Of a DNA stretch of 64,000 bases, positions 1 to 64,000 are shown piece by piece (within the stretch, counting starts at the first letter, position 1; each line of letters begins with the position of its first letter). The DNA lies in IMG/VR virus record IMGVR_UViG_3300037483_000793, positions 131,793-195,792 of that record, one strand, 5' to 3'. The translations under genes and the position numbers were made by a program. The notes under the pieces were generated by a model, which had not been told where the DNA came from, made no database searches, and saw only the letters and a list, made by a program, of their open reading frames with translations. The stretch is from a virus.

Positions 1-1074
1 CTTCTCACTGAATGCGGCGAGCTTCGCCGAATCCATGAACTCGGAGTACTTCTGTTTGCCGAAGCAGGCGCTGAACATGTTGATGAAGCGCACGTCGCCG
101 GTCGCCTTGAGGATCGGGTAGACGATCTCGGGTTTCATACGGACGGCGTAGAGCGACATCGCGGCGTAGACGGCAGCAGCGGCGGGCGTTGCGTCGTCGC
201 CGAATACACCACGACGGCTCTGCGAGCTGACCGGCGGCGCGGCGTCACCCACCTTCGAAGGCGACAGGTACCAGATCTCGGTTGTCTGCTCGGGCACAAC
301 AACCTTGCCGGTAGACGCCTCGAACGTCGTGATCTCGAAGTCGGCAAGCGCGTACGCGAAACCGCCAATTGGATCACCGCCGACAGCGACCTCGATACGC
401 TTGCTCGCGACTGGATGCTTCTGCAGCGCCGTCTCGAACACGGGATCGAACTTGTCGAACGCGTCGGCGTGGATGTGGACACCGCCTGCCTTCGCGGCCA
501 TGGCAGCCAGAAGCGGCCGGTCGGCGTAGTAGCCGTACTCGACGAACGTCGAGCTGCTGATGCAGGGTGTGCTGTTGGTGCCGCCTGTAACGACACCGAC
601 GACGCGAAGGATGTCTTCACGCGGCCACTGGTTGTCGCAGCCGTCACTCATGAAGAACAGCGCGAACGGATTCTTGTTCTTCTTGCTGACCTCTTGCATG
701 GTCGCTTCGACCTGCTGCAGCGGCTCCTTGAAGCCGGTGAGGCCGACCGGGCGCAGCCAGCGATCGAGCTGCTTGTTGACGTCGCCGAGATCCTTGAGCG
801 TCGCGATCGGTTCGCCTTCCAGCAACGCACCGTACTGGCCCTTGCCCGAGAACCAGATAATCGACAGCGTGTCGCCTTCCCGGAGTAGCTTGGGCAGCTT
901 CTTCTTGAGCTGCTCGCGAATGCGTGGCAGGTCGTAGGCCATGCTGCCGCTGCAGTCGATGACAGCGATGTGGTTGGTCGGTGTCTCGACAGTCTTCGCG
1001 GTCGGTGCGCTGTTGTTGGTGACCTGACGAACCAGGTAGAGGCCCTTCTCGATCTCGTACGATGTCGTGCTCAT
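1..1074 (-). CDS. vWA (MIDAS) domain protein, truncated by window edge
   Basis: Manual translation from ATG at 1074: MSTTSYEIEKGLYLVRQV...HIAVIDCSGSMAYDLPRIRE...FFMSDGCDN. DxSxS MIDAS motif; GGAAGG RBS upstream; frame open to position 1, so absent from the ORF track. Confidence 0.8.
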   Translation of the reverse strand, partial: MSTTSYEIEKGLYLVRQVTNNSAPTAKTVETPTNHIAVIDCSGSMAYDLPRIREQLKKKLPKLLREGDTLSIIWFSGKGQYGALLEGEPIATLKDLGDVNKQLDRWLRPVGLTGFKEPLQQVEATMQEVSKKNKNPFALFFMSDGCDNQWPREDILRVVGVVTGGTNSTPCISSSTFVEYGYYADRPLLAAMAAKAGGVHIHADAFDKFDPVFETALQKHPVASKRIEVAVGGDPIGGFAYALADFEITTFEASTGKVVVPEQTTEIWYLSPSKVGDAAPPVSSQSRRGVFGDDATPAAAAVYAAMSLYAVRMKPEIVYPILKATGDVRFINMFSACFGKQKYSEFMDSAKLAAFSEK

Positions 1075-1218
1075 GTGCTCCGTTCCTTCCCTATTGGGTA
1101 CGGGGAACATCCTCTCAGAGCACTCTGACAGTCAAGTCACGAGTGACCTCACAACGAAGGAGATCGCATGCTTGGAACGTTTCTGTGCTACTCGGCATCA
1201 CAAACGTAGGAGGCCCAC

Positions 1219-1437
1219 ATGTCCAAACGTCTGAAGAGCAACGCCCCGTCCCGTGATGTCACCCAAGTCGGTCCTGGCGATTACGTCAAGATCGGTTCGC
1301 AGTGGCAGAAGATCTCGTCGAACACGGCCCACGGCGCCGACCGCACGCCGCGGTCGTGGTCTGTACGCACCGAAAGCGGTAGCGAGCACGGGATGTTCGG
1401 CATCAATCGTTACGCGAAGGCGGAAGACCTCGAATGA
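1219..1437 (+). CDS. small hypothetical protein (beta-rich)
   Basis: 72-aa ORF preceded by AGGAGG RBS. Confidence 0.65.
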   Translation: MSKRLKSNAPSRDVTQVGPGDYVKIGSQWQKISSNTAHGADRTPRSWSVRTESGSEHGMFGINRYAKAEDLE

Positions 1438-1449
1438 TCGCGGACGCGA

Positions 1450-2097
1450 TCAGAGCTTCACGAGCGACGCTGCGTGATCGAATACGGCGTCGATTGTTGG
1501 ATCGGCACGGAACGAACGCGCACGGCCGCGCATACTGCGATCCGGGATCGGGCAATGCGGCGCGTCGCCGGGCGTGATCGGCACGCCACGCGGTCGACCG
1601 ACGAGAACCTTGGTGACCTCGCCAACGTTCTTGATCTTGCGCCGGTAGTGCACGCCGTCGTTCGCAAACTCGACGGGCTTGTTCAAGACCTCGGGTGCAT
1701 ACATCGCGCAGACCACGGGTGCGCCAGCATCGAGCGCCAGCTCTTCCATGCGGTGTGAGACCTCGCCGTAGTGGCCAGGCTCCTTGTACCACTCGGCGGC
1801 GTAGCTCTTGACGGCCGTGCGGCCGAGCTTCGATCCATCGGAGCCGACGAGACCGCCTTTGATGCCGTACACCGTCGTCTTGCCGAGACGAAACGCGCGT
1901 AGTTCACCGTCGACTGCCTGGAAGACGTCCCAGACGTCGTACTCGTCCAGTTCACTCGGATGATCGAGGATGAGGCCGATCTTGGCGTAGGTCGACTGCA
2001 CCATGTCCCAGACCGCGGGTCGGATCAGCTCCTCGAAGCTGTTGGACTGCGGCGAGACACGAAGCCATCGGCCGTCGGCGTCAGCGAAACGAATCAC
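1450..2097 (-). CDS. hypothetical protein
   Basis: 215-aa ORF with phage-like codon usage; start uncertain. Confidence 0.6.
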   Translation of the reverse strand: MIRFADADGRWLRVSPQSNSFEELIRPAVWDMVQSTYAKIGLILDHPSELDEYDVWDVFQAVDGELRAFRLGKTTVYGIKGGLVGSDGSKLGRTAVKSYAAEWYKEPGHYGEVSHRMEELALDAGAPVVCAMYAPEVLNKPVEFANDGVHYRRKIKNVGEVTKVLVGRPRGVPITPGDAPHCPIPDRSMRGRARSFRADPTIDAVFDHAASLVKL

Positions 2098-2112
2098 GGA
2101 CGTCGACGTGCG

Positions 2113-2322
2113 TTACGCGTACTGCGCGGTTGCCGCTGCGAGCACCTCGGCTGTCGTGCCGCGCAGACGCGCGATGCGGCCGAGCGTGTCGTCGGTGATC
2201 GTCTCGTGCTCCAGACACTCCTGATCGAGTCCGATCATCGAGATCGCTGCGGACAGCGACGTGTGCTGGGCCTTGAGATAGGCGCTGAGCGCCTTGGTGG
2301 TAACGGGGCGCTTGGTGGTCAT
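2113..2322 (-). CDS. small hypothetical protein, probably leaderless
   Basis: MTTKRPV...; TGG-TACCGT extended -10 lies 5 nt before the ATG. Confidence 0.55.
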   Translation of the reverse strand: MTTKRPVTTKALSAYLKAQHTSLSAAISMIGLDQECLEHETITDDTLGRIARLRGTTAEVLAAATAQYA

Positions 2323-2363
2323 GCCTGACGGTACCACGTGATCGGGTGCGTGATTGCATCCCG

Positions 2364-2399
2364 AAAACAGAAACGGCCTACTCCAAGGAGTTGGCCGTT
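2364..2399 (-). terminator. intrinsic terminator
   Basis: Minus-strand hairpin AACGGCC..CTCC-TT-GGAG..GGCCGTT followed by TCTGTTTT, just after the stop of 2419..3321. Confidence 0.75.
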
Positions 2400-2418
2400 C
2401 GATAGGCAGTGGGTAGGA

Positions 2419-3321
2419 CTAACCGAGCAGCTTGATCGAGAGGTTCGGTGCCTGTGCATGCGTCAGCGCGCCGTCAGACGGCGTCACGGTCAGTGCCGTG
2501 GAGTTGCCCGCCGGGTTGATGACCGTGACGATGTCGCCTGCGGTCAGCGCAACGAGCACCGTGTTGGTGTTCTGCTGCGTGCCTGCGCCGCTGGTCGTAC
2601 AGGTGTTGGCGACAGGCGCGGCGTTGACTGCAAGCTGCAGCTGCGACGCCTCGGAGAACCCAACCTGCCACGACACTTCGTAGACGCCCGTCGCGTCGAC
2701 GACGAAGTCGGTGGTCGAGACGCCGCTGCGGATGGCGTGACCGTTCACGGTGGGCCCGTTGCGCGGGAACGGAACCGGTGCACCGACGGCGACAGTCGCC
2801 GCATAGTCGTTGCCCTCGGAGCCGGTGCCCGTCGTCGTGCCGTAGAACATCGCGCCGTTCTGCGGAGTGCCGCCACCTGGGATCGTGACATCGACCTGTC
2901 CACCGCCCGCATCCGTGGCGGTAACACCCGCGCCCGTGAAGTTGAGGATGGAATGTGGGCCGCCCGGGACAACAACGTCCTCGTCCTCGATGGACGTGAT
3001 CGCACCGCTGCCACTGCCACCATCACCGCTCGCGATGATGAACGGCGTGAGGCCGATGAACGTCGGCGTGGGCGTCTTCGGGATAACGTCTTCGACCGTG
3101 TGCCAGTGCTCGACGTAGATGTCGACGAGGGCGGCGGCGGACGCCGTACGTGTCACCGTAATGTCGGTCGCGGTCGCGACGATGGTGAAGTTCGGTCCGT
3201 TTCCTGCGACGAGGTCAGGGAGAACGGGAATGCCGTTGACGTTGAGTCGGTGCGGAAGCACGGCCGGAACGCCGATGGCCAACCCGGTGAAGGACAGAAC
3301 GTTCTTGAGAATCGTGCCCAT
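2419..3321 (-). CDS. putative spike/receptor-binding protein with C-terminal BclA-C/C1q-like beta-sandwich
   Basis: C-terminus GVYEVSWQV...QLQLAVN...TVLVALTAGDIVTVIN resembles BclA-C/TNF-like domains; likely start MGTILKNV at 3321. Confidence 0.6.
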   Translation of the reverse strand: MGTILKNVLSFTGLAIGVPAVLPHRLNVNGIPVLPDLVAGNGPNFTIVATATDITVTRTASAAALVDIYVEHWHTVEDVIPKTPTPTFIGLTPFIIASGDGGSGSGAITSIEDEDVVVPGGPHSILNFTGAGVTATDAGGGQVDVTIPGGGTPQNGAMFYGTTTGTGSEGNDYAATVAVGAPVPFPRNGPTVNGHAIRSGVSTTDFVVDATGVYEVSWQVGFSEASQLQLAVNAAPVANTCTTSGAGTQQNTNTVLVALTAGDIVTVINPAGNSTALTVTPSDGALTHAQAPNLSIKLLG

Positions 3322-3386
3322 GCCCAAAAAGATAACACCGATCGCTCGCGCGATCATCAATTTGGCCGCGCCTAGAAACGTCCCCG

Positions 3387-3424
3387 AAAACAGAAACGGC
3401 CCGGTCCGAGAAGACCGAGCCGTT
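3387..3424 (-). terminator. intrinsic terminator after candidate capsid gene
   Basis: Hairpin AACGGC.CGGTC..GACCG.GCCGTT plus the same TCTGTTTTCGGG tail as the terminator at 2364. Confidence 0.75.
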
Positions 3425-3462
3425 GCCGTGGTTTTGCCGCTTCGTCGAAGCGACCGTCGTGG

Positions 3463-4212
3463 TTAGACGACGGTGCGCTTGATCAGGCCGTACTTGTACA
3501 GCTTGACGTCGGCGAAGTTGAGCGCGGTCGCGCCGTCGCTCGCCGCCTGCGCGATGCGGATCGGCGCCTCGGGCTGGAACACGCCCTTGTAGCCGAGGTT
3601 CTCACGCTCGTGCACGGGAAGCACGAGAGCGACGCGGTCACGCGGGCTCGGGACGCCGTTCTGCGCCAGCTCGAACGCGGTGTTCGTCGAGAACACGTTG
3701 TAGCCGTGTCCCTGCGGGTAGTCCTGCAGAATGCCCTGCGAGTAGAACTTCGCGTTGTACTCGTACTGGAAGAACGTCACGCGGTCCATCTGGAACAGCG
3801 TGGTCAGCGTCGGCGGATCCGACAGCGCGAACGGGGCAACGCCCGCGCCCGCACCCGGAACTGCCGCGTTGAAGTCGTCCTTCAGCGTCGGCGCGAGCGG
3901 CGAGGTGTCCGGCGCGCGCATGACGCGCGAGACCATGATGCCCCAGCCGTAGACCAGCATCTCCCAGTCCTTCGGCAGACCGGTGTCGCCGTTGCGGGGA
4001 ACGTTGGTGTCGACGCGCGTCTGCACGCGCGTGCCGCCGGGGATCGGCTGCGAGCGGCCGGTCGAGAACGCTTCGAGCGGCGTGGTGATGCCGTTCGAGA
4101 ACTGGACGGAGCCGTACAGCTTGTCGTCGATCCAGTCCGCGAGGGCGATCGTGCTGCCGTCGGGCAGCGTGAGGGTTGTGGTGGATGGTGCTACGCCAAC
4201 TGCTCCGGCCAT
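3463..4212 (-). CDS. candidate major capsid protein (predicted beta-rich jelly-roll type)
   Basis: 249 aa from ATG 4212 with AAGGA RBS; strongly biased codons; own terminator; lies amid virion genes; motifs LYGSV..F...TN....LP and LPVHERENLGY. Fold is inferred. Confidence 0.5.
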   Translation of the reverse strand: MAGAVGVAPSTTTLTLPDGSTIALADWIDDKLYGSVQFSNGITTPLEAFSTGRSQPIPGGTRVQTRVDTNVPRNGDTGLPKDWEMLVYGWGIMVSRVMRAPDTSPLAPTLKDDFNAAVPGAGAGVAPFALSDPPTLTTLFQMDRVTFFQYEYNAKFYSQGILQDYPQGHGYNVFSTNTAFELAQNGVPSPRDRVALVLPVHERENLGYKGVFQPEAPIRIAQAASDGATALNFADVKLYKYGLIKRTVV

Positions 4213-4377
4213 GGTCTTGTCCTTGTCGCGAGAGAAACGGCTCAACGCCGTCTGTTGTGGGTGCGCCGAAGAATTCGACACGACCCTGATCGCCTGACCA
4301 GCGATCGCTGCTGCGACTCAGCCCGAAGACTCAGTCGCAAGAGCGAGCGCTGGGCGCCTTGCGCCCAACGCGCGTTA

Positions 4378-5196
4378 CTAGTTCGAGCCTCCGAACAGGG
4401 TCGCGCCGAAGTGCGTGCCCATCGCCGAGACGCTCGGACCGCCGAGCAGCTTGGTCTGAGCGGCACCCGGGTTGTCGCCCATGCCGTAGCTACCGGCACC
4501 GACGAGCGTCGGCGGGCCCACCAGCTCGGGGCGATCCGCGCCGAAGCCTGCACCGCCACCGCTGATCGAACCCGGCACCGGGTACGCGGGCTCGATTGCC
4601 GCGGCACCGAAGCCGTTGTTCATCATCGAGGGCAGGTTCGCCGGAACGACGTAGCCCGGCTCGATGGAGTGGATGCCGAACCCGCCCTGGTACGGCTGGA
4701 TGACCGCCGTCGGGTCGATCGTCACGCCGCCCCAGCCCGAGCCGACGAGCTTCGCCGCGTCCGCGAACGAAGCCTTCTGGTCCGCCGAAGACGCTGCGGC
4801 CGTCACGAGCGCCTGTGCCTCGGCTGCAGTCGCCTTGGGCATGAACACCGACTGCTCCAGCTGACGGAGACCGTTGGTGACGAGCGCGGTTGCTGCTGCA
4901 GCCCAGCCCATGCGACGCGTGCCCGGGAACGCCATCATGACGCCGCCCGCGATGCCGCCCGCGAGGAGACCCGCCAGCTCGGAGTACTGATGGAACTTCG
5001 ACGTCGGCTTCGACATCGCGCGCGCGATGATCGCGGCGCCGGTACCGACGCCACCGCCGATGACCGCGCCCCACATCGAGTCACCGCCAGCGGGCTGGCC
5101 GAACTCGTCGAGACCGAACATGTCGACCTCGCCCATGTTGTCGTTGTCGTACTCGCCGAAGTTGCCAGCGAGCGCGCCGTTGATTTCGTTCTTCAT
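4378..5196 (-). CDS. putative virion membrane protein (two Gly-rich TM segments)
   Basis: Hydrophobic WGAVIGGGVGTGAAIIA and LAGLLAGGIAGGVMMAF; repeated GFG motifs. Confidence 0.65.
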   Translation of the reverse strand: MKNEINGALAGNFGEYDNDNMGEVDMFGLDEFGQPAGGDSMWGAVIGGGVGTGAAIIARAMSKPTSKFHQYSELAGLLAGGIAGGVMMAFPGTRRMGWAAAATALVTNGLRQLEQSVFMPKATAAEAQALVTAAASSADQKASFADAAKLVGSGWGGVTIDPTAVIQPYQGGFGIHSIEPGYVVPANLPSMMNNGFGAAAIEPAYPVPGSISGGGAGFGADRPELVGPPTLVGAGSYGMGDNPGAAQTKLLGGPSVSAMGTHFGATLFGGSN

Positions 5197-5245
5197 TGTC
5201 CTTGTCCTCTCTGTCTAGTGCGGGGAAAAAATGCTGCTGGCGCGC

Positions 5246-5434
5246 TCAGCGCGGGCAGCGGGAAGAGCCTTGCTTGAACTCCCAACCGGTCCGGCTCTTC
5301 TTGCCGGACTTGGTACGGGAACCGCGACCGACGTAGCAGAGCTGCATCGTGCAGCCCGTACGCGGGTTCTTGACGTCTTTGCAGAAGCCGACAACCGGCG
5401 TGTCGCCGAGCTGCGCGCGCTTCCGCTTCGACAT
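5246..5434 (-). CDS. small basic Cys-containing protein
   Basis: MSKRKRAQLGDTPVVGFCKDVKNPRTGCTMQLCYVG...; 62 aa; the C-terminal part of ORF 5246..6319. Confidence 0.55.
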   Translation of the reverse strand: MSKRKRAQLGDTPVVGFCKDVKNPRTGCTMQLCYVGRGSRTKSGKKSRTGWEFKQGSSRCPR

Positions 5435-5472
5435 CTTCGGTTCGGCACCGGAGATAGTGAATACGCTCGGCA

Positions 5473-6312
5473 CTACCGCTGCTCCTTGCGAACGTTGACG
5501 CTCGTGTTGCCGGGCCACACGGCTTGTGGGTGTGGCCAGCGCCCTTGGACCATCGGTGCGCGCGTCATGAGTGGCGGGCGCGCCTGCGCATGCGCGTAGT
5601 TGATCGGCACGTTGTTCGCCGCATGCATCTGCATGACCGGATGCGGTGCGAACTTCCCAGCGAGCTTCGCTTGGAAATTGCGACGAGCCCAAACGTTGTC
5701 GTTGTAGTTGAGGTTCCGGTACGCCTGTGCGTAGTCGAAGTACGGGAACGCGGGCACGTGACCGGCGCGGTTCTGCTTGGGCAGTACCGTGGTCGCCATC
5801 ATCGGCGCGCCGAACTGCGCGGGCTTCGTCTGCTGTTCGGCGCGAACCGGGATCGATGCTGCGGGTGCGCCACCTGCAGGCGCGACTTGCGGTTCGCCGC
5901 CGGGGCCGCTGTTGCAGACAATCACGCGGCGCGCGCCGATCTGGATCGTGACGGTGCCGCCGCGCGCGAGTTCCTGCGCGGCCTGTGTGATCGTGCCGAC
6001 GATGCCACCACCAGGTGGCGTGTTCGGGCCGACCGTGATCTTCGAGGTGCCCATGCACACGGTGCCGGTCTTGCCGCGCGCGAACAACTGCGCGAGCTTG
6101 CCAGCCGCGTACGCGACGTCTTCGGGCGACGGATACGGCGAGACGGCCGGTCCGGCACCACGAACGCTCGCGATGAACGGGTCGATCGTGTGCCGCGCCA
6201 TGTCCACCGGGCTCACCTGGCGGATCCACATCGGCTCGATGACACCCGTGCGCGTGATTGCGTCGGGACGCCAATGCGCCTGCGCGTGCATCTCGCGGGT
6301 CATGTGGAACAT
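5473..6312 (-). CDS. hypothetical virion-associated protein
   Basis: 279-aa ORF; palindrome plus -10 (TAGCTT) 6 nt before the ATG. Confidence 0.65.
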   Translation of the reverse strand: MFHMTREMHAQAHWRPDAITRTGVIEPMWIRQVSPVDMARHTIDPFIASVRGAGPAVSPYPSPEDVAYAAGKLAQLFARGKTGTVCMGTSKITVGPNTPPGGGIVGTITQAAQELARGGTVTIQIGARRVIVCNSGPGGEPQVAPAGGAPAASIPVRAEQQTKPAQFGAPMMATTVLPKQNRAGHVPAFPYFDYAQAYRNLNYNDNVWARRNFQAKLAGKFAPHPVMQMHAANNVPINYAHAQARPPLMTRAPMVQGRWPHPQAVWPGNTSVNVRKEQR

Positions 6313-6465
6313 GCATCAAAGCTACTGTCGATCGCGCGCGCGATCAAGTCGAAAGCAGTGTGATTTCGCTGAGTTAGCCTGACTATCGCTGCACACTTCT
6401 GATCATCCATGATCACGTTGGCGCCTTGATCGCGCCCGCGACTACGCGTACGTTTGGCGAACACG

Positions 6466-6696
6466 ATGGCGAAACGGCGACGTTCACGACCGTCTTTGGG
6501 AGACGCGGCAGCAGTCCCACAGTCTGTTGAACGACCGATCACGCCGCGCGAGCTTGCGACGTGGCTCAAGGTCAGCCCAGCAACCGTTCGGCGCCGCCTC
6601 GGTGAGCTACCGCACTTCCGTATCGGCAACCGCGTGCGGTTCATGCCGAGCGAAGTGATCGCGCATTACCGTCGCAAGCCTGACAGCGAATCGTAG
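6466..6696 (+). CDS. excisionase-like/MerR-type HTH DNA-binding protein
   Basis: ITPRELATWLKVSPATVRRRLGELPHFRIGNRVRF is a typical HTH_17 pattern. Confidence 0.75.
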   Translation: MAKRRRSRPSLGDAAAVPQSVERPITPRELATWLKVSPATVRRRLGELPHFRIGNRVRFMPSEVIAHYRRKPDSES

Positions 6697-7026
6697 CTAC
6701 GCGATCGCGTCGATGCGCGCGACGATGCCCTGCAGATCTTCGATCGTCGTCAGCAGATCTAGATAGTCGTCGCCGTCGATGCTGGCACCGCTCTTGTCGG
6801 CGACATCGCGCGCGTGCTGCAGTTCCGCGAGCGCCGCGCGCAGGTTGCGGTACGAGAAGTCTTCGTCGACGAGGCGGTAGCACGGGCTGTTTTGTCCGCC
6901 GTGCCAGTCGGTGCAGACTTCCATCGCTTCTTCGAGATCGCCATCCCACACGCGAACGCTCGCGCCGGTCTCCGTGTTCACGTAGACCAGATAGCCGTTG
7001 TCGTCCTCGTGGTAGCGAATCGCCAC
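6697..7026 (-). CDS. hypothetical protein
   Basis: Probable GTG start at 7026 directly after the upstream stop. Confidence 0.5.
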   Translation of the reverse strand: MAIRYHEDDNGYLVYVNTETGASVRVWDGDLEEAMEVCTDWHGGQNSPCYRLVDEDFSYRNLRAALAELQHARDVADKSGASIDGDDYLDLLTTIEDLQGIVARIDAIA

Positions 7027-7030
7027 GGTG

Positions 7031-7237
7031 TTACCGGCGGCGGCCTGTGAAGGACCGCTTGCTACGTCGCTTGATCTTACCTTCGCAGATCTCGACGGGG
7101 CGAATCTTCCAACGCGTATCACGACGTTCGGCCTGAAACTCGCGCGCGAATTTCTTGTCGCGGAAGATGACACCAGAAGTCGTGGGCTTCTTCGTTTTTA
7201 CGTCGAAGAACACCTCGTACATGATCTTGCAGGTCAT
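7031..7237 (-). CDS. small Arg/Lys-rich protein (paralog of 7655..7867)
   Basis: MTCKIMYEV...VEICEGKIKRRSKRSFTGRRR. Confidence 0.6.
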   Translation of the reverse strand: MTCKIMYEVFFDVKTKKPTTSGVIFRDKKFAREFQAERRDTRWKIRPVEICEGKIKRRSKRSFTGRRR

Positions 7238-7250
7238 TGGGTCTCCGACG

Positions 7251-7658
7251 TTACCGACGACGACGTTTCGTGCGGCGACGGCGCCGCTGATCCAGTGGAC
7301 TGCGTGAGACCTGCGAACACGGTGTGACCTTCGTGGCGCCAGCGTCCTTGAGCGCTTGGCTGGCGCTCAGGCTGCCGCGCCCACCGCCCCACAGCTGGAT
7401 CAAGTTGCCTTCGGCGTTGCGCAAAGGCTCACCGTTCGCGCGCGCGGCGAACAGACTCACTTCGGGTTTCTCGCCGTGTTTCACCCATCGTGATGACGCC
7501 GAGACGAGAACGTTCTTGTAGTGCTTCTTGCTGTAGGCCGACATCACGGGGATGCCTTTACCGGTGACGCGGTAGTGTGTCCACGCAAGCTCGGATTCCG
7601 CGTGCACACGCCGAACGCATGTCGCGGTGAACTGTTCGCGTTGCTTCGCCATGATCAT
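7251..7658 (-). CDS. basic protein with poly-Arg tail
   Basis: ATGA-coupled start; ends RRRRRTKRRRR. Confidence 0.6.
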   Translation of the reverse strand: MIMAKQREQFTATCVRRVHAESELAWTHYRVTGKGIPVMSAYSKKHYKNVLVSASSRWVKHGEKPEVSLFAARANGEPLRNAEGNLIQLWGGGRGSLSASQALKDAGATKVTPCSQVSRSPLDQRRRRRTKRRRR

Positions 7659-7867
7659 CTCCTCTTGCGGCGACGGCCCCGGAACACCTGCTTGCCGTGG
7701 CGCTTGATCTTGCCGTTCTCGCACAGTTCGACGACGCGAAGCTCCGCGCCGGGCCACGCCTTCTGAAATTTGCGTGCGGCGTATTTGGCCGTGAACACGA
7801 CCGAACGCTTCGTCTTGACTACGTTCCCAACCGTTGCCGAAACCTCGTAGCCGATCTGACAGCTCAC
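7655..7867 (-). CDS. small Arg/Lys-rich protein (paralog of 7031..7237)
   Basis: GTGA-coupled start MSCQIGYEV...VELCENGKIKRHGKQVFRGRRRKRR. Confidence 0.6.
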   Translation of the reverse strand: MSCQIGYEVSATVGNVVKTKRSVVFTAKYAARKFQKAWPGAELRVVELCENGKIKRHGKQVFRGRRRKRR

Positions 7868-8673
7868 GCGACGTAGTCCTTGAACTTGCCGTTGGGTGCC
7901 TCGCGGCCGAACATGTTGCCCGGCAGCGTCGTATCGAGCGCGACCCAGCGCGTTGGGCGCGTCTTCGGCAAACCGGCCATGCCGTAGATGTGCGCCCAGT
8001 CGCTGCTCTTGCTCGGCGCCGTGATCCGGAACTTCGCCGGGATGCCGTTGAGAGCGAGCAGCGTCGTCGTCACGACGGTGTGTCCGTCGCAGTCCTCGCC
8101 GCCGAATTCGACGGTGCGCATCGCGCTCTGGAACAGATCGACGCCTTCGACGTCGCCGCCGGGCATCTTCACCGGAGCAACGTCGCCCGTGTAGCGGATG
8201 TTCTGCTTCGTCCAGTTGTAGATCGACTCGGATTCGCACAGCCCGTCACGCGCTGGACAGTTCGCGCCCTTGACACGGAAGTGCCGTTTACCGACGGTGA
8301 CATCACGAACACCGTTGCCGGTGATCGCAAGTGCCAGCTCGCGCATCTGCGGGTTCTGGACACCCTTCCACACCAGATCCTGCAGGATGCTGACGCGCTG
8401 ATCGATCGGCATCTCGGGATCGTAGTGATGGGTCAGCGTCATGCCGCCCTTCTGCACGCGTGCTTGTACGCGACCGAGCGTTGCACGCAGCACGTAGGTG
8501 CGCCGCTTTGCGGCAACACCGTAGGCGATCGCGCCACCGATCACGGCGATTCCGCCCACGATGATCGCGCCGATCGCGACTTTCTCGTGCTTGGTCGTCT
8601 TGAGACCTTCGGTTGCTGCACCGAACGCTCCGTCGGGACGTTTGCGCACAAGCGCATGACTACGCATGCCCAA
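7864..8673 (-). CDS. membrane-anchored transglutaminase-like (Cys-His-Asp) enzyme/protease
   Basis: N-terminal TM VAIGAIIVGGIAVIGGAIAYGVAA; GGEDCDGH (Cys), WAHIY (His), WVALDTT (Asp); IYNWTKQNIRYTGD. Confidence 0.8.
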   Translation of the reverse strand: MGMRSHALVRKRPDGAFGAATEGLKTTKHEKVAIGAIIVGGIAVIGGAIAYGVAAKRRTYVLRATLGRVQARVQKGGMTLTHHYDPEMPIDQRVSILQDLVWKGVQNPQMRELALAITGNGVRDVTVGKRHFRVKGANCPARDGLCESESIYNWTKQNIRYTGDVAPVKMPGGDVEGVDLFQSAMRTVEFGGEDCDGHTVVTTTLLALNGIPAKFRITAPSKSSDWAHIYGMAGLPKTRPTRWVALDTTLPGNMFGREAPNGKFKDYVA

Positions 8674-8797
8674 AAGCTAACACGGCTACGGGCTGATGGA
8701 ATAGATCGCTCCTGCGATCACCGCGACTTGAACTTCGCGGGGTACACGAGTAGCTTGAAGACGTACCGATCGCGCGCGCGATCGCCCGGAGCCCACA

Positions 8798-9514
8798 ATG
8801 CTTTTCACGCAGCACAACGGTCTCGCACACGCCGCCGCGGACCAGTCCGAGATCGAAGTTCTGCAGAACATGGCCTGCTCGATCGGACCGCGAGTCGACG
8901 GTATCGCCGCGAGTCTGACACTACCGCAAGCCATGGGTGCGTTCAGCACGGCGGGTGCCGCGGGTGCCTGCGGCGGTCGTTCACAGCAAGCCGAACAGCA
9001 CACGCCGACGACAATGTCACGCGGGCTCGGTGCGGATACGCCCTGGTACTCGCCAACGATCACCAAGACGCCGACCACGACGACCACGACAACGAAGACC
9101 GCGTACGAGACGTTCATCGCACCGCTTCGCGAGATGAAAATCGCAGCGATGGACGCGAATGCAGCAGCGACCGCACCGGTCTCGCCCGCAGCGACGCCTG
9201 CAAATCCGATGGCGACGACGTACCCGGCGGGGACGATTACGGCGTTCGACGTGACCACGAACATGTGGCGTGTCGCGGTGCCGTCGATCGCGTCGGGACT
9301 CGGCATCTTCGGTTCGACGGCGCCGTTCACCGAGATCGCGCCGCTGCCTGCACCTGCACCGGGTGCGACACAGGTGAGTGTGACGCAGCTGCAGAAGCAG
9401 ACCGGTCAGCTGCCGATCTACAAGAAGTGGCAGTTCTGGGCGGCGGCAGGCGGCGGCGCCCTCGTGCTGGGCACCGTCACCGCGCTGTTGTTCCGGCGCA
9501 AGCGCGCGGCGTAA
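8798..9514 (+). CDS. C-terminally anchored membrane protein (paralog family)
   Basis: YPAGTIT...WRVAVP domain; ends LPIYKKWQFW-TM-RRKRAA. Confidence 0.75.
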   Translation: MLFTQHNGLAHAAADQSEIEVLQNMACSIGPRVDGIAASLTLPQAMGAFSTAGAAGACGGRSQQAEQHTPTTMSRGLGADTPWYSPTITKTPTTTTTTTKTAYETFIAPLREMKIAAMDANAAATAPVSPAATPANPMATTYPAGTITAFDVTTNMWRVAVPSIASGLGIFGSTAPFTEIAPLPAPAPGATQVSVTQLQKQTGQLPIYKKWQFWAAAGGGALVLGTVTALLFRRKRAA

Positions 9515-9524
9515 GTACCGCGCC

Positions 9525-11417
9525 ATGGGTCACCTCACGCAGCTCCACGGCCAGAGTCTGCTCGGCGGGGCAACGACCGCCGTCGGCGGCTACGTTGGCG
9601 TGAAGCAGCTGCAGGAACAGCTACGTCGGATCGCGTACGAGTTCGGCAAGCCAAGCGCCGACCCAGCACAGTATGACGGGACGTTGACGCTCGGAACGGT
9701 CATCGCGCTCGCAAACGCGGCACCGATCGTCGGCGACAAGATTCACGCAGGTGTCGGACAAGCGCTCGATGTCGTGAAGCTGATCAAGGCGCCGATCAGC
9801 AAGCTGCCGTACGGCTCGACGATCATCAACTTCATCTTGTCACCGTGGATTGTCGACAAGGCATTCAGTGCCGTGCTCGGGATCATTCGATTGATTCCTG
9901 GTGGCGGTGGCGTTGCGACGACGATCGACAACGCTATGAAGGCCGTGAAGGCAACGCTCGCGAGTGCAGCCGCACCGATTGCGGCGTCATTGCTCGTCGT
10001 CAAGAAGTCATCGGCGGCGGGGCTCGGCGAAGAAACGCGCGCGGGATTCTGCTGGATCCCGCAATACGTTCGAACCACCGACGGTGTGACCGTGCCAGGT
10101 CACTGGGAGCGTGCGCGCAGCGGTGTTCCGTGTGCGTCACCGCTACCGCCGGGCGTAGTGGCACCAACACCGACGGTCCTGAGGGTCTGTTCAGCGACCG
10201 ATCAGAGTGGCTGTCCTGGTGGTGTGTTTGTCTCGAACGCTGCAACTGGCGCAATCGTACCGACGCGCGTCGCACCGCCACCACCGGCAGGAACCGTCTC
10301 GACGAGCGGCGCCGTCGTCCGCGATCACCGTACATGGCCCGCCGGTAAACTGATCGTCCCGACGGATTGGAGCCGCACGCGTACGTACAGCGGCACGGTA
10401 CCGTTCGCGAGTCTTGCACCGGCCGATCAACAAGCCTGGAACGCACACAAGAACGACGGACCGTTCGGGCTGAGTACGAGCCTGATCCCGGGCAGCAGCT
10501 CGGCGTTCGGTGATCTCACCGTTCGTCGTGGTGCCATCGCGTTCAAGACGTTTCGCGGTTTCGATAACGCACGCATGGGTGCGTTCTGGGATGAGCGCAA
10601 TCAAACGCTCAAGATCATCGTTGTCCCCGAGCCGTCGTCGTCGAAGTACCCATGGGACTACGCGGCAGATGCTGTGAAAGCAGCTGCTGGTGTCATTGGA
10701 GATGCCGCCAGTGCGGTTGGTGGCGCGATTGCGGACATTGCGACGTCGACGTGGAACTGGATCGCCGAGAACGCTGATGACGTGTACGAGGCCGTCAAGA
10801 AGTACGGCTGCGCGCTCGTCAACAACGACATCGTCGTCGGGTTGACAGCGGCAGGTGCAGGTATCGTCGCGTCACCGGCTGCTAGTGCCACGGTCGTGTC
10901 TGCGGCGGGTGCAGGCAAGGCTGCGTGCGCAGCTATGGAAGTCGCCGAGGTGCTCTACGCGATCTACCAGTTGATGACGATGGAGGTGCCCAAGCCGCCT
11001 CCACTCACGACACCGACACCACCGACGACGACGGTCACGACCGCGGGTGTGCGTCTTCTGCTGCCGACGACCAAGCCGGTGGTTCCGCTCGCCAAGCCAC
11101 GTTACCCGGCGGGTGCAATCACGTCGTGGGACGCCAAGCTGCGGCGCTACCGCATCGCAATCCCCGTCGGTACGCAGCTCAATGTCACCGGGTTCGGTGA
11201 AGCGCTCGGCGCCGCGGCATCGCACTTCGAAGTTGAAACGGCCGAGGTTGCGCCGCCAATCGTTTCGACGGTGCCGCTGACCGTGTTTCAGAAGCAAACG
11301 GGCACGTTGCCGCTCTACAAGAACCCGATGTTCTGGATCGCCCTCGGAACGGGCGCAGCGGCAGTCGGTGGCGGTAGTTACGTGCTGTACCGACGTCGAC
11401 GTGGTTTGACAAGGTAG
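9525..11417 (+). CDS. large C-terminally anchored membrane protein with N-terminal PG-binding-like motif
   Basis: VKQLQEQL...YDGTLTLGT; VPGHWER; YPAGAIT...YRIAIP; ends LPLYKNPMFW-TM-RRRR. Confidence 0.75.
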   Translation: MGHLTQLHGQSLLGGATTAVGGYVGVKQLQEQLRRIAYEFGKPSADPAQYDGTLTLGTVIALANAAPIVGDKIHAGVGQALDVVKLIKAPISKLPYGSTIINFILSPWIVDKAFSAVLGIIRLIPGGGGVATTIDNAMKAVKATLASAAAPIAASLLVVKKSSAAGLGEETRAGFCWIPQYVRTTDGVTVPGHWERARSGVPCASPLPPGVVAPTPTVLRVCSATDQSGCPGGVFVSNAATGAIVPTRVAPPPPAGTVSTSGAVVRDHRTWPAGKLIVPTDWSRTRTYSGTVPFASLAPADQQAWNAHKNDGPFGLSTSLIPGSSSAFGDLTVRRGAIAFKTFRGFDNARMGAFWDERNQTLKIIVVPEPSSSKYPWDYAADAVKAAAGVIGDAASAVGGAIADIATSTWNWIAENADDVYEAVKKYGCALVNNDIVVGLTAAGAGIVASPAASATVVSAAGAGKAACAAMEVAEVLYAIYQLMTMEVPKPPPLTTPTPPTTTVTTAGVRLLLPTTKPVVPLAKPRYPAGAITSWDAKLRRYRIAIPVGTQLNVTGFGEALGAAASHFEVETAEVAPPIVSTVPLTVFQKQTGTLPLYKNPMFWIALGTGAAAVGGGSYVLYRRRRGLTR

Positions 11418-11484
11418 CAACAGACCGCGTAGCTTGAAGGAGTTGGATCGCGCACGCGATCGCCCTTCCAAGGAGCCCACGCAG

Positions 11485-12405
11485 ATGTTGCAAACCCAGT
11501 ACTACGGCAACGGATTTGGCGGGTTCGGCGCGCTGACGTCCAGCGCCGCGACCGCCGATCTCCAACGCTACCTCGTCAGCATCGGCAAGCTCGGTTCGTC
11601 CAACGTGACGGGCGTGATGAACGACGCGACGATGGGTGTCATCTACAACTTGCTCGTCGCGAGCGCATCGACGGTTTCGAAGATCCCGTTGCTGCCCAGC
11701 GACGTTCGTAGTGGCATCAGCAGCGTGGTCAGCGCGTTGCAGTCTGCAGACAGCAAGATCAAGAGTGTCTCATTCGGGATGGCGACCTTGTCGTCGGTGC
11801 TCAGCAACTGGGCCACGATCAATGCGGCGGTCCGCGCGGTGAGTAGCTCGGCAGCAAACTCGTTGGCAGCGGCACGTGAGGCCGTCTACAACGCCGTCGG
11901 CGGCTACGCGAGCTACATCCTGAGGGCCGTCAAGATCTTCTTTCCGCCGACGACGCCGACCTCGACGGCGATCCAACCCGCGATTCCGGTACTCACGTCG
12001 TCGCTGACATCGCTCTTGAAGACGAACTCGGCCGTGACAGCAACGGCGACGTCCTCGGCCGCGTCGCAATCGTACCCGGCCGGAACGATCTACGCGTTCA
12101 GTCAGAAACTCGGGCGCTATCGCATCGCGATTCCGAACCCGGGCGGTGTTGCGGGTCTCGGCGTGCAGACTGCCGTCGGTAACTGCATCTTCGGTGACTG
12201 CGGTTTCGGCGCTGCGTATACCGAAGTTGCTCCGTCGACGACAGCTCCGGCCAACGGTGTCCCGACGACGGAAACCGAACTGGAGAAGCGGGCGGGTGCG
12301 TTGCCGCTCTACAAGAAGTGGCAGTTCTGGACCGCGATCGGCGGCGGTGTTGCAGTCGTGGGTACGGGTGCAGCACTTCTCATCCGGCGTAAGCGGAGCG
12401 CGTAA
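11485..12405 (+). CDS. C-terminally anchored membrane protein with PG-binding-like motif
   Basis: AAGGAG RBS; DLQRYLVSIG...VTGVMNDAT; YPAGTI...YRIAIP; LPLYKKWQFW-TM-RRKRSA. Confidence 0.75.
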   Translation: MLQTQYYGNGFGGFGALTSSAATADLQRYLVSIGKLGSSNVTGVMNDATMGVIYNLLVASASTVSKIPLLPSDVRSGISSVVSALQSADSKIKSVSFGMATLSSVLSNWATINAAVRAVSSSAANSLAAAREAVYNAVGGYASYILRAVKIFFPPTTPTSTAIQPAIPVLTSSLTSLLKTNSAVTATATSSAASQSYPAGTIYAFSQKLGRYRIAIPNPGGVAGLGVQTAVGNCIFGDCGFGAAYTEVAPSTTAPANGVPTTETELEKRAGALPLYKKWQFWTAIGGGVAVVGTGAALLIRRKRSA

Positions 12406-13583
12406 TGCTGCACGCGACCCTCTCGCCGTTGACGACAACTCGGACAACGGAACCTGCGCCGACGACAACGACGACGTCGTACAAGACGGCAACGACGGCG
12501 TTGTACCCGTCGCGTACGACCGAGACCAAAACGGTCGCGCCTGCATTCACATGCGTCAGCAACATCTGTACGGCAGCCGGACAAGTCGGTTTCACGTTCC
12601 AGACGCTGCAGCTGCTGATCAACAACGCGAACGCCAAGATCGGCAGCGGCGCGACACCAATCGCAGTTGATGGTCGTATCGATGCGCGAACCGTCAACGC
12701 ATTCATGCCGGTGTCACGCGCCGTTGGCGGAACGCTCGCGATCTTCGATCAGGCTGCGACGCCGCAGCTGCTCGCGACCAACGCGAACGCATACGCGTTG
12801 GGCATCGCGAAGTACCTCGGCATGACGTGGGTCGAAGCGACTGCGACCGTGCCAGGTCACTGGGAGCGGATGCGCGTCGGTCAGACGACACCCAATCTAC
12901 CGACCCTGCCCACGGGCACGACGATGCCCGCGCCGACGACAACGACGGCGCCCCCACCACCGTCTGCGCCGATCGCGCCGGGCGTCGTGCCGACACGAAC
13001 GGAGACTGCGACGCCGACGCCGATGTACGCGTGTCCCGACGGCTCGCGCGTGACGGATCCGGCGATGTGTCCCAAGCCTGCGCCGCAGCCGACGGCACCG
13101 GCACCGGCACCGGCACCGGCACCCGCGCCACAACCGGCGCAGCCCGCACCGACGCCGTCTACGCAGCCGACGACACCTGCATCGACGGCGATCGTCTCGA
13201 CGGCGGCCGTCGAAACCGAAGGTCGTTTCCAGGGCTGCCTCGCGCGCTACAACAGGACGCGCAAGATCTACTCGATCTACTGCCCGGTCGGTTCGCAAGG
13301 TGCGGCGCCGGGCCTCGGCTACTACGACGGCGAGTACTTCCGTTGTCTGCACGACAACTGTACAGGGCTCGGTGCCGACGCGGTGACGCCGCCGCCGCCC
13401 GACGGTTTCGTCAAGGCCGCTGAGGTCACGACGCTGCCGCGCGCAGGCGAGACACCGGCAGGTGAAGAGCGCGACAAGTTCTTCCGCCTCGACAACCCGC
13501 TCATGTGGGCAGCGTTCGCGGGCGCTGTAGCGGTCGTCGGCGGTGGTGGCTACGTGCTTTACCGACGGAAGCGCGCTGCGTAA
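12405..13583 (+). CDS. C-terminally anchored Pro/Thr-rich membrane protein
   Basis: TLQLLIN...VDGRIDART; VPGHWER; PA repeats; TM followed by RRKRAA. Confidence 0.75.
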   Translation: MLHATLSPLTTTRTTEPAPTTTTTSYKTATTALYPSRTTETKTVAPAFTCVSNICTAAGQVGFTFQTLQLLINNANAKIGSGATPIAVDGRIDARTVNAFMPVSRAVGGTLAIFDQAATPQLLATNANAYALGIAKYLGMTWVEATATVPGHWERMRVGQTTPNLPTLPTGTTMPAPTTTTAPPPPSAPIAPGVVPTRTETATPTPMYACPDGSRVTDPAMCPKPAPQPTAPAPAPAPAPAPQPAQPAPTPSTQPTTPASTAIVSTAAVETEGRFQGCLARYNRTRKIYSIYCPVGSQGAAPGLGYYDGEYFRCLHDNCTGLGADAVTPPPPDGFVKAAEVTTLPRAGETPAGEERDKFFRLDNPLMWAAFAGAVAVVGGGGYVLYRRKRAA

Positions 13584-13795
13584 TGCGCGATCCTGTCACG
13601 GGGCATTGTGTTGCAGGGTTTCATGAAACCTCGTGGGGCTGCGCGAAAAATAGACGTACCGGATTCGGCGCCGACGACAGCGGCAACCGCAAGGCCGTGT
13701 GGCTCGGCGCCGTCGGTCTCGGTATCTCAGCCGCGATCATGATCGCGATGGGCTTTCACAAGCCGCCACCGCCAGTTCGCCGTCGGCGTACGTAA
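13583..13795 (+). CDS. small membrane protein
   Basis: TAATG-coupled start; GFGADD motif then TM and basic tail. Confidence 0.6.
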   Translation: MRDPVTGHCVAGFHETSWGCAKNRRTGFGADDSGNRKAVWLGAVGLGISAAIMIAMGFHKPPPPVRRRRT

Positions 13796-13833
13796 GCGAT
13801 CGCTCGCGCGATCCATGATAGAGTTTGGGTCGC

Positions 13834-14349
13834 ATGCTCATGGCGACCCAAAACTCAGTGCGGTTCGCGCACAACGTTGGTGTGGCGCCAGCCACCACGA
13901 CGATGCGGCTCGGCGGACCGTCATTGCCGCCGCTACCGTCTGTGATGCAGTCGGTGCTGCCGGGTCGAACGGCGCCGAACCCTGTTGCTGTGACCCAACC
14001 GAGGTATTTCATGCCCTACGCATCGCTCGAAGATCTCCGCTCTGCGAATGCCGGGTTCGGCATCGTGAACGAGTCGGACGCGTGGCTGACCGGTCGGCCG
14101 TATGGCTTGCCGGGCACGGCGACGATCCAGCTCATGCAGCGGCCGGGCGGCTACAAGAGCCCCAACGGCACGCACTACGACGCGCGGATGTTCGGTGACG
14201 CCGACGCAACGTTGCAGTTGATCCTCGCGCAGCAGCAGGCGCAGGCAGCTCACCTCAAACGCATCGCGTTTTGGCAGGCGTTCGCAGGCGGTGTCACGAT
14301 CGCGGGTGTCGCTGCGGGCATCGCTATCGGGCTCATGCGGGGGCGCTAA
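13834..14349 (+). CDS. C-terminally anchored membrane protein
   Basis: C-terminal TM FWQAFAGGVTIAGVAAGIAIGLM. Confidence 0.65.
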   Translation: MLMATQNSVRFAHNVGVAPATTTMRLGGPSLPPLPSVMQSVLPGRTAPNPVAVTQPRYFMPYASLEDLRSANAGFGIVNESDAWLTGRPYGLPGTATIQLMQRPGGYKSPNGTHYDARMFGDADATLQLILAQQQAQAAHLKRIAFWQAFAGGVTIAGVAAGIAIGLMRGR

Positions 14350-14351
14350 CC

Positions 14352-14783
14352 ATGTACGTCAACGAGATGCAGCGCACGATCAACGGCTTCGGTCAGGCAC
14401 CCGGCGGCAAACCGAACAGCATCATCCCGTATGGCCACTGGCAGCCGTACCGGCCGGGTGCGATCACGCGCGGATTCGGCGATGTTCCGAACGACTTCGA
14501 GGCGTCGGTCGATCTGCAGTACATCCCGGTCCGTCAGGGCTGGTACTACGGTCAGCCCGTCAACGGTGGCAGCTACCCGGATGCGGGACTGCCTCGTCGG
14601 GGATTCGGTGATGCGACATCGGAAGCGGCGCTACAGCAGCTTGCGAAGACGGAGAAGCTGCAAACGATCTTGCAGGTTGTCTCGACGCTCTCGATCGCGA
14701 CCGTCGCGACGCTCGCGATCCTGCGCGCGATCAGATCCCGCCGCGGTGGCGGGGACGCACGGTTCTTCGGCGACGACGACTAG
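14352..14783 (+). CDS. C-terminally anchored membrane protein with three GFG motifs
   Basis: GFGQA, GFGDV and GFGDA; TM ILQVVSTLSIATVATLAIL then RRRSRR-like basic patch. Confidence 0.65.
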   Translation: MYVNEMQRTINGFGQAPGGKPNSIIPYGHWQPYRPGAITRGFGDVPNDFEASVDLQYIPVRQGWYYGQPVNGGSYPDAGLPRRGFGDATSEAALQQLAKTEKLQTILQVVSTLSIATVATLAILRAIRSRRGGGDARFFGDDD

Positions 14784-14813
14784 CCCACAGGTGGTGTACG
14801 CTGCGCGCTGGGA

Positions 14814-15272
14814 ATGTCGCGCACGCTCCGTAACCCGCCCATCGACGCCAACTTGGTGGCGCCGCGGCTGTACATCGGCTCGCGTCCACCGCCGGGGCGC
14901 TACCGCTGGTTCAACACGGTCGTGCTCTGCGCCAAAGAGTTTCAGCCGCCGAGCTACGCGTACCCCGGGCTCACGGTGATGCGCATCCCACTCGTCGATG
15001 ACCACGTACATCCACTGTCAGATCTCGACGCGGCGCTCGTGACGTCGAACGCACGCTCGATCGCGCGTTACCTACAGGCAGGTTCGTGCGTGCTCGTGAC
15101 ATGCCGCATGGGCATCAATCGATCGGCGCTTGTTGCGGCCATCGCAATGCAGGTCGCGTTTGAAATGCCCGCTGACGAAGCCATCGAGCAGATTCGCGAC
15201 ACGCGATCGCCGCAAGCGTTATCGAATCCGCGCTTCGAGCAATTCGTGCGGCGGTTCGAACGGGCGCACTAG
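14814..15272 (+). CDS. dual-specificity protein phosphatase
   Basis: CX5R loop VLVTCRMGINRSA; N-terminal NLVAPRLYIGS; C-terminal IR..R....NPRF. Confidence 0.85.
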   Translation: MSRTLRNPPIDANLVAPRLYIGSRPPPGRYRWFNTVVLCAKEFQPPSYAYPGLTVMRIPLVDDHVHPLSDLDAALVTSNARSIARYLQAGSCVLVTCRMGINRSALVAAIAMQVAFEMPADEAIEQIRDTRSPQALSNPRFEQFVRRFERAH

Positions 15273-15841
15273 CAGCCGCGTGCGATGCGCAGAATCTTGA
15301 CGCCGCGGCTGCTGTCCTGAACAAGCGCCGTTGCTGCTGCTTTGTTGGCGGCCGAAACGCAGAGGCTCGTCTGGCCGGGCAGCTTGCGGTGTCGAACAGT
15401 GACGCGATAGGTCGCGCCGAGCTTGCCGTTACCGGCGAGGCGATTGCGCCCACGGCCGCGGAGCTTCTTGTACTCGGCGGTACGATGATCGAGTTCGACG
15501 ACGTCGCCGGTCTCCGGATCGACGAAGAAGACGGGTTCGCTTTCTTTCGTCGGGCGCTTGTACGGTTTGCGGTGTCCTTGCAGTGACCGCTTGTGACGGC
15601 TGGGACGACGACGTTCGAAGCCGGTGTACGCGATCAGAAACAGCGACACGAACGTCGAGCTGAGCAGCGCGCCCGTGACGAGGCGCTTGTCACGCACGCC
15701 CGCGAGCGCGAGCCCTGGCATCATGAGTGCCGAGCGCAACATCCAGTGGCCGATGACCTTCGGCACCGCACCCGGCTCGCCGTTGAACATCCCGCATACG
15801 GATGCCGAGGAGGGTGCGGTAGGACAACTGCGGCTCGCCAC
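15269..15841 (-). CDS. membrane protein with basic C-terminus
   Basis: Hydrophobic N-terminal segments; TGG-TACGTT 6 nt before the GTG start. Confidence 0.6.
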   Translation of the reverse strand: MASRSCPTAPSSASVCGMFNGEPGAVPKVIGHWMLRSALMMPGLALAGVRDKRLVTGALLSSTFVSLFLIAYTGFERRRPSRHKRSLQGHRKPYKRPTKESEPVFFVDPETGDVVELDHRTAEYKKLRGRGRNRLAGNGKLGATYRVTVRHRKLPGQTSLCVSAANKAAATALVQDSSRGVKILRIARGC

Positions 15842-15896
15842 GGTGTGAACGTACCACGCTGTCCTACCGCCGGGCTAGATCGCGCGCGCGATCGAC

Positions 15897-18278
15897 TTAC
15901 GCCTGCGTGTCGTCGTCGCGCTCGGGATCGCCGGTATCCTTCTCGATGTCTTCGATCAGGAGGCGTACGCACTCGGCGCGGAACGCGTCCGGCGCCTTCG
16001 GCAGCATGACGTCGATGAAGTCAGCCCACCGCGCCTGTTCGAACAGTACGAACGCGGGGATGACGAGCTGGTTCGACACGACGAAGTTGACGCCCTGCAG
16101 AATCGCATCGACGGTCTTGTCCGGCGTGAGCTTGCCGTCGGCGATGCCGCGGCGCAGCCGATGTACGCTCTCCAGTGCCTGACCGAAGACTTCCTCTTCG
16201 CTCGGGCCCGTGCTGTTCGGCGGCGGCGCCGGGGGCGGATACGGATCGATCGCGCCAGTGCTCACCACGGGCTCGGGCGCGGGGGGCAGATCGATCGGGC
16301 CGACTTTCCGCGGTTGCGGTTGCGGCTGCGGCTGCGCGCCGTTCAGACCGCCACCTGCATCGGGCTGCTGCTGCCGCGCCTGCTGTGGCGCCTGCTGCGC
16401 AACCGGAGGCGGCGGGGACCAACCCTGAACGGGCCGACCCTGCTGCACTGCGATGTTCTGCGCGCGGATCGCGACCTCGGCCTGCATGCGCGTCTGATCA
16501 CGCGCTGCTTCGGCCTGCTTCACCTTGCCTTCGCTGATCACCTGGTCGCGCTTGACGGCGAGGAACCGCTCGGCGACTTCGCTCGCGCGGCCAATGCCTT
16601 CCTGGATCAGGCGTGCCGCGGGCGGGTCACCGCCGCCACCGGACATGTTCATGATCGTCTCGGCGGCGTTCTTGTAGAGGTTGCCGATCTCGCCGACCGT
16701 GCCAACGATACTGCGCAGCATGCCGTCGCTGCCAGACGCGTTGTCCTTCATCAGCTGCGCGACCTGAACCGGCGACACCATGAACTGCGCCATCCGATTG
16801 GCACCCTCGTTCTGCATGCGCGCGATCTCACGCTGGTTGTCAGCCTGCATCCGCGCAGACTCCTTCATCATCTCGACGACAGGATCCTGGCGGTTGGTCG
16901 CTGCTGCGGCCTGCATCTGCTCGAAGCGACGCTCGCTCGCTTCGCGAGTCTCCTTCATTTCACGCTGCAGCATCTCATCGCGGCGGATCTGCTCGTAGCG
17001 CTCACGTTCGCGCTCGCGATCGGCACGTTCGGCTTCGAGGCGGCGATCCTGTTCCTGGCGTTGGCGATCGAACTCGCGCGCCTGACGTTCCTGCTCCTCG
17101 CGAATGCGACGGAACTCGTCGGTTTCACCCTTGGGGGTCTCGGCCATGCGCGCGAGGTCGGCGCGTAGATGTAGCATCGACTGCTCGCTCTGCTGACGGA
17201 TCGCGAGCAGCTGCTGTTGCATCAGCTCGCGCTGAGTGTTCTCGTGCTGTGCACGGGCGCGCTCGCGCTCCTGTTCGCGCTCTTCGCGGAGACGCCGCAC
17301 TTCGTCGTCTTCGCTCTTGTTGCGGCCCTCGCCGAGGCGACGGATCTCTTCGCGCATCGCGGCCATCGCCTGTTCGTGCGCGGTCGTCTGCCGTTCAAGC
17401 TGCTGCTTGTATTCCAGCTCCTTGCGATCGAGATCAGCCTGCTGGAGCTTGCGCTCCAACTCCTTCTTCTCGTTGTCGTCCTGATCGAAGGGCGAGCGGC
17501 CGCGACGCGAGCGATCCTCGTCGTCGTAGCTGAAACGCGTGCGGCCGTTGTACGGTGGCGGCGGCTGCGTACCCCACGGACCTTGCTGTGGCCCCCACTG
17601 GCCGTTCCAGCCCTGCTGCGGGTACGGCTGCTGCGGGTACGGCTGCTGCCAGCCCCACGGGCCGGGCTGTGGCGCGCCGACGTTGCCGGGCCACTGCTGC
17701 GGCGTCGGGTTCCACATCGGCGGCGCCTGATTCATCTGCGGCTGCGGAGCGGCCTGCTGTTGCGGCTGCGGCAAGCTACCCATGATGGGACCGGTGTGCG
17801 GCGGGTTGTTGTAGCCGAGCTGCGAGCCCGACGGCGGCCAGCCGGACGCCTGCTGCATGCCGAACGGCTGCACGTTGGCGGGCACAGCTTGTGGGCCCGA
17901 GATGGGCGCGACGTTCGTGGCAGCGTTGACGAGCGCAGCTTCCTGCGTGTTCGGTGGGACCTTCTCGGGATACAGGCGCGGATCCCACACACCCTGCCAC
18001 GTCATGCGCTCGCCTTTGGCGTCGGTGACGGTGAACTCGTAGTAGCCGCCACCAGCCCACTTCGTGAGGATGAAGTTTTCCAGTCCGAGCACTTCATCGC
18101 GCGTCCAGTTCACGCCGGGCGGCGAGAAACCCTGCTGCTCACTGCCCTTGGCGGGAAGTTCGATTGGTTGGCGCACATTACCGCGCATTTTTTCGACGCG
18201 TACGGTCAGTGGTTCGTGCATCGCTTGCAGCTTCACCTGATCGAAGCGCTGCTCCTTCTCGGACTTGGGCGCGGCCAT
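15897..18278 (-). CDS. large Q/P-rich low-complexity and coiled-coil protein
   Basis: 793 aa; AGGAG RBS; QQPYPQQ/WG repeats followed by an E/R/Q coiled coil. Confidence 0.8.
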   Translation of the reverse strand: MAAPKSEKEQRFDQVKLQAMHEPLTVRVEKMRGNVRQPIELPAKGSEQQGFSPPGVNWTRDEVLGLENFILTKWAGGGYYEFTVTDAKGERMTWQGVWDPRLYPEKVPPNTQEAALVNAATNVAPISGPQAVPANVQPFGMQQASGWPPSGSQLGYNNPPHTGPIMGSLPQPQQQAAPQPQMNQAPPMWNPTPQQWPGNVGAPQPGPWGWQQPYPQQPYPQQGWNGQWGPQQGPWGTQPPPPYNGRTRFSYDDEDRSRRGRSPFDQDDNEKKELERKLQQADLDRKELEYKQQLERQTTAHEQAMAAMREEIRRLGEGRNKSEDDEVRRLREEREQERERARAQHENTQRELMQQQLLAIRQQSEQSMLHLRADLARMAETPKGETDEFRRIREEQERQAREFDRQRQEQDRRLEAERADRERERERYEQIRRDEMLQREMKETREASERRFEQMQAAAATNRQDPVVEMMKESARMQADNQREIARMQNEGANRMAQFMVSPVQVAQLMKDNASGSDGMLRSIVGTVGEIGNLYKNAAETIMNMSGGGGDPPAARLIQEGIGRASEVAERFLAVKRDQVISEGKVKQAEAARDQTRMQAEVAIRAQNIAVQQGRPVQGWSPPPPVAQQAPQQARQQQPDAGGGLNGAQPQPQPQPRKVGPIDLPPAPEPVVSTGAIDPYPPPAPPPNSTGPSEEEVFGQALESVHRLRRGIADGKLTPDKTVDAILQGVNFVVSNQLVIPAFVLFEQARWADFIDVMLPKAPDAFRAECVRLLIEDIEKDTGDPERDDDTQA

Positions 18279-18482
18279 GTAGAGTCTCCTCAGCTGGGTC
18301 GATCGCTCGCGCGATCGATCTTCGATCGCGGACGCGACTGGTTATAGGACGAGGCCACTCTAAGGGTGTGATACATCGTTGTCAACGCAGGTTCACTACG
18401 GTATGAGGACGAACCTCACCGGTCGAAGTGCAGTTCGTTACCTGCAACAGTCGCATGAGCGATTGACGCCGCGCGATGCGGT

Positions 18483-18944
18483 GTGTACGACAACGAGATG
18501 ACGCAAAACATCAGTGCGCCCGAGCGTACGTTCACGCGCGCGCGCCGCTGCGCGAACTGCACCGCGTTTGAAACCGGTCCGATGTCCCACCAGCAGTGGG
18601 CCATCCACCGCAAGGCGCGTCAGGATGACTACCTCCGCACGATTCCTGTGTCGCGTCTCGCGGACATGGAAAAGCCGGGTTGGTCACCCGCCGAGAAGAA
18701 CGACGCGCGTCTGCAGCAACTGATGCAGATGGATCAGATGATCGCCCACGGTCAAGCGGGCTTGTGCATGAAAGGCGCACGTTCCGCGGCCGACGGCGGA
18801 CCGTCCGGGGACTTCGTGCACGCGGAGTTCCTGTGCGATCGCTGGAACGGCAAAGAGGGTGTCGGTGAGATGACACGCGGTCACGAGGACAAACTCGGCG
18901 ATGAGTTGCGCGAGATCGCTGACGGTCGCGCGAAGAAGTCGTAG
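18483..18944 (+). CDS. hypothetical Cys-containing protein
   Basis: CANC and later C..C residues; start uncertain. Confidence 0.6.
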   Translation: MYDNEMTQNISAPERTFTRARRCANCTAFETGPMSHQQWAIHRKARQDDYLRTIPVSRLADMEKPGWSPAEKNDARLQQLMQMDQMIAHGQAGLCMKGARSAADGGPSGDFVHAEFLCDRWNGKEGVGEMTRGHEDKLGDELREIADGRAKKS

Positions 18945-18952
18945 GTTCGCGC

Positions 18953-19321
18953 GTGAGCACGCTCATCCTCTACATGCTCCTGACGACAGCCCAGTTCTAC
19001 CTGCTGTCGCGGGCCATGATCACGAAATCGTTGTGGTCACGCTACCCGGCGTGGCTCGACTACTACACCTCGTGCGCGGCCTGCTCGGGCTTCCTCTACG
19101 GCGGTGCAGTCGCACTTGCGATCGGATGGACCCAAGACCTACCGTTTTTGGGGCTATCCGGTCGTTTTTGGGTCACACCCATCATTGTCGGGCTGGGATC
19201 TATGGTGTGGACGCCAATTATGGGTGATTTCCACGTACGTGCCCTGTTACAGCTCGGTGTAGCCGGTCCGCGCAGTGATTCATCGACCGATCAACCCGAT
19301 CCACCCCCAGAGAGTGTGTGA
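18953..19321 (+). CDS. small multi-pass membrane protein
   Basis: Three hydrophobic segments; CAAC motif. Confidence 0.6.
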   Translation: MSTLILYMLLTTAQFYLLSRAMITKSLWSRYPAWLDYYTSCAACSGFLYGGAVALAIGWTQDLPFLGLSGRFWVTPIIVGLGSMVWTPIMGDFHVRALLQLGVAGPRSDSSTDQPDPPPESV

Positions 19322-19803
19322 TGGCCAAACGCCGTGATGAAAATGCCCCGTACTGGCAACAGTTGCGTGTCGCTGAGCGCGGAATCATCGAATTTGCGCT
19401 CCAACACGGAGAAACCATCCGTGGGACGGCTGCGATCCTAGGAGTTAGCCCCAACTTCCTGAGCGAACGTCTGCGCGAACTCGGGATTCCGGCGCCAGAT
19501 GTTCGTCCTGGTCCCAAACCGGGTACGCCGAGGCCCCCGCGGCCGCAGCTGCGGGTCGTATCTGGCAACGCACCAGCGATCCCGGACACGCTTGACGAGG
19601 ACGATCCGGAGAACGAAGACGACGACGATGTGATCGAAGCCGATCTGGACGATGACGGGGATGACGGGGACGATGACGACGAAGACGAGCGAGACATAGA
19701 GGACGAGGACGAAGCCGCCCCCGAGGACCCCCACCACGATGCCCCGAACGACGAACCCGACGAAGACGGCGAAGACAGCGAAGCCAGCTCGCAAGGGAAC
19801 TAG
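19318..19803 (+). CDS. Fis-type HTH protein with acidic tail
   Basis: ALQHGETIRGTAAILGVSPNFLSERLRELGI; D/E-rich C-terminal half. Confidence 0.7.
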   Translation: MMAKRRDENAPYWQQLRVAERGIIEFALQHGETIRGTAAILGVSPNFLSERLRELGIPAPDVRPGPKPGTPRPPRPQLRVVSGNAPAIPDTLDEDDPENEDDDDVIEADLDDDGDDGDDDDEDERDIEDEDEAAPEDPHHDAPNDEPDEDGEDSEASSQGN

Positions 19804-19843
19804 CCAGCTGTACCGGCGCCGCAAGCGCCCGTGGCGTCGCCCG

Positions 19844-20143
19844 ATGGCGGGGCTGTTACAACCGGGCGAGGCAGTCGTGCTTGTGCTCGAACCTCCACTC
19901 GGCCCGAACGAGCTGCCGGTCGCGCTTACACCGAACGGGGGTGACATCCTTCTACGTGACGCCGAACACGATCGGGTGACGATCCAGAACCAAACCGATC
20001 GCGTGGTCGCATACATGGTGACGGCGGTTCCGCGTGTGCTCGTGACGGCTGCAACCGTGCCATGGAAGCGGATCGCCAACGACCTCGGGCGCGCCGTGCG
20101 CGCGAGCGGCCTACTCGATCGGTTCGCAGCACTGCTTCGCTGA
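19844..20143 (+). CDS. hypothetical protein
   Basis: Likely start MAGLLQPGE. Confidence 0.5.
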   Translation: MAGLLQPGEAVVLVLEPPLGPNELPVALTPNGGDILLRDAEHDRVTIQNQTDRVVAYMVTAVPRVLVTAATVPWKRIANDLGRAVRASGLLDRFAALLR

Positions 20144-20199
20144 TCGCGGCCGCGATCACTGATCGCGCGCGCGATCGTGGTAGGCTTTCAGGCGTGAAC

Positions 20200-20493
20200 A
20201 TGGGTGCCATCACGGATTTGTTCAAGAGCGAACGCGGCCTGTACGCGCTCGCGCTGACGGCCGCCTCGACCGTCCTCACTGCGCTCGGTCACATGACGAT
20301 CGACATGTGGCAGGAGTTCAACCTCTACATCTTCGGCATCTACGTCCTCGGCAAGACGACGACGGGCACCGCTGCACTGCTCGCGAAAAAGACCGCGCCC
20401 GCGGCCGGTAGCTCGGTGTCGGTGACGATGACCGAGACTGCGACCTCGACCACACCGGCCGCGCCAGCTGAGACCGTGACGGAACCCAAGTAG
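20200..20493 (+). CDS. putative holin-like membrane protein
   Basis: Two TM segments; upstream of the lysin-like gene; may start at GTG 20194. Confidence 0.5.
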   Translation: MGAITDLFKSERGLYALALTAASTVLTALGHMTIDMWQEFNLYIFGIYVLGKTTTGTAALLAKKTAPAAGSSVSVTMTETATSTTPAAPAETVTEPK

Positions 20494-20501
20494 GAGGCGC
20501 G

Positions 20502-20783
20502 ATGCGCGCGACGAACAAGCGGGCCCGGTCAACGAAGGGATGGCGCCGTCGCGCCCCTAAGACGAAGCGCGAACGCGACGCGCTGTACACGCGCTGTGGT
20601 GCGAAGGCCTTCCTCGATCCGCAGCGCCGCAAGTTCCCCGTCATGGCGAAGTTGGGACCATGCGTACCCGACTGCGAAGGCGTACGTGCTGCGTATGCAC
20701 GCGCAAAGCAGTACAAGTACGGCAAAGCAGCGGGTAAGGCGAAGCGGCTCGGCGTGCGCGCGGCGTGCCGGTGGGCACCGTGA
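20502..20783 (+). CDS. small basic protein (W..P..R..CG.K.FL.P...FP...C..G..AAY.RA motif)
   Basis: AGGAGG RBS; conserved-looking Cys motif. Confidence 0.7.
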   Translation: MRATNKRARSTKGWRRRAPKTKRERDALYTRCGAKAFLDPQRRKFPVMAKLGPCVPDCEGVRAAYARAKQYKYGKAAGKAKRLGVRAACRWAP

Positions 20784-21070
20784 TCGCGGCTCGACGCCGT
20801 AAACGTCAGCGCCGTCGCGGGCTCGGTCGCGAGACACGGACATCGAAGATCGACTGGTTCTACGAGACGCGTCGTCAGATTCGCGAAGCAAGTCTCGCGT
20901 TGGACAAGAAGCGTTGCATGGACGCCGCGATGCACCTGACGGAGGCACGCGACATCATCGACACGAAGGTCCAGCCGGGACGTGAGACGCGTGAGTGGTA
21001 TGACGACGAAGTTGACCGGCTGAAGACGACCTGCAAGTTGAATCTCGGCGCGTCGCGGCGCCGTCGTTAG
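20780..21070 (+). CDS. small basic protein
   Basis: GTGA-coupled; Arg-rich termini. Confidence 0.55.
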   Translation: MIAARRRKRQRRRGLGRETRTSKIDWFYETRRQIREASLALDKKRCMDAAMHLTEARDIIDTKVQPGRETREWYDDEVDRLKTTCKLNLGASRRRR

Positions 21071-21084
21071 CGCGAGGAGACACC

Positions 21085-21978
21085 ATGCCGATCGATCGCA
21101 CTGCGGCTGAAGCGTTCAACACCAAGCAGCTCGCCAACAGCAAGCTGACCGCGAAGCACATCACAGCGCTCATCGAGTACTGGCAAGAAGGTCACGGGCT
21201 GCGCGTCGACGGATTTGCGGGCGATCGCGAGACGATTCCATCGATCGACTGGGAACTGAGCGACGAAGCGCTGCCACCCGAAGTGCCGACGCCGTCACCC
21301 GCACACCTGCCAGCTAAGCCAACAAGGCGCGGCACGGTTGTCCCGCTGACGGATGATCAGATCGTCGCACGCGCGATGTACCTCGCGGGCAAGGCATCGA
21401 TCGACACGCTCGACACGTACGTTCGCAAGGACGGCGCGCCGGAAATGTGCCCGACGATCTACTACCTGCTCAAGGGCTACAACGGCGGCAAGGACCCGAC
21501 GGCAAGTGATCCAGCTGACCGTTGGAGCAAGCAGGGCTCGACGTTCATCAACGTTACGTGTGATTGCTCGGGCGGCAATTCATGGATGGGTGGCCACGAC
21601 CGATTCCTCGAAGATCTCATGCGGCCGAGCGTCGGCTACGGCGGCTGGTTCAACACCGACAGCAAGATCCTCGACGCGACATTGCCGCTCAAGCCGGGTG
21701 AGAAGCGCTGTTTCGAAGCGGACTCGCTACCGAACCGTGGACGCATCATCGTCTGCAAGTCGGGATCGCCCGGTCACAAGGTCGGCCACGAAGGGCGCAT
21801 CACCGGCTATCGCGGCGACATCACCAAGTTCGATCCGAAGAACCCACTGCACTGGGATCTGATCGACGTCGTCGATGTCTCGTCGCGGGGCGCAGGCAAA
21901 CGCGCCAACAACCTGCGAACCGGCCGTGGTTGGTCCGGGACCGGCGCGTTGTTCCTCAAGTTCGTCGGCAAGCACTGA
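21085..21978 (+). CDS. putative endolysin: PG-binding-like motif plus NlpC/P60-like cysteine hydrolase
   Basis: LRVDGFAG; CDCSG catalytic motif; GHEGRI His; GAGGAG RBS. Confidence 0.65.
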   Translation: MPIDRTAAEAFNTKQLANSKLTAKHITALIEYWQEGHGLRVDGFAGDRETIPSIDWELSDEALPPEVPTPSPAHLPAKPTRRGTVVPLTDDQIVARAMYLAGKASIDTLDTYVRKDGAPEMCPTIYYLLKGYNGGKDPTASDPADRWSKQGSTFINVTCDCSGGNSWMGGHDRFLEDLMRPSVGYGGWFNTDSKILDATLPLKPGEKRCFEADSLPNRGRIIVCKSGSPGHKVGHEGRITGYRGDITKFDPKNPLHWDLIDVVDVSSRGAGKRANNLRTGRGWSGTGALFLKFVGKH

Positions 21979-22041
21979 TCGCTCACGCGATCGGTGTGAA
22001 GGGTTGCGAATCTCGACGGAGATCGCGTTGCGCACAAGTCG

Positions 22042-22074
22042 CTCTTGACTTGTCGATGGCGTGGCGCTAGAGAT
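22042..22074 (+). promoter_or_regulatory. sigma70-like promoter for the vWA/E2 operon
   Basis: CTCTTGACT at 22042; TAGAGAT 17 nt after TTGACT (imperfect -10). Confidence 0.5.
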
Positions 22075-22160
22075 GGCATTGCCGCGAGTTTTGTGGATGT
22101 TGTGCCACACCGCTCGCAAACGAGGCGCGACGGATACGTGCGCCGTTAGGAGCAGCTGCC

Positions 22161-24104
22161 ATGGTCAACGTTAACCGCGAGAATCTGGGTCCGGCCGAGC
22201 GCATCATCAACTCGGTCCTTACCTACACCGATCACCTCTATCACGGCCGTCCTGGCATCGTTGTCACGGACGCGCGCACCAACGTCGGTGTGCGGTGGGA
22301 AGCTGTTACGCACAAGATCGAGGACATCAACGGTGTCAAGCGCAAGGTCGTCTACCAGCTCAGCAAGGTCGGCAAGAAGACGATCAAGACGAAGGTCGGC
22401 GTGGTCACTGAAGCTGTCGCAGCGGGTGGTCGTGTCATTCAACATGTGCGCACGGACGCGAGCCCGAACCATCCGATCCTCGGTGAGTACCGCGAGGCAG
22501 GACTGTTCCCCGAGGTCGCGACGTGGATGTACCGCCAGGTCGCCGAAGTCTGGAAGCTCGACAACGAGTTCGCGGCGAAGTGGGCTTCGTACGCATTTGC
22601 TCAGGAGCACCGCGACCTCAAGGTCGTGCTCGCAGCGTTCATGCTCGTGCAGTCACGCAAGGGTGATCCCGTACGTGACGGTGGTGCTGTCGCGTTCTAC
22701 GACGACGACTTCCGTGACATCGGTGAGGCAATGACACTGATCCGTCGCAAGGACGACAAGGATCTGAACCCCAAGCTCCTGCTGCGCATCCGTAGCGTAC
22801 TCGCGCTGCCGGAGATCGCTGCGATCAACAACGAACTGGGCTTCGGTGTGTCGACGCGCAAGCCAGCGTTCGGCCGTTGGCCCAAGGTCGTCGAGAAGTG
22901 GCTGCGTCACCGCGAGGAGAACCCCAAGCTCCTCGAAAGCGGTGTGCGCGCAGGTTTCCGCAAGACAATCATCAAGCTCGCGAAGCACGTCGGCTACAAG
23001 CCAGAGACGGTGAAGTTCTTCGAGACGTTGCGCTGGAAGCAGGCGCAGGCGAACGACGGTCGGCGTCAGCTCATGATCGGTGTCGATCTCGCAAAGGTCG
23101 AGTCGTGGGCTGAGCTAACCGAGATGCAGATCTGCGAGCGCATCGTCAAGGAGAAGCCGGACTGGAAGCGCCTCGTCGGCATGCTGCCCAAGGGCAACAT
23201 CACACGCGCCGTCGTCGCTGCTGCTGTCGAAGCAAAGGCGCTGTCGGAGCGCGATCTCATCATCGCGACACCGACACTGGAAGAGCTGGGTCTGCTCGAC
23301 GTACCTGCGATCAAGGCGGCGTGGGAGAAGGCAATCCAGAACGCAGACAACTCGCGTGCGGCGAACATTGCAAAGAACGTCAACGCGAAGGCGGTCAAGG
23401 ACAAGCTCGTCGAGGCAGCCGACACGGCGATCAAGAAGGCCGTCGAGGAAGTCGTCAAGAACATCCGGGTGTACTTCATGGTCGACATCTCGGGCTCGAT
23501 GAAGAACGCGATCGAGGCCGCGAAGGGCCACATCGCGAAGTTCCTGCAGGGCTTTCCGGTCGACAAGACGCACGTGGCCGTGTTCAACACGACGGGTCGC
23601 GAGATCACGCTCAAGCATGCATCGGCAGTTGGTGTCGAGAACGCGTTTCGCGGCATCACGGCCGGTGGTGGTACGGACTACGGCGCTGGCGTTCGTGCGC
23701 TCATGCATCACAAGCCGAAGGATGACGAAGACGTCCTGTTCATCTTCGTCGGCGATGAGGAAGCACACGCGTTCGATGGCCAGATCACGGCGTCGGGTCT
23801 CAAGCCGTTGGCGTTCGGCTTCGTCAAGACGGTCCCCGATGGCGGTGCTGCAGGTTATCGGCACGCGCAGTTCGGCGGCGAGAACAACATCGCTGTGCGC
23901 GAGACGGCCAAGCGGCTCGGCGTCCCGTGTTTCATGATCGACGAGAAGACGTTCGACGATGTGTACGCGATCCCGCGGACGATTCGGAACCTGATCGCGG
24001 CGACGCCGGTCGGTCCAGCTGCGCGTGCTGTCGCCGCGCCGCGCATGACGTTCGTTGATCAGATCCTGAAGACAGAGCTGTTGCGCAAGCCTGTGTGGGC
24101 CTGA
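22161..24104 (+). CDS. TROVE/Ro60-like helical domain plus C-terminal vWA domain
   Basis: vWA: VYFMVDISGSM...VAVFN...GGGTDY...FIFVGDE. TROVE-like: ASYAFAQEHRDLKVVLA, KWL...IIKLAKHVGYKP, ESWAEL. The vWA call is firm; TROVE is inferred. Confidence 0.7.
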   Translation: MVNVNRENLGPAERIINSVLTYTDHLYHGRPGIVVTDARTNVGVRWEAVTHKIEDINGVKRKVVYQLSKVGKKTIKTKVGVVTEAVAAGGRVIQHVRTDASPNHPILGEYREAGLFPEVATWMYRQVAEVWKLDNEFAAKWASYAFAQEHRDLKVVLAAFMLVQSRKGDPVRDGGAVAFYDDDFRDIGEAMTLIRRKDDKDLNPKLLLRIRSVLALPEIAAINNELGFGVSTRKPAFGRWPKVVEKWLRHREENPKLLESGVRAGFRKTIIKLAKHVGYKPETVKFFETLRWKQAQANDGRRQLMIGVDLAKVESWAELTEMQICERIVKEKPDWKRLVGMLPKGNITRAVVAAAVEAKALSERDLIIATPTLEELGLLDVPAIKAAWEKAIQNADNSRAANIAKNVNAKAVKDKLVEAADTAIKKAVEEVVKNIRVYFMVDISGSMKNAIEAAKGHIAKFLQGFPVDKTHVAVFNTTGREITLKHASAVGVENAFRGITAGGGTDYGAGVRALMHHKPKDDEDVLFIFVGDEEAHAFDGQITASGLKPLAFGFVKTVPDGGAAGYRHAQFGGENNIAVRETAKRLGVPCFMIDEKTFDDVYAIPRTIRNLIAATPVGPAARAVAAPRMTFVDQILKTELLRKPVWA

Positions 24105-24110
24105 TTCGTT

Positions 24111-25061
24111 ATGTCCTGGCGTGAGCTTCTACAGAACGACAACGAGACAATCACGCTGCCGTGGATCGGCAGTCGTGAGCTGCGCTCGTTCTCGCGTAAG
24201 TGGACGATCGCTGGAGATCTGCCACACGAACATGGCTGGTACGTGTTCAAGCTGCTCAAGGGCCGTACCGCGGTCGTCGACAGTGGTCCCGTTGAGCCGC
24301 TGATCACGACGCTCGGGAACGTCTACTTTGGCTATCTCGTCGGTGATCGTTTCGCGACGGGCATCGTCGATCAAGCCGTCGTCACGCAGCCACTTGAAGC
24401 TGCGAAGCGCTTGTCACGTGTGCATTTGATCAACGACGACGTTGACCGCTTTGCGCGTGTCAGCGTTGGCAGTGTCGCGACACGTGGACCGCTGTTCTTT
24501 CGACAGGTCGAGATGCCGCTCGGGCCCGAGGACGATGTCCTGCGTGCATACGAGGACCGTGCTGAGACCATCAACGACATCAAGGGCGTCACGCCTGCAC
24601 TCGACGCCGCGTTTCGGATGGCATTGTGGCAGCGTACCGAAGCTGAACGTCGCCGTGCCGAACTGGAACGGTTGCGCGCCGAAGAAGAAGCGCGACTCGT
24701 GGCTGAGATGAAACGCCAGGAGCTGATCAAGCAGCTCGGTGACGGTGCAGGTCGTCGTGCGATGGCGCAAGTCGACTTCGAGGCTGCTGCACGTGCAGCG
24801 CTCGCAATCGGTGGTGCCGAGCTGCTCGACTGGAAGGCAGTACGCGGCCGTCCCGAGTACACCGTGCGTTATCGCCTGAATCGTCGGCGGTTCGAGTGCG
24901 TCTGCGATGCGAACCTGCACATCATCGATGCGGGGGTGTGCTTGCAGGATCACAGGACGGGAATCAAAGGCGACGATCGATTCACGCTTGAATCGTTGCC
25001 AGGCGTGATTCAACAGGCCGAACGTGAGGACAAGCTCGTCGTGTTCAGGAACGTCGTTTAG
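24111..25061 (+). CDS. putative E2 (UBC-like) conjugating enzyme, C-terminal domain
   Basis: C-terminal DAGVCLQD...RFTLESLPGVIQQA resembles the E2 G-x-[IV]-C-L...TL..L..I motif. Confidence 0.5.
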   Translation: MSWRELLQNDNETITLPWIGSRELRSFSRKWTIAGDLPHEHGWYVFKLLKGRTAVVDSGPVEPLITTLGNVYFGYLVGDRFATGIVDQAVVTQPLEAAKRLSRVHLINDDVDRFARVSVGSVATRGPLFFRQVEMPLGPEDDVLRAYEDRAETINDIKGVTPALDAAFRMALWQRTEAERRRAELERLRAEEEARLVAEMKRQELIKQLGDGAGRRAMAQVDFEAAARAALAIGGAELLDWKAVRGRPEYTVRYRLNRRRFECVCDANLHIIDAGVCLQDHRTGIKGDDRFTLESLPGVIQQAEREDKLVVFRNVV

Positions 25062-25070
25062 GAGTCTACG

Positions 25071-25517
25071 ATGAATGTGAACGGTCTACGTGCCGTGTTG
25101 CGACGCTTCGAGCAGCACCACGACAAAGTCATCTACACCGAAGAACTGCAGTGGTACAACGCGGAGACTGACATCGCGATCACGATCGCGTGTGATCCGC
25201 CTGTGCCTGTGCGTGTCGAAGGAATTTTCGACATTCAAACGATGGACGGTTACACCATCTGCTGTTGGGTGATCCGGATACTCAACGAAGGCAATTTCAA
25301 CAACGTCGAGACGCTTTACGTCAAAGGTCTGAGCAGTGACGAAAACCGCCGACCTGAGTGGCGAAGCGCTGCAGACACCGTTGACGAAAAAAACATACCA
25401 CCGCGTCATCGGATCGATACAGATCCACGCATTGCTACCTCCAAGTGGCGTTACTGGACCGATTCTGACGACAGTGGATGGCGTACGGGCATCGCACCTG
25501 CGGACGAAAGCGAATGA
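25071..25517 (+). CDS. hypothetical protein
   Basis: AGGAG RBS; lower GC than neighbours. Confidence 0.6.
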   Translation: MNVNGLRAVLRRFEQHHDKVIYTEELQWYNAETDIAITIACDPPVPVRVEGIFDIQTMDGYTICCWVIRILNEGNFNNVETLYVKGLSSDENRRPEWRSAADTVDEKNIPPRHRIDTDPRIATSKWRYWTDSDDSGWRTGIAPADESE

Positions 25518-25518
25518 C

Positions 25519-25854
25519 GTGAACGAAGAAGACAAACGTGCTGCTGTACAGGCGTCGCTGAAAGCGGACGCGGCCAAGGTGCGCGCGAAGATTGCACAGC
25601 GCGGTGGGCCGATTTTGTTCGACGCTCTCAAATCGATCGGCGCGACGATGGATCCGATGTGGGAAGGCGAGTGGGAAGGCCCGGTATTGTTCAACGATCC
25701 AAAGGGTGCCTCGCGGATGATTCTCGTTGCGCCGAACGACCACGACGATTTCCTGGCATGGGCCAAGGCACACCCTAACTTCACCGACGAGGAGTTACAG
25801 GATCAGGGTCGTATGCTTCTCGTGCGCATGTGCGCGAGGCCGATCAGTCCGTGA
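25519..25854 (+). CDS. hypothetical protein
   Basis: Probable GTG start after the upstream stop. Confidence 0.55.
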   Translation: MNEEDKRAAVQASLKADAAKVRAKIAQRGGPILFDALKSIGATMDPMWEGEWEGPVLFNDPKGASRMILVAPNDHDDFLAWAKAHPNFTDEELQDQGRMLLVRMCARPISP

Positions 25855-26297
25855 GCGTCGAGTGGACCAGTGAACAAGTCGCGGAGCAATTCCGGCTTGA
25901 AGTGCGTCAAGCGTTCGAGCGTGAGAACGCTGCACATCGCACTGAAGAAGAAGCAGACCTCGAACGCGTGAGAGCAGATCCAGAACACGCTGCGCGTATC
26001 GCACATAATCCACGTTTCGCCGAAGCGCTCGCGGTCCGTGACAGCGTGCTGTGGGAGATCTACAGCGGTGCTGACATTCAAGTCGATTGCAACGCCGTCA
26101 AGGTTGTCCTGCCACGCGGGTTCGCGATCTTCCCGGACCTCATCACGATGTTCGAAGGAACGTCGGTCGGTTGGGGCAACGCGCACGTCGACGCTGAGAT
26201 TGTCAACGGCGAACCGCGCGTCGTCGTCGAGCTGATCTTGATCGACTACTGGGACGATGATCGTGCGGCGAAGTGGATCGCGGAGCATACGCCATGA
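25851..26297 (+). CDS. hypothetical protein
   Basis: GTGA-coupled ORF. Confidence 0.6.
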   Translation: MSVEWTSEQVAEQFRLEVRQAFERENAAHRTEEEADLERVRADPEHAARIAHNPRFAEALAVRDSVLWEIYSGADIQVDCNAVKVVLPRGFAIFPDLITMFEGTSVGWGNAHVDAEIVNGEPRVVVELILIDYWDDDRAAKWIAEHTP

Positions 26298-26503
26298 ACG
26301 TCCAGCTCTATTGCCAGACGTGCGGTGTCGAAGCCAAGCGCGCGTTACTCGACCAGCCGGGATGCCGCGGCGCTCACGAGACCGCGTGCGAACCTGCGTC
26401 GTGCCCCAACGGTCATGGCTTGATGGCGCGGCGCGACGGTGTCGTGCAGGAATTTCTCGATCATGGCTGGGTTGTGACCGGCCGCCTAACAGAGACACGG
26501 TAA
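26294..26503 (+). CDS. small Zn-finger-like protein
   Basis: CQTC...CPNGH; ATGA-coupled. Confidence 0.55.
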   Translation: MNVQLYCQTCGVEAKRALLDQPGCRGAHETACEPASCPNGHGLMARRDGVVQEFLDHGWVVTGRLTETR

Positions 26504-26513
26504 AGGGATCAAC

Positions 26514-27269
26514 ATGACGGCGCCTCGCTACTATTTCGACACGGAATTTCTTGACGACGGTGACAACCAACGCATCGTGCTGATCTCGATCGCACTTGTC
26601 TGCGACGATGGCCGCGAGCTGTATCTCGTGAGCAACGAGTTCGACTACGACGAGGTCAAGCGTGACGACTGGATGCGCGAGAACGTGCTCAAGCAGTTGC
26701 CGCCAACCCTCGACATGACCGTCAGCAGTTTTCCGTACCCGCCCTCGCCGCTGTGGCGTACGCGCGAACAGATTCGTGACGCGATCATCGAGTTCGTGAA
26801 AGACCCCGGCAACGACGAGAAGGTCGAGTTCTGGGCGTTCTTCGCGAGCTACGACTGGGTCCTGTTCGCGCAGCTGTTCGGCAAGATGATCAATATGCCA
26901 AAACACTTCCCGTGGCTCGTCAACGATCTCAAGACGTGGGCCAAACACACGGGCTTCACCGGCAAGTTTAAGGAGCTGCTACCCAACACGGGCCATCACG
27001 ACGCGCTTTGTGACGCGCGCTGGAACCGCGACGTGCACAAGATCCTACTCGAACGGCAACCACTTGCTGCACTCGCCGATGCACTCGTCGATGCAACCGA
27101 AGGCGCGCACGAGGCAACACCGCTAGCGACGGTTCTGCATCTTGGATCAGAGCTGATCCGTGACTACGTGTCGACGAAGGGTCAGCTGCGCGACATCGAG
27201 CAACGCAAAGGGAGTGATCCGATCATCGACGAGATCCTGTCACGGACGAAGGAAGTCGAAATCGTATGA
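26514..27269 (+). CDS. DEDD 3'-5' exoribonuclease (Rv2179c/RNase T-like)
   Basis: YYFDTEF, ISIALV, ASYDW, HDALCDARW. Confidence 0.85.
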   Translation: MTAPRYYFDTEFLDDGDNQRIVLISIALVCDDGRELYLVSNEFDYDEVKRDDWMRENVLKQLPPTLDMTVSSFPYPPSPLWRTREQIRDAIIEFVKDPGNDEKVEFWAFFASYDWVLFAQLFGKMINMPKHFPWLVNDLKTWAKHTGFTGKFKELLPNTGHHDALCDARWNRDVHKILLERQPLAALADALVDATEGAHEATPLATVLHLGSELIRDYVSTKGQLRDIEQRKGSDPIIDEILSRTKEVEIV

Positions 27270-27655
27270 GTCCATCGAAGTACATCCTGCCGAAGAACAT
27301 CGTTGCGCTCGCGCGCGATGCAATCAACGACGAGAATGTCGCGACCCGTCAGCGCGAGTGGCGCGCGTTCGCGCGCGAGAAACACCTCGCCAAGCGCGTG
27401 CTCGACGACGATAAGGCCAAGCGCAAGCTGCGCGAGCGTGTCCGGGCACTGGAAGAGGGCCTGGTGCGCGCGTGTGACCTCGCGATCGATTCAGCGGACG
27501 TGATCGATAGCGAGAACATCGCTGACCCTGAAGAGAGCGAGGATTTCCGGTACAGCGTCGGCAAGATTCGCACACTCGTGAAGCGGCCTGAAGCTGCACG
27601 TCACGTGATGCGCAAACTACAGGAGCAGGAAGCAGCTGCTCAGGTGACGCCGTGA
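27266..27655 (+). CDS. hypothetical coiled-coil protein
   Basis: Coupled ORF. Confidence 0.55.
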   Translation: MSPSKYILPKNIVALARDAINDENVATRQREWRAFAREKHLAKRVLDDDKAKRKLRERVRALEEGLVRACDLAIDSADVIDSENIADPEESEDFRYSVGKIRTLVKRPEAARHVMRKLQEQEAAAQVTP

Positions 27656-27936
27656 ACGCGTACGATCCAAAAAACGCGTACACGATCGGCGCGCTGCTTC
27701 GCTACGTACAACACAAATACGACTGCGACTGGTTACAGCCGATGTGGCACAAGGGTCCATGCGACTGCGGACTCACGGCGCTGATCCAACAGCTGCCTGA
27801 AGATTTGCTGAAGCTGCTCGTCGAAACGAACGATCACGTGCGTGCAACCGTCGAAGAGATCAAACAACGCGAAGAGCGAGCCGAACGTGAAGCGCGTGAA
27901 GCGGTCGCACAGCGATTCCAGCAGGAGCCTAAATGA
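27652..27936 (+). CDS. hypothetical protein
   Basis: Coupled ORF; H..C.W....H...CDC motif. Confidence 0.55.
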   Translation: MNAYDPKNAYTIGALLRYVQHKYDCDWLQPMWHKGPCDCGLTALIQQLPEDLLKLLVETNDHVRATVEEIKQREERAEREAREAVAQRFQQEPK

Positions 27937-28346
27937 TCGAGACCGGCGTCGTCATCAACACCAACGGTGAGCCCATCCACTGGCATGAACCTGCAGGACG
28001 CTCGGGCGGTAACTTGCCCGATAGCCGCTCGCTGTGGGATGTGCTGTGGCAGGCGCAACAGCACGGCTGGCTCGCAGGCTTCGCACATACGCATCCGGGC
28101 AGCGGTGTTCCCGGTCCATCGAGCACGGACATCTCGACGTTCGTCGCGATCGAGAACGCGCTCGGTCGGTCACTCGCGTGGTGGATCGCGAGCGCCGATC
28201 GGATGGTGATCACGCGTCGGTCGGTGATGGACAGCGTTCCTGGCCGCGAGATTTACGCTTCGCATGAGATCGTGGTACAGAACGAACCGATCTGGGTCGC
28301 CGAACTTCGTCGGCGCTCAGCGATGGGCGTGCACCCGTATCGGTGA
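27933..28346 (+). CDS. JAB/MPN+ metalloisopeptidase (DUB-like)
   Basis: N-terminal IE; FAHTHPGSGVPGPSSTD matches HxHx7Sx2D. Confidence 0.8.
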   Translation: MIETGVVINTNGEPIHWHEPAGRSGGNLPDSRSLWDVLWQAQQHGWLAGFAHTHPGSGVPGPSSTDISTFVAIENALGRSLAWWIASADRMVITRRSVMDSVPGREIYASHEIVVQNEPIWVAELRRRSAMGVHPYR

Positions 28347-28363
28347 TCCCGGCTGCGACATAA

Positions 28364-28395
28364 CTCTTGACTTGCCGGGCACGCATCGTTAGGGT
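28364..28395 (+). promoter_or_regulatory. sigma70-like promoter of the Ubl gene
   Basis: TTGACT (28367)-N17-TAGGGT (28390). Confidence 0.7.
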
Positions 28396-28416
28396 CAAGA
28401 TTCTTAGGAGAATGCC

Positions 28417-28740
28417 ATGGCCGACAACGAGATGGTTCGTGTGATTCGAGACGACGAGGCCCGCGTGAACGTTACGTGGAAGCAGCAGAACGGCGAGCTG
28501 CCGGATCCGGTGTTCCGTGACGCGACCGAGGGCGATGTCCGTGCGTGGGTGACCGAGGCGGTCCGCAACGGTGGCGTGCCCGGCATCCCGGCCGACGCTG
28601 ACGCCGACTTCCGCGACTTCGTCGTGGATCGCTTCCCGCCGACCGAAGCGCGGCAGTACAACCTGATCCAGGTCCGTCCGAAGACGGCGTTCGGCATGGG
28701 CGGCCCGTGCATCTGCTCGCGCTGTGGGAACGCACACTAA
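28417..28740 (+). CDS. putative ubiquitin-like (beta-grasp) protein with C-terminal extension
   Basis: ARVNVTW...ELPDPV...LIQVRPKTAFG-MGG-PCICSRCGNAH; adjacent to JAB; AGGAG RBS. Confidence 0.55.
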   Translation: MADNEMVRVIRDDEARVNVTWKQQNGELPDPVFRDATEGDVRAWVTEAVRNGGVPGIPADADADFRDFVVDRFPPTEARQYNLIQVRPKTAFGMGGPCICSRCGNAH

Positions 28741-28839
28741 CTCCATGACGTGGTCGCACGCTGCGGGCATTGCCGTCGGTATGATGATCTTGCAGTACAT
28801 CGAACTCGTGCGTATCCGTCGTACGCTGAAAGGAAAGTA

Positions 28840-37784: not shown

Positions 37785-38528
37785 TCAGTGGACATGCTCA
37801 GGGTCCTCGTCGGGGCGATTCGGATCAGCGTCTGGATCGGTGATCGGTGTCGGCACCGGCAACGATAGCGACGAGTCGCGCCGATGAAGCGGCTTGCCGG
37901 GACGATCGACGAGCGGTGTCGAGCTGTCGATCATCGGTACGCCGTCGGGTCGCACCGGAATCGGACCTGCCGCGACTGCCGCAGCGCCGCCGCTGCTCTG
38001 CTGCCAGCGCTGCCACTCGACGTCGCTGAGCTTGCCCTGACTCGCGAACTGCTCGACGAAGGCCGTGCCGGGCTCGGCCGCAGCCGGTGCGTTCGCGGGG
38101 CTGAAATTCACGGCCGCGCGTGGATCGCCCGCTTGTTCGATGAGGTGTGCGTCGTACGCGCGTGCGGCGTCTTCCGCGGTGTCGTGGACGCTCAGGCGTC
38201 GGCGGCGCCGGTTCACGTACGCGACGGCTTCCCAGCGCCGACCGTACACGTAGACACCCTTGAAGCCGCTGCGGGACGAGCGCGGACCAGCGACCGCGGC
38301 GGTCGCAGTCGACGCTGACGGATGATCAACAGGTTGCGTGACGTCGCCGCGTTGCAGCCGCTCTATATGGAAGTCACGTAGATAGACACCCACAGATTTA
38401 TATAGCTGCGCGGCTTCTAGATTCAGCGCCTCAAGTACGTCAATCGGCAAGTAAACCACGACCTTGCCCTCTTTCCATGGACGCTTCGGCACATCTCGAT
38501 TCGTATCGAATTTGCGCGAATTCGTCAA
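37785..38528 (-). CDS. AP2/ERF DNA-binding domain protein with N-terminal RHH-like segment
   Basis: SGFKGVYVYGRRWEAVAYVN...LSVHDTAEDAARAYD...AVNF is an AP2 signature; KVVVYLPIDVLEALNLEA is RHH-like. Confidence 0.8.
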   Translation of the reverse strand: MTNSRKFDTNRDVPKRPWKEGKVVVYLPIDVLEALNLEAAQLYKSVGVYLRDFHIERLQRGDVTQPVDHPSASTATAAVAGPRSSRSGFKGVYVYGRRWEAVAYVNRRRRRLSVHDTAEDAARAYDAHLIEQAGDPRAAVNFSPANAPAAAEPGTAFVEQFASQGKLSDVEWQRWQQSSGGAAAVAAGPIPVRPDGVPMIDSSTPLVDRPGKPLHRRDSSLSLPVPTPITDPDADPNRPDEDPEHVH

Positions 38529-38557
38529 CGATCGCGCACGATCGTGATCCGATCTCG

Positions 38558-38830
38558 CTCGTCTACAGCTCGTCTACATCTCAGTTCGGGCACGTATAGA
38601 CGTGTAGACGACCCTGAACCGCGCGAACCCAAATTGGTACAGCCAATGTACCATGGGTAAGATCACAGACTTACCGCCAACGGTTCCTCTCTGTAGTTCT
38701 ACCTAGAAGATTTAGAAAATAGATGAATATAGATAGAAAATCTAAACCCACTGGGAGGGTCTTCGAAAAGAGAAAGCAACGAGTTTCGTAGTATACGCTA
38801 CTATACTAGCAGCTAAGTAAGTGATACATG
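38558..38830. other. AT-rich non-coding region with direct and inverted repeats (candidate origin)
   Basis: CTCGTCTACA at 38558 and 38569; inverted TATAGACG/TGTAGACGA at 38595-38611; A/T-rich tract about 38700-38830. Confidence 0.4.
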
Positions 38831-38907
38831 GTCAGCCTCGATTGGACTGACCACAGCCGCTCTCGGAGTCGCGAACACGCCTCAACGAGAGATCAACTAC
38901 TTATACT

Positions 38908-39651
38908 CTACGTGTCCCGTACCAGCTCGTTCGCAAAGTCGTACGCACCCGCGATCAGCGCTGCCTCGAACGCCGCCATGAGGTCATCGTCGACGCCGGG
39001 CACCGGCATGCGCCCAGCAGCGACTACGAAGCGCCAGATGCGCTCGACGCCGCTCGCGGCCTCGCGCGGGACACCCGCCTCATCGCACGCTGCAAGGGCC
39101 CCCAGGACGGCATCGTGAGCGTAGGTCCCACCGTAGTGAGACACCGTCGGGCTGACGATTTCCTGCTCCGTGCCCGCCGCGAACTTTTCGGCCAGATTTG
39201 CTGCGTACCAGGCGACGCGCGCTGCTTGTGTCGAGAACGACACCAGCTCGCTCTGGTAGCGCTCGAAGTAGTGGCTGTCGAAGCTCTCGGGGCCGCCTTC
39301 GCGGCGCCGCTGCCACTCGCGTCCCCACCACTCCTGACGTTGTAGAAACCGTTCGTCGTCGACAAGCCGCGTCAGCCGCTGCTTGGCCTCTTTCGCGTTC
39401 CAGTACGCGTCCGAGATCACCGCGCCGAGCGTGATGCCCTCGGGCCCGAACCGTTCGATGCTCGGCAGTCCCGCGAGCCCCGCGGCCGCCTTCGTCGCTT
39501 GCGCGATCGCTGCGTCGTGGCCTTCGGGCGGCTTGCGCCGCGGCCGCTTTTCGTTCAGGAAGTTCGCGAGCCCTGCGATTGTCCCGATCGCCGGACGTGG
39601 ATCCGGCCATACGTCGCCGGTCAACGGCGAAAGATAGCGCGGCAGCGGCAT
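38908..39651 (-). CDS. hypothetical protein
   Basis: Likely start MPLPRYLSP. Confidence 0.6.
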   Translation of the reverse strand: MPLPRYLSPLTGDVWPDPRPAIGTIAGLANFLNEKRPRRKPPEGHDAAIAQATKAAAGLAGLPSIERFGPEGITLGAVISDAYWNAKEAKQRLTRLVDDERFLQRQEWWGREWQRRREGGPESFDSHYFERYQSELVSFSTQAARVAWYAANLAEKFAAGTEQEIVSPTVSHYGGTYAHDAVLGALAACDEAGVPREAASGVERIWRFVVAAGRMPVPGVDDDLMAAFEAALIAGAYDFANELVRDT

Positions 39652-39764
39652 CACCGCATGATGCGCGTCGCCCACAGATCCAGCAAGTCGCTGTCCACGT
39701 AGGCGATCGCGGACGCGACTGCCCGACGATCCCAGCAGCGATCGACTTGTGATACGGTCAACGC

Positions 39765-40463
39765 ATGCCGACACGCTTGCTGCAAGTCGTCTCGTTCGTT
39801 GCTGTCGCGCCCGCAGCAACGGTTGCGCTACCGCACAACATCAACATCCTCGACATCGCCAAGAAGCCAGACTTCGTTGCGTTCGACGCGGCGGGGTTTA
39901 CGGCGGTGGTCACGGCCACGCAGGTCAGCGTCACCAACCTGAACGCGGCCCCGACCAGCGTCAACGTCTGGCTCGAACTCAAGCACACGATCCCGCGCGA
40001 GTTGGGGAACAGCATCGCCAACCTGACACCGCAACCGTTCGTCGCTGCGTCTGGCGCAGGTGGCGGCGGAAGCATGGCGAACCCGATGGCGCTGCCCGAG
40101 CAGTGGGCCGCACTGGCCATCCCTGCCAACGTGGGGCCTGTCGTGATGGAGTGCCAGGTGTCGACCAACTTCGACGACATTCAAATGATGCGTGCTGGGT
40201 CCATCGTGGGCATTCGGGCTCGGCTCACGGACGTGGTCGCCCAGGGAGATGTGACCGTCAGTGTGACCATCAACGGCGCTCCGAGCGGCGTGAACGTCGT
40301 CATCCCCGACGGGGACAGTACGTCGGCCAATAACCTGGCCATCGGTGATTTCCCGTACGCCGCCAGTGATCTGATCGGCGTGACATTCACGACGTCGGCA
40401 GATTTCTTACCGGACGGTACGCTCAACCTCGAAGTCTGGCTTGAAGTCCTAGAGGCGATCTAA
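39765..40463 (+). CDS. putative virion structural protein
   Basis: Beta-rich 232 aa directly upstream of the fibre genes. Confidence 0.6.
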   Translation: MPTRLLQVVSFVAVAPAATVALPHNINILDIAKKPDFVAFDAAGFTAVVTATQVSVTNLNAAPTSVNVWLELKHTIPRELGNSIANLTPQPFVAASGAGGGGSMANPMALPEQWAALAIPANVGPVVMECQVSTNFDDIQMMRAGSIVGIRARLTDVVAQGDVTVSVTINGAPSGVNVVIPDGDSTSANNLAIGDFPYAASDLIGVTFTTSADFLPDGTLNLEVWLEVLEAI

Positions 40464-40466
40464 GTC

Positions 40467-42014
40467 ATGGCGTCACTCTTCCGTCGAGCAGGCGCGACCA
40501 TCGCGCGCTTCTTTCAATCCGCCGCCGATCCGGCAGCGGAGCCGAACGTCGTCAAGGTCTACGCCAAGGACGTCGCGGGCGTTGTGCAGGCATTCGCGCG
40601 CACTGAAGACGGAACGATCAGTCAGCTGACGCCTGTCGCTAGCGGCGGTGATCCGGCAGTCATCTTCGATGATGCTGTTCCCGCGGCCGAAGTGAACATC
40701 CGCAGCGATCGCGCGAGCAATCAGAGCCCGATCGACAACACCAAAGCCGGGATCACGAATCTCGGCAGTGTCACTGGTACAATCCCAGGAGCGACCGGTG
40801 CAACTGGAGCGTACTCAGCCATCGGCGGCGGCGACGACAACACCGCGAGCGGTGACTATTCAACTGTTCCTGGTGGTCAAGGGAACGAAGCCAGTGGCAT
40901 TGGGGCTTACGCGCAAGGCTTCCGTACTCTCGCGTTAGGCGATTATTCGCACGCAGAGGGCGAGTTCGGAGAAGCCGATGCAGAGGCGTCGCACAGTGAG
41001 GGCTCTTCCTGGGTGATCGCCGGTTTCGCGGCACACGCCGAAGGTGCAGCAACTGTCGAGTCCGACTACGGACACGCAGAAGGCGAAAGCGAGGTCGGTG
41101 CCCTCGCCGATGGTGCACATGCAGAGGGCCGCGGGCTCGTCGCTGATGGATCGATCGCTGCACACGCCGAAGGCCAAGGCACCGTCAGTACCAACTCGCC
41201 CTACTCACATGCCGAAGGCTTCAACACAGCAGTCGCCAGCGGCGTAACAGCAGGACATGCCGAAGGTCGAGGATCGACGGCAAACGCGAACTACGCCCAT
41301 GCAGAAGGTGACTTCTGCGATGCCGACGGCGTCGGCGCACACGCCGAAGGTGGAAGCACGGAAGCCACCGGGACGAATGCACACTCTGAAGGAAACGGCA
41401 CGCACGCTACCGGGCTGTGGTCACACGCTGAAGGAATCGGCAACCGAGCCGTTGGTGAGGCCGCCCACGCGCAGAATGCACTGAACGAAGCGACCGGCGA
41501 GATGACTCACGCGATGGGCGCACAGGCACAGGCGCTGCGCGCGACGCAGTTCTCGTACGCCAGCGGCGACTCGGGCGGATTCGGATCCTTCCCGACTGCA
41601 GCTCGTCAGGTGAGCTGGCTCATGTTCCGCGGCGCGACTGCGGGCGCGGGCATCAACGAGAATACGCTGCTCGGGTTCGGTTCCACCGTCCTGTTCACCA
41701 ACATGGCGTTGGAAGATCTGCGCTCGTACAACTTCCGCGTCACTGCCGTCATCAACGGACGGCAGGTCGGTCCAGTCTACGTCACCAAGACGATCAAGCT
41801 GGAGTTCAACATGCGCCGCGTCGGTGGCGTCGCTACGCTCGTAGCAAGCGTCGCCGATGTTACCTACGGCGACGCTGGCGCAGCGTCGTGGACACTAGTT
41901 GCAGCTGCGGCTGCAGGTGGACTCACGCTCACGTTCGATACTGGTGGCGGCACCGCAAGCGCATGCAACGTCGCTTGCCACGTCGAGTGGCAAGAAGTCC
42001 GGTTCGCGGCTTAA
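40467..42014 (+). CDS. fibre/adhesin with YadA-head-like (HAEG) repeats
   Basis: About 14-residue repeats SHAEG..T.A.G. Confidence 0.75.
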   Translation: MASLFRRAGATIARFFQSAADPAAEPNVVKVYAKDVAGVVQAFARTEDGTISQLTPVASGGDPAVIFDDAVPAAEVNIRSDRASNQSPIDNTKAGITNLGSVTGTIPGATGATGAYSAIGGGDDNTASGDYSTVPGGQGNEASGIGAYAQGFRTLALGDYSHAEGEFGEADAEASHSEGSSWVIAGFAAHAEGAATVESDYGHAEGESEVGALADGAHAEGRGLVADGSIAAHAEGQGTVSTNSPYSHAEGFNTAVASGVTAGHAEGRGSTANANYAHAEGDFCDADGVGAHAEGGSTEATGTNAHSEGNGTHATGLWSHAEGIGNRAVGEAAHAQNALNEATGEMTHAMGAQAQALRATQFSYASGDSGGFGSFPTAARQVSWLMFRGATAGAGINENTLLGFGSTVLFTNMALEDLRSYNFRVTAVINGRQVGPVYVTKTIKLEFNMRRVGGVATLVASVADVTYGDAGAASWTLVAAAAAGGLTLTFDTGGGTASACNVACHVEWQEVRFAA

Positions 42015-42043
42015 AGCTCACACCAAACTCCAGAGGATCTGCC

Positions 42044-43741
42044 ATGTCATTCTTCCGTCGTGCCGGTGCTGCTATTGCTCGCTTCTTCCAATCAGCCGCA
42101 GATCCAGCTGCAGAAGCGAACGTCGTCAAGGTCTACGCCAAGGACGTCGCTGGAACGTCGCAGCTGTTTGCACGAACCGACGACGGAACTATCAATCAGC
42201 TGACACCAGCAGGTGGCGCTGACCCTGCGGTCATCTTCGATGACAGCGTTCCGGCCAACCAGGTCAACATCCGCAGCGATCGCGCGAGCAACCAGTCACC
42301 GATCGACAACACCAAAGCCGGGATCACGAATCTCGGTAGTGACACAGGAGTCTGGGGCGCGTCCACTGGAGCAACCGGCGCCTATTCGACAATCGGTGGT
42401 GGCGACGACAACACCGCGGCTGGTAACAACTCGACGATCGGTGGCGGCGGCGGAAACACAGCGACTGCAACTGGAGCCGAAGCAACGATCGCGGGTGGTG
42501 CACTAAACTCCGCTGACAGTGAGGCGGCGGCGATAGGTGGCGGCTACAGCAACGCGATCGTCGGCAACGACTTCGCGCAGGTCATCGCAGGTGGCTTCAA
42601 CAACCAGATCAACGGCGGCAGCGACTACGGCGTAATCAGTGGCGGTCAACTCAACGCCATCACCGGCATCGCTGCCGTGATCGGTGGCGGCGACACCAAT
42701 GTAGTCATTGGCGACGGCAGCTTAATCGCAGGCGGTTCCGACAACCTGGTCGAAGGCGTTTTCTCGTCGGTGGTCGGTGGCGGGTCGAACTGGATCCACC
42801 CCGGTAACGACTTCGCCATCATCGGCGGCGGCGATGGTAACAACATCGGAGCCTTTTTCCCGGCGGACGGAAGCGTCATCGGCGGCGGACACATCAACTA
42901 CATCGACGACGATCACTGCTTCATCGGTGGCGGTTCATTCCACGCCATCAATGACGGCTTGGCTGGCAGCGAACACTCCGTCATCGTGGGCGGCGGCAAC
43001 AACACGCTTGACGGAAACTTCAGTTTCATCGGTGGCGGCCGTGATCACGTTATGAGCGGGCTCGCCGCCACGATCGGCGGCGGCGACGCCAATGACGCTA
43101 CCGGAGATTGGTCCACCGTCGGCGGCGGCAATCTTAACAATGTCCAGGCAGACTACGGCTGCATCCCTGGCGGTCAGGGCAACTCGGTCACCGGAATCGT
43201 GGGCCACGCAGACGGCAAGAGTTCGGTGGCGTCCGGGTTCATCTCGAAGGCCCAGGGCGCACGCGCAAATGCGTCTCGCGAAACGCAGTTCTCTCACGCC
43301 TCTGGCGATCAAGGTGGCGTCCAGGGCGGCTACCAGGTCAGTTGGCTCGTCCTGCGCGGTGCGTTCAACGCCCCCGTAGGTGCCAACTCGCCGCTCAAAT
43401 ACAGCGAGAACGCGGCGCCGGTAACTGCAATCACGCTGGAAGCCAACAAGGCTTACTCGTTCCGTGTCCGTGCCATCTGCTGGGGCGCCGCTGGCGTACA
43501 GATCGCGACGATCGTCAAGGAGTTCAACGTCCGCCTCGTCGCTGGAATCGCAACGATTGGCGCGCAGAACGTACAGGCGATCTTCGGCACAGCAACTGCG
43601 GTTGCCAACTGGACGATCCTCGGTCGCGTGACCGGCGCGGATGCCGATGTATTCGTCGACTTCGCGACTGGCGGTGATGCAGCGACCGCAGGCATTACAG
43701 TGACCGCACACGTTGAATTCGTCGAAGCAACCGGTTTCTAA
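42044..43741 (+). CDS. paralogous fibre/adhesin with GGGxxN repeats
   Basis: N-terminal about 110 aa nearly identical to the preceding gene; IGGG..N repeats. Confidence 0.75.
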   Translation: MSFFRRAGAAIARFFQSAADPAAEANVVKVYAKDVAGTSQLFARTDDGTINQLTPAGGADPAVIFDDSVPANQVNIRSDRASNQSPIDNTKAGITNLGSDTGVWGASTGATGAYSTIGGGDDNTAAGNNSTIGGGGGNTATATGAEATIAGGALNSADSEAAAIGGGYSNAIVGNDFAQVIAGGFNNQINGGSDYGVISGGQLNAITGIAAVIGGGDTNVVIGDGSLIAGGSDNLVEGVFSSVVGGGSNWIHPGNDFAIIGGGDGNNIGAFFPADGSVIGGGHINYIDDDHCFIGGGSFHAINDGLAGSEHSVIVGGGNNTLDGNFSFIGGGRDHVMSGLAATIGGGDANDATGDWSTVGGGNLNNVQADYGCIPGGQGNSVTGIVGHADGKSSVASGFISKAQGARANASRETQFSHASGDQGGVQGGYQVSWLVLRGAFNAPVGANSPLKYSENAAPVTAITLEANKAYSFRVRAICWGAAGVQIATIVKEFNVRLVAGIATIGAQNVQAIFGTATAVANWTILGRVTGADADVFVDFATGGDAATAGITVTAHVEFVEATGF

Positions 43742-43774
43742 TCGTCCGTAACCCCGTAAGCTGAGGAGAACATC

Positions 43775-44101
43775 ATGGCGAAAGCAGGAGACACGATTTT
43801 TTCGCTGGGAGCGATCACCATCGACGAAGAGGGCGTCTGTCGCGTGCGCGCCGATGTCGGGCTGCTCGGCAACAACGGCGCGCGCCATCGCCTTCGCCCA
43901 CAGATGGTCGTCGTCCCGCTGACTGAAGCGCAAGCGGCACAGGTCGCGTCGCTTCGTGCTGCTATTGCAGCAACGATCCAGGCGTCACCGCCACCGGATC
44001 TCGCAGGCGCTGCTGCAGTACCCGCGTTGACCCGCGAAGAGCAACGCGCGGCACGTACCGCGGATCGCGAAGCGGCGCGTGCAGCAACGCGTCCGCGCTA
44101 A
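43775..44101 (+). CDS. hypothetical protein (possibly fibre chaperone)
   Basis: GAGGAG RBS; follows the fibres. Confidence 0.6.
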   Translation: MAKAGDTIFSLGAITIDEEGVCRVRADVGLLGNNGARHRLRPQMVVVPLTEAQAAQVASLRAAIAATIQASPPPDLAGAAAVPALTREEQRAARTADREAARAATRPR

Positions 44102-44102
44102 G

Positions 44103-44417
44103 CTACTGCACGTCGCGCTTGATCACGCCGTCCAGCATCATCTTCATGTCGGAGAACGACTGCGGCTGCCTCAGTTCGAGCGCGTGGTAGCACGTGATGC
44201 AGACGCGTCGAATGATGAGGTCCCGATCATAGTGCGCGGTCGTCGCGTTCTTGATCGCGCACTTCAAGCACACGCTCTTGAGGCCGTGGCGATCGGCAAT
44301 CTCTTCGGCTGTCTGAAACTCGTCGGCGAGTGCGGCGGCTTGAATCGCCGCCACGATGTCGGCATGCGCAATCCCGTCACGGATTTCGCAGCCGTTCGCG
44401 TCGTAGAGCAGCGCCAC
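44103..44417 (-). CDS. hypothetical Zn-finger protein
   Basis: CLKC...CITC. Confidence 0.5.
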   Translation of the reverse strand: MALLYDANGCEIRDGIAHADIVAAIQAAALADEFQTAEEIADRHGLKSVCLKCAIKNATTAHYDRDLIIRRVCITCYHALELRQPQSFSDMKMMLDGVIKRDVQ

Positions 44418-44439
44418 TGCCTGAACAGTAACCCGGCAG

Positions 44440-44895
44440 CTACTTATCGTCGACAGGCTCGGGAATCGACAAACCGACCGGTGTAATCTCATCGTCGGCT
44501 TCGGGCCTGACAACGTCACGGGTCGTCGTCCGGCCGATCGGCAGCTCGTCAGCTGGGATGCGTACCATCGGTGCCGACCAGTCTTCGGCCGTGGCACGCG
44601 TCAGCGGCTGCATCTCACCGGTCGGCACACGCACAGGCGTGTCGTCTTCTTCATTGACGAACGGTGGGATGATCAAGTGCAACTGACGTTCGGGATGCGC
44701 GAGGACATCGACGAGGATCAGCAAGTCTCGACCGGCCTTCGGCCGCAATCCTGGCAATGCACCGATACGGCGCAGCTCGACGATCTCGGCCCAGATCTCG
44801 ATGAGCGTCTCGTGGTTGATGACGACGTCCGCAAACGTCAGAAATCGACCGGACAGCCGGAAGTACGCGAGATGGACCTTGTACAACATACCCAA
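44440..44895 (-). CDS. hypothetical protein
   Basis: 151-aa ORF. Confidence 0.55.
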   Translation of the reverse strand: MGMLYKVHLAYFRLSGRFLTFADVVINHETLIEIWAEIVELRRIGALPGLRPKAGRDLLILVDVLAHPERQLHLIIPPFVNEEDDTPVRVPTGEMQPLTRATAEDWSAPMVRIPADELPIGRTTTRDVVRPEADDEITPVGLSIPEPVDDK

Positions 44896-44907
44896 GACCG
44901 TAGCGGG

Positions 44908-45453
44908 TCAGCCTGACTTCTTCTTGCCTTTGCCTTTGCTCTTCTTCTTGCCCGCTGTCGCGAGCGCTGTCGCGGGCGCCGTCGTCACGTTGTCGTTGGC
45001 GTCGGTCGGAATCGGCGTCGGCTCAACGTCCTCGAACGAAATGTCGACTTCGAGATCGTCGCTGTTGTCGAACTTCGTCGCGAGGTCCGTCTCGGCGATC
45101 ACGGGCGCCATGGGGGCATCGACCGAGATCACGACGGGCGCACTCGCCGACGCCGCAGCCAACGTTGGTTCGGGCGGCGGCGCGACAAACGCGGGCGGGT
45201 ACGTGATCGGTTCAGTCTTCGCGATGACCTGTTCCAGCGGCACCTGCGCTGCGACGGCCGCGATCAGGTCGTCGATCGTCAGTTTGCAGAAGCGTGCGAC
45301 GCCTTCGAGCGCGGCGCCGTCGACCTCTGGCTGACCAGCAACAATGTCCAGCTGCCACATCTGCGCAAGGCGTGCGAGCGTGACGGGCGAGCCCGCAAAC
45401 TTGAGCTTACGGCTCAGGATGTACGCGGCGAGCGCGGCAGTCGGAACAGCCAT
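44908..45453 (-). CDS. hypothetical protein, leaderless
   Basis: Palindrome, TGT-TACGGT, 6 nt, then ATG. Confidence 0.65.
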   Translation of the reverse strand: MAVPTAALAAYILSRKLKFAGSPVTLARLAQMWQLDIVAGQPEVDGAALEGVARFCKLTIDDLIAAVAAQVPLEQVIAKTEPITYPPAFVAPPPEPTLAAASASAPVVISVDAPMAPVIAETDLATKFDNSDDLEVDISFEDVEPTPIPTDANDNVTTAPATALATAGKKKSKGKGKKKSG

Positions 45454-45546
45454 GTCCGTACCGTAACACGATCGCGTGCGCGATCACCCTCCGGGACGCG
45501 CGTGCAACCTCTGGATCGCTCGCGCGATCGGTGGTCTACTACCGTC

Positions 45547-46521
45547 ATGCTCGTCGCGTCATCTGGCACATTCGGCCGCCTTCAGCTCGGTCAGGTCACG
45601 GCCACACCGGCCGAGGAGGCACAGGTCCCGCGACTCACGAACAACGTGCTGGCGCTCGCGCAAGCCGAGACGCAGCTTCGTACGACGTTCGCGAAGTTGG
45701 TCCCCGACGTCGCTGCGCTGGCGGCTGCAGGCAAGACGGTCCCTGCCGAACTGCTGACATTGCTGCAGGATTACAACCGCGCCCAAGCGACCTTCATGGA
45801 AGCCACCAAGATCTGGCTACAGGCGCGCGCACAGACGCCTAAGAGCGACCTTCCGGATCCGAACGCGCAGGCGATCGCCGTTCCGACATTCGATCTGCCG
45901 TCGGCCGGGCTCGGCAACTTCTTCGGTGCTGCTGTCCCTGCAAGCGCAGTCAAGATCCGCTACGGCATCATCGGCAAGGAAATCTCGACGTCGCTCGCAG
46001 GTTATCAAAACAGCGGCTTCGCCGGATACTTCATCGGTAGCCAGCTGGGCGCGGCGCCTATTGCATGGGCGATCGTGATCATCGTCGGTCTTGCGATTGT
46101 CGGCTCGGTTGTTCTCGGCGTTGCGGCGATGCTGCGCACGACCGACACCGTTGCGGCGAACCAGGCAATCACGGCACAGGCGCAGAAACGTGTCGAAGAG
46201 GTCAAGAGCGATCGCGATCTGTACGTCTCGACGCGTGACACGTGTATCGGAACCTCACAAGATCAATCCGTTCGACTGATGTGCATCGAAGCGGCACGCG
46301 ACGTTCTGAAGGCCGCCAAGGAAGGTCGTCCGACAGCACAAAAGCCGATCTCGCCGATCGCTGTCAGTGCGCTGACCATCGGCGGCATCCTGCTCGTGCT
46401 CGGTGCCGCAGGCGGTGTCGGTTACGTCATCTACAAGCGCCGCAGTGGCAGCCACGCGCCTCGTGCTGCACAGATGCGTCCGCAGTCCGGCGGTTACGAC
46501 ACCGACGACAGCGAGGGCTGA
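45547..46521 (+). CDS. membrane protein with two TM segments
   Basis: TMs PIAWAIVIIVGLAIVGSVVLGVAAML and ALTIGGILLVLGAAGGVGYVIY-KRR. Confidence 0.7.
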   Translation: MLVASSGTFGRLQLGQVTATPAEEAQVPRLTNNVLALAQAETQLRTTFAKLVPDVAALAAAGKTVPAELLTLLQDYNRAQATFMEATKIWLQARAQTPKSDLPDPNAQAIAVPTFDLPSAGLGNFFGAAVPASAVKIRYGIIGKEISTSLAGYQNSGFAGYFIGSQLGAAPIAWAIVIIVGLAIVGSVVLGVAAMLRTTDTVAANQAITAQAQKRVEEVKSDRDLYVSTRDTCIGTSQDQSVRLMCIEAARDVLKAAKEGRPTAQKPISPIAVSALTIGGILLVLGAAGGVGYVIYKRRSGSHAPRAAQMRPQSGGYDTDDSEG

Positions 46522-47336
46522 TGCTCTTCGTTACTGGGCTCGGCACGCAGCTCGGAGATCTGCAGAGTGACCTTGTGTCGCTGCAGAAGCAGGTCAGCCG
46601 CTGCGTTCGCGCGTTCCCGCTCGGTAACTCGAACGCTGACGCCAGCATGGCGGTCACTTGCGACATGCTCGTGGGCGGCCATGACACCAACAGCGGCATT
46701 CGCACGTTCGAGAAACTGTCATTGATCGATCAGGCCGACAACGCAGTCATGGCGTCGATCGCGCACGATCTCCTGACGGGCTGGTACAACACGGGAACGG
46801 GCGGTGCACCCAGCACCAGTGAAGCGAACGTTCGACGTATTGCTGCACAGAAACTCGGAGAGGAGCCGGTCCTCGAAGGTCTACCAGCACCACAAGCAGT
46901 GTTCGCGCTCTCGTCGGCGGCCCGTCGCGAGTCGAATGATACTGCCAAGCTCGCCATGATCAAAAGTCTCGGGTATCTGCTGCGTACCCGTAACGAAGAT
47001 CTCGTTCCACACAACGTGCGCACTGAAGCGATCACGACGCTCAAGATCTTCGCGGACCCGAACGTTCAGCGCAACCCGTACATCCTCAACGCCGCGAACG
47101 ATGCGTTGAAAGATCTGAACCAGATCAGTCTCGACATCGGTCCGGCCACGGTCACGCCGGTTCAGAAGCCGCGCTCGCCTTACTTCATTCCGATCGTCGC
47201 GACAGCGACGACAGCCGTGCTCGCGACCGGTACGCTGCTCGCCATCTTCTGGCGACCTGGCGGGCACGGACTCAGCGGCGCAGGGCCCTTGCGGCGCAAA
47301 GTAGAAGCAGCGTACCGACGACGCCGAGCGCAATAA
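46521..47336 (+). CDS. C-terminally anchored membrane protein
   Basis: TGATG-coupled; PYFIPIV-TM-WR. Confidence 0.7.
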   Translation: MLFVTGLGTQLGDLQSDLVSLQKQVSRCVRAFPLGNSNADASMAVTCDMLVGGHDTNSGIRTFEKLSLIDQADNAVMASIAHDLLTGWYNTGTGGAPSTSEANVRRIAAQKLGEEPVLEGLPAPQAVFALSSAARRESNDTAKLAMIKSLGYLLRTRNEDLVPHNVRTEAITTLKIFADPNVQRNPYILNAANDALKDLNQISLDIGPATVTPVQKPRSPYFIPIVATATTAVLATGTLLAIFWRPGGHGLSGAGPLRRKVEAAYRRRRAQ

Positions 47337-47403
47337 CGACGATCATCGGCGCGTTATAGCACCTCGATCGCTCGCGCGATCGGCCTGTGTTACGCTCGAC
47401 GGC

Positions 47404-47790
47404 ATGAAGCGCATCATCCTGTTCGCGGTTCTCGTCCTCGGTATCGGTACCACGCAGCCCAGCTGCCCCGGACCAGGTCCGAATCCGATCATCACCGCGA
47501 TCATCGATTGCACGGCCGAGAACAAAGACCAGATCGCGCAGCTCGTCGCCGAGTTCAAGACGCTGCTCAGCGGCCAGATGCCCGACTGGGCAGCCATCTA
47601 CCAGCGCGCCAAGAACGCGGGCAAGTCCATCGGCGGCTGTGCACTTGCCGAGATCGTCCAGAACTACCTCGGCAACCGTACAACACCGCCGTCGCAGGCC
47701 GATAGCTGGGACGCGTTCAACACGCTCGAACGCTTCCGCCGTGAAGAGGCAGGCAACGCGACGTTCCACACGTCACAAGGCGACATGTGA
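47404..47790 (+). CDS. secreted protein or lipoprotein
   Basis: MKRIILFAVLVLGIG...SC signal peptide. Confidence 0.65.
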   Translation: MKRIILFAVLVLGIGTTQPSCPGPGPNPIITAIIDCTAENKDQIAQLVAEFKTLLSGQMPDWAAIYQRAKNAGKSIGGCALAEIVQNYLGNRTTPPSQADSWDAFNTLERFRREEAGNATFHTSQGDM

Positions 47791-48551
47791 TGCAGATCGG
47801 CAAGCTCGGACGCTCACAGAAGAGCGCCAACGACCGCCGCACGCTGTGGTTCAGCCGCTACGCGAGCGGGCCTGCATATACAGCCCCGCCGCCGATCGAC
47901 GACTGGACCGGCAAGCTCGCTGCGTACACGGCCCTGGGCAACGATCGCGTTGGCTGCTGCACGCGCACCTGCTACGGCCACGTGATTCAGCAGCGGTGCG
48001 CGCAGCTCAACATCCCGTGCGAGCTGACCGCCGACGATGTGCTCAAGGCCTACAAGGACGGCACCGGCTGGGACGGCGTGCCCGGGTCACTGTCCGATCG
48101 CGGCGACTCGATCCTGAACGCGCTGAACCAGGTGCGCAACTACGGGCTGGGCAAGTACAAGATGCGCGCGTTCGGTCGTGTCAACCACAACGACACGGTC
48201 GAGATGCGCGCTGCACTGCATGCGTTCGGCGCGCTGATCATCGGCGCGAGCTTGCCGCGATCGATCCAAGGCGACACGTCGTGGGACGTCGGGCCTCCAG
48301 GGTCACGCACGTCAGCAGACGCGCCCGGCTCGCTGGGCGGTCACGCGTTCATCATCACGGCTCACCAGCGCGGCAAGTGGATGGCAATGCCGTGGACGTC
48401 ACCGGTCTCGATGACGTACGCCTGGGATGATCTCTACATCGAAGAGGCGTGGTTCGTCCTCGACGATCTGTGGAGCACGCTCACGCGTAACGCGCCCAAC
48501 GGCTTTGACGCTGCGCGCATCGAAGCGGACGCGATCGCGATCGATCGTTAA
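47787..48551 (+). CDS. papain-like (C1-type) cysteine peptidase
   Basis: GKLGR...DRRTL; GNDRVGCCT (Cys); GGHAF (His). Confidence 0.7.
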   Translation: MMQIGKLGRSQKSANDRRTLWFSRYASGPAYTAPPPIDDWTGKLAAYTALGNDRVGCCTRTCYGHVIQQRCAQLNIPCELTADDVLKAYKDGTGWDGVPGSLSDRGDSILNALNQVRNYGLGKYKMRAFGRVNHNDTVEMRAALHAFGALIIGASLPRSIQGDTSWDVGPPGSRTSADAPGSLGGHAFIITAHQRGKWMAMPWTSPVSMTYAWDDLYIEEAWFVLDDLWSTLTRNAPNGFDAARIEADAIAIDR

Positions 48552-48814
48552 CTGATCTGCACGAAGCGCGTTACGAAGATCTCGCCGTCGAGTGCACGCC
48601 CCGTAAACATGTGCAGGTACCGCGTCCAGACGATACCGTACTCGTCGGCCGTGTCACGGTAGTGCACGAGCGGTTCGAGGTCGACCTCGTTCAGGCCGAC
48701 TGCAACGATCTTGTACACGCCACCCTTGAAGTGCTTGTAGATCTGCCCAGGCAACACGCCGCTCGCGCGGAGCTTCGCAACGCTGGCTTGCTTCTCGTCG
48801 TCGTTGTGACTCAT
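48548..48814 (-). CDS. DUF1653-like protein
   Basis: YKHFKGGVYKIV...LVHYR...WTRYLHMF. Confidence 0.8.
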   Translation of the reverse strand: MSHNDDEKQASVAKLRASGVLPGQIYKHFKGGVYKIVAVGLNEVDLEPLVHYRDTADEYGIVWTRYLHMFTGRALDGEIFVTRFVQIS

Positions 48815-49116
48815 GACGGTCCTTCCCCGAGCTTGGCCATCTCGGCGATCAGCCACTCGCCGCAGACTTCTTCGCTCGGCGGTTCTATATTCTGACGATA
48901 CCGCGACAGTGGTTGCGCATGCGCAGCAAGCCACAGCTCATCCGGTGCGAGGCCACCGCGCTGCGCGAGCCGTTCGAGTGTCTGATCGTGATTCGACTGG
49001 ATCTGTGCCCGGTGCGGTTCGACGAACGTCCAGGGCACGCTGCGCGGCCATCGCGCGCGAATCGCCTGCGGCAGCCGACTCTGGCCTGTGATGACAGGGA
49101 AGCGTTTGGTGCTCAT
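48811..49116 (-). CDS. hypothetical protein
   Basis: ATGA-coupled; NHDQTLERLAQRGGL. Confidence 0.6.
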   Translation of the reverse strand: MSTKRFPVITGQSRLPQAIRARWPRSVPWTFVEPHRAQIQSNHDQTLERLAQRGGLAPDELWLAAHAQPLSRYRQNIEPPSEEVCGEWLIAEMAKLGEGPS

Positions 49117-49916
49117 CGCGGTGATGCCTGTCCCCAACCTTCGATGAAGACGAACACGGGTACGGCCGTCAGTGGCCATGGACCATCTTCGTTGCGGTGT
49201 GCATAGAAGTCGCACGCGACAGAGAAGTTGCGGCGTGGCGGCACCGGAACCAGCAACGGCTGACGGCGACGTACCAGTTCGAGCCCCGGCGTCAGCATCT
49301 CAGGCTTGTCACCAACCACCATCGTGAAGCAGGTCTTCGCGAAGAATTCGTCGGCGCGCGGCCACGTCGGGCACGTGATCCACCACGACGTGATCAGCAT
49401 CGGCGTGTCGTTGAACGTCAACTGTCCTGCAACTTGCAAGTTCGTTCGGCTTGCGTTGCCGACATTGTTGTTGCCGAACAGCTTCGTGTGCGTGAGCAGC
49501 TCGGGCGTCAGGTCGAAGCAGTCGTAGAACTGCCGGATGCGCATGCGCGACGTCGGTGACTCGCCGCGCATCGCCTCCTGCGTTGACGGTGGAAACCAGA
49601 CGTCGATGAAACGCGACGGCACCGCGAACGGCGAAGACTCGGGACGCCACGCGAACGGCACATCTGTCGCTGCGTCGAACGACTCGCCGAGCAGCTGCTG
49701 CACGAGGAAGTCACGTAGCGCCGTCAGGCGCTCCGACGGGCGGTAGTCGGTCGACAGAATCGCGTGGATCGCGTCGGTGAGCGCCAGGTCATCATCGCGA
49801 AGGCGCTGCAGAAGGCCTGCGATCGGCAGGTGTGCAACACAACCAGCCAGCTCCAGCCACGTTGCAGCTTCTTCGATGTCGAGGCTCTTCTTCGGCTTGG
49901 TCATGAATGCGGTCAC
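49113..49916 (-). CDS. protein with C-terminal domain resembling the candidate capsid protein
   Basis: FYD...LFG...TNLQVAGQL...VPVPPRRNFSV...VFIEG parallels 3463..4212. Confidence 0.5.
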   Translation of the reverse strand: MTAFMTKPKKSLDIEEAATWLELAGCVAHLPIAGLLQRLRDDDLALTDAIHAILSTDYRPSERLTALRDFLVQQLLGESFDAATDVPFAWRPESSPFAVPSRFIDVWFPPSTQEAMRGESPTSRMRIRQFYDCFDLTPELLTHTKLFGNNNVGNASRTNLQVAGQLTFNDTPMLITSWWITCPTWPRADEFFAKTCFTMVVGDKPEMLTPGLELVRRRQPLLVPVPPRRNFSVACDFYAHRNEDGPWPLTAVPVFVFIEGWGQASPR

Positions 49917-50764
49917 GGCGTCTCCGCAATCGCATCGAGATCATCGAGCAGGCTGTACGCGAACGTGTACTCACCTGCGCTCCATGCCGCTTCGAATGCG
50001 GGGCGCAGGTTCTTGGCTAGCTCGGGCGGCAGCTCCTTGCCTTTGAGCGCGTCCTTCACGCGCCAGTGGAACATCTGACCCGTGATCTCTTCGGTGGGCT
50101 TGCCCGCGTGAGCTAGTTCCATGCTGATCCGGTGCAAGATGCCACCAGCTGCGCCATCGATCGCGCCGATGACAGGATTCTGCGACGCGAACTTGCGGAT
50201 GAACTCGGTGGCAGCCTTGACGGCGTTGCCGACTGCGTACCAGCGCTGCTTCGCTTCGTTGATGCCTTCAGGAACATGGAACTTCTTGCGGCCCGTTACT
50301 GAATCGACGGTCGTCGACACGGCGTACTGGTACGTCGCGTTGGCGGCTTGATTGCAGTTCTCGACCGTCTTCGATCCCAGGTACGACGCGTACCAGTAGA
50401 GGCGCGTCAGCGGATGCTCTTCCGGCTGACCGACGTCCGCAGGTGGGTCCGGGATCTTGCCGTCGGCGAGCGTCGACACGTAGCTGAGCGCGAGCGCGAT
50501 GTAGAATCGCGCGTCGGTGACTTCCTGCGGATCGGCGCACACGCGCTGGTCACCGAGCACGCGATACGGATCGCCGCCAACAGGCTGTTCACAGCCCAGG
50601 CGCGCCTCCAGCTCGCTGATCTCGGGTGCGTCGGCGTTCACCCAGCGCACAGGCGGTGTCGCCCACCGAATCAGCTCACACGCGAGCGCCGCGGCGTTCT
50701 TGGCGTCGTGCCATCCCCAGCCGAGCGACATACGTTCGAGCGAAGCCATCTCGTGCGTCCGCAT
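49913..50764 (-). CDS. hypothetical protein
   Basis: Likely start MRTHEMASL. Confidence 0.6.
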   Translation of the reverse strand: MRTHEMASLERMSLGWGWHDAKNAAALACELIRWATPPVRWVNADAPEISELEARLGCEQPVGGDPYRVLGDQRVCADPQEVTDARFYIALALSYVSTLADGKIPDPPADVGQPEEHPLTRLYWYASYLGSKTVENCNQAANATYQYAVSTTVDSVTGRKKFHVPEGINEAKQRWYAVGNAVKAATEFIRKFASQNPVIGAIDGAAGGILHRISMELAHAGKPTEEITGQMFHWRVKDALKGKELPPELAKNLRPAFEAAWSAGEYTFAYSLLDDLDAIAETP

Positions 50765-50814
50765 GTTCGATCCCGCTGACGAGAACCGCCCTGACTTGGT
50801 GACGTGCGGCGCCA

Positions 50815-51171
50815 CTACTTCGCCGCGGCTTCTTTCGCACGTTGTTCGGCCGCGAACATGACCGTCGGCTGGATGTCTGTGTTCGGCGGGACGACGCACA
50901 GGAAGTCGTCGAAGGCTTCGACGTCCTCGACCTGACCGAACTCGTCGACCACCATCGGACGGATCGCGCGCTGTGGGATCTGCGCTGCTTCGGGATTCTC
51001 CGGGACAATCTCGACGAGCGCGAAGCCCGCGAGGCCCAGTGTACGCGTGACGCCGGGTGCGTCGCTGAACACCGCCCGCCACCCATCGGCGGCGATGATC
51101 TGAAGGATCACGTACTCGTTGCCGTCGTCGTTGTCACCCATACCGAACATGTCCTGCTCTTGCTTGGCCAT
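50815..51171 (-). CDS. hypothetical protein
   Basis: Likely start MAKQEQDMF. Confidence 0.6.
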   Translation of the reverse strand: MAKQEQDMFGMGDNDDGNEYVILQIIAADGWRAVFSDAPGVTRTLGLAGFALVEIVPENPEAAQIPQRAIRPMVVDEFGQVEDVEAFDDFLCVVPPNTDIQPTVMFAAEQRAKEAAAK

Positions 51172-51267
51172 ATAGTCTCGCTTTGTAGCGCGGTCGCGTA
51201 AGAATCTCAAGCCCGTCGGCGAACACCGATCGCGCGAGCGATCGCTCGACTGTGTTATGCTGGCAGG

Positions 51268-51402
51268 ATGCAAAACTTCGGTACCGTCACTGTCATCCCG
51301 ACACCGTTCTACCGGAGCACCAAGTTCTGGGCGATCGCGTCGTCGATCGCGATTGTTGGTGTGGGCATCACGGGTGCCGTCATGTGGCGTCGCCGGGCTT
51401 GA
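51268..51402 (+). CDS. 44-aa mini membrane protein (anchor-only member of the C-terminal TM family)
   Basis: MQNFGTVTVIPTPFYRSTKFWAIASSIAIVGVGITGAVMWRRRA; TGT-TATGCT 6 nt before the ATG; below the ORF-track cutoff. Confidence 0.65.
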   Translation: MQNFGTVTVIPTPFYRSTKFWAIASSIAIVGVGITGAVMWRRRA

Positions 51403-51832
51403 TCGCGTGCCCGATTGCGGTAATCAAGAAGCCCTTAGCGACGCCGTTTTTGTCCTCGCCGTGCATCGTGATTTTCGTTTGCGCTGACGTAGTCTCGACG
51501 ACGCGTGTGAGGCCTTGCCGGTAGCTTTTCGTGATCTTCTGCGTGGGGCCGATCATGAAGACCTCGCCGCCGCCTGCGAGCAATTCTCCTGGCCGCGACG
51601 CGATCTTCGCGCACTCGGCGCACACGAAGAACGTCCCGAGCGCACCGTTGACGCGCCAGGGCTCCTCGTGCATCGCTGTGCACCGCATGCAGCAGAACTC
51701 GCCGTTGGGATCGACGTAGCGCTGCACGAGGTCCCGCGCGAGCGGATAGTGGCCCGCGAGCCACGCAGCTTGAACCGCTTCGAGAACGTCGGTGAAGCGC
51801 GCGCCGTCGGGCAGCTCTTCGGGCTCAGCCAC
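51380..51832 (-). CDS. hypothetical Zn-finger protein
   Basis: CCMRC...CAEC. Confidence 0.55.
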   Translation of the reverse strand: MAEPEELPDGARFTDVLEAVQAAWLAGHYPLARDLVQRYVDPNGEFCCMRCTAMHEEPWRVNGALGTFFVCAECAKIASRPGELLAGGGEVFMIGPTQKITKSYRQGLTRVVETTSAQTKITMHGEDKNGVAKGFLITAIGHAIKPGDAT

Positions 51833-52115
51833 GATACAGCCCTCCGTGCAGCGCGCCGTCGAACATCCGGCGCGACGGCGACTTGCTGACGTACCAGAGC
51901 GCGAACTCTTCCGTACACGGGCGACACGTCGTGAGTTTCAGCTCGCCGTGATCCCACGTGAGGATGAAGTTGAAGCCGCCCTCGACTTCGCAAACGCAGC
52001 CGACACAGCGATCGGTCAGCTTGTGCTCGTAGAGCAGGTTGATCGCGAGGTTGTAGTCCTTCGCGAGCACGGCGACTTGGATCGCAGCGACGATTGCAGG
52101 ATCAGGCTTGGGCAC
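51825..52115 (-). CDS. hypothetical Zn-finger protein
   Basis: CVGCVC...CRPC. Confidence 0.5.
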   Translation of the reverse strand: MPKPDPAIVAAIQVAVLAKDYNLAINLLYEHKLTDRCVGCVCEVEGGFNFILTWDHGELKLTTCRPCTEEFALWYVSKSPSRRMFDGALHGGLYRG

Positions 52116-52461
52116 GACGATACTGCTCCCAGTTTACTGGAAGTTCGCAGTTCAGTGGCGCGTCAGCGAACATCGGACCGATCTCGTGGTCTTGAAAACC
52201 GGCCAACCCGCAGCCGATTCGGGTTACCTGGTACGTCAGCTCGGGCGTCTCGCGGGCGAAGTCCTTGAACGTCTCGACGCTCGCGCGGATCTCGTTGAGC
52301 GTTCGTGGCTTCAGCTCACGGTCTTTCGTGGCGATGCCATATGCCGATCCCATCAGGCCTTCAGCAACGCCGTAGACAGCACCGTGCCTGCGCCGCGCTT
52401 CGAGTGCTGCACCAGCACCGTGGCGACCGGCGAGGTTCGATCCGAAGACGAAGATCTTCAT
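52102..52461 (-). CDS. macrodomain-like (A1pp-related) phage protein
   Basis: IFVFGSNLAGRHGAGAA...AYGIATK...VTRIGCGLAG; ATG immediately follows the last array hairpin. Confidence 0.7.
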   Translation of the reverse strand: MKIFVFGSNLAGRHGAGAALEARRRHGAVYGVAEGLMGSAYGIATKDRELKPRTLNEIRASVETFKDFARETPELTYQVTRIGCGLAGFQDHEIGPMFADAPLNCELPVNWEQYRRAQA

Positions 52462-53113
52462 GTGCACTTAGTGCCCTTGCCTAGCCACGCCTGACCCTGC
52501 CGCGCCCGGCATCGCCTGGCCTAGCCCTGCCCTGTAACTGTCGAGTGCACTTAGTGCCCTTGCCCTGCCTAGCCCCGCCGCGCCATGCCATGCCCCGCCT
52601 AGCTCTGCCACGCCGAGCCGCGTTGAATCGTTGATGTGCACTTAGTGCCCATGCCTCGCCATGCCTCGCCATGCTGTGCCATGCCGGGCCTTGCCCAGCC
52701 GCGCCGCGCCGCGAGAAATCATCGTGCACTTTAGTGCCCTCGCCACACCTCGCCGTGCACCGCCCAGCCTAGCCGCACCACACCAAGCCGCGTGAAAATG
52801 TCGGTGCGCACTTAGTGCCCTTGCCCTGCCTGGCCTGACCGCGCCGCGCCGCGCAATGCCCCGCCGCGCCCCGCCCGACCGCGAAAATCGTTGTGATGCA
52901 CTTTAGTGCCCTTGCCATGCCAAACCGGGCCTGACCCAGCCACGCCAGGCCTTGCCACGCCAGGCCTAGCCGAACCCCGCCCCGCCTTGCCTGGCCGCGC
53001 CGCGCCTCGCCCTGTGAAATGTTGCGGCGCACTTAGTGCCCTTGCCCAGCCGGACCGCGCCGTGCCGTGCCCAGCCCAGCCCTGCCCAGCCGCGCCCAGC
53101 ACTGCCGCGCCGA
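52462..53113 (-). ncRNA. array of seven GGY-NN pentamer guide-like RNA units with 3' hairpin (VIPR-like)
   Basis: Units with 14, 20, 12, 10, 12, 12 and 11 phased triplets, each ending NN-GGGCAC-TAA(A)-GTGC. Confidence 0.9.
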
Positions 53114-53115
53114 AA

Positions 53116-53619
53116 CTACTGATCATCGTTTTCGTCACCGGCACGAAGCGGATGCACGACAGGTCCGAACCGCACCGAGATCGCTTTACGATCAGCTTGC
53201 GCTGTTACCAGTGTCGCGTGCATGCGACGTGTCGCGTGTTCGGTCTTGACCTGCTCTCGCGGTGTCAGTTGCTCGACCGGCACACGACGAATCCGCGACA
53301 CGGATTTCCCGATGCGGCGAACGCCGCGACGGAAGTCTCGTACGCTGACTGTCACACGCTCAAATTGTTCGAGCACGCGCAAACCGACACTTGGTACAGC
53401 TTCCATGTCGATGTTCTGTTCGTTCAAGAGCCGACGACGCCACGCAGTGACAATCGTCTTGTAGCGCGATGTGCCGGGCTTGACCTGGATGGTGTTCTCG
53501 ATGTCGGTGTGCGTGATCACGTTACCTGCTTTGAGGTTCGTGAACGTCGTGAGGAGCTTCTTGACGTCGGGTTCGGTCGGGACACCACTGGAAAAAATCG
53601 TCGTCGCTGCCATCGTCAT
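53116..53619 (-). CDS. accessory protein embedded in the array (possibly winged-helix nucleic-acid binding)
   Basis: 167 aa from ATG 53619 with AAAGG RBS; VITHTDIENTI...AWRRRLLNE...VPSVGLRVL. Confidence 0.75.
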   Translation of the reverse strand: MTMAATTIFSSGVPTEPDVKKLLTTFTNLKAGNVITHTDIENTIQVKPGTSRYKTIVTAWRRRLLNEQNIDMEAVPSVGLRVLEQFERVTVSVRDFRRGVRRIGKSVSRIRRVPVEQLTPREQVKTEHATRRMHATLVTAQADRKAISVRFGPVVHPLRAGDENDDQ

Positions 53620-53631
53620 TGCCTTTCGATT

Positions 53632-53819
53632 GTACTTAGTACCCTTGCCCCGCCGTGCCGTACCCGACCCTGCCCGGCCGCGACCAGCCGTACCGCGCCC
53701 GGCCGAGCCGAGCCGTGCCAAAATTATGTCGAGAGTGTGTTGCGTGACGCACGTTAGTGCCCTTGTCCGGCCTTGCCCCGCCACGCCTAGCCGGGCCATG
53801 CCCTGCCATGCCCCGCCAT
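53632..53819 (-). ncRNA. two further GGY-NN units directly after the RAMP gene stop
   Basis: 11 and 15 triplets; hairpins GCAC-TAAC-GTGC and GTAC-TAA-GTAC. Confidence 0.9.
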
Positions 53820-53823
53820 AAAC

Positions 53824-54498
53824 CTAGATCTCTTTGATCGACTGGACGTCGAACGTACCGAAGCGTCCGGGCGTCGGACTGCTCGGACGCCAGTCGCCGA
53901 GGCCCTTGTAGCGACCGGCATACTCCAGAATCGAACCGAGAATCCCTTCGGTGATCTGGTCGTCGATCACCATGAGCACGCCCTTCAGGGACCAGTTGGT
54001 GAACTTCGGACGAACGCGGATGTGCTTGCTGTTGCCGATCTTCGCGCGTTTCGTGAACAGCGTGAACCCGTTCGCGTGCGCCATCGCGATGTGCTTCTGG
54101 AAATCCAGATTCGATGCCAGCCCGACGACGAACGGTTTGACGTCGATCGGCTTGTTCTTCACGTGCAGGATCCAGTGTTCTTCTTCGCACTGGATACCGC
54201 TCTGTGACTGCGACTTGAACGTCTTGCCGTTCTTGCCACCAGGTACGGGAACTTGAGCGCCGCCTTCCATGATGCAGCGCATGATGTTCAGCTCGGGCAT
54301 CGTGATGTGTTCACCGTCGTGATACAGCGAACCCAGCCACGAGAACGCTGGGGCACGATCGTCACCGGGCGCGCTGAGCTTCTTGTTGGCGGGGTTGGTC
54401 TGCCAGGCCTTGAGTTGATCGGCAGCTTCGATGTTGTCGTGGTGCATCAGCAGCGGTTGAACACCTTCGAGCTTCACTTCGTAACGACGAACCGGCAT
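53824..54498 (-). CDS. stand-alone Cas7/RAMP-like RNA-binding protein (Vipr-like)
   Basis: 224 aa from ATG 54498 (AAGGAAG RBS); YEVKLEGVQPLLMH, ITMPELNIMRCI, HIRVRPKF..W, C-terminal Gly loop GLGDWRP...GRFGTF. Confidence 0.8.
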   Translation of the reverse strand: MPVRRYEVKLEGVQPLLMHHDNIEAADQLKAWQTNPANKKLSAPGDDRAPAFSWLGSLYHDGEHITMPELNIMRCIMEGGAQVPVPGGKNGKTFKSQSQSGIQCEEEHWILHVKNKPIDVKPFVVGLASNLDFQKHIAMAHANGFTLFTKRAKIGNSKHIRVRPKFTNWSLKGVLMVIDDQITEGILGSILEYAGRYKGLGDWRPSSPTPGRFGTFDVQSIKEI

Positions 54499-54565
54499 AC
54501 AGTCTTCCTTGTTGATGTTGCTTAGGCGTGGTGCACGGAATGTGCGGATGCCTGTTAGCACCACG

Positions 54566-54598
54566 AACATAATCATGCCGTAGACCGCAAGTCAAGAG
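54566..54598 (-). promoter_or_regulatory. sigma70-like promoter of the RAMP/array operon
   Basis: Minus strand CTCTTGACT-N18-TATGTT. Confidence 0.6.
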
Positions 54599-54628
54599 CG
54601 AGTTGCGATGCCGCGATCCCTGCCGCGA

Positions 54629-54865
54629 TCACCGTACGCGCGCCACGGGCAGCAGCACGCCGCGACCCTTGTCCGTGATCTTGTACCGCCGCCGGAGCGT
54701 GACGCGCTCCTCGACGCCTTCGACGAAGCCTGCTTCTTCGAGCCACGCCATGTGAACGAAGATCGAGTAGCGCGAGCCGACACCTGCGTTGATCATGTCG
54801 AGCCCGTAGACTGGCGCAGGTTGCTGCCCGAGGAATTCGAGAATCCGGCGACGTGTCGTGTTCAC
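54629..54865 (-). CDS. PadR-like winged-helix regulator
   Basis: ILEFL...YGLDM...YSIFVHMAWLEEAGFV...RRRYKITDKG. Confidence 0.75.
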   Translation of the reverse strand: MNTTRRRILEFLGQQPAPVYGLDMINAGVGSRYSIFVHMAWLEEAGFVEGVEERVTLRRRYKITDKGRGVLLPVARVR

Positions 54866-55725
54866 GATGTCGGTGTGGGGGTCGGCATCCCGTTGTGCCC
54901 CATGATCTGTGCTGTGAGGCTGTTCGCTGTTGGGCCACTGTTAGTGGTCGACGATTCGACCACTGCGGGCATCACGACCGGACCTGTGATCGCAGCAAGC
55001 GTTGCAGCTACATCCGCGATCTGTTCTTCAGGTGCCGGAACGACCATCAGCGCCTGATGTGTGAGAAGCGGCCGCGGCGGAATAGCCCACCCGCGACGCC
55101 GCGCCAACTTCCGACGCTGCACCCACTCCTGATCGACGACCTGCTGCTGCTGACCGAGCTGGACTGCGTGCTCGAACCGCGCCCAAACATCTACGTCGGA
55201 GCGCGATTCAGCAGAGGCGACGAGATCGACCTGCCAGCGTGTGATACCAGATTTGCGCGTGTAGGCTTGACGCAGGTGAAGCCGCCGTCCGTTCATCTGC
55301 ACTTCCTGTGTCCCGTTTTCGAGCGTGACCACTTCGGGCTCGACGAAGTAGCGCAGATCCATCACGCGATCGCGCGTCGGGACGCGCAGAGCAGTCAGCG
55401 TCGGGTAGAAGCGAATCACGTGCGGGTTCTGGCTGACGATGCGACTACAGAGATACGGGCGGCCGTCCGCCCAGTAGTGTGCCGCACGGCTAGTAACCTC
55501 CACGCCGTAGAAGTCGGGCGCCGTGTCGTCGGTGGACTTGCGCGGGATGCCGAGGCGTTTCGTCGTCCACGACTCCAACGCACACGAGTACAAGCTCTCC
55601 TCGTAGAAACCTTCCTTCCCGAGTAGCGAGTACGTCTGTTCGACCCACTGGAAGCGTTCCTTGTCAGTGGTGATGGGGCGTTGCTCGCCGTAGTCCAGAT
55701 CGTCTTGATCGATTTCAATGCGCAT
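54862..55725 (-). CDS. hypothetical protein, possible degenerate MvaI/BcnI-like nuclease domain
   Basis: LESW...LGIPRKSTDDTAPDFYGVEV resembles LE..LGI..N...PD..G.E.K, but the Lys is missing. Confidence 0.35.
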   Translation of the reverse strand: MRIEIDQDDLDYGEQRPITTDKERFQWVEQTYSLLGKEGFYEESLYSCALESWTTKRLGIPRKSTDDTAPDFYGVEVTSRAAHYWADGRPYLCSRIVSQNPHVIRFYPTLTALRVPTRDRVMDLRYFVEPEVVTLENGTQEVQMNGRRLHLRQAYTRKSGITRWQVDLVASAESRSDVDVWARFEHAVQLGQQQQVVDQEWVQRRKLARRRGWAIPPRPLLTHQALMVVPAPEEQIADVAATLAAITGPVVMPAVVESSTTNSGPTANSLTAQIMGHNGMPTPTPTS

Positions 55726-55734
55726 GTGCTCTCC

Positions 55735-56286
55735 CTAGGTTGTGGTCTTCATCAGCTCGTCGTATTTGAACTTGTCGCCCAGTGCTTCGCGCATCGTCGT
55801 CATCTCTTCGGACAAGCGCAGCAGCAGTTGGTTATATAGATAGACGTAACGCGGCACGGCGATCTTGCCCTCGACGAACTGCTTGCCGACGTCGGTGATC
55901 CTGTAGCGCCCGACGCGATCGCTGCCGTCGTCGCGTTCGCCGTGCGCACGTTCGATCAGACCCCAGTAGCGCAGCTTCACTGCATCGCCACCTGCGATCG
56001 AACTGTCGTGCTTGACCTTGACCAGGAATGCCGCGATGTGGAGCCACTCCGCGTGCGGGTGCGTCTTGAAGAACTGATAGATCAGAACCAGCGCGAGCGC
56101 CATCGTCGAGTTGAGCTTGCGCTTGTAGACCTTGCAGAACTGTCCGCACGTCGGACACGAGATGCCGTCCTGGATGTGCTTGGTCACGTACGCCTTCGCC
56201 TCTTCGGCTGTCACGCCCGTGAACATCGGCAACGCGCCACCGCTCGGATAGATCAACTCTTCATCGTTTGGGTCGTTCATGATCAT
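55735..56286 (-). CDS. Zn-ribbon plus winged-helix-like protein
   Basis: CPTC; KLRYWGLIER...GRYRITDVGKQF. Confidence 0.6.
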   Translation of the reverse strand: MIMNDPNDEELIYPSGGALPMFTGVTAEEAKAYVTKHIQDGISCPTCGQFCKVYKRKLNSTMALALVLIYQFFKTHPHAEWLHIAAFLVKVKHDSSIAGGDAVKLRYWGLIERAHGERDDGSDRVGRYRITDVGKQFVEGKIAVPRYVYLYNQLLLRLSEEMTTMREALGDKFKYDELMKTTT

Positions 56287-57011
56287 CCCAGGGTGTAACG
56301 CCATCCTTCGACGGCGAGTAAGACGCTGTGCGGCTCTTCTTGCTGTTGACGCGTGAGTCGAATTTCCAGAGTGCCGTGATGGTGCAGCCACCAGAAGCAC
56401 GGCATTGGTTCAACGGCGAGCGCCCAGAACCGACCCTCGTGCAGGATCCGATTGTCCGCGAAATTCGTCACGGTGACTTTCGCCTTGGGCGTGTGCCGCG
56501 GCGGCAGCATGCGTGCCCAGAGCGTCGTCACGAGCCATGCCTGGCCACCCGGTACGCGCACTTCCCAGCGATTCTCTTCGCCGACGTTGCCGTTGACGTC
56601 GATTGCTTCGGCTTGTGACAACGAGCTGAGGCGGCGCACGTCGAGCTGTCCTGGATTCGGCGCGAGCGCGCGCAGGAACGCGAACGGCACCGAGAACGGC
56701 GATACGCGGGAACCTTCGCTGCGCCGAATGCGATCCGTAAGACCTTCAAGTGGAGGTTTCTCGCCGTAGAGTGCTTGCACGGCGAAGTCGCGCAGCGCCT
56801 CCATCGACTTCCACGGCCCGACGGCCGACTGCAGCACCGCCTCGGCAGCTTCGAGGAACTTGTCGTCGGCGTAGACCTTCTCGACGAGCAGCTCCGTATC
56901 GAGCTTGTTGAAGTCGCGAATGAAGATCAACATCTCCGCGACGAAATCGCGACGCTCGTCGAACGTCTTGTTGAGCGCGTTCGCTACCCGCACGAGGCTT
57001 CTTCCTCGCAC
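56283..57011 (-). CDS. hypothetical protein
   Basis: Coupled ORF; start uncertain. Confidence 0.55.
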   Translation of the reverse strand: MRGRSLVRVANALNKTFDERRDFVAEMLIFIRDFNKLDTELLVEKVYADDKFLEAAEAVLQSAVGPWKSMEALRDFAVQALYGEKPPLEGLTDRIRRSEGSRVSPFSVPFAFLRALAPNPGQLDVRRLSSLSQAEAIDVNGNVGEENRWEVRVPGGQAWLVTTLWARMLPPRHTPKAKVTVTNFADNRILHEGRFWALAVEPMPCFWWLHHHGTLEIRLTRQQQEEPHSVLLAVEGWRYTLG

Positions 57012-57367
57012 GCTTCGGCGATCGCAAGATACGCACCGTCAACGAGCAGTCGCATGGCCGCCTCGTGCAGCATCGGCTTGCAGTTGTCGCACGTCAGTGC
57101 GTGACGCCAGTCGACCTTCTTGTCTTCGATCATCGCGTCGAGCAGGTTGTGCGCCTGCTGCGTGCGCAGGAACGCATCGATCTTGTCGGGCGCATCTTTG
57201 CTGTCACGCGCGTTGAAGTGCACGCCAAAGCACAGCTCGACACAGAACGTCCGATTGCAAATCGGACAGGTGATCGCTGGGTTCGCTTCGCAGCACAACT
57301 CGCACAGCGGCTCGATGATGACGCCGTTGCCGTCGGGCAGCTCGGCGATGACACGATAGTTAGGCAT
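56984..57367 (-). CDS. Zn-finger (B-box-like) hypothetical protein
   Basis: CELC...CPIC...C...C...H; CDNC. Confidence 0.55.
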   Translation of the reverse strand: MPNYRVIAELPDGNGVIIEPLCELCCEANPAITCPICNRTFCVELCFGVHFNARDSKDAPDKIDAFLRTQQAHNLLDAMIEDKKVDWRHALTCDNCKPMLHEAAMRLLVDGAYLAIAEACEEEASCG

Positions 57368-58118
57368 GCTTACGTTTCCTGGCAACACTTGCTTCTACGA
57401 TCATCTTCAAGAGGGTCAACTCGAACGGTGTCTGCTGGTCAGCTTTTACGTGCGCGCTGAGTTTGTCTATGCGACGTACGTCTGCGGCTAACCACGCCAG
57501 CATACGTTGAGGTCCGTACGCAGCAACCAAGGCTTGCGGTGTCCACTTCTTGATTGTTCGATGGATGCGCCGTTGCAGTGCCGTACCCGGTATGTTGAGC
57601 AACCGTTCCCACTGCGCGACAGTTAAATGTCGTCCCGCAAAATCGATGTAACGGTTGTCTCTCCGGTTGTTCGCCTGTTCCTCGTGGGTCTGCCACGCGC
57701 AGTTCGACGGCTTGTACCCTTTGTTGTTCTCGATCCGTCCCAGCGTCGTGCCTGCCGGACGGTCACCCATGTCCTTGAGAAAGTTTTCAAAGTTCAACCA
57801 CCGATGGCACACAGTGATCCCGCGTCCGCCGTAATCGGGATAGCTAGGGTTGTTCGGATTCAAGCAACGCTGAATCATGGCCTTGTAGGCGCTGTAGATG
57901 CGCGTCCCTGATTTACCGTGCGTTGAGTACGTACAGCGATGACAGCCACGTCGTGCGCGAAGATTACACGACGCTACTACTTCTACTTGACCGCAATCGC
58001 AACGGCACTCCCACAACCGATTGCCTCGTGGGTGCCGTCCGACATCACGTATCGCTGTCAGTTTTCCGAAATATTGTCCGCTGTAGTCGATTGCGTTAGC
58101 AGCTGGTGGGGAACTCAC
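57360..58118 (-). CDS. HNH homing endonuclease-like protein
   Basis: WECRCDCG; YKAMIQRC...YGGRGITVC..W..F..F..DMG; RIENNKGYKPSNC.W...Q.NN; GTGA-coupled start; lower GC. Confidence 0.85.
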   Translation of the reverse strand: MSSPPAANAIDYSGQYFGKLTAIRDVGRHPRGNRLWECRCDCGQVEVVASCNLRARRGCHRCTYSTHGKSGTRIYSAYKAMIQRCLNPNNPSYPDYGGRGITVCHRWLNFENFLKDMGDRPAGTTLGRIENNKGYKPSNCAWQTHEEQANNRRDNRYIDFAGRHLTVAQWERLLNIPGTALQRRIHRTIKKWTPQALVAAYGPQRMLAWLAADVRRIDKLSAHVKADQQTPFELTLLKMIVEASVARKRKHA

Positions 58119-58633
58119 GATGCAGCTACTCCTGATAGCAAACGACGAAGCTCGTTGGGGTCGATGCGATGAATCTCGCACCGGACTTTGTTCGCGTAGT
58201 TGATCGTATTCGCTGTCCCGCCCTGTGAGCCGTCGAATGCGGCGACGAGATCGCTGCTGTGATCGACCACCCACTCGTTGCGCGCCTGCATCTTCCACCG
58301 CTCGTAGCCACCCTCGCAGACGACGACGACCTCGTACGCGAGCCGGAGCAGCTTGCGGTAATGCTGCTGCGCCGTGGGCGGCCAACGCCGCTCCTGGCCC
58401 TCGAACGGGACGGCTGCGATGAACGGCACGCCCATGTCGATGCAGACCTCGGCGAAGTCCTGGTCGTACCCGATCGCCATGCCGCTGATGGCGTGAATCG
58501 GCCGCAGCGCCTGCAGCTTGTCACGTGTACGAGACTTGAGCCATGCGCGCAGCGGGTTCAGCGGGTTGTGCCCTGCGTAGTCGCCGATCCACAGCTTGTC
58601 GGGACGATGGCCCGCGCAGCCGACGACGCTCAC
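58115..58633 (-). CDS. SLOG family (YspA/DUF1273-like) protein
   Basis: GHRPD, ISGMAIGYD, AAVPFEGQE..W, MQARNEWVVDHS...FDG..GGT.NT. Confidence 0.85.
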   Translation of the reverse strand: MSVVGCAGHRPDKLWIGDYAGHNPLNPLRAWLKSRTRDKLQALRPIHAISGMAIGYDQDFAEVCIDMGVPFIAAVPFEGQERRWPPTAQQHYRKLLRLAYEVVVVCEGGYERWKMQARNEWVVDHSSDLVAAFDGSQGGTANTINYANKVRCEIHRIDPNELRRLLSGVAAS

Positions 58634-59451
58634 GGTGCACCCCATGTGACCTGCCACTGCTCGTTAACACGTTGCGCGACGGCATCCTGCATGTTGAGCA
58701 CAGAACGTTCAGGACCCGGACACGCAATCGCCCATACGTGGACACGTCCCGGCGCAATTTCCTTGATCACGTCGAGGACGAAGATGCCGTTATGCTTCCC
58801 GTTCTCATTGTCCTGCTCCGGTAGAGCTGTGAGACCGCGATGGGCTACACGCCATAGCCAATCGCGCTTCAAGGTCACCCCGATTCCCTTGCAGCTGTTC
58901 ACCTCCAGTTCGAGACGGGAACCGATCCTCAAGTGAACGTGCGCGTAGAATCGGTACAGCGTTCGTGTCGCCGTACGGCGTAGTTGACGATCCAATCGAT
59001 CAAGGAACGGAAGTTGTAGTGGGTCTTGGCGATCCTCGCGATCACGGAAAGCACGTCGATTGTCACCGTAACGTTGCGCTGTAGTTCGTGGCTGCACTAG
59101 CACACCGGGAAGTTCGTCGCGAGATATCCAGTGGTTAGTGGTGTGGTTGCGCCAGGCCATCAGTAACTGCGCACACTTGATCTTGCACTTGATCCCTTTG
59201 TCTCCCTTGAGTGTCGCCAGCAGCTCGCCTGCTGCCGCGAGAACTGCGGAGTCATCATGATGGTGAAAATGCAAGCGTCCATCGCGGGTCAAGGTGACGG
59301 CGTGATCCTCACCCTGACAACGAAAACGCACCTTGACGTTTCGATCCGGCCATCGCCCCGCCGCGATCATTGTACGGAACGCATCATCGGAAGGTTCGGT
59401 AACACGCGCGACTTCGTTCTGCGGCACGTAATCGTTGGGGGCAGCGCTCAT
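58630..59451 (-). CDS. hypothetical protein
   Basis: 273-aa coupled ORF. Confidence 0.6.
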   Translation of the reverse strand: MSAAPNDYVPQNEVARVTEPSDDAFRTMIAAGRWPDRNVKVRFRCQGEDHAVTLTRDGRLHFHHHDDSAVLAAAGELLATLKGDKGIKCKIKCAQLLMAWRNHTTNHWISRDELPGVLVQPRTTAQRYGDNRRAFRDREDRQDPLQLPFLDRLDRQLRRTATRTLYRFYAHVHLRIGSRLELEVNSCKGIGVTLKRDWLWRVAHRGLTALPEQDNENGKHNGIFVLDVIKEIAPGRVHVWAIACPGPERSVLNMQDAVAQRVNEQWQVTWGAP

Positions 59452-59813
59452 GCAGGCTCCCTGGCCTTGTGCATCAAATCCACCATGTCGTCGCGTCCGA
59501 TAATCCGCAGGAACAGCTCGGCCGCGAACCGTGCCTGACGCGCGTCACATGCTGCTTCGAGCGCGTAGCGTTCGTTCTCGTTGATGACGTCCTTGAACTT
59601 GATCGACAGCCACTCGCACGGGTTGTTGATCTGGATCTGTGCTTCGCGTGCGCCCAGATGCACCGCGAGCGTGAACTTGCCCCACTCGTGATGTACGAAG
59701 CGCCGCGGGTCGCGCACGACGTCATGCGACCACCAGTCAACCTGGTTGCCGTTGTCGCAGCGCCAACTGAACCACCGCTCGCCTGCGTTCATGTCGCTGC
59801 TTTCTTGCGCCAA
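59448..59813 (-). CDS. hypothetical protein
   Basis: Coupled ORF. Confidence 0.5.
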   Translation of the reverse strand: MAQESSDMNAGERWFSWRCDNGNQVDWWSHDVVRDPRRFVHHEWGKFTLAVHLGAREAQIQINNPCEWLSIKFKDVINENERYALEAACDARQARFAAELFLRIIGRDDMVDLMHKAREPA

Positions 59814-60163
59814 GCGTTGAGCACGGCTTCGATGGCTGCAAGCACGTTGTCGGCGCTAGCACCGCCCTTCACACCGATGTCGACTAACTCGTAGAGCTTG
59901 TCAACCGTACGCTCGTCGAACGCGTTGTCGATCGGCGCCTGACCGGTCTGCGACGGCGATCCCATGACGGCCGAGTGCTTGTTGCACGCGTAGCTGCAGT
60001 ACACACGAACGTTGCCGTGGCCTTTTGTCTCGTACAGCACCCAGCCCTCGGGCAGCTTCCATGTGAAGCTCGTCTTGCTCCACGCTTCACCGATGTACGC
60101 CGACGCGTTCGCGGACTTCTTGCAGCCCTCGCAGACGACGTATCCTCGTACGTACGCGGGCAT
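59789..60163 (-). CDS. hypothetical Zn-finger protein
   Basis: CEGC...CSYAC. Confidence 0.55.
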   Translation of the reverse strand: MPAYVRGYVVCEGCKKSANASAYIGEAWSKTSFTWKLPEGWVLYETKGHGNVRVYCSYACNKHSAVMGSPSQTGQAPIDNAFDERTVDKLYELVDIGVKGGASADNVLAAIEAVLNAWRKKAAT

Positions 60164-60485
60164 CAGCGCTTCCTCTTGCGTTTCACGCGCCGAACGCGGT
60201 CGAGCTTGAGGCTCGATGCGCGACGCCGAACAACCGTCGCAGAGCTGTAACGCGGCGCCGCGAACGCGAGCGCCTTCGAGACCACGCAGTCGAGGAAGAT
60301 TTTGCAGTTGCAGTTCGCGACCCAGACGATGGCACCATCGCCGTCCGGATCGAGCCCGATGAACGCGAACCCGGCATCACCGTTGTCGCGCACCCACCGA
60401 CCGTCGTCACGCAGACGCAGGATTGGCGCATGCAGCACGGGCGGGCGGCACTTCGTGTGCGTCTTGCGCGGTACGCAGCGTGCCT

Positions 60486-61286
60486 TCACGGTGGTGGCAA
60501 CTTCTTGTTCGCGACTGCGTATGCTCTTCGCACGCACAGGCGATCTTCAGGCAGCGGCGTCGTTGCGATCTCGCAGACTTCCTTGAGCGTCTTCTGCAGC
60601 TCGGCGATCATCAGCACGAGCAGCTTGTTGCGCTCAGACGTAGCGCTCTGGATTTCGCCGGAGAAATCCATCGCCTCGCGCATCGTACGAACTGCACCGA
60701 CGATGCCGTCGACCGTGTTAGGTACCGGCCCTGCTTGAAACGGGCCCGCTAGATGCGGATGGATGCCCGCAAGCACACCGTCGAGGAACTGCTGTGTCCA
60801 CAACGCGTCCTCGAAGTGAATCTCGTGCTCGGCGATCGTCGCTTTCAACGTCCCGATCTCGGCGAGCAGCGCACCGCGCTGGTTGAGTGCTTCAGCGACT
60901 TCGGACTCCAGTGGCACGGTCTGCGAGAGCTTGGCGACCATCGCGAGCAGCTCGTCGCGGCGATCACGACACGTCACGTGGAAGTCGACGCCAACAGTAC
61001 CGACCGTGTACGGCTGCCAGATGTGGTGGCAGCTCGCGCACTGGTGCTTGCGGTGCGGGATCTTGTGCGCCCAGTCATCTTGGTCGACGTGCAGCGTCTT
61101 GCACATCGGGCAGTGCGTCTCGGTCGGCACGCGTGCGTTCTTGAGGTCACCGACGACCTGCGGCACCAGTGTCATGAGCGCCGTGATGTACGCAGTGATC
61201 TCCTCGTGCGTGCCGATGATCGTGCGTGGGCCTAGCGCGATCAGGTCCCCGAGCTTGTTCAGGCGTTCGTCTGCTTCTTCATTCAT
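60486..61286 (-). CDS. hypothetical protein with Zn ribbon
   Basis: CPMC...H...H.KHQCASC; ATGA-coupled start. Confidence 0.6.
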   Translation of the reverse strand: MNEEADERLNKLGDLIALGPRTIIGTHEEITAYITALMTLVPQVVGDLKNARVPTETHCPMCKTLHVDQDDWAHKIPHRKHQCASCHHIWQPYTVGTVGVDFHVTCRDRRDELLAMVAKLSQTVPLESEVAEALNQRGALLAEIGTLKATIAEHEIHFEDALWTQQFLDGVLAGIHPHLAGPFQAGPVPNTVDGIVGAVRTMREAMDFSGEIQSATSERNKLLVLMIAELQKTLKEVCEIATTPLPEDRLCVRRAYAVANKKLPPP

Positions 61287-61966
61287 CGTAGGCTCCGAAT
61301 CCGTGCGAGTGCCTCGTCGATCCACGGCAACCCGTTGTACCAACCGTCGAGCACCGTACCGGTGCTGTCTGTCAGGACGACTGCTGAGACGCGTCCGACG
61401 TTGTAGATTTCGCGCATCGTCATCGCCTTGAGGCGCTTGGTGAAGTCCGCTTCGTTCGCGGTCCACACTGGAAGGTTGTAGCTCTGGAGCTTGTTGACGA
61501 ACTGCTCGATCACGTGAGCTTCTGCGGCCATGACGGCTTCGTCCAGCGGCGGGAACACGACGACGAAGATCTTGCGAACGTCTTCGCCTCCAGTGCCCGG
61601 TACGCGATCATCCTCGACCTCGATGAAATCCTCTTCGGCGGTCGCGATCAGGTCGCCGCATTCCGTGAGTAGTTCCTGCTGGTCTCCGACGCTCTCCTCG
61701 ATGATCGCTGTCGCACGTTCGAGAAGCTCGACCAGCCGTGAGACGTGGTCCGAGACCTGCCCACGAAACTCCTGCATGACTTCGGTCTCGGTCGGTGACT
61801 CGTACGACACCACTGTGAACGCGTTCTTGACGATCGCGCCTGCGAACCGCGCTTCCCGCGGACCATACAGGTTCTGCTTGATCAGCTCCTGAGCGGCCAG
61901 CGTGTACGATTGCAGGATCGTCTGCGCCTCAGCGAGGATCTTCGGATCGAGGTCAAGCGCGCTCAT
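61283..61966 (-). CDS. hypothetical protein
   Basis: 227-aa coupled ORF. Confidence 0.6.
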   Translation of the reverse strand: MSALDLDPKILAEAQTILQSYTLAAQELIKQNLYGPREARFAGAIVKNAFTVVSYESPTETEVMQEFRGQVSDHVSRLVELLERATAIIEESVGDQQELLTECGDLIATAEEDFIEVEDDRVPGTGGEDVRKIFVVVFPPLDEAVMAAEAHVIEQFVNKLQSYNLPVWTANEADFTKRLKAMTMREIYNVGRVSAVVLTDSTGTVLDGWYNGLPWIDEALARIRSLR

Positions 61967-62343
61967 GCGACGAGCGCTCGTACCTTCTCAGGAACCTCGA
62001 CAGGCGGCTCTTCGCCGAGCCAGGTCAGGTCGAAGCAGTGCACGGCATGCTCGCGCGCGATACCCGCTTCGTCGCCCATGCCGTTGGACACGCGACCACC
62101 GACCATCCAGAACTCGTGACAGCGCGGGATGATCGCTGCGTTCATCTTCATGCCGTGCGCGCGATGCTCGGGACGGAAATCATCGAGGACGTCGACCGTG
62201 ATCAGCCAGTCCGCAACGACGGCGACGTTCGGAAAGTTGTTGTAGATCCACCGGACCCAGCGCTTCGCACGCGCCTTGTTGGCCTCGACGCCCTCGGGTG
62301 TAGCCGCACCCAGCGGGTGCGCGAGATAGATAACTTTCATCAT
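61963..62343 (-). CDS. nucleoside-deoxyribosyltransferase-like (DUF4406-type) protein
   Basis: VIYLAHPL...N..RA...C.E.W.VGGRVSNGM..E. Confidence 0.7.
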   Translation of the reverse strand: MMKVIYLAHPLGAATPEGVEANKARAKRWVRWIYNNFPNVAVVADWLITVDVLDDFRPEHRAHGMKMNAAIIPRCHEFWMVGGRVSNGMGDEAGIAREHAVHCFDLTWLGEEPPVEVPEKVRALVA

Positions 62344-63458
62344 GCGACGTTTCCTTTGGTATTGCGTTTGCCGCGCTTGGGTTTGTCGTTCGTAAGATTT
62401 GCAGCTGGTTCAGGGCTTGTTTCCGGTGACGCGTTCGTGAGTCGATTTGCTTCATCCATCTCGGTATTGCCTTGCAGGATCAATGCGTCGACCGCGCGTC
62501 CCAGCAGCGACAGATCCTTCACCGGGAACTTGAAGCGCCACGGGTACGACGCGTCCGCGACGTTGTTCTCGGCCGAGTCGAGCTTGTGCATCAGCTCGTT
62601 CTCGGACCACGCAGGAAGGCACACCGGGTTGTAGACATGCCACAGCAGCTCGAACGCGCTGTCACCGTAGAGGCAGTAGCCGCGGATCAACAGGCATGCA
62701 GCCTTGAGGCACGCGAGCGACCCGTTCTGGCCTTGAATCGCAGGCTCAGCGTCTTTGATCAGGGCTTCGCGTGCGAGTGCGATACGCCGCGTGAGTGGGT
62801 AGCCGTCAGCAACGAGTGACTCCTCGCTCGGGCGACCGGCATTCGGATCAATTGCCGTCGCGCGCGCTTTGCTCGACATCGCGAGCTTGACGAGCCACGT
62901 CGGCATCGGTGCGACCGGCACGCTCTCGTCGAGCCATGTGTAGCGCGCACCGGTCGGGTGGATGCTCGGCGGCGCGACGATCAAGCCGCCCTCGGCGCGA
63001 ATGTCGATGCCCGGCGCCATCTTGGTGCGGTTGCGGATCCGATCCATGTCGTAGTCGTCAGGCAAAACAAACAGCCGGTGCTCGCCGCCTTCGGCGCGCC
63101 CCGTGCTCTGGCTTAGCGTCTCGGGCAGTGCGCCGTTGGTGTCTTCGAGAATGCGCAAGCTCTCGCGGCCGACCTCGCCATCGATGTCGATGGCGACCAG
63201 CCGCGCAGCGCCACCCGTCACGAGGCCGACGTTTGACAGTGGCCACGCACGCCACCACTTCACGACCAACTGAACGTCCACCGACGCGTTCTCGCGCCAG
63301 TTCTTGATCGTTGGATGCTTGCCCGGCGTGTGGCAGTCGTGCCGCTTCCAGCACGCACAGATCGGGTTCTCGCCTGTCTCGCGGACGTGATGCAACGGAA
63401 TCACTCGCCAGTTTCGGCGGGCGTAGTCCACTGCAGCGGCTGCGAGCAGGCCGAACAT
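62340..63458 (-). CDS. bifunctional DNA primase/polymerase (Prim-Pol) domain protein
   Basis: WRVIPL...C.C...CHTPGKHP...W...WPLSNVGLVTG...AIDIDG...GIDIRAEGGLIVAPPSIH..G..Y.W. Confidence 0.9.
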   Translation of the reverse strand: MFGLLAAAAVDYARRNWRVIPLHHVRETGENPICACWKRHDCHTPGKHPTIKNWRENASVDVQLVVKWWRAWPLSNVGLVTGGAARLVAIDIDGEVGRESLRILEDTNGALPETLSQSTGRAEGGEHRLFVLPDDYDMDRIRNRTKMAPGIDIRAEGGLIVAPPSIHPTGARYTWLDESVPVAPMPTWLVKLAMSSKARATAIDPNAGRPSEESLVADGYPLTRRIALAREALIKDAEPAIQGQNGSLACLKAACLLIRGYCLYGDSAFELLWHVYNPVCLPAWSENELMHKLDSAENNVADASYPWRFKFPVKDLSLLGRAVDALILQGNTEMDEANRLTNASPETSPEPAANLTNDKPKRGKRNTKGNVA

Positions 63459-63464
63459 GGTGCG

Positions 63465-63998
63465 CTACTTCTTCTCCGTGATGGTCTGGTCGCCGCGCCG
63501 CACGTCCCAGTCGTCCGGATCCATGTCGACGTGCAGCGCGACATCGGAATACTCGCGCTGGAACTTCTTGATCATCGCGTGGATGACCTTGCGCAGGCTC
63601 GGGTGCACGGTCTTGCCCGTGCGCAGCTCCAGCACGTAGAGCAGCGCGGGCAGCGCGTACGTCACCGAGCACGGCACGCGGAAGCCGAGCGCGTTGTAGT
63701 ACTGGCGCAGAACTTCACGATTCGGCTCGCCCAGACCGAGCTTGGTGATCTCGAAGCGTTGCTCGTCGATCAGTGTCTCGGCGTCGTTGCGCAGATCGCC
63801 GAGCTGTTCGAGGTACCACGGCTCGAAGCCCCAGCTCGTATCGAGCAGCGGCATACGGCAAACGCCGTTGCGATGGCGCTGGATGTCACGGAACGACCCG
63901 AAGTCGAGCAGGAAGTCGAACGTGAACGAGCACAGGTCACTCATGAAGTGCGGCAGCACACAGCCCTTGGGACGCGTCTTCAGGATCTCGCTGTAGCG
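63465..63998 (-). CDS. thyX: FAD-dependent thymidylate synthase, C-terminal part (5' end beyond window)
   Basis: LLDFGSFRDIQRHR; YVLELRTG..VHP..R; frame open to the window edge. Confidence 0.8.
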   Translation of the reverse strand, partial: RYSEILKTRPKGCVLPHFMSDLCSFTFDFLLDFGSFRDIQRHRNGVCRMPLLDTSWGFEPWYLEQLGDLRNDAETLIDEQRFEITKLGLGEPNREVLRQYYNALGFRVPCSVTYALPALLYVLELRTGKTVHPSLRKVIHAMIKKFQREYSDVALHVDMDPDDWDVRRGDQTITEKK

Positions 63999-64000
63999 TG

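Follow-up and report, generated by a model that had tools for sequence, protein, structure and literature searches.

A type II-like VIPR locus with nine guide units and a minimal hairpin tail in the genome of a large virus

The DNA analyzed here, referred to as the window, is a 64,000-nt stretch of the genome of an uncultured virus (positions 131,793 to 195,792 of IMG/VR record IMGVR_UViG_3300037483_000793). It carries a locus that is a further example of the published VIPR family and not a novel type of system. We consider it very probable that the locus is an operon resembling those of type II VIPR systems, which would allow a large virus to repress its rivals by means of GGY-NN guides. The case for this reading is built on the anatomy of the locus, the homology and fold of its main protein, the conservation of RNA-reading residues, the linkage of gene to array, the turnover of guide sequences, and covariation in a hairpin. 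A first-pass annotation, made from the sequence alone, had pointed to a resemblance to VIPR systems. That literature exists and describes the same architecture, and the protein encoded here is homologous to the Vipr of Escherichia phage SUSP1.

VIPR systems combine a RAMP protein called Vipr, a vap gene, and vrRNAs in which 9–16 YNNGG repeats are followed by an invariable 3′ tail (10.64898/2026.04.26.720920). Their target is dsDNA, recognized under a 1-nt skip rule, and their effect is repression of transcription; they comprise seven types with 667 representative systems, and vap1 marks type II (10.64898/2026.04.26.720920). Structures of Vipr filaments reveal one protomer per repeat, and two type II structures have the same triplex geometry (10.64898/2026.04.26.720927). 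The type II vap1 product is predicted to bind DNA and is not a nuclease (10.64898/2026.04.26.720920), and suppression of a satellite by SUSP1 requires both vipr and vap1 (10.64898/2026.10.15.759431). VIPR loci are small, mostly viral, and free of CRISPR arrays and cas genes. The non-contiguous, programmable guide code of these systems, which has been proposed to pre-date CRISPR, is already published with structures and functional tests.

Anatomy of the locus and its guide units

Nine repeat units lie on the minus strand within positions 52462 to 54598 of the window, and pentamer parsing recovered every one where the first-pass annotation had placed it. The parts of the locus are as follows.

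54629..54865, minus strand: PadR-like winged-helix gene, 78 aa, an uncertain member of the cassette (Pfam PadR E 8e-4, below cut-off)
54566..54595, minus strand: candidate sigma70-like promoter (TTGACT, 18 nt, TATGTT; 9/12 match)
53824..54498, minus strand: vipr, 224 aa, RAMP/Cas7-like protein (PDB 36PP match, phrog_4652, AlphaFold model)
53749..53817, minus strand: vrRNA unit A, 11 pentamers and hairpin tail (pentamer parsing)
53632..53719, minus strand: vrRNA unit B, 15 pentamers and hairpin tail with a compensatory U-A pair (parsing and covariation)
53116..53613, minus strand: vap1-family accessory gene, 165 aa (phrog_5926, hhalign, linkage to vipr)
53029..53111, minus strand: vrRNA unit C, 14 pentamers and tail (pentamer parsing)
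52898..53011, minus strand: vrRNA unit D, 20 pentamers, all GGY, and tail (pentamer parsing)
52808..52880, minus strand: vrRNA unit E, 12 pentamers and tail (pentamer parsing)
52726..52789, minus strand: vrRNA unit F, 10 pentamers and tail (pentamer parsing)
52638..52710, minus strand: vrRNA unit G, 12 pentamers and tail (pentamer parsing)
52547..52619, minus strand: vrRNA unit H, 12 pentamers and tail (pentamer parsing)
52464..52531, minus strand: vrRNA unit I, 11 pentamers and tail (ATG of the next gene at 52461)

When parsed backwards from each tail, units A through I hold 11, 15, 14, 20, 12, 10, 12, 12, and 11 pentamers, such that eight units have 10–15 repeats and unit D has 20, compared with the 9–16 typical of VIPR systems. 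A still longer guide, with 24 repeats, is present at 6505–6624 of the related locus L001. The constant triplets include 96 GGC and 13 GGT, which reproduces exactly the reported count of 109 GGY among 117. The NN positions had been described as freely varying, and indeed all 16 dinucleotides are used in the nine units. However, the NN that directly precedes the tail is constrained, being AA in seven of the nine units and AA, GA, or AT in 141 of 179 guides from the clade. All runs of at least four GGYNN pentamers on either strand of the 195.8-kb genome fall inside the array, and block-shuffled genomes contain a mean of 0.1 run of at least five (maximum 1).

Each of the nine units finishes with GG and a 4-bp GYAC-loop-GTRC hairpin, in agreement with the common closing hairpin originally noticed. 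Pairing is retained in 72 of 72 cells in 18 units, and a C-G pair has changed to U-A in four of them. Throughout the clade, 173 of 339 tracts (62 loci) end with GG and a 4-bp stem, whereas 4.1 are expected from shuffles, and the stems are represented by 24 different sequences. Tracts of this kind accompany RAMP homologs well beyond this genome, as a search proposed with the first-pass annotation revealed: GGY-NN tracts are located near vipr in 81 of 82 homologous loci, always on the coding strand and never on the opposite one. In L001, whose Vipr is 96% identical, the scaffold and tail are kept and the NN strings are different. This persistence of GGY and tail while NN positions turn over supports, at the level of sequence comparison, a role for the tracts as guides.

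These same observations bear on whether the pentamer tracts might be low-complexity coding or microsatellite DNA, for example a Gly/Ala/Arg-rich ORF on either strand, that has nothing to do with the RAMP gene. Several long shadow ORFs do cross the array, and the genome is GC-rich. However, a period of five is incompatible with codon constraint, the NN positions vary from unit to unit and from one close relative to the next, with GGY and tail retained, and gene callers leave the arrays of L001–L003 intergenic. The linkage to vipr and strand agreement in 81 of the 82 loci, together with covariation of the hairpin, refute this interpretation, to which we assign almost no probability.

Unit A begins 4 nt past the vipr stop codon, as first annotated. 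The sigma70-like promoter that had been proposed upstream is present at 54595–54566, but by itself it does not exceed chance (one found vs. 0.7 expected). Its −35 hexamer, TTGACT, recurs upstream of vipr in the relatives L001 and L004. A palindrome, GATCGC-N4-GCGATC, is found in 44 exact copies throughout the genome; a one-mismatch copy at 54615–54630 lies just upstream of the promoter candidate, and a two-mismatch copy occupies the corresponding place in L001.

Two neighboring genes were considered as cassette members. The PadR-like gene is upstream of vipr here, and in L001 a 70% identical gene directly follows the array; no counterpart was found in close relatives without VIPR or in 80 IMG/VR vipr loci. 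From this distribution, the gene possibly travels with a mobile VIPR cassette. The 119-aa gene immediately downstream of the array (52102–52461) was rejected because relatives without VIPR carry it as well.

Vipr and its accessory gene

By sequence matches and structure prediction, the 224-aa protein is a Vipr with a RAMP fold. Its only significant match among all PDB sequences is SUSP1 Vipr (36PP), with E values of 5.3e-11 for the single sequence and 1.2e-16 for a profile. The two proteins are 27.5% identical over 218 aa by BLASTP (E 5e-19) and have phrog_4652 in common, and homologs of Vipr form more than 1,000 clusters. The relationship to RAMP and Cas7 proteins suspected at the outset also survived a structural check. 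An AlphaFold model (pLDDT 93.8) gave type VII Cas7 and Csm3 as the best Foldseek matches (E 2e-5) and a Z score of 10.1 to Csm3 in a VIA fold comparison, both made with structure libraries older than 36PP.

In SUSP1 Vipr, the GGY triplet is read by residues H17, R138, D177, W178, and R179 (10.64898/2026.04.26.720927). The equivalents here are H19, R163, D202, W203, and R204, all of which are invariant among 113 homologs. Of the DNA-clamp residues of SUSP1, K88 corresponds to K92, which is likewise invariant, and R39 corresponds to K40. The other DNA-contact residues, K33 and K82, which are required for repression by SUSP1, align with T34 and A81 in a region where the alignment is weak.

Because its fold matches Cas7-group RAMPs, the protein could in principle be the remnant of a degenerate CRISPR locus, either type IV-B or Cas7-only, with an unusual array. 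The first-pass annotation had argued that the array is not a CRISPR array, and everything else at the locus agrees. There is no repeat-spacer structure and no Cas1 in the carrier genome, and a search of the locus with Rfam gave no match, CRISPR repeats included. The locus proteins match no Cas model of Pfam or PADLOC, no contiguous protospacers or linked cas5, cas6, or cas11 genes were seen, and among all PDB chains sequence similarity is to Vipr only. We therefore regard a CRISPR origin for this locus as exceedingly improbable, and a VIPR operon remains by far the better description.

The first-pass annotation had called vipr a stand-alone gene, a description that fails because a vap1-family gene, which had gone unnoticed, sits between units B and C. 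The 500-nt gap there contains a conserved 165-aa gene (53116–53613) whose ribosome-binding site immediately follows the unit B tail. Counterparts at the corresponding place are 87% (L001) and 60% (L004) identical, and 71 of the 82 vipr loci contain a homolog. The protein matches phrog_5926 (E 3.9e-8), which is also the family of SUSP1 Vap1. When a profile of 52 homologs was compared by hhalign with the genes directly downstream of vipr in SUSP1 (ALH47068.1) and wV8, the match probabilities were 94.8% (E 5.4e-8) and 94.7%, respectively. From its position downstream of vipr, we infer that ALH47068.1 is the vap1 gene described in the published work. Searches of PDB and Pfam gave no match for the Vap protein. 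Since the 165-aa gene is homologous to SUSP1 Vap1, the sequence evidence points to a type II system.

The carrier virus and its relatives

The viral record is 195,792 bases long and has a terminal repeat of 177 bp with 3 mismatches; it is classed as linear in IMG/VR. Given this near-perfect terminal repeat, the carrier genome is probably complete and circular. The encoded proteins include a PolA with a UDG-like domain, ribonucleotide reductase, SNF2 and DinG helicases, and a prim-pol, and no Terminase_6N was found in the genome.

A candidate capsid protein is encoded at 3463–4212 on the minus strand. It is predicted to form a single jelly roll (pLDDT 86), and its model best matches the Sulfolobus polyhedral virus 1 (SPV1) capsid protein 6OJ0 with a moderate Z score of 8.4 (rmsd 3.4 over 138 residues), followed by the capsid proteins of HHIV-2 and HCIV-1, which are halophilic icosahedral viruses. 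No paralogy between this candidate and the adjacent 272-aa protein (4378–5196) could be detected. Judging from the modeled fold, and in part from absences, the odds that the carrier is a large tailless jelly-roll virus are about even or somewhat better.

The capsid candidate has 15 relatives in IMG/VR, with lengths of 39–221 kb. Close relatives possess the flanking genes and lack the VIPR cassette, which is, on comparison of these sequences, a patchy insertion in the carrier lineage. In one such genome (G015:C1), whose capsid candidate is 93% identical, the flanking genes occur without VIPR, and the cassette site holds an unrelated ORF of ∼160 aa that is T5orf172-like by eye (56866–57315; L189–L190). 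Another relative (G001, 221 kb, 90%) has no vipr.

Distant Vipr-like genes, with ∼25% identity and E values of 1e-8, occur in four of the 15 relatives (G004, G002, G011, and G003; L152–L155). A short GGYNN run lies beside the gene in G002 only, so the proteins of the other three may use another scaffold or may be orphans. We consider it slightly more probable than the opposite that this type II VIPR system resides on a large tailless jelly-roll virus of bacteria, unlike the tailed phages from which characterized VIPR systems come, that this lineage has gained Vipr genes more than once, and that the system belongs to a large clade whose guides have a minimal 4-bp hairpin in place of a pseudoknot. 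If so, RNA-guided conflict between viruses would span virus realms.

Mechanism, targets, and comparison with known systems

We infer the mechanism by analogy with the systems of SUSP1 and a Pseudomonas fulva prophage, which supply the proposed expression, processing, filament formation, 1-nt skip, repression, and target class. A single promoter probably drives vipr, units A and B, vap1, and units C through I. The transcript would be cut or trimmed to yield nine guide RNAs of ∼65–115 nt, each consisting of a GGY-NN tract with a 3′ cap formed by the 4-bp hairpin. Vipr protomers would then polymerize on the guide RNA, one per pentamer, with GGY buried and NN displayed, and each NN dinucleotide would pair with two bases of dsDNA, the next base of the target being passed over. 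Contact with the DNA would repress transcription without a nuclease, presumably aided by Vap1, a predicted DNA-binding protein. Likely targets, again by analogy, are competing viruses or satellites of the same host.

The searches that follow yielded no natural target for any of the guides, and for this reason both the 1-nt skip and the class of targets are putative in this clade. The carrier genome contains no self-targets with skips of 0–3, and published VIPR systems are likewise reported to have none. Nothing above shuffled guides was found when all retrieved loci were searched with guides, when guides from the window, L001, and L004 were compared with 16 related virus genomes (1.6 Mb; skips 0–2), or when 179 clade guides were compared with 82 vipr loci.

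Larger collections were scanned for exact matches, with one pattern per scan, for guides A, B, D, G, H, and I and the 24-mer guide of L001; such scans are weak for a poorly sampled, uncultured habitat. In IMG/VR, the cores of guides A, G, and B gave no hits. Guide D gave 28 (best 27/40), guide I gave one (18/22), and the 24-mer guide of L001 reached 25/48 at best. Guide H had 11 hits in metagenomes (best 21/24, of which 18 are fixed by the pattern), and guide B had four in GTDB genomes (best 25/30, of which 22 are fixed by the pattern). None of these hits extended beyond chance.

The NN strings were also decoded as codon positions 1 and 2, which gave no more than hints. A Y-[IV]-G motif, picked post hoc, appears in six of 306 guides, including guide A, compared with 1.3 expected. 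Guide D and one L001 guide have in common a D-P-P-aromatic decoding, which is also post hoc, and their shared run of five NN is near chance (0.47 expected). Searches of Pfam and a protein collection with decoded peptides found nothing. Decoded in the same way, the 24-repeat guide of L001 resembles the N terminus of a GIY-YIG nuclease, and its opposite strand is protein-like too.

Neither the related viruses (1.6 Mb) nor the exact scans of public collections gave a 1-nt-skip target, which invites the question of whether this VIPR system differs from that of SUSP1 in its code or output. Such a system might use another skip length, act on RNA, or direct its guides against host genes or host repeats. 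The low identity to SUSP1 Vipr (only 28%), the nonconserved equivalents of K33 and K82, and the different tail are all in keeping with such a change. However, skips of 0, 2, and 3 likewise yielded nothing above shuffled guides, and the collection scans are limited by the exact matching and poor sampling already described. Moreover, no defining residue of the GGY pocket varies, and the triplex geometry is the same in both published type II structures. An altered code or output is accordingly a small possibility, and repression of rivals by the SUSP1-like code is the reading we carry forward.

Beyond the main text of the published work, the locus contributes only its carrier and its minimal tail. 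It is a distant type II ortholog whose nine natural guides carry a very short tail, and it offers another scaffold for programmable repression. It is also useful for studying guide replacement, as NN positions turn over completely between viruses whose Vipr proteins are 96% identical. A probable tailless jelly-roll carrier would broaden the known range of VIPR carriers.

The closest known counterpart is the type II system of Escherichia phage SUSP1, which comprises Vipr, Vap1, and four vrRNAs (PDB 36PP). Both loci have homologous vipr and vap1 genes in the same order and on the same strand, GGY-NN guides of ∼10–15 repeats whose structured 3′ tail is constant, and conserved residues for reading GGY. 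Both are viral, without cas1 and without self-targets. In contrast, the Vipr proteins are only 28% identical, and there are nine guides here rather than four, with two between vipr and vap1, none upstream, and one that has 20 repeats. The tail here is a 4-bp hairpin, whereas that of SUSP1 is a pseudoknot of ∼40 nt, a structure described for the SUSP1 clade only (10.64898/2026.04.26.720920). The carrier also appears to be a large jelly-roll virus with no detected terminase, unlike the tailed phage SUSP1. The type II system of the P. fulva prophage is similar in having vipr, vap1, and several vrRNAs, and in being of the repression type without a nuclease accessory.

More distant likenesses are to the Cas7-group RAMPs of class 1 CRISPR systems (Csm3, Cmr, type VII Cas7, and Csf2), with which the modeled protein shares an RRM core, a thumb hairpin, and a glycine-rich loop. 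Fold matches reach a Z score of 10.1, and members of the Cas7 group polymerize along guide RNA. However, these proteins are only ∼10% identical to the Vipr of the window, and here there are no repeats, spacers, or other cas genes. Instead, constant and variable bases are interleaved every 5 nt.

Follow-up and report, generated by a model that had tools for sequence, protein, structure and literature searches.

A complete VIPR locus of type II-like build, with nine hairpin-tailed guides, in a large high-GC virus

The window analysed here, 64 kb long, forms the end of a 195,792-base (~196-kb) virus record with a genomic GC content of 62%. It carries on its minus strand a complete VIPR system, the CRISPR-like gene-silencing tool of viruses described in 2026 (bioRxiv 10.64898/2026.04.26.720920). 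The system consists of vipr, a vap1-family gene and nine hairpin-tailed guides, arranged in the order vipr, guides A and B, vap, and guides C–I (Table 1), and past guide I the array ends where the next gene begins. A small PadR-like winged-helix gene (54629-54865, minus strand; below the Pfam cut-off), which is a possible regulator, lies immediately upstream of the promoter candidate listed for vipr.

Table 1. Position of the genes, guides and other features of the VIPR locus within the window
Feature	Coordinates	Strand	Details
vap, 165 aa, vap1 family	53116..53613	-	phrog_5926, E=4e-8
Guide A	53763..53817	-	11 pentamers
Guide B	53645..53719	-	15 pentamers; 14/14 variable dinucleotides end in G/C
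Guide C	53042..53111	-	14 pentamers; 13/13 variable dinucleotides end in G/C
Guide D	52912..53011	-	20 pentamers
Guide E	52821..52880	-	12 pentamers
Guide F	52740..52789	-	10 pentamers
Guide G	52651..52710	-	12 pentamers
Guide H	52560..52619	-	12 pentamers
Guide I	52477..52531	-	11 pentamers
Constant 3' tail of guide I	52462..52476	-	4-bp hairpin common to all guides
vipr, 224 aa RAMP (Cas7-like) protein	53824..54498	-	phmmer, AF2, Foldseek, PHROG
sigma70-like promoter candidate, upstream of vipr	54566..54595	-	9/12 consensus match; 0.6 expected by chance; weak

The vipr product matches the Vipr of phage SUSP1 (PDB 36pp_D) with an E-value of 5e-11 in phmmer, and falls in phrog_4652, the same family as the Felixounavirus Vipr, to which it is ~28% identical. 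Its AF2 model, folded with an alignment, has a pLDDT of 94, and the best Foldseek matches of this model are Cas7/Csm3 proteins (E about 1e-5); the protein is a stand-alone RAMP displaying an RRM core, a thumb and a G-loop. Residues H19, R163 and D202-W203-R204 align with H17, R138 and D177-W178-R179 of SUSP1 Vipr, which are the GGY-binding residues according to the structure paper (PDB 36pp), and they are invariant across 120 homologues. The closest relative found, whose Vipr is 70% identical, displays the same gene order and layout with different NN dinucleotides; the Vipr tree made here covers near relatives only. As for the neighbouring gene, vap, which has 1039 relatives, its family was assigned by profile only: phrog_5926 is the family of the gene adjoining vipr in Felixounavirus phages, and a direct BLASTP comparison of vap with the Felixounavirus vap gave no alignment.

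The first-pass annotation of this DNA had decoded nine strings of NN dinucleotides, A–I, all of which were reproduced exactly by an independent parse of the minus strand. The parse yielded nine tracts of 10–20 GGY-NN pentamers, each with the same short hairpin tail at its 3' end; the four pairs of the hairpin are kept in 9/9 tails, with one compensatory change, in guide B. Guide C has one optional extra 5' pentamer (53112-53116), which had been left uncounted. The dinucleotide AA terminates seven of the nine units and closes 84 of the arrays parsed for this Vipr family, many more than any other dinucleotide does; it probably belongs to the constant tail, and its omission from the decoded strings was reasonable. 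One or two imperfect GGY triplets are found in eight of the nine units, and such units are common across related arrays. The 196-kb genome contains no further GGY-NN array and no further copy of the tail.

An open frame (53116-53799) runs through guide B into vap, as might be the case if, instead of being guides, the tracts were a simple repeat, part of an extended vap coding region or a product of misassembly. We regard such an origin as extremely improbable: the tracts combine a period of 5 with hypervariable NN, their tails are constant, vipr adjoins them, and the same layout recurs in dozens of related loci. Furthermore, the flanking proteins recur unchanged in a separate assembly, where the genes are also spaced by the same 210 and 654 bases, so that the array is not an assembly artefact. 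The locus is also present in Logan run SRR12684493, and a protein identical to a neighbouring one in JGI 3300037484.

Judging from gene content and sequence, the build of the system is type II-like. As in the type II VIPR of Escherichia phage SUSP1 and of a Pseudomonas fulva prophage (bioRxiv 10.64898/2026.04.26.720920, 10.64898/2026.04.26.720927; PDB 36pp), Vipr has the same G-loop and thumb residues, its neighbour belongs to the vap1 family, and tailed GGY-NN guides, mostly of 10–15 units, lie beside the genes and have no self-target. The locus differs from these systems in several respects: (i) it has nine guides instead of four; (ii) two guides lie between vipr and vap, and none upstream; (iii) one guide, D, has 20 units, all with a perfect GGY, compared to a usual published range of 9–16 (related loci reach 25–29); (iv) the tail is a short 4-bp hairpin; (v) the carrier is a large high-GC virus, of a family unlike that of SUSP1. 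The Cas7/Csm3 backbones of Class 1 CRISPR systems have the same RAMP fold as Vipr, but the guide code is here non-contiguous, and there is no CRISPR repeat-spacer array at the locus.

The best explanation of the locus, and very probably the right one, is a type II-like VIPR in which Vipr filaments formed on the guides silence non-self targets; filament assembly and silencing are taken from the literature, while we infer expression, the identity of the targets and the codon phase of guides B and C. Vipr subunits would polymerise along each guide RNA, one per GGY-NN unit, so that the GGY would be hidden by Vipr and the NN pairs shown to double-stranded DNA. With one target base skipped after each pair, a guide would read 30–57 bp, and transcription would be silenced at the bound gapped site with help from Vap. 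The targets would lie outside this virus, in a satellite, a co-infecting or rival virus or another element of the same host.

The one-base skip has been reported on the basis of searches as well as of binding and reporter assays, the skipped bases being 'overwhelmingly' at the wobble position (bioRxiv 10.64898/2026.04.26.720920). The argument that such skipping makes synonymous escape useless was made in this discovery preprint and in a later one (bioRxiv 10.64898/2026.10.15.759431), in which nearly 90% of orphan guides are wobble-aligned, targets are identified and tested, and satellite restriction is described. The skip that the first-pass annotation had applied is this published rule, and neither the rule nor the wobble-escape logic is new.

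The rule also held for a related guide of the same Vipr clade, used as a positive control. Guide 5 of a Pseudorhodoferax prophage VIPR (L122:3880-3939; Vipr 53% identical) matches one small conserved ORF with 22, 22, 21 and 21 of 22 letters in four of the 301 genomes of its family (L276, L277, L278 and L280), as against 0 matches for the reversed pattern among the same 301 genomes. This ORF runs on the opposite strand, and it is the wobble position of its codons that is skipped. The published one-base-skip rule thus holds in this Vipr clade. The control ORF is unannotated and contains the motif QHWRSHPGQ. A fifth match of the control guide, 20/22 and located elsewhere, looks like chance.

The first-pass annotation had proposed comparing matches of the gapped patterns with those of shuffled controls; this comparison yielded no target for any of the nine guides in the collections searched. 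In the virus's own genome, with skips of 0–3 and in both antiparallel and parallel orientation, the best guide scores were within the shuffled range, i.e. there was no self-target. Nothing rose clearly above the shuffles in 22 related VIPR loci, nor in 15 related virus records (1.4 Mb) retrieved via their capsid-like gene, where the best score of guide B was 23/28 and the shuffle maximum 23–24. Exact seeds searched against IMG/VR gave 0 matches for guide D (20 letters) and guide B (18 letters), eight for guide C (18 letters), extending to only 19–21/30, and 88 for guide G (16 letters), four for guide H and two for guide A, none of which extended. Note that 40 of the guide G matches represent a single motif of virus contigs with a low GC content (about 30%), where the nine 3' pairs match and the three 5' pairs do not, and were put down to chance. 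In JGI metagenomes, a 22-letter seed of guide B gave 0 matches and an 18-letter seed of guide D nine, none of which extended; guide B gave 0 matches in five genomes with 3 mismatches allowed. Peptides guessed from guide D retrieved nothing meaningful from INPHARED or from a protein collection, a test weakened by ambiguous residues. Guide B nearly matches a gene next to the one for the capsid-like protein (21-22/28), and guide I a Dam-type methylase (15/20); both near-matches were rejected, as neither improved in homologues. Guides E, F and I went through local searches only, and the single GTDB-wide scan served for Vipr loci. Since the seed scans demand a perfect run of 16–22 letters, with one seed for most guides, the absence of targets is that of a thin search and does not amount to a refutation.

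That no match turned up in any collection searched, and that eight of the nine units have one or two imperfect GGY triplets, is what would be expected if the guides were drifting or out of date and lacked any target today. Yet vipr and vap are intact, the tails show conservation that includes a compensatory change, imperfect GGY triplets are common in these arrays, with 'internal degeneracy' also reported in bioRxiv 10.64898/2026.04.26.720920, and the collections searched sample this habitat thinly; altogether, we deem outdated guides unlikely. If Vipr filaments do silence non-self targets, the genes concerned most likely belong to a mobile element that shares the high-GC host, such as a satellite or a co-infecting virus, and that is absent from the collections searched.

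Guides B and C display a genuine asymmetry: the second base is G or C in all 27 variable dinucleotides, versus 10/27 for the first base (Fisher p=3.6e-7), and two all-G/C guides are obtained with p=1e-4 upon shuffling of the dinucleotides among the nine guides. For comparison, the second base is G or C in 51% of cases in 132 guides of related loci, the longest run being 11. The other seven guides are unbiased (G/C in 39/83 second bases and 47/83 first bases), and a uniform model mostly fits them about as well as any codon phase; codon phasing thus holds for guides B and C only. A read-out with any period other than a multiple of three would move from one codon position to the next and not produce the asymmetry, which thus indicates, with no need for a target, that these two guides sample high-GC coding DNA with a period of 3. 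In this respect, the first-pass proposal of a fixed codon phase within a high-GC ORF is supported for B and C.

The same cannot be said of the further step, by which the 27/27 G/C endings and the 'protein-like strings' read from them were taken to point to wobble skipping, since such runs are about 12-fold commoner if the wobble base is read. Among windows of 13–14 dinucleotides from a set of high-GC bacterial genes, 17–20% are all-G/C when codon position 3 is read, compared to 1.2–1.6% in the phase of the first-pass annotation; the corresponding values for genes of this virus family are 6–7% and 0.5–0.7%. The posterior for wobble skipping is 0.025 for guide B and 0.05–0.07 for guide C with equal priors, and 0.31 and 0.47–0.57, respectively, with a 90% prior. 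As for the 'protein-like' strings, they resemble antisense shadow frames: by inspection, at least three of six independent chance matches of guide C have a plausible gene on the other strand. However, the phase model gave the true wobble-skip phase of the control guide only 0.03–0.05, presumably because the motifs at which guides are aimed are unusual in composition. Because the model misjudged the control guide, the codon phase of B and C is left near even: to skip codon position 3 on the antisense strand and to read position 3 are about equally likely.

We lean slightly towards B and C being ordinary wobble-skipping guides on the antisense strand, as the first-pass annotation had it, with target stretches in which V, R, L, A, Q and E, the codons of which start with G or C, are frequent, e.g. 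helical or coiled-coil segments. This is what the published prior of near 90% wobble-aligned guides (bioRxiv 10.64898/2026.10.15.759431) favours, and the true target of the control guide had this phase despite its low model value. In addition, guides B and C (53645-53699 and 53067-53111) share 13/18 letters in one register, with conservative residue changes when read in this phase (p=0.03, uncorrected for the 36 pairs); the two guides may be directed at related sites or have arisen by duplication. The rarity of all-G/C runs of this length in this phase and the posteriors obtained even with the 90% prior speak against wobble skipping.

The other possibility, to which we give somewhat less than an even chance, is that B and C read the wobble base, through codon positions 2–3 in the sense orientation (or 3–1 in the antisense one). 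They would then be exceptions, out of phase with the wobble-aligned guides of bioRxiv 10.64898/2026.10.15.759431, and tolerable if the target cannot gain by escape, as with a high-GC host gene. With flat priors, the posterior on sense 2–3 is about 0.75–0.8 for B and 0.4–0.7 for C, most of the remainder being antisense 3–1; the dinucleotides are favoured codon endings in high-GC genes; and most chance matches of guide C fell in this phase. These posteriors, however, come from the model that misassigned the control guide, and no target has been found; with about 10% of published guides already not wobble-aligned, an exception would have precedent. A bolder reading, which seems to us improbable, has B and C reading the wobble base and acting against the high-GC host itself by silencing, for instance, its defence genes; if true, VIPR would serve a large virus as a programmable knock-down of host genes in addition to its use against rival elements.

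The VIPR module is patchy in this virus group. The three closest relatives (G006, rated 100% complete, and the fragments G013 and G020), the capsid-like protein of which is 90–93% identical, lack both a Vipr match and GGY-NN arrays. A divergent Vipr match (E about 1e-8) is seen in four capsid-related viruses (G007, G008, G009 and G016), and many NGY-NN tracts, often with a short CCAAGG tail, are dispersed over tens of kb in G007 (31700-51800), G008 (87500-119700) and G009 (23500-32300); G018 has one such tract (at 19200) and no Vipr match. These tracts fit the published YNNNG variant, and no target was found for those of G007, G008, G009 and G018 within the virus family.

Guide 1 of the closest VIPR relative (L002:2944-3008) matches position 145875 of the present genome (G000; 14083 in the window) with 20/24 letters and the wobble base skipped. 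The site is conserved in a gene of this virus group, being also present in G013 and G020, and is a lead only, with p about 0.1 against shuffles. In the closely related viruses L006-L020, the guide adjoining vipr is nearly constant while the other guides vary, which makes their arrays a good set for a study of guide turnover.

Given that the skip rule and the wobble-escape logic were already published, the advance is small as long as no target is at hand. What the locus adds is a complete, guide-rich VIPR from a family of large viruses, high in GC and far removed from the coliphages characterised so far. With a second VIPR, of divergent sequence, in four relatives, this family has the look of an arena for RNA-guided conflict, and the nine guide queries could name the satellite, rival or host of this virus once they are run against its sample.
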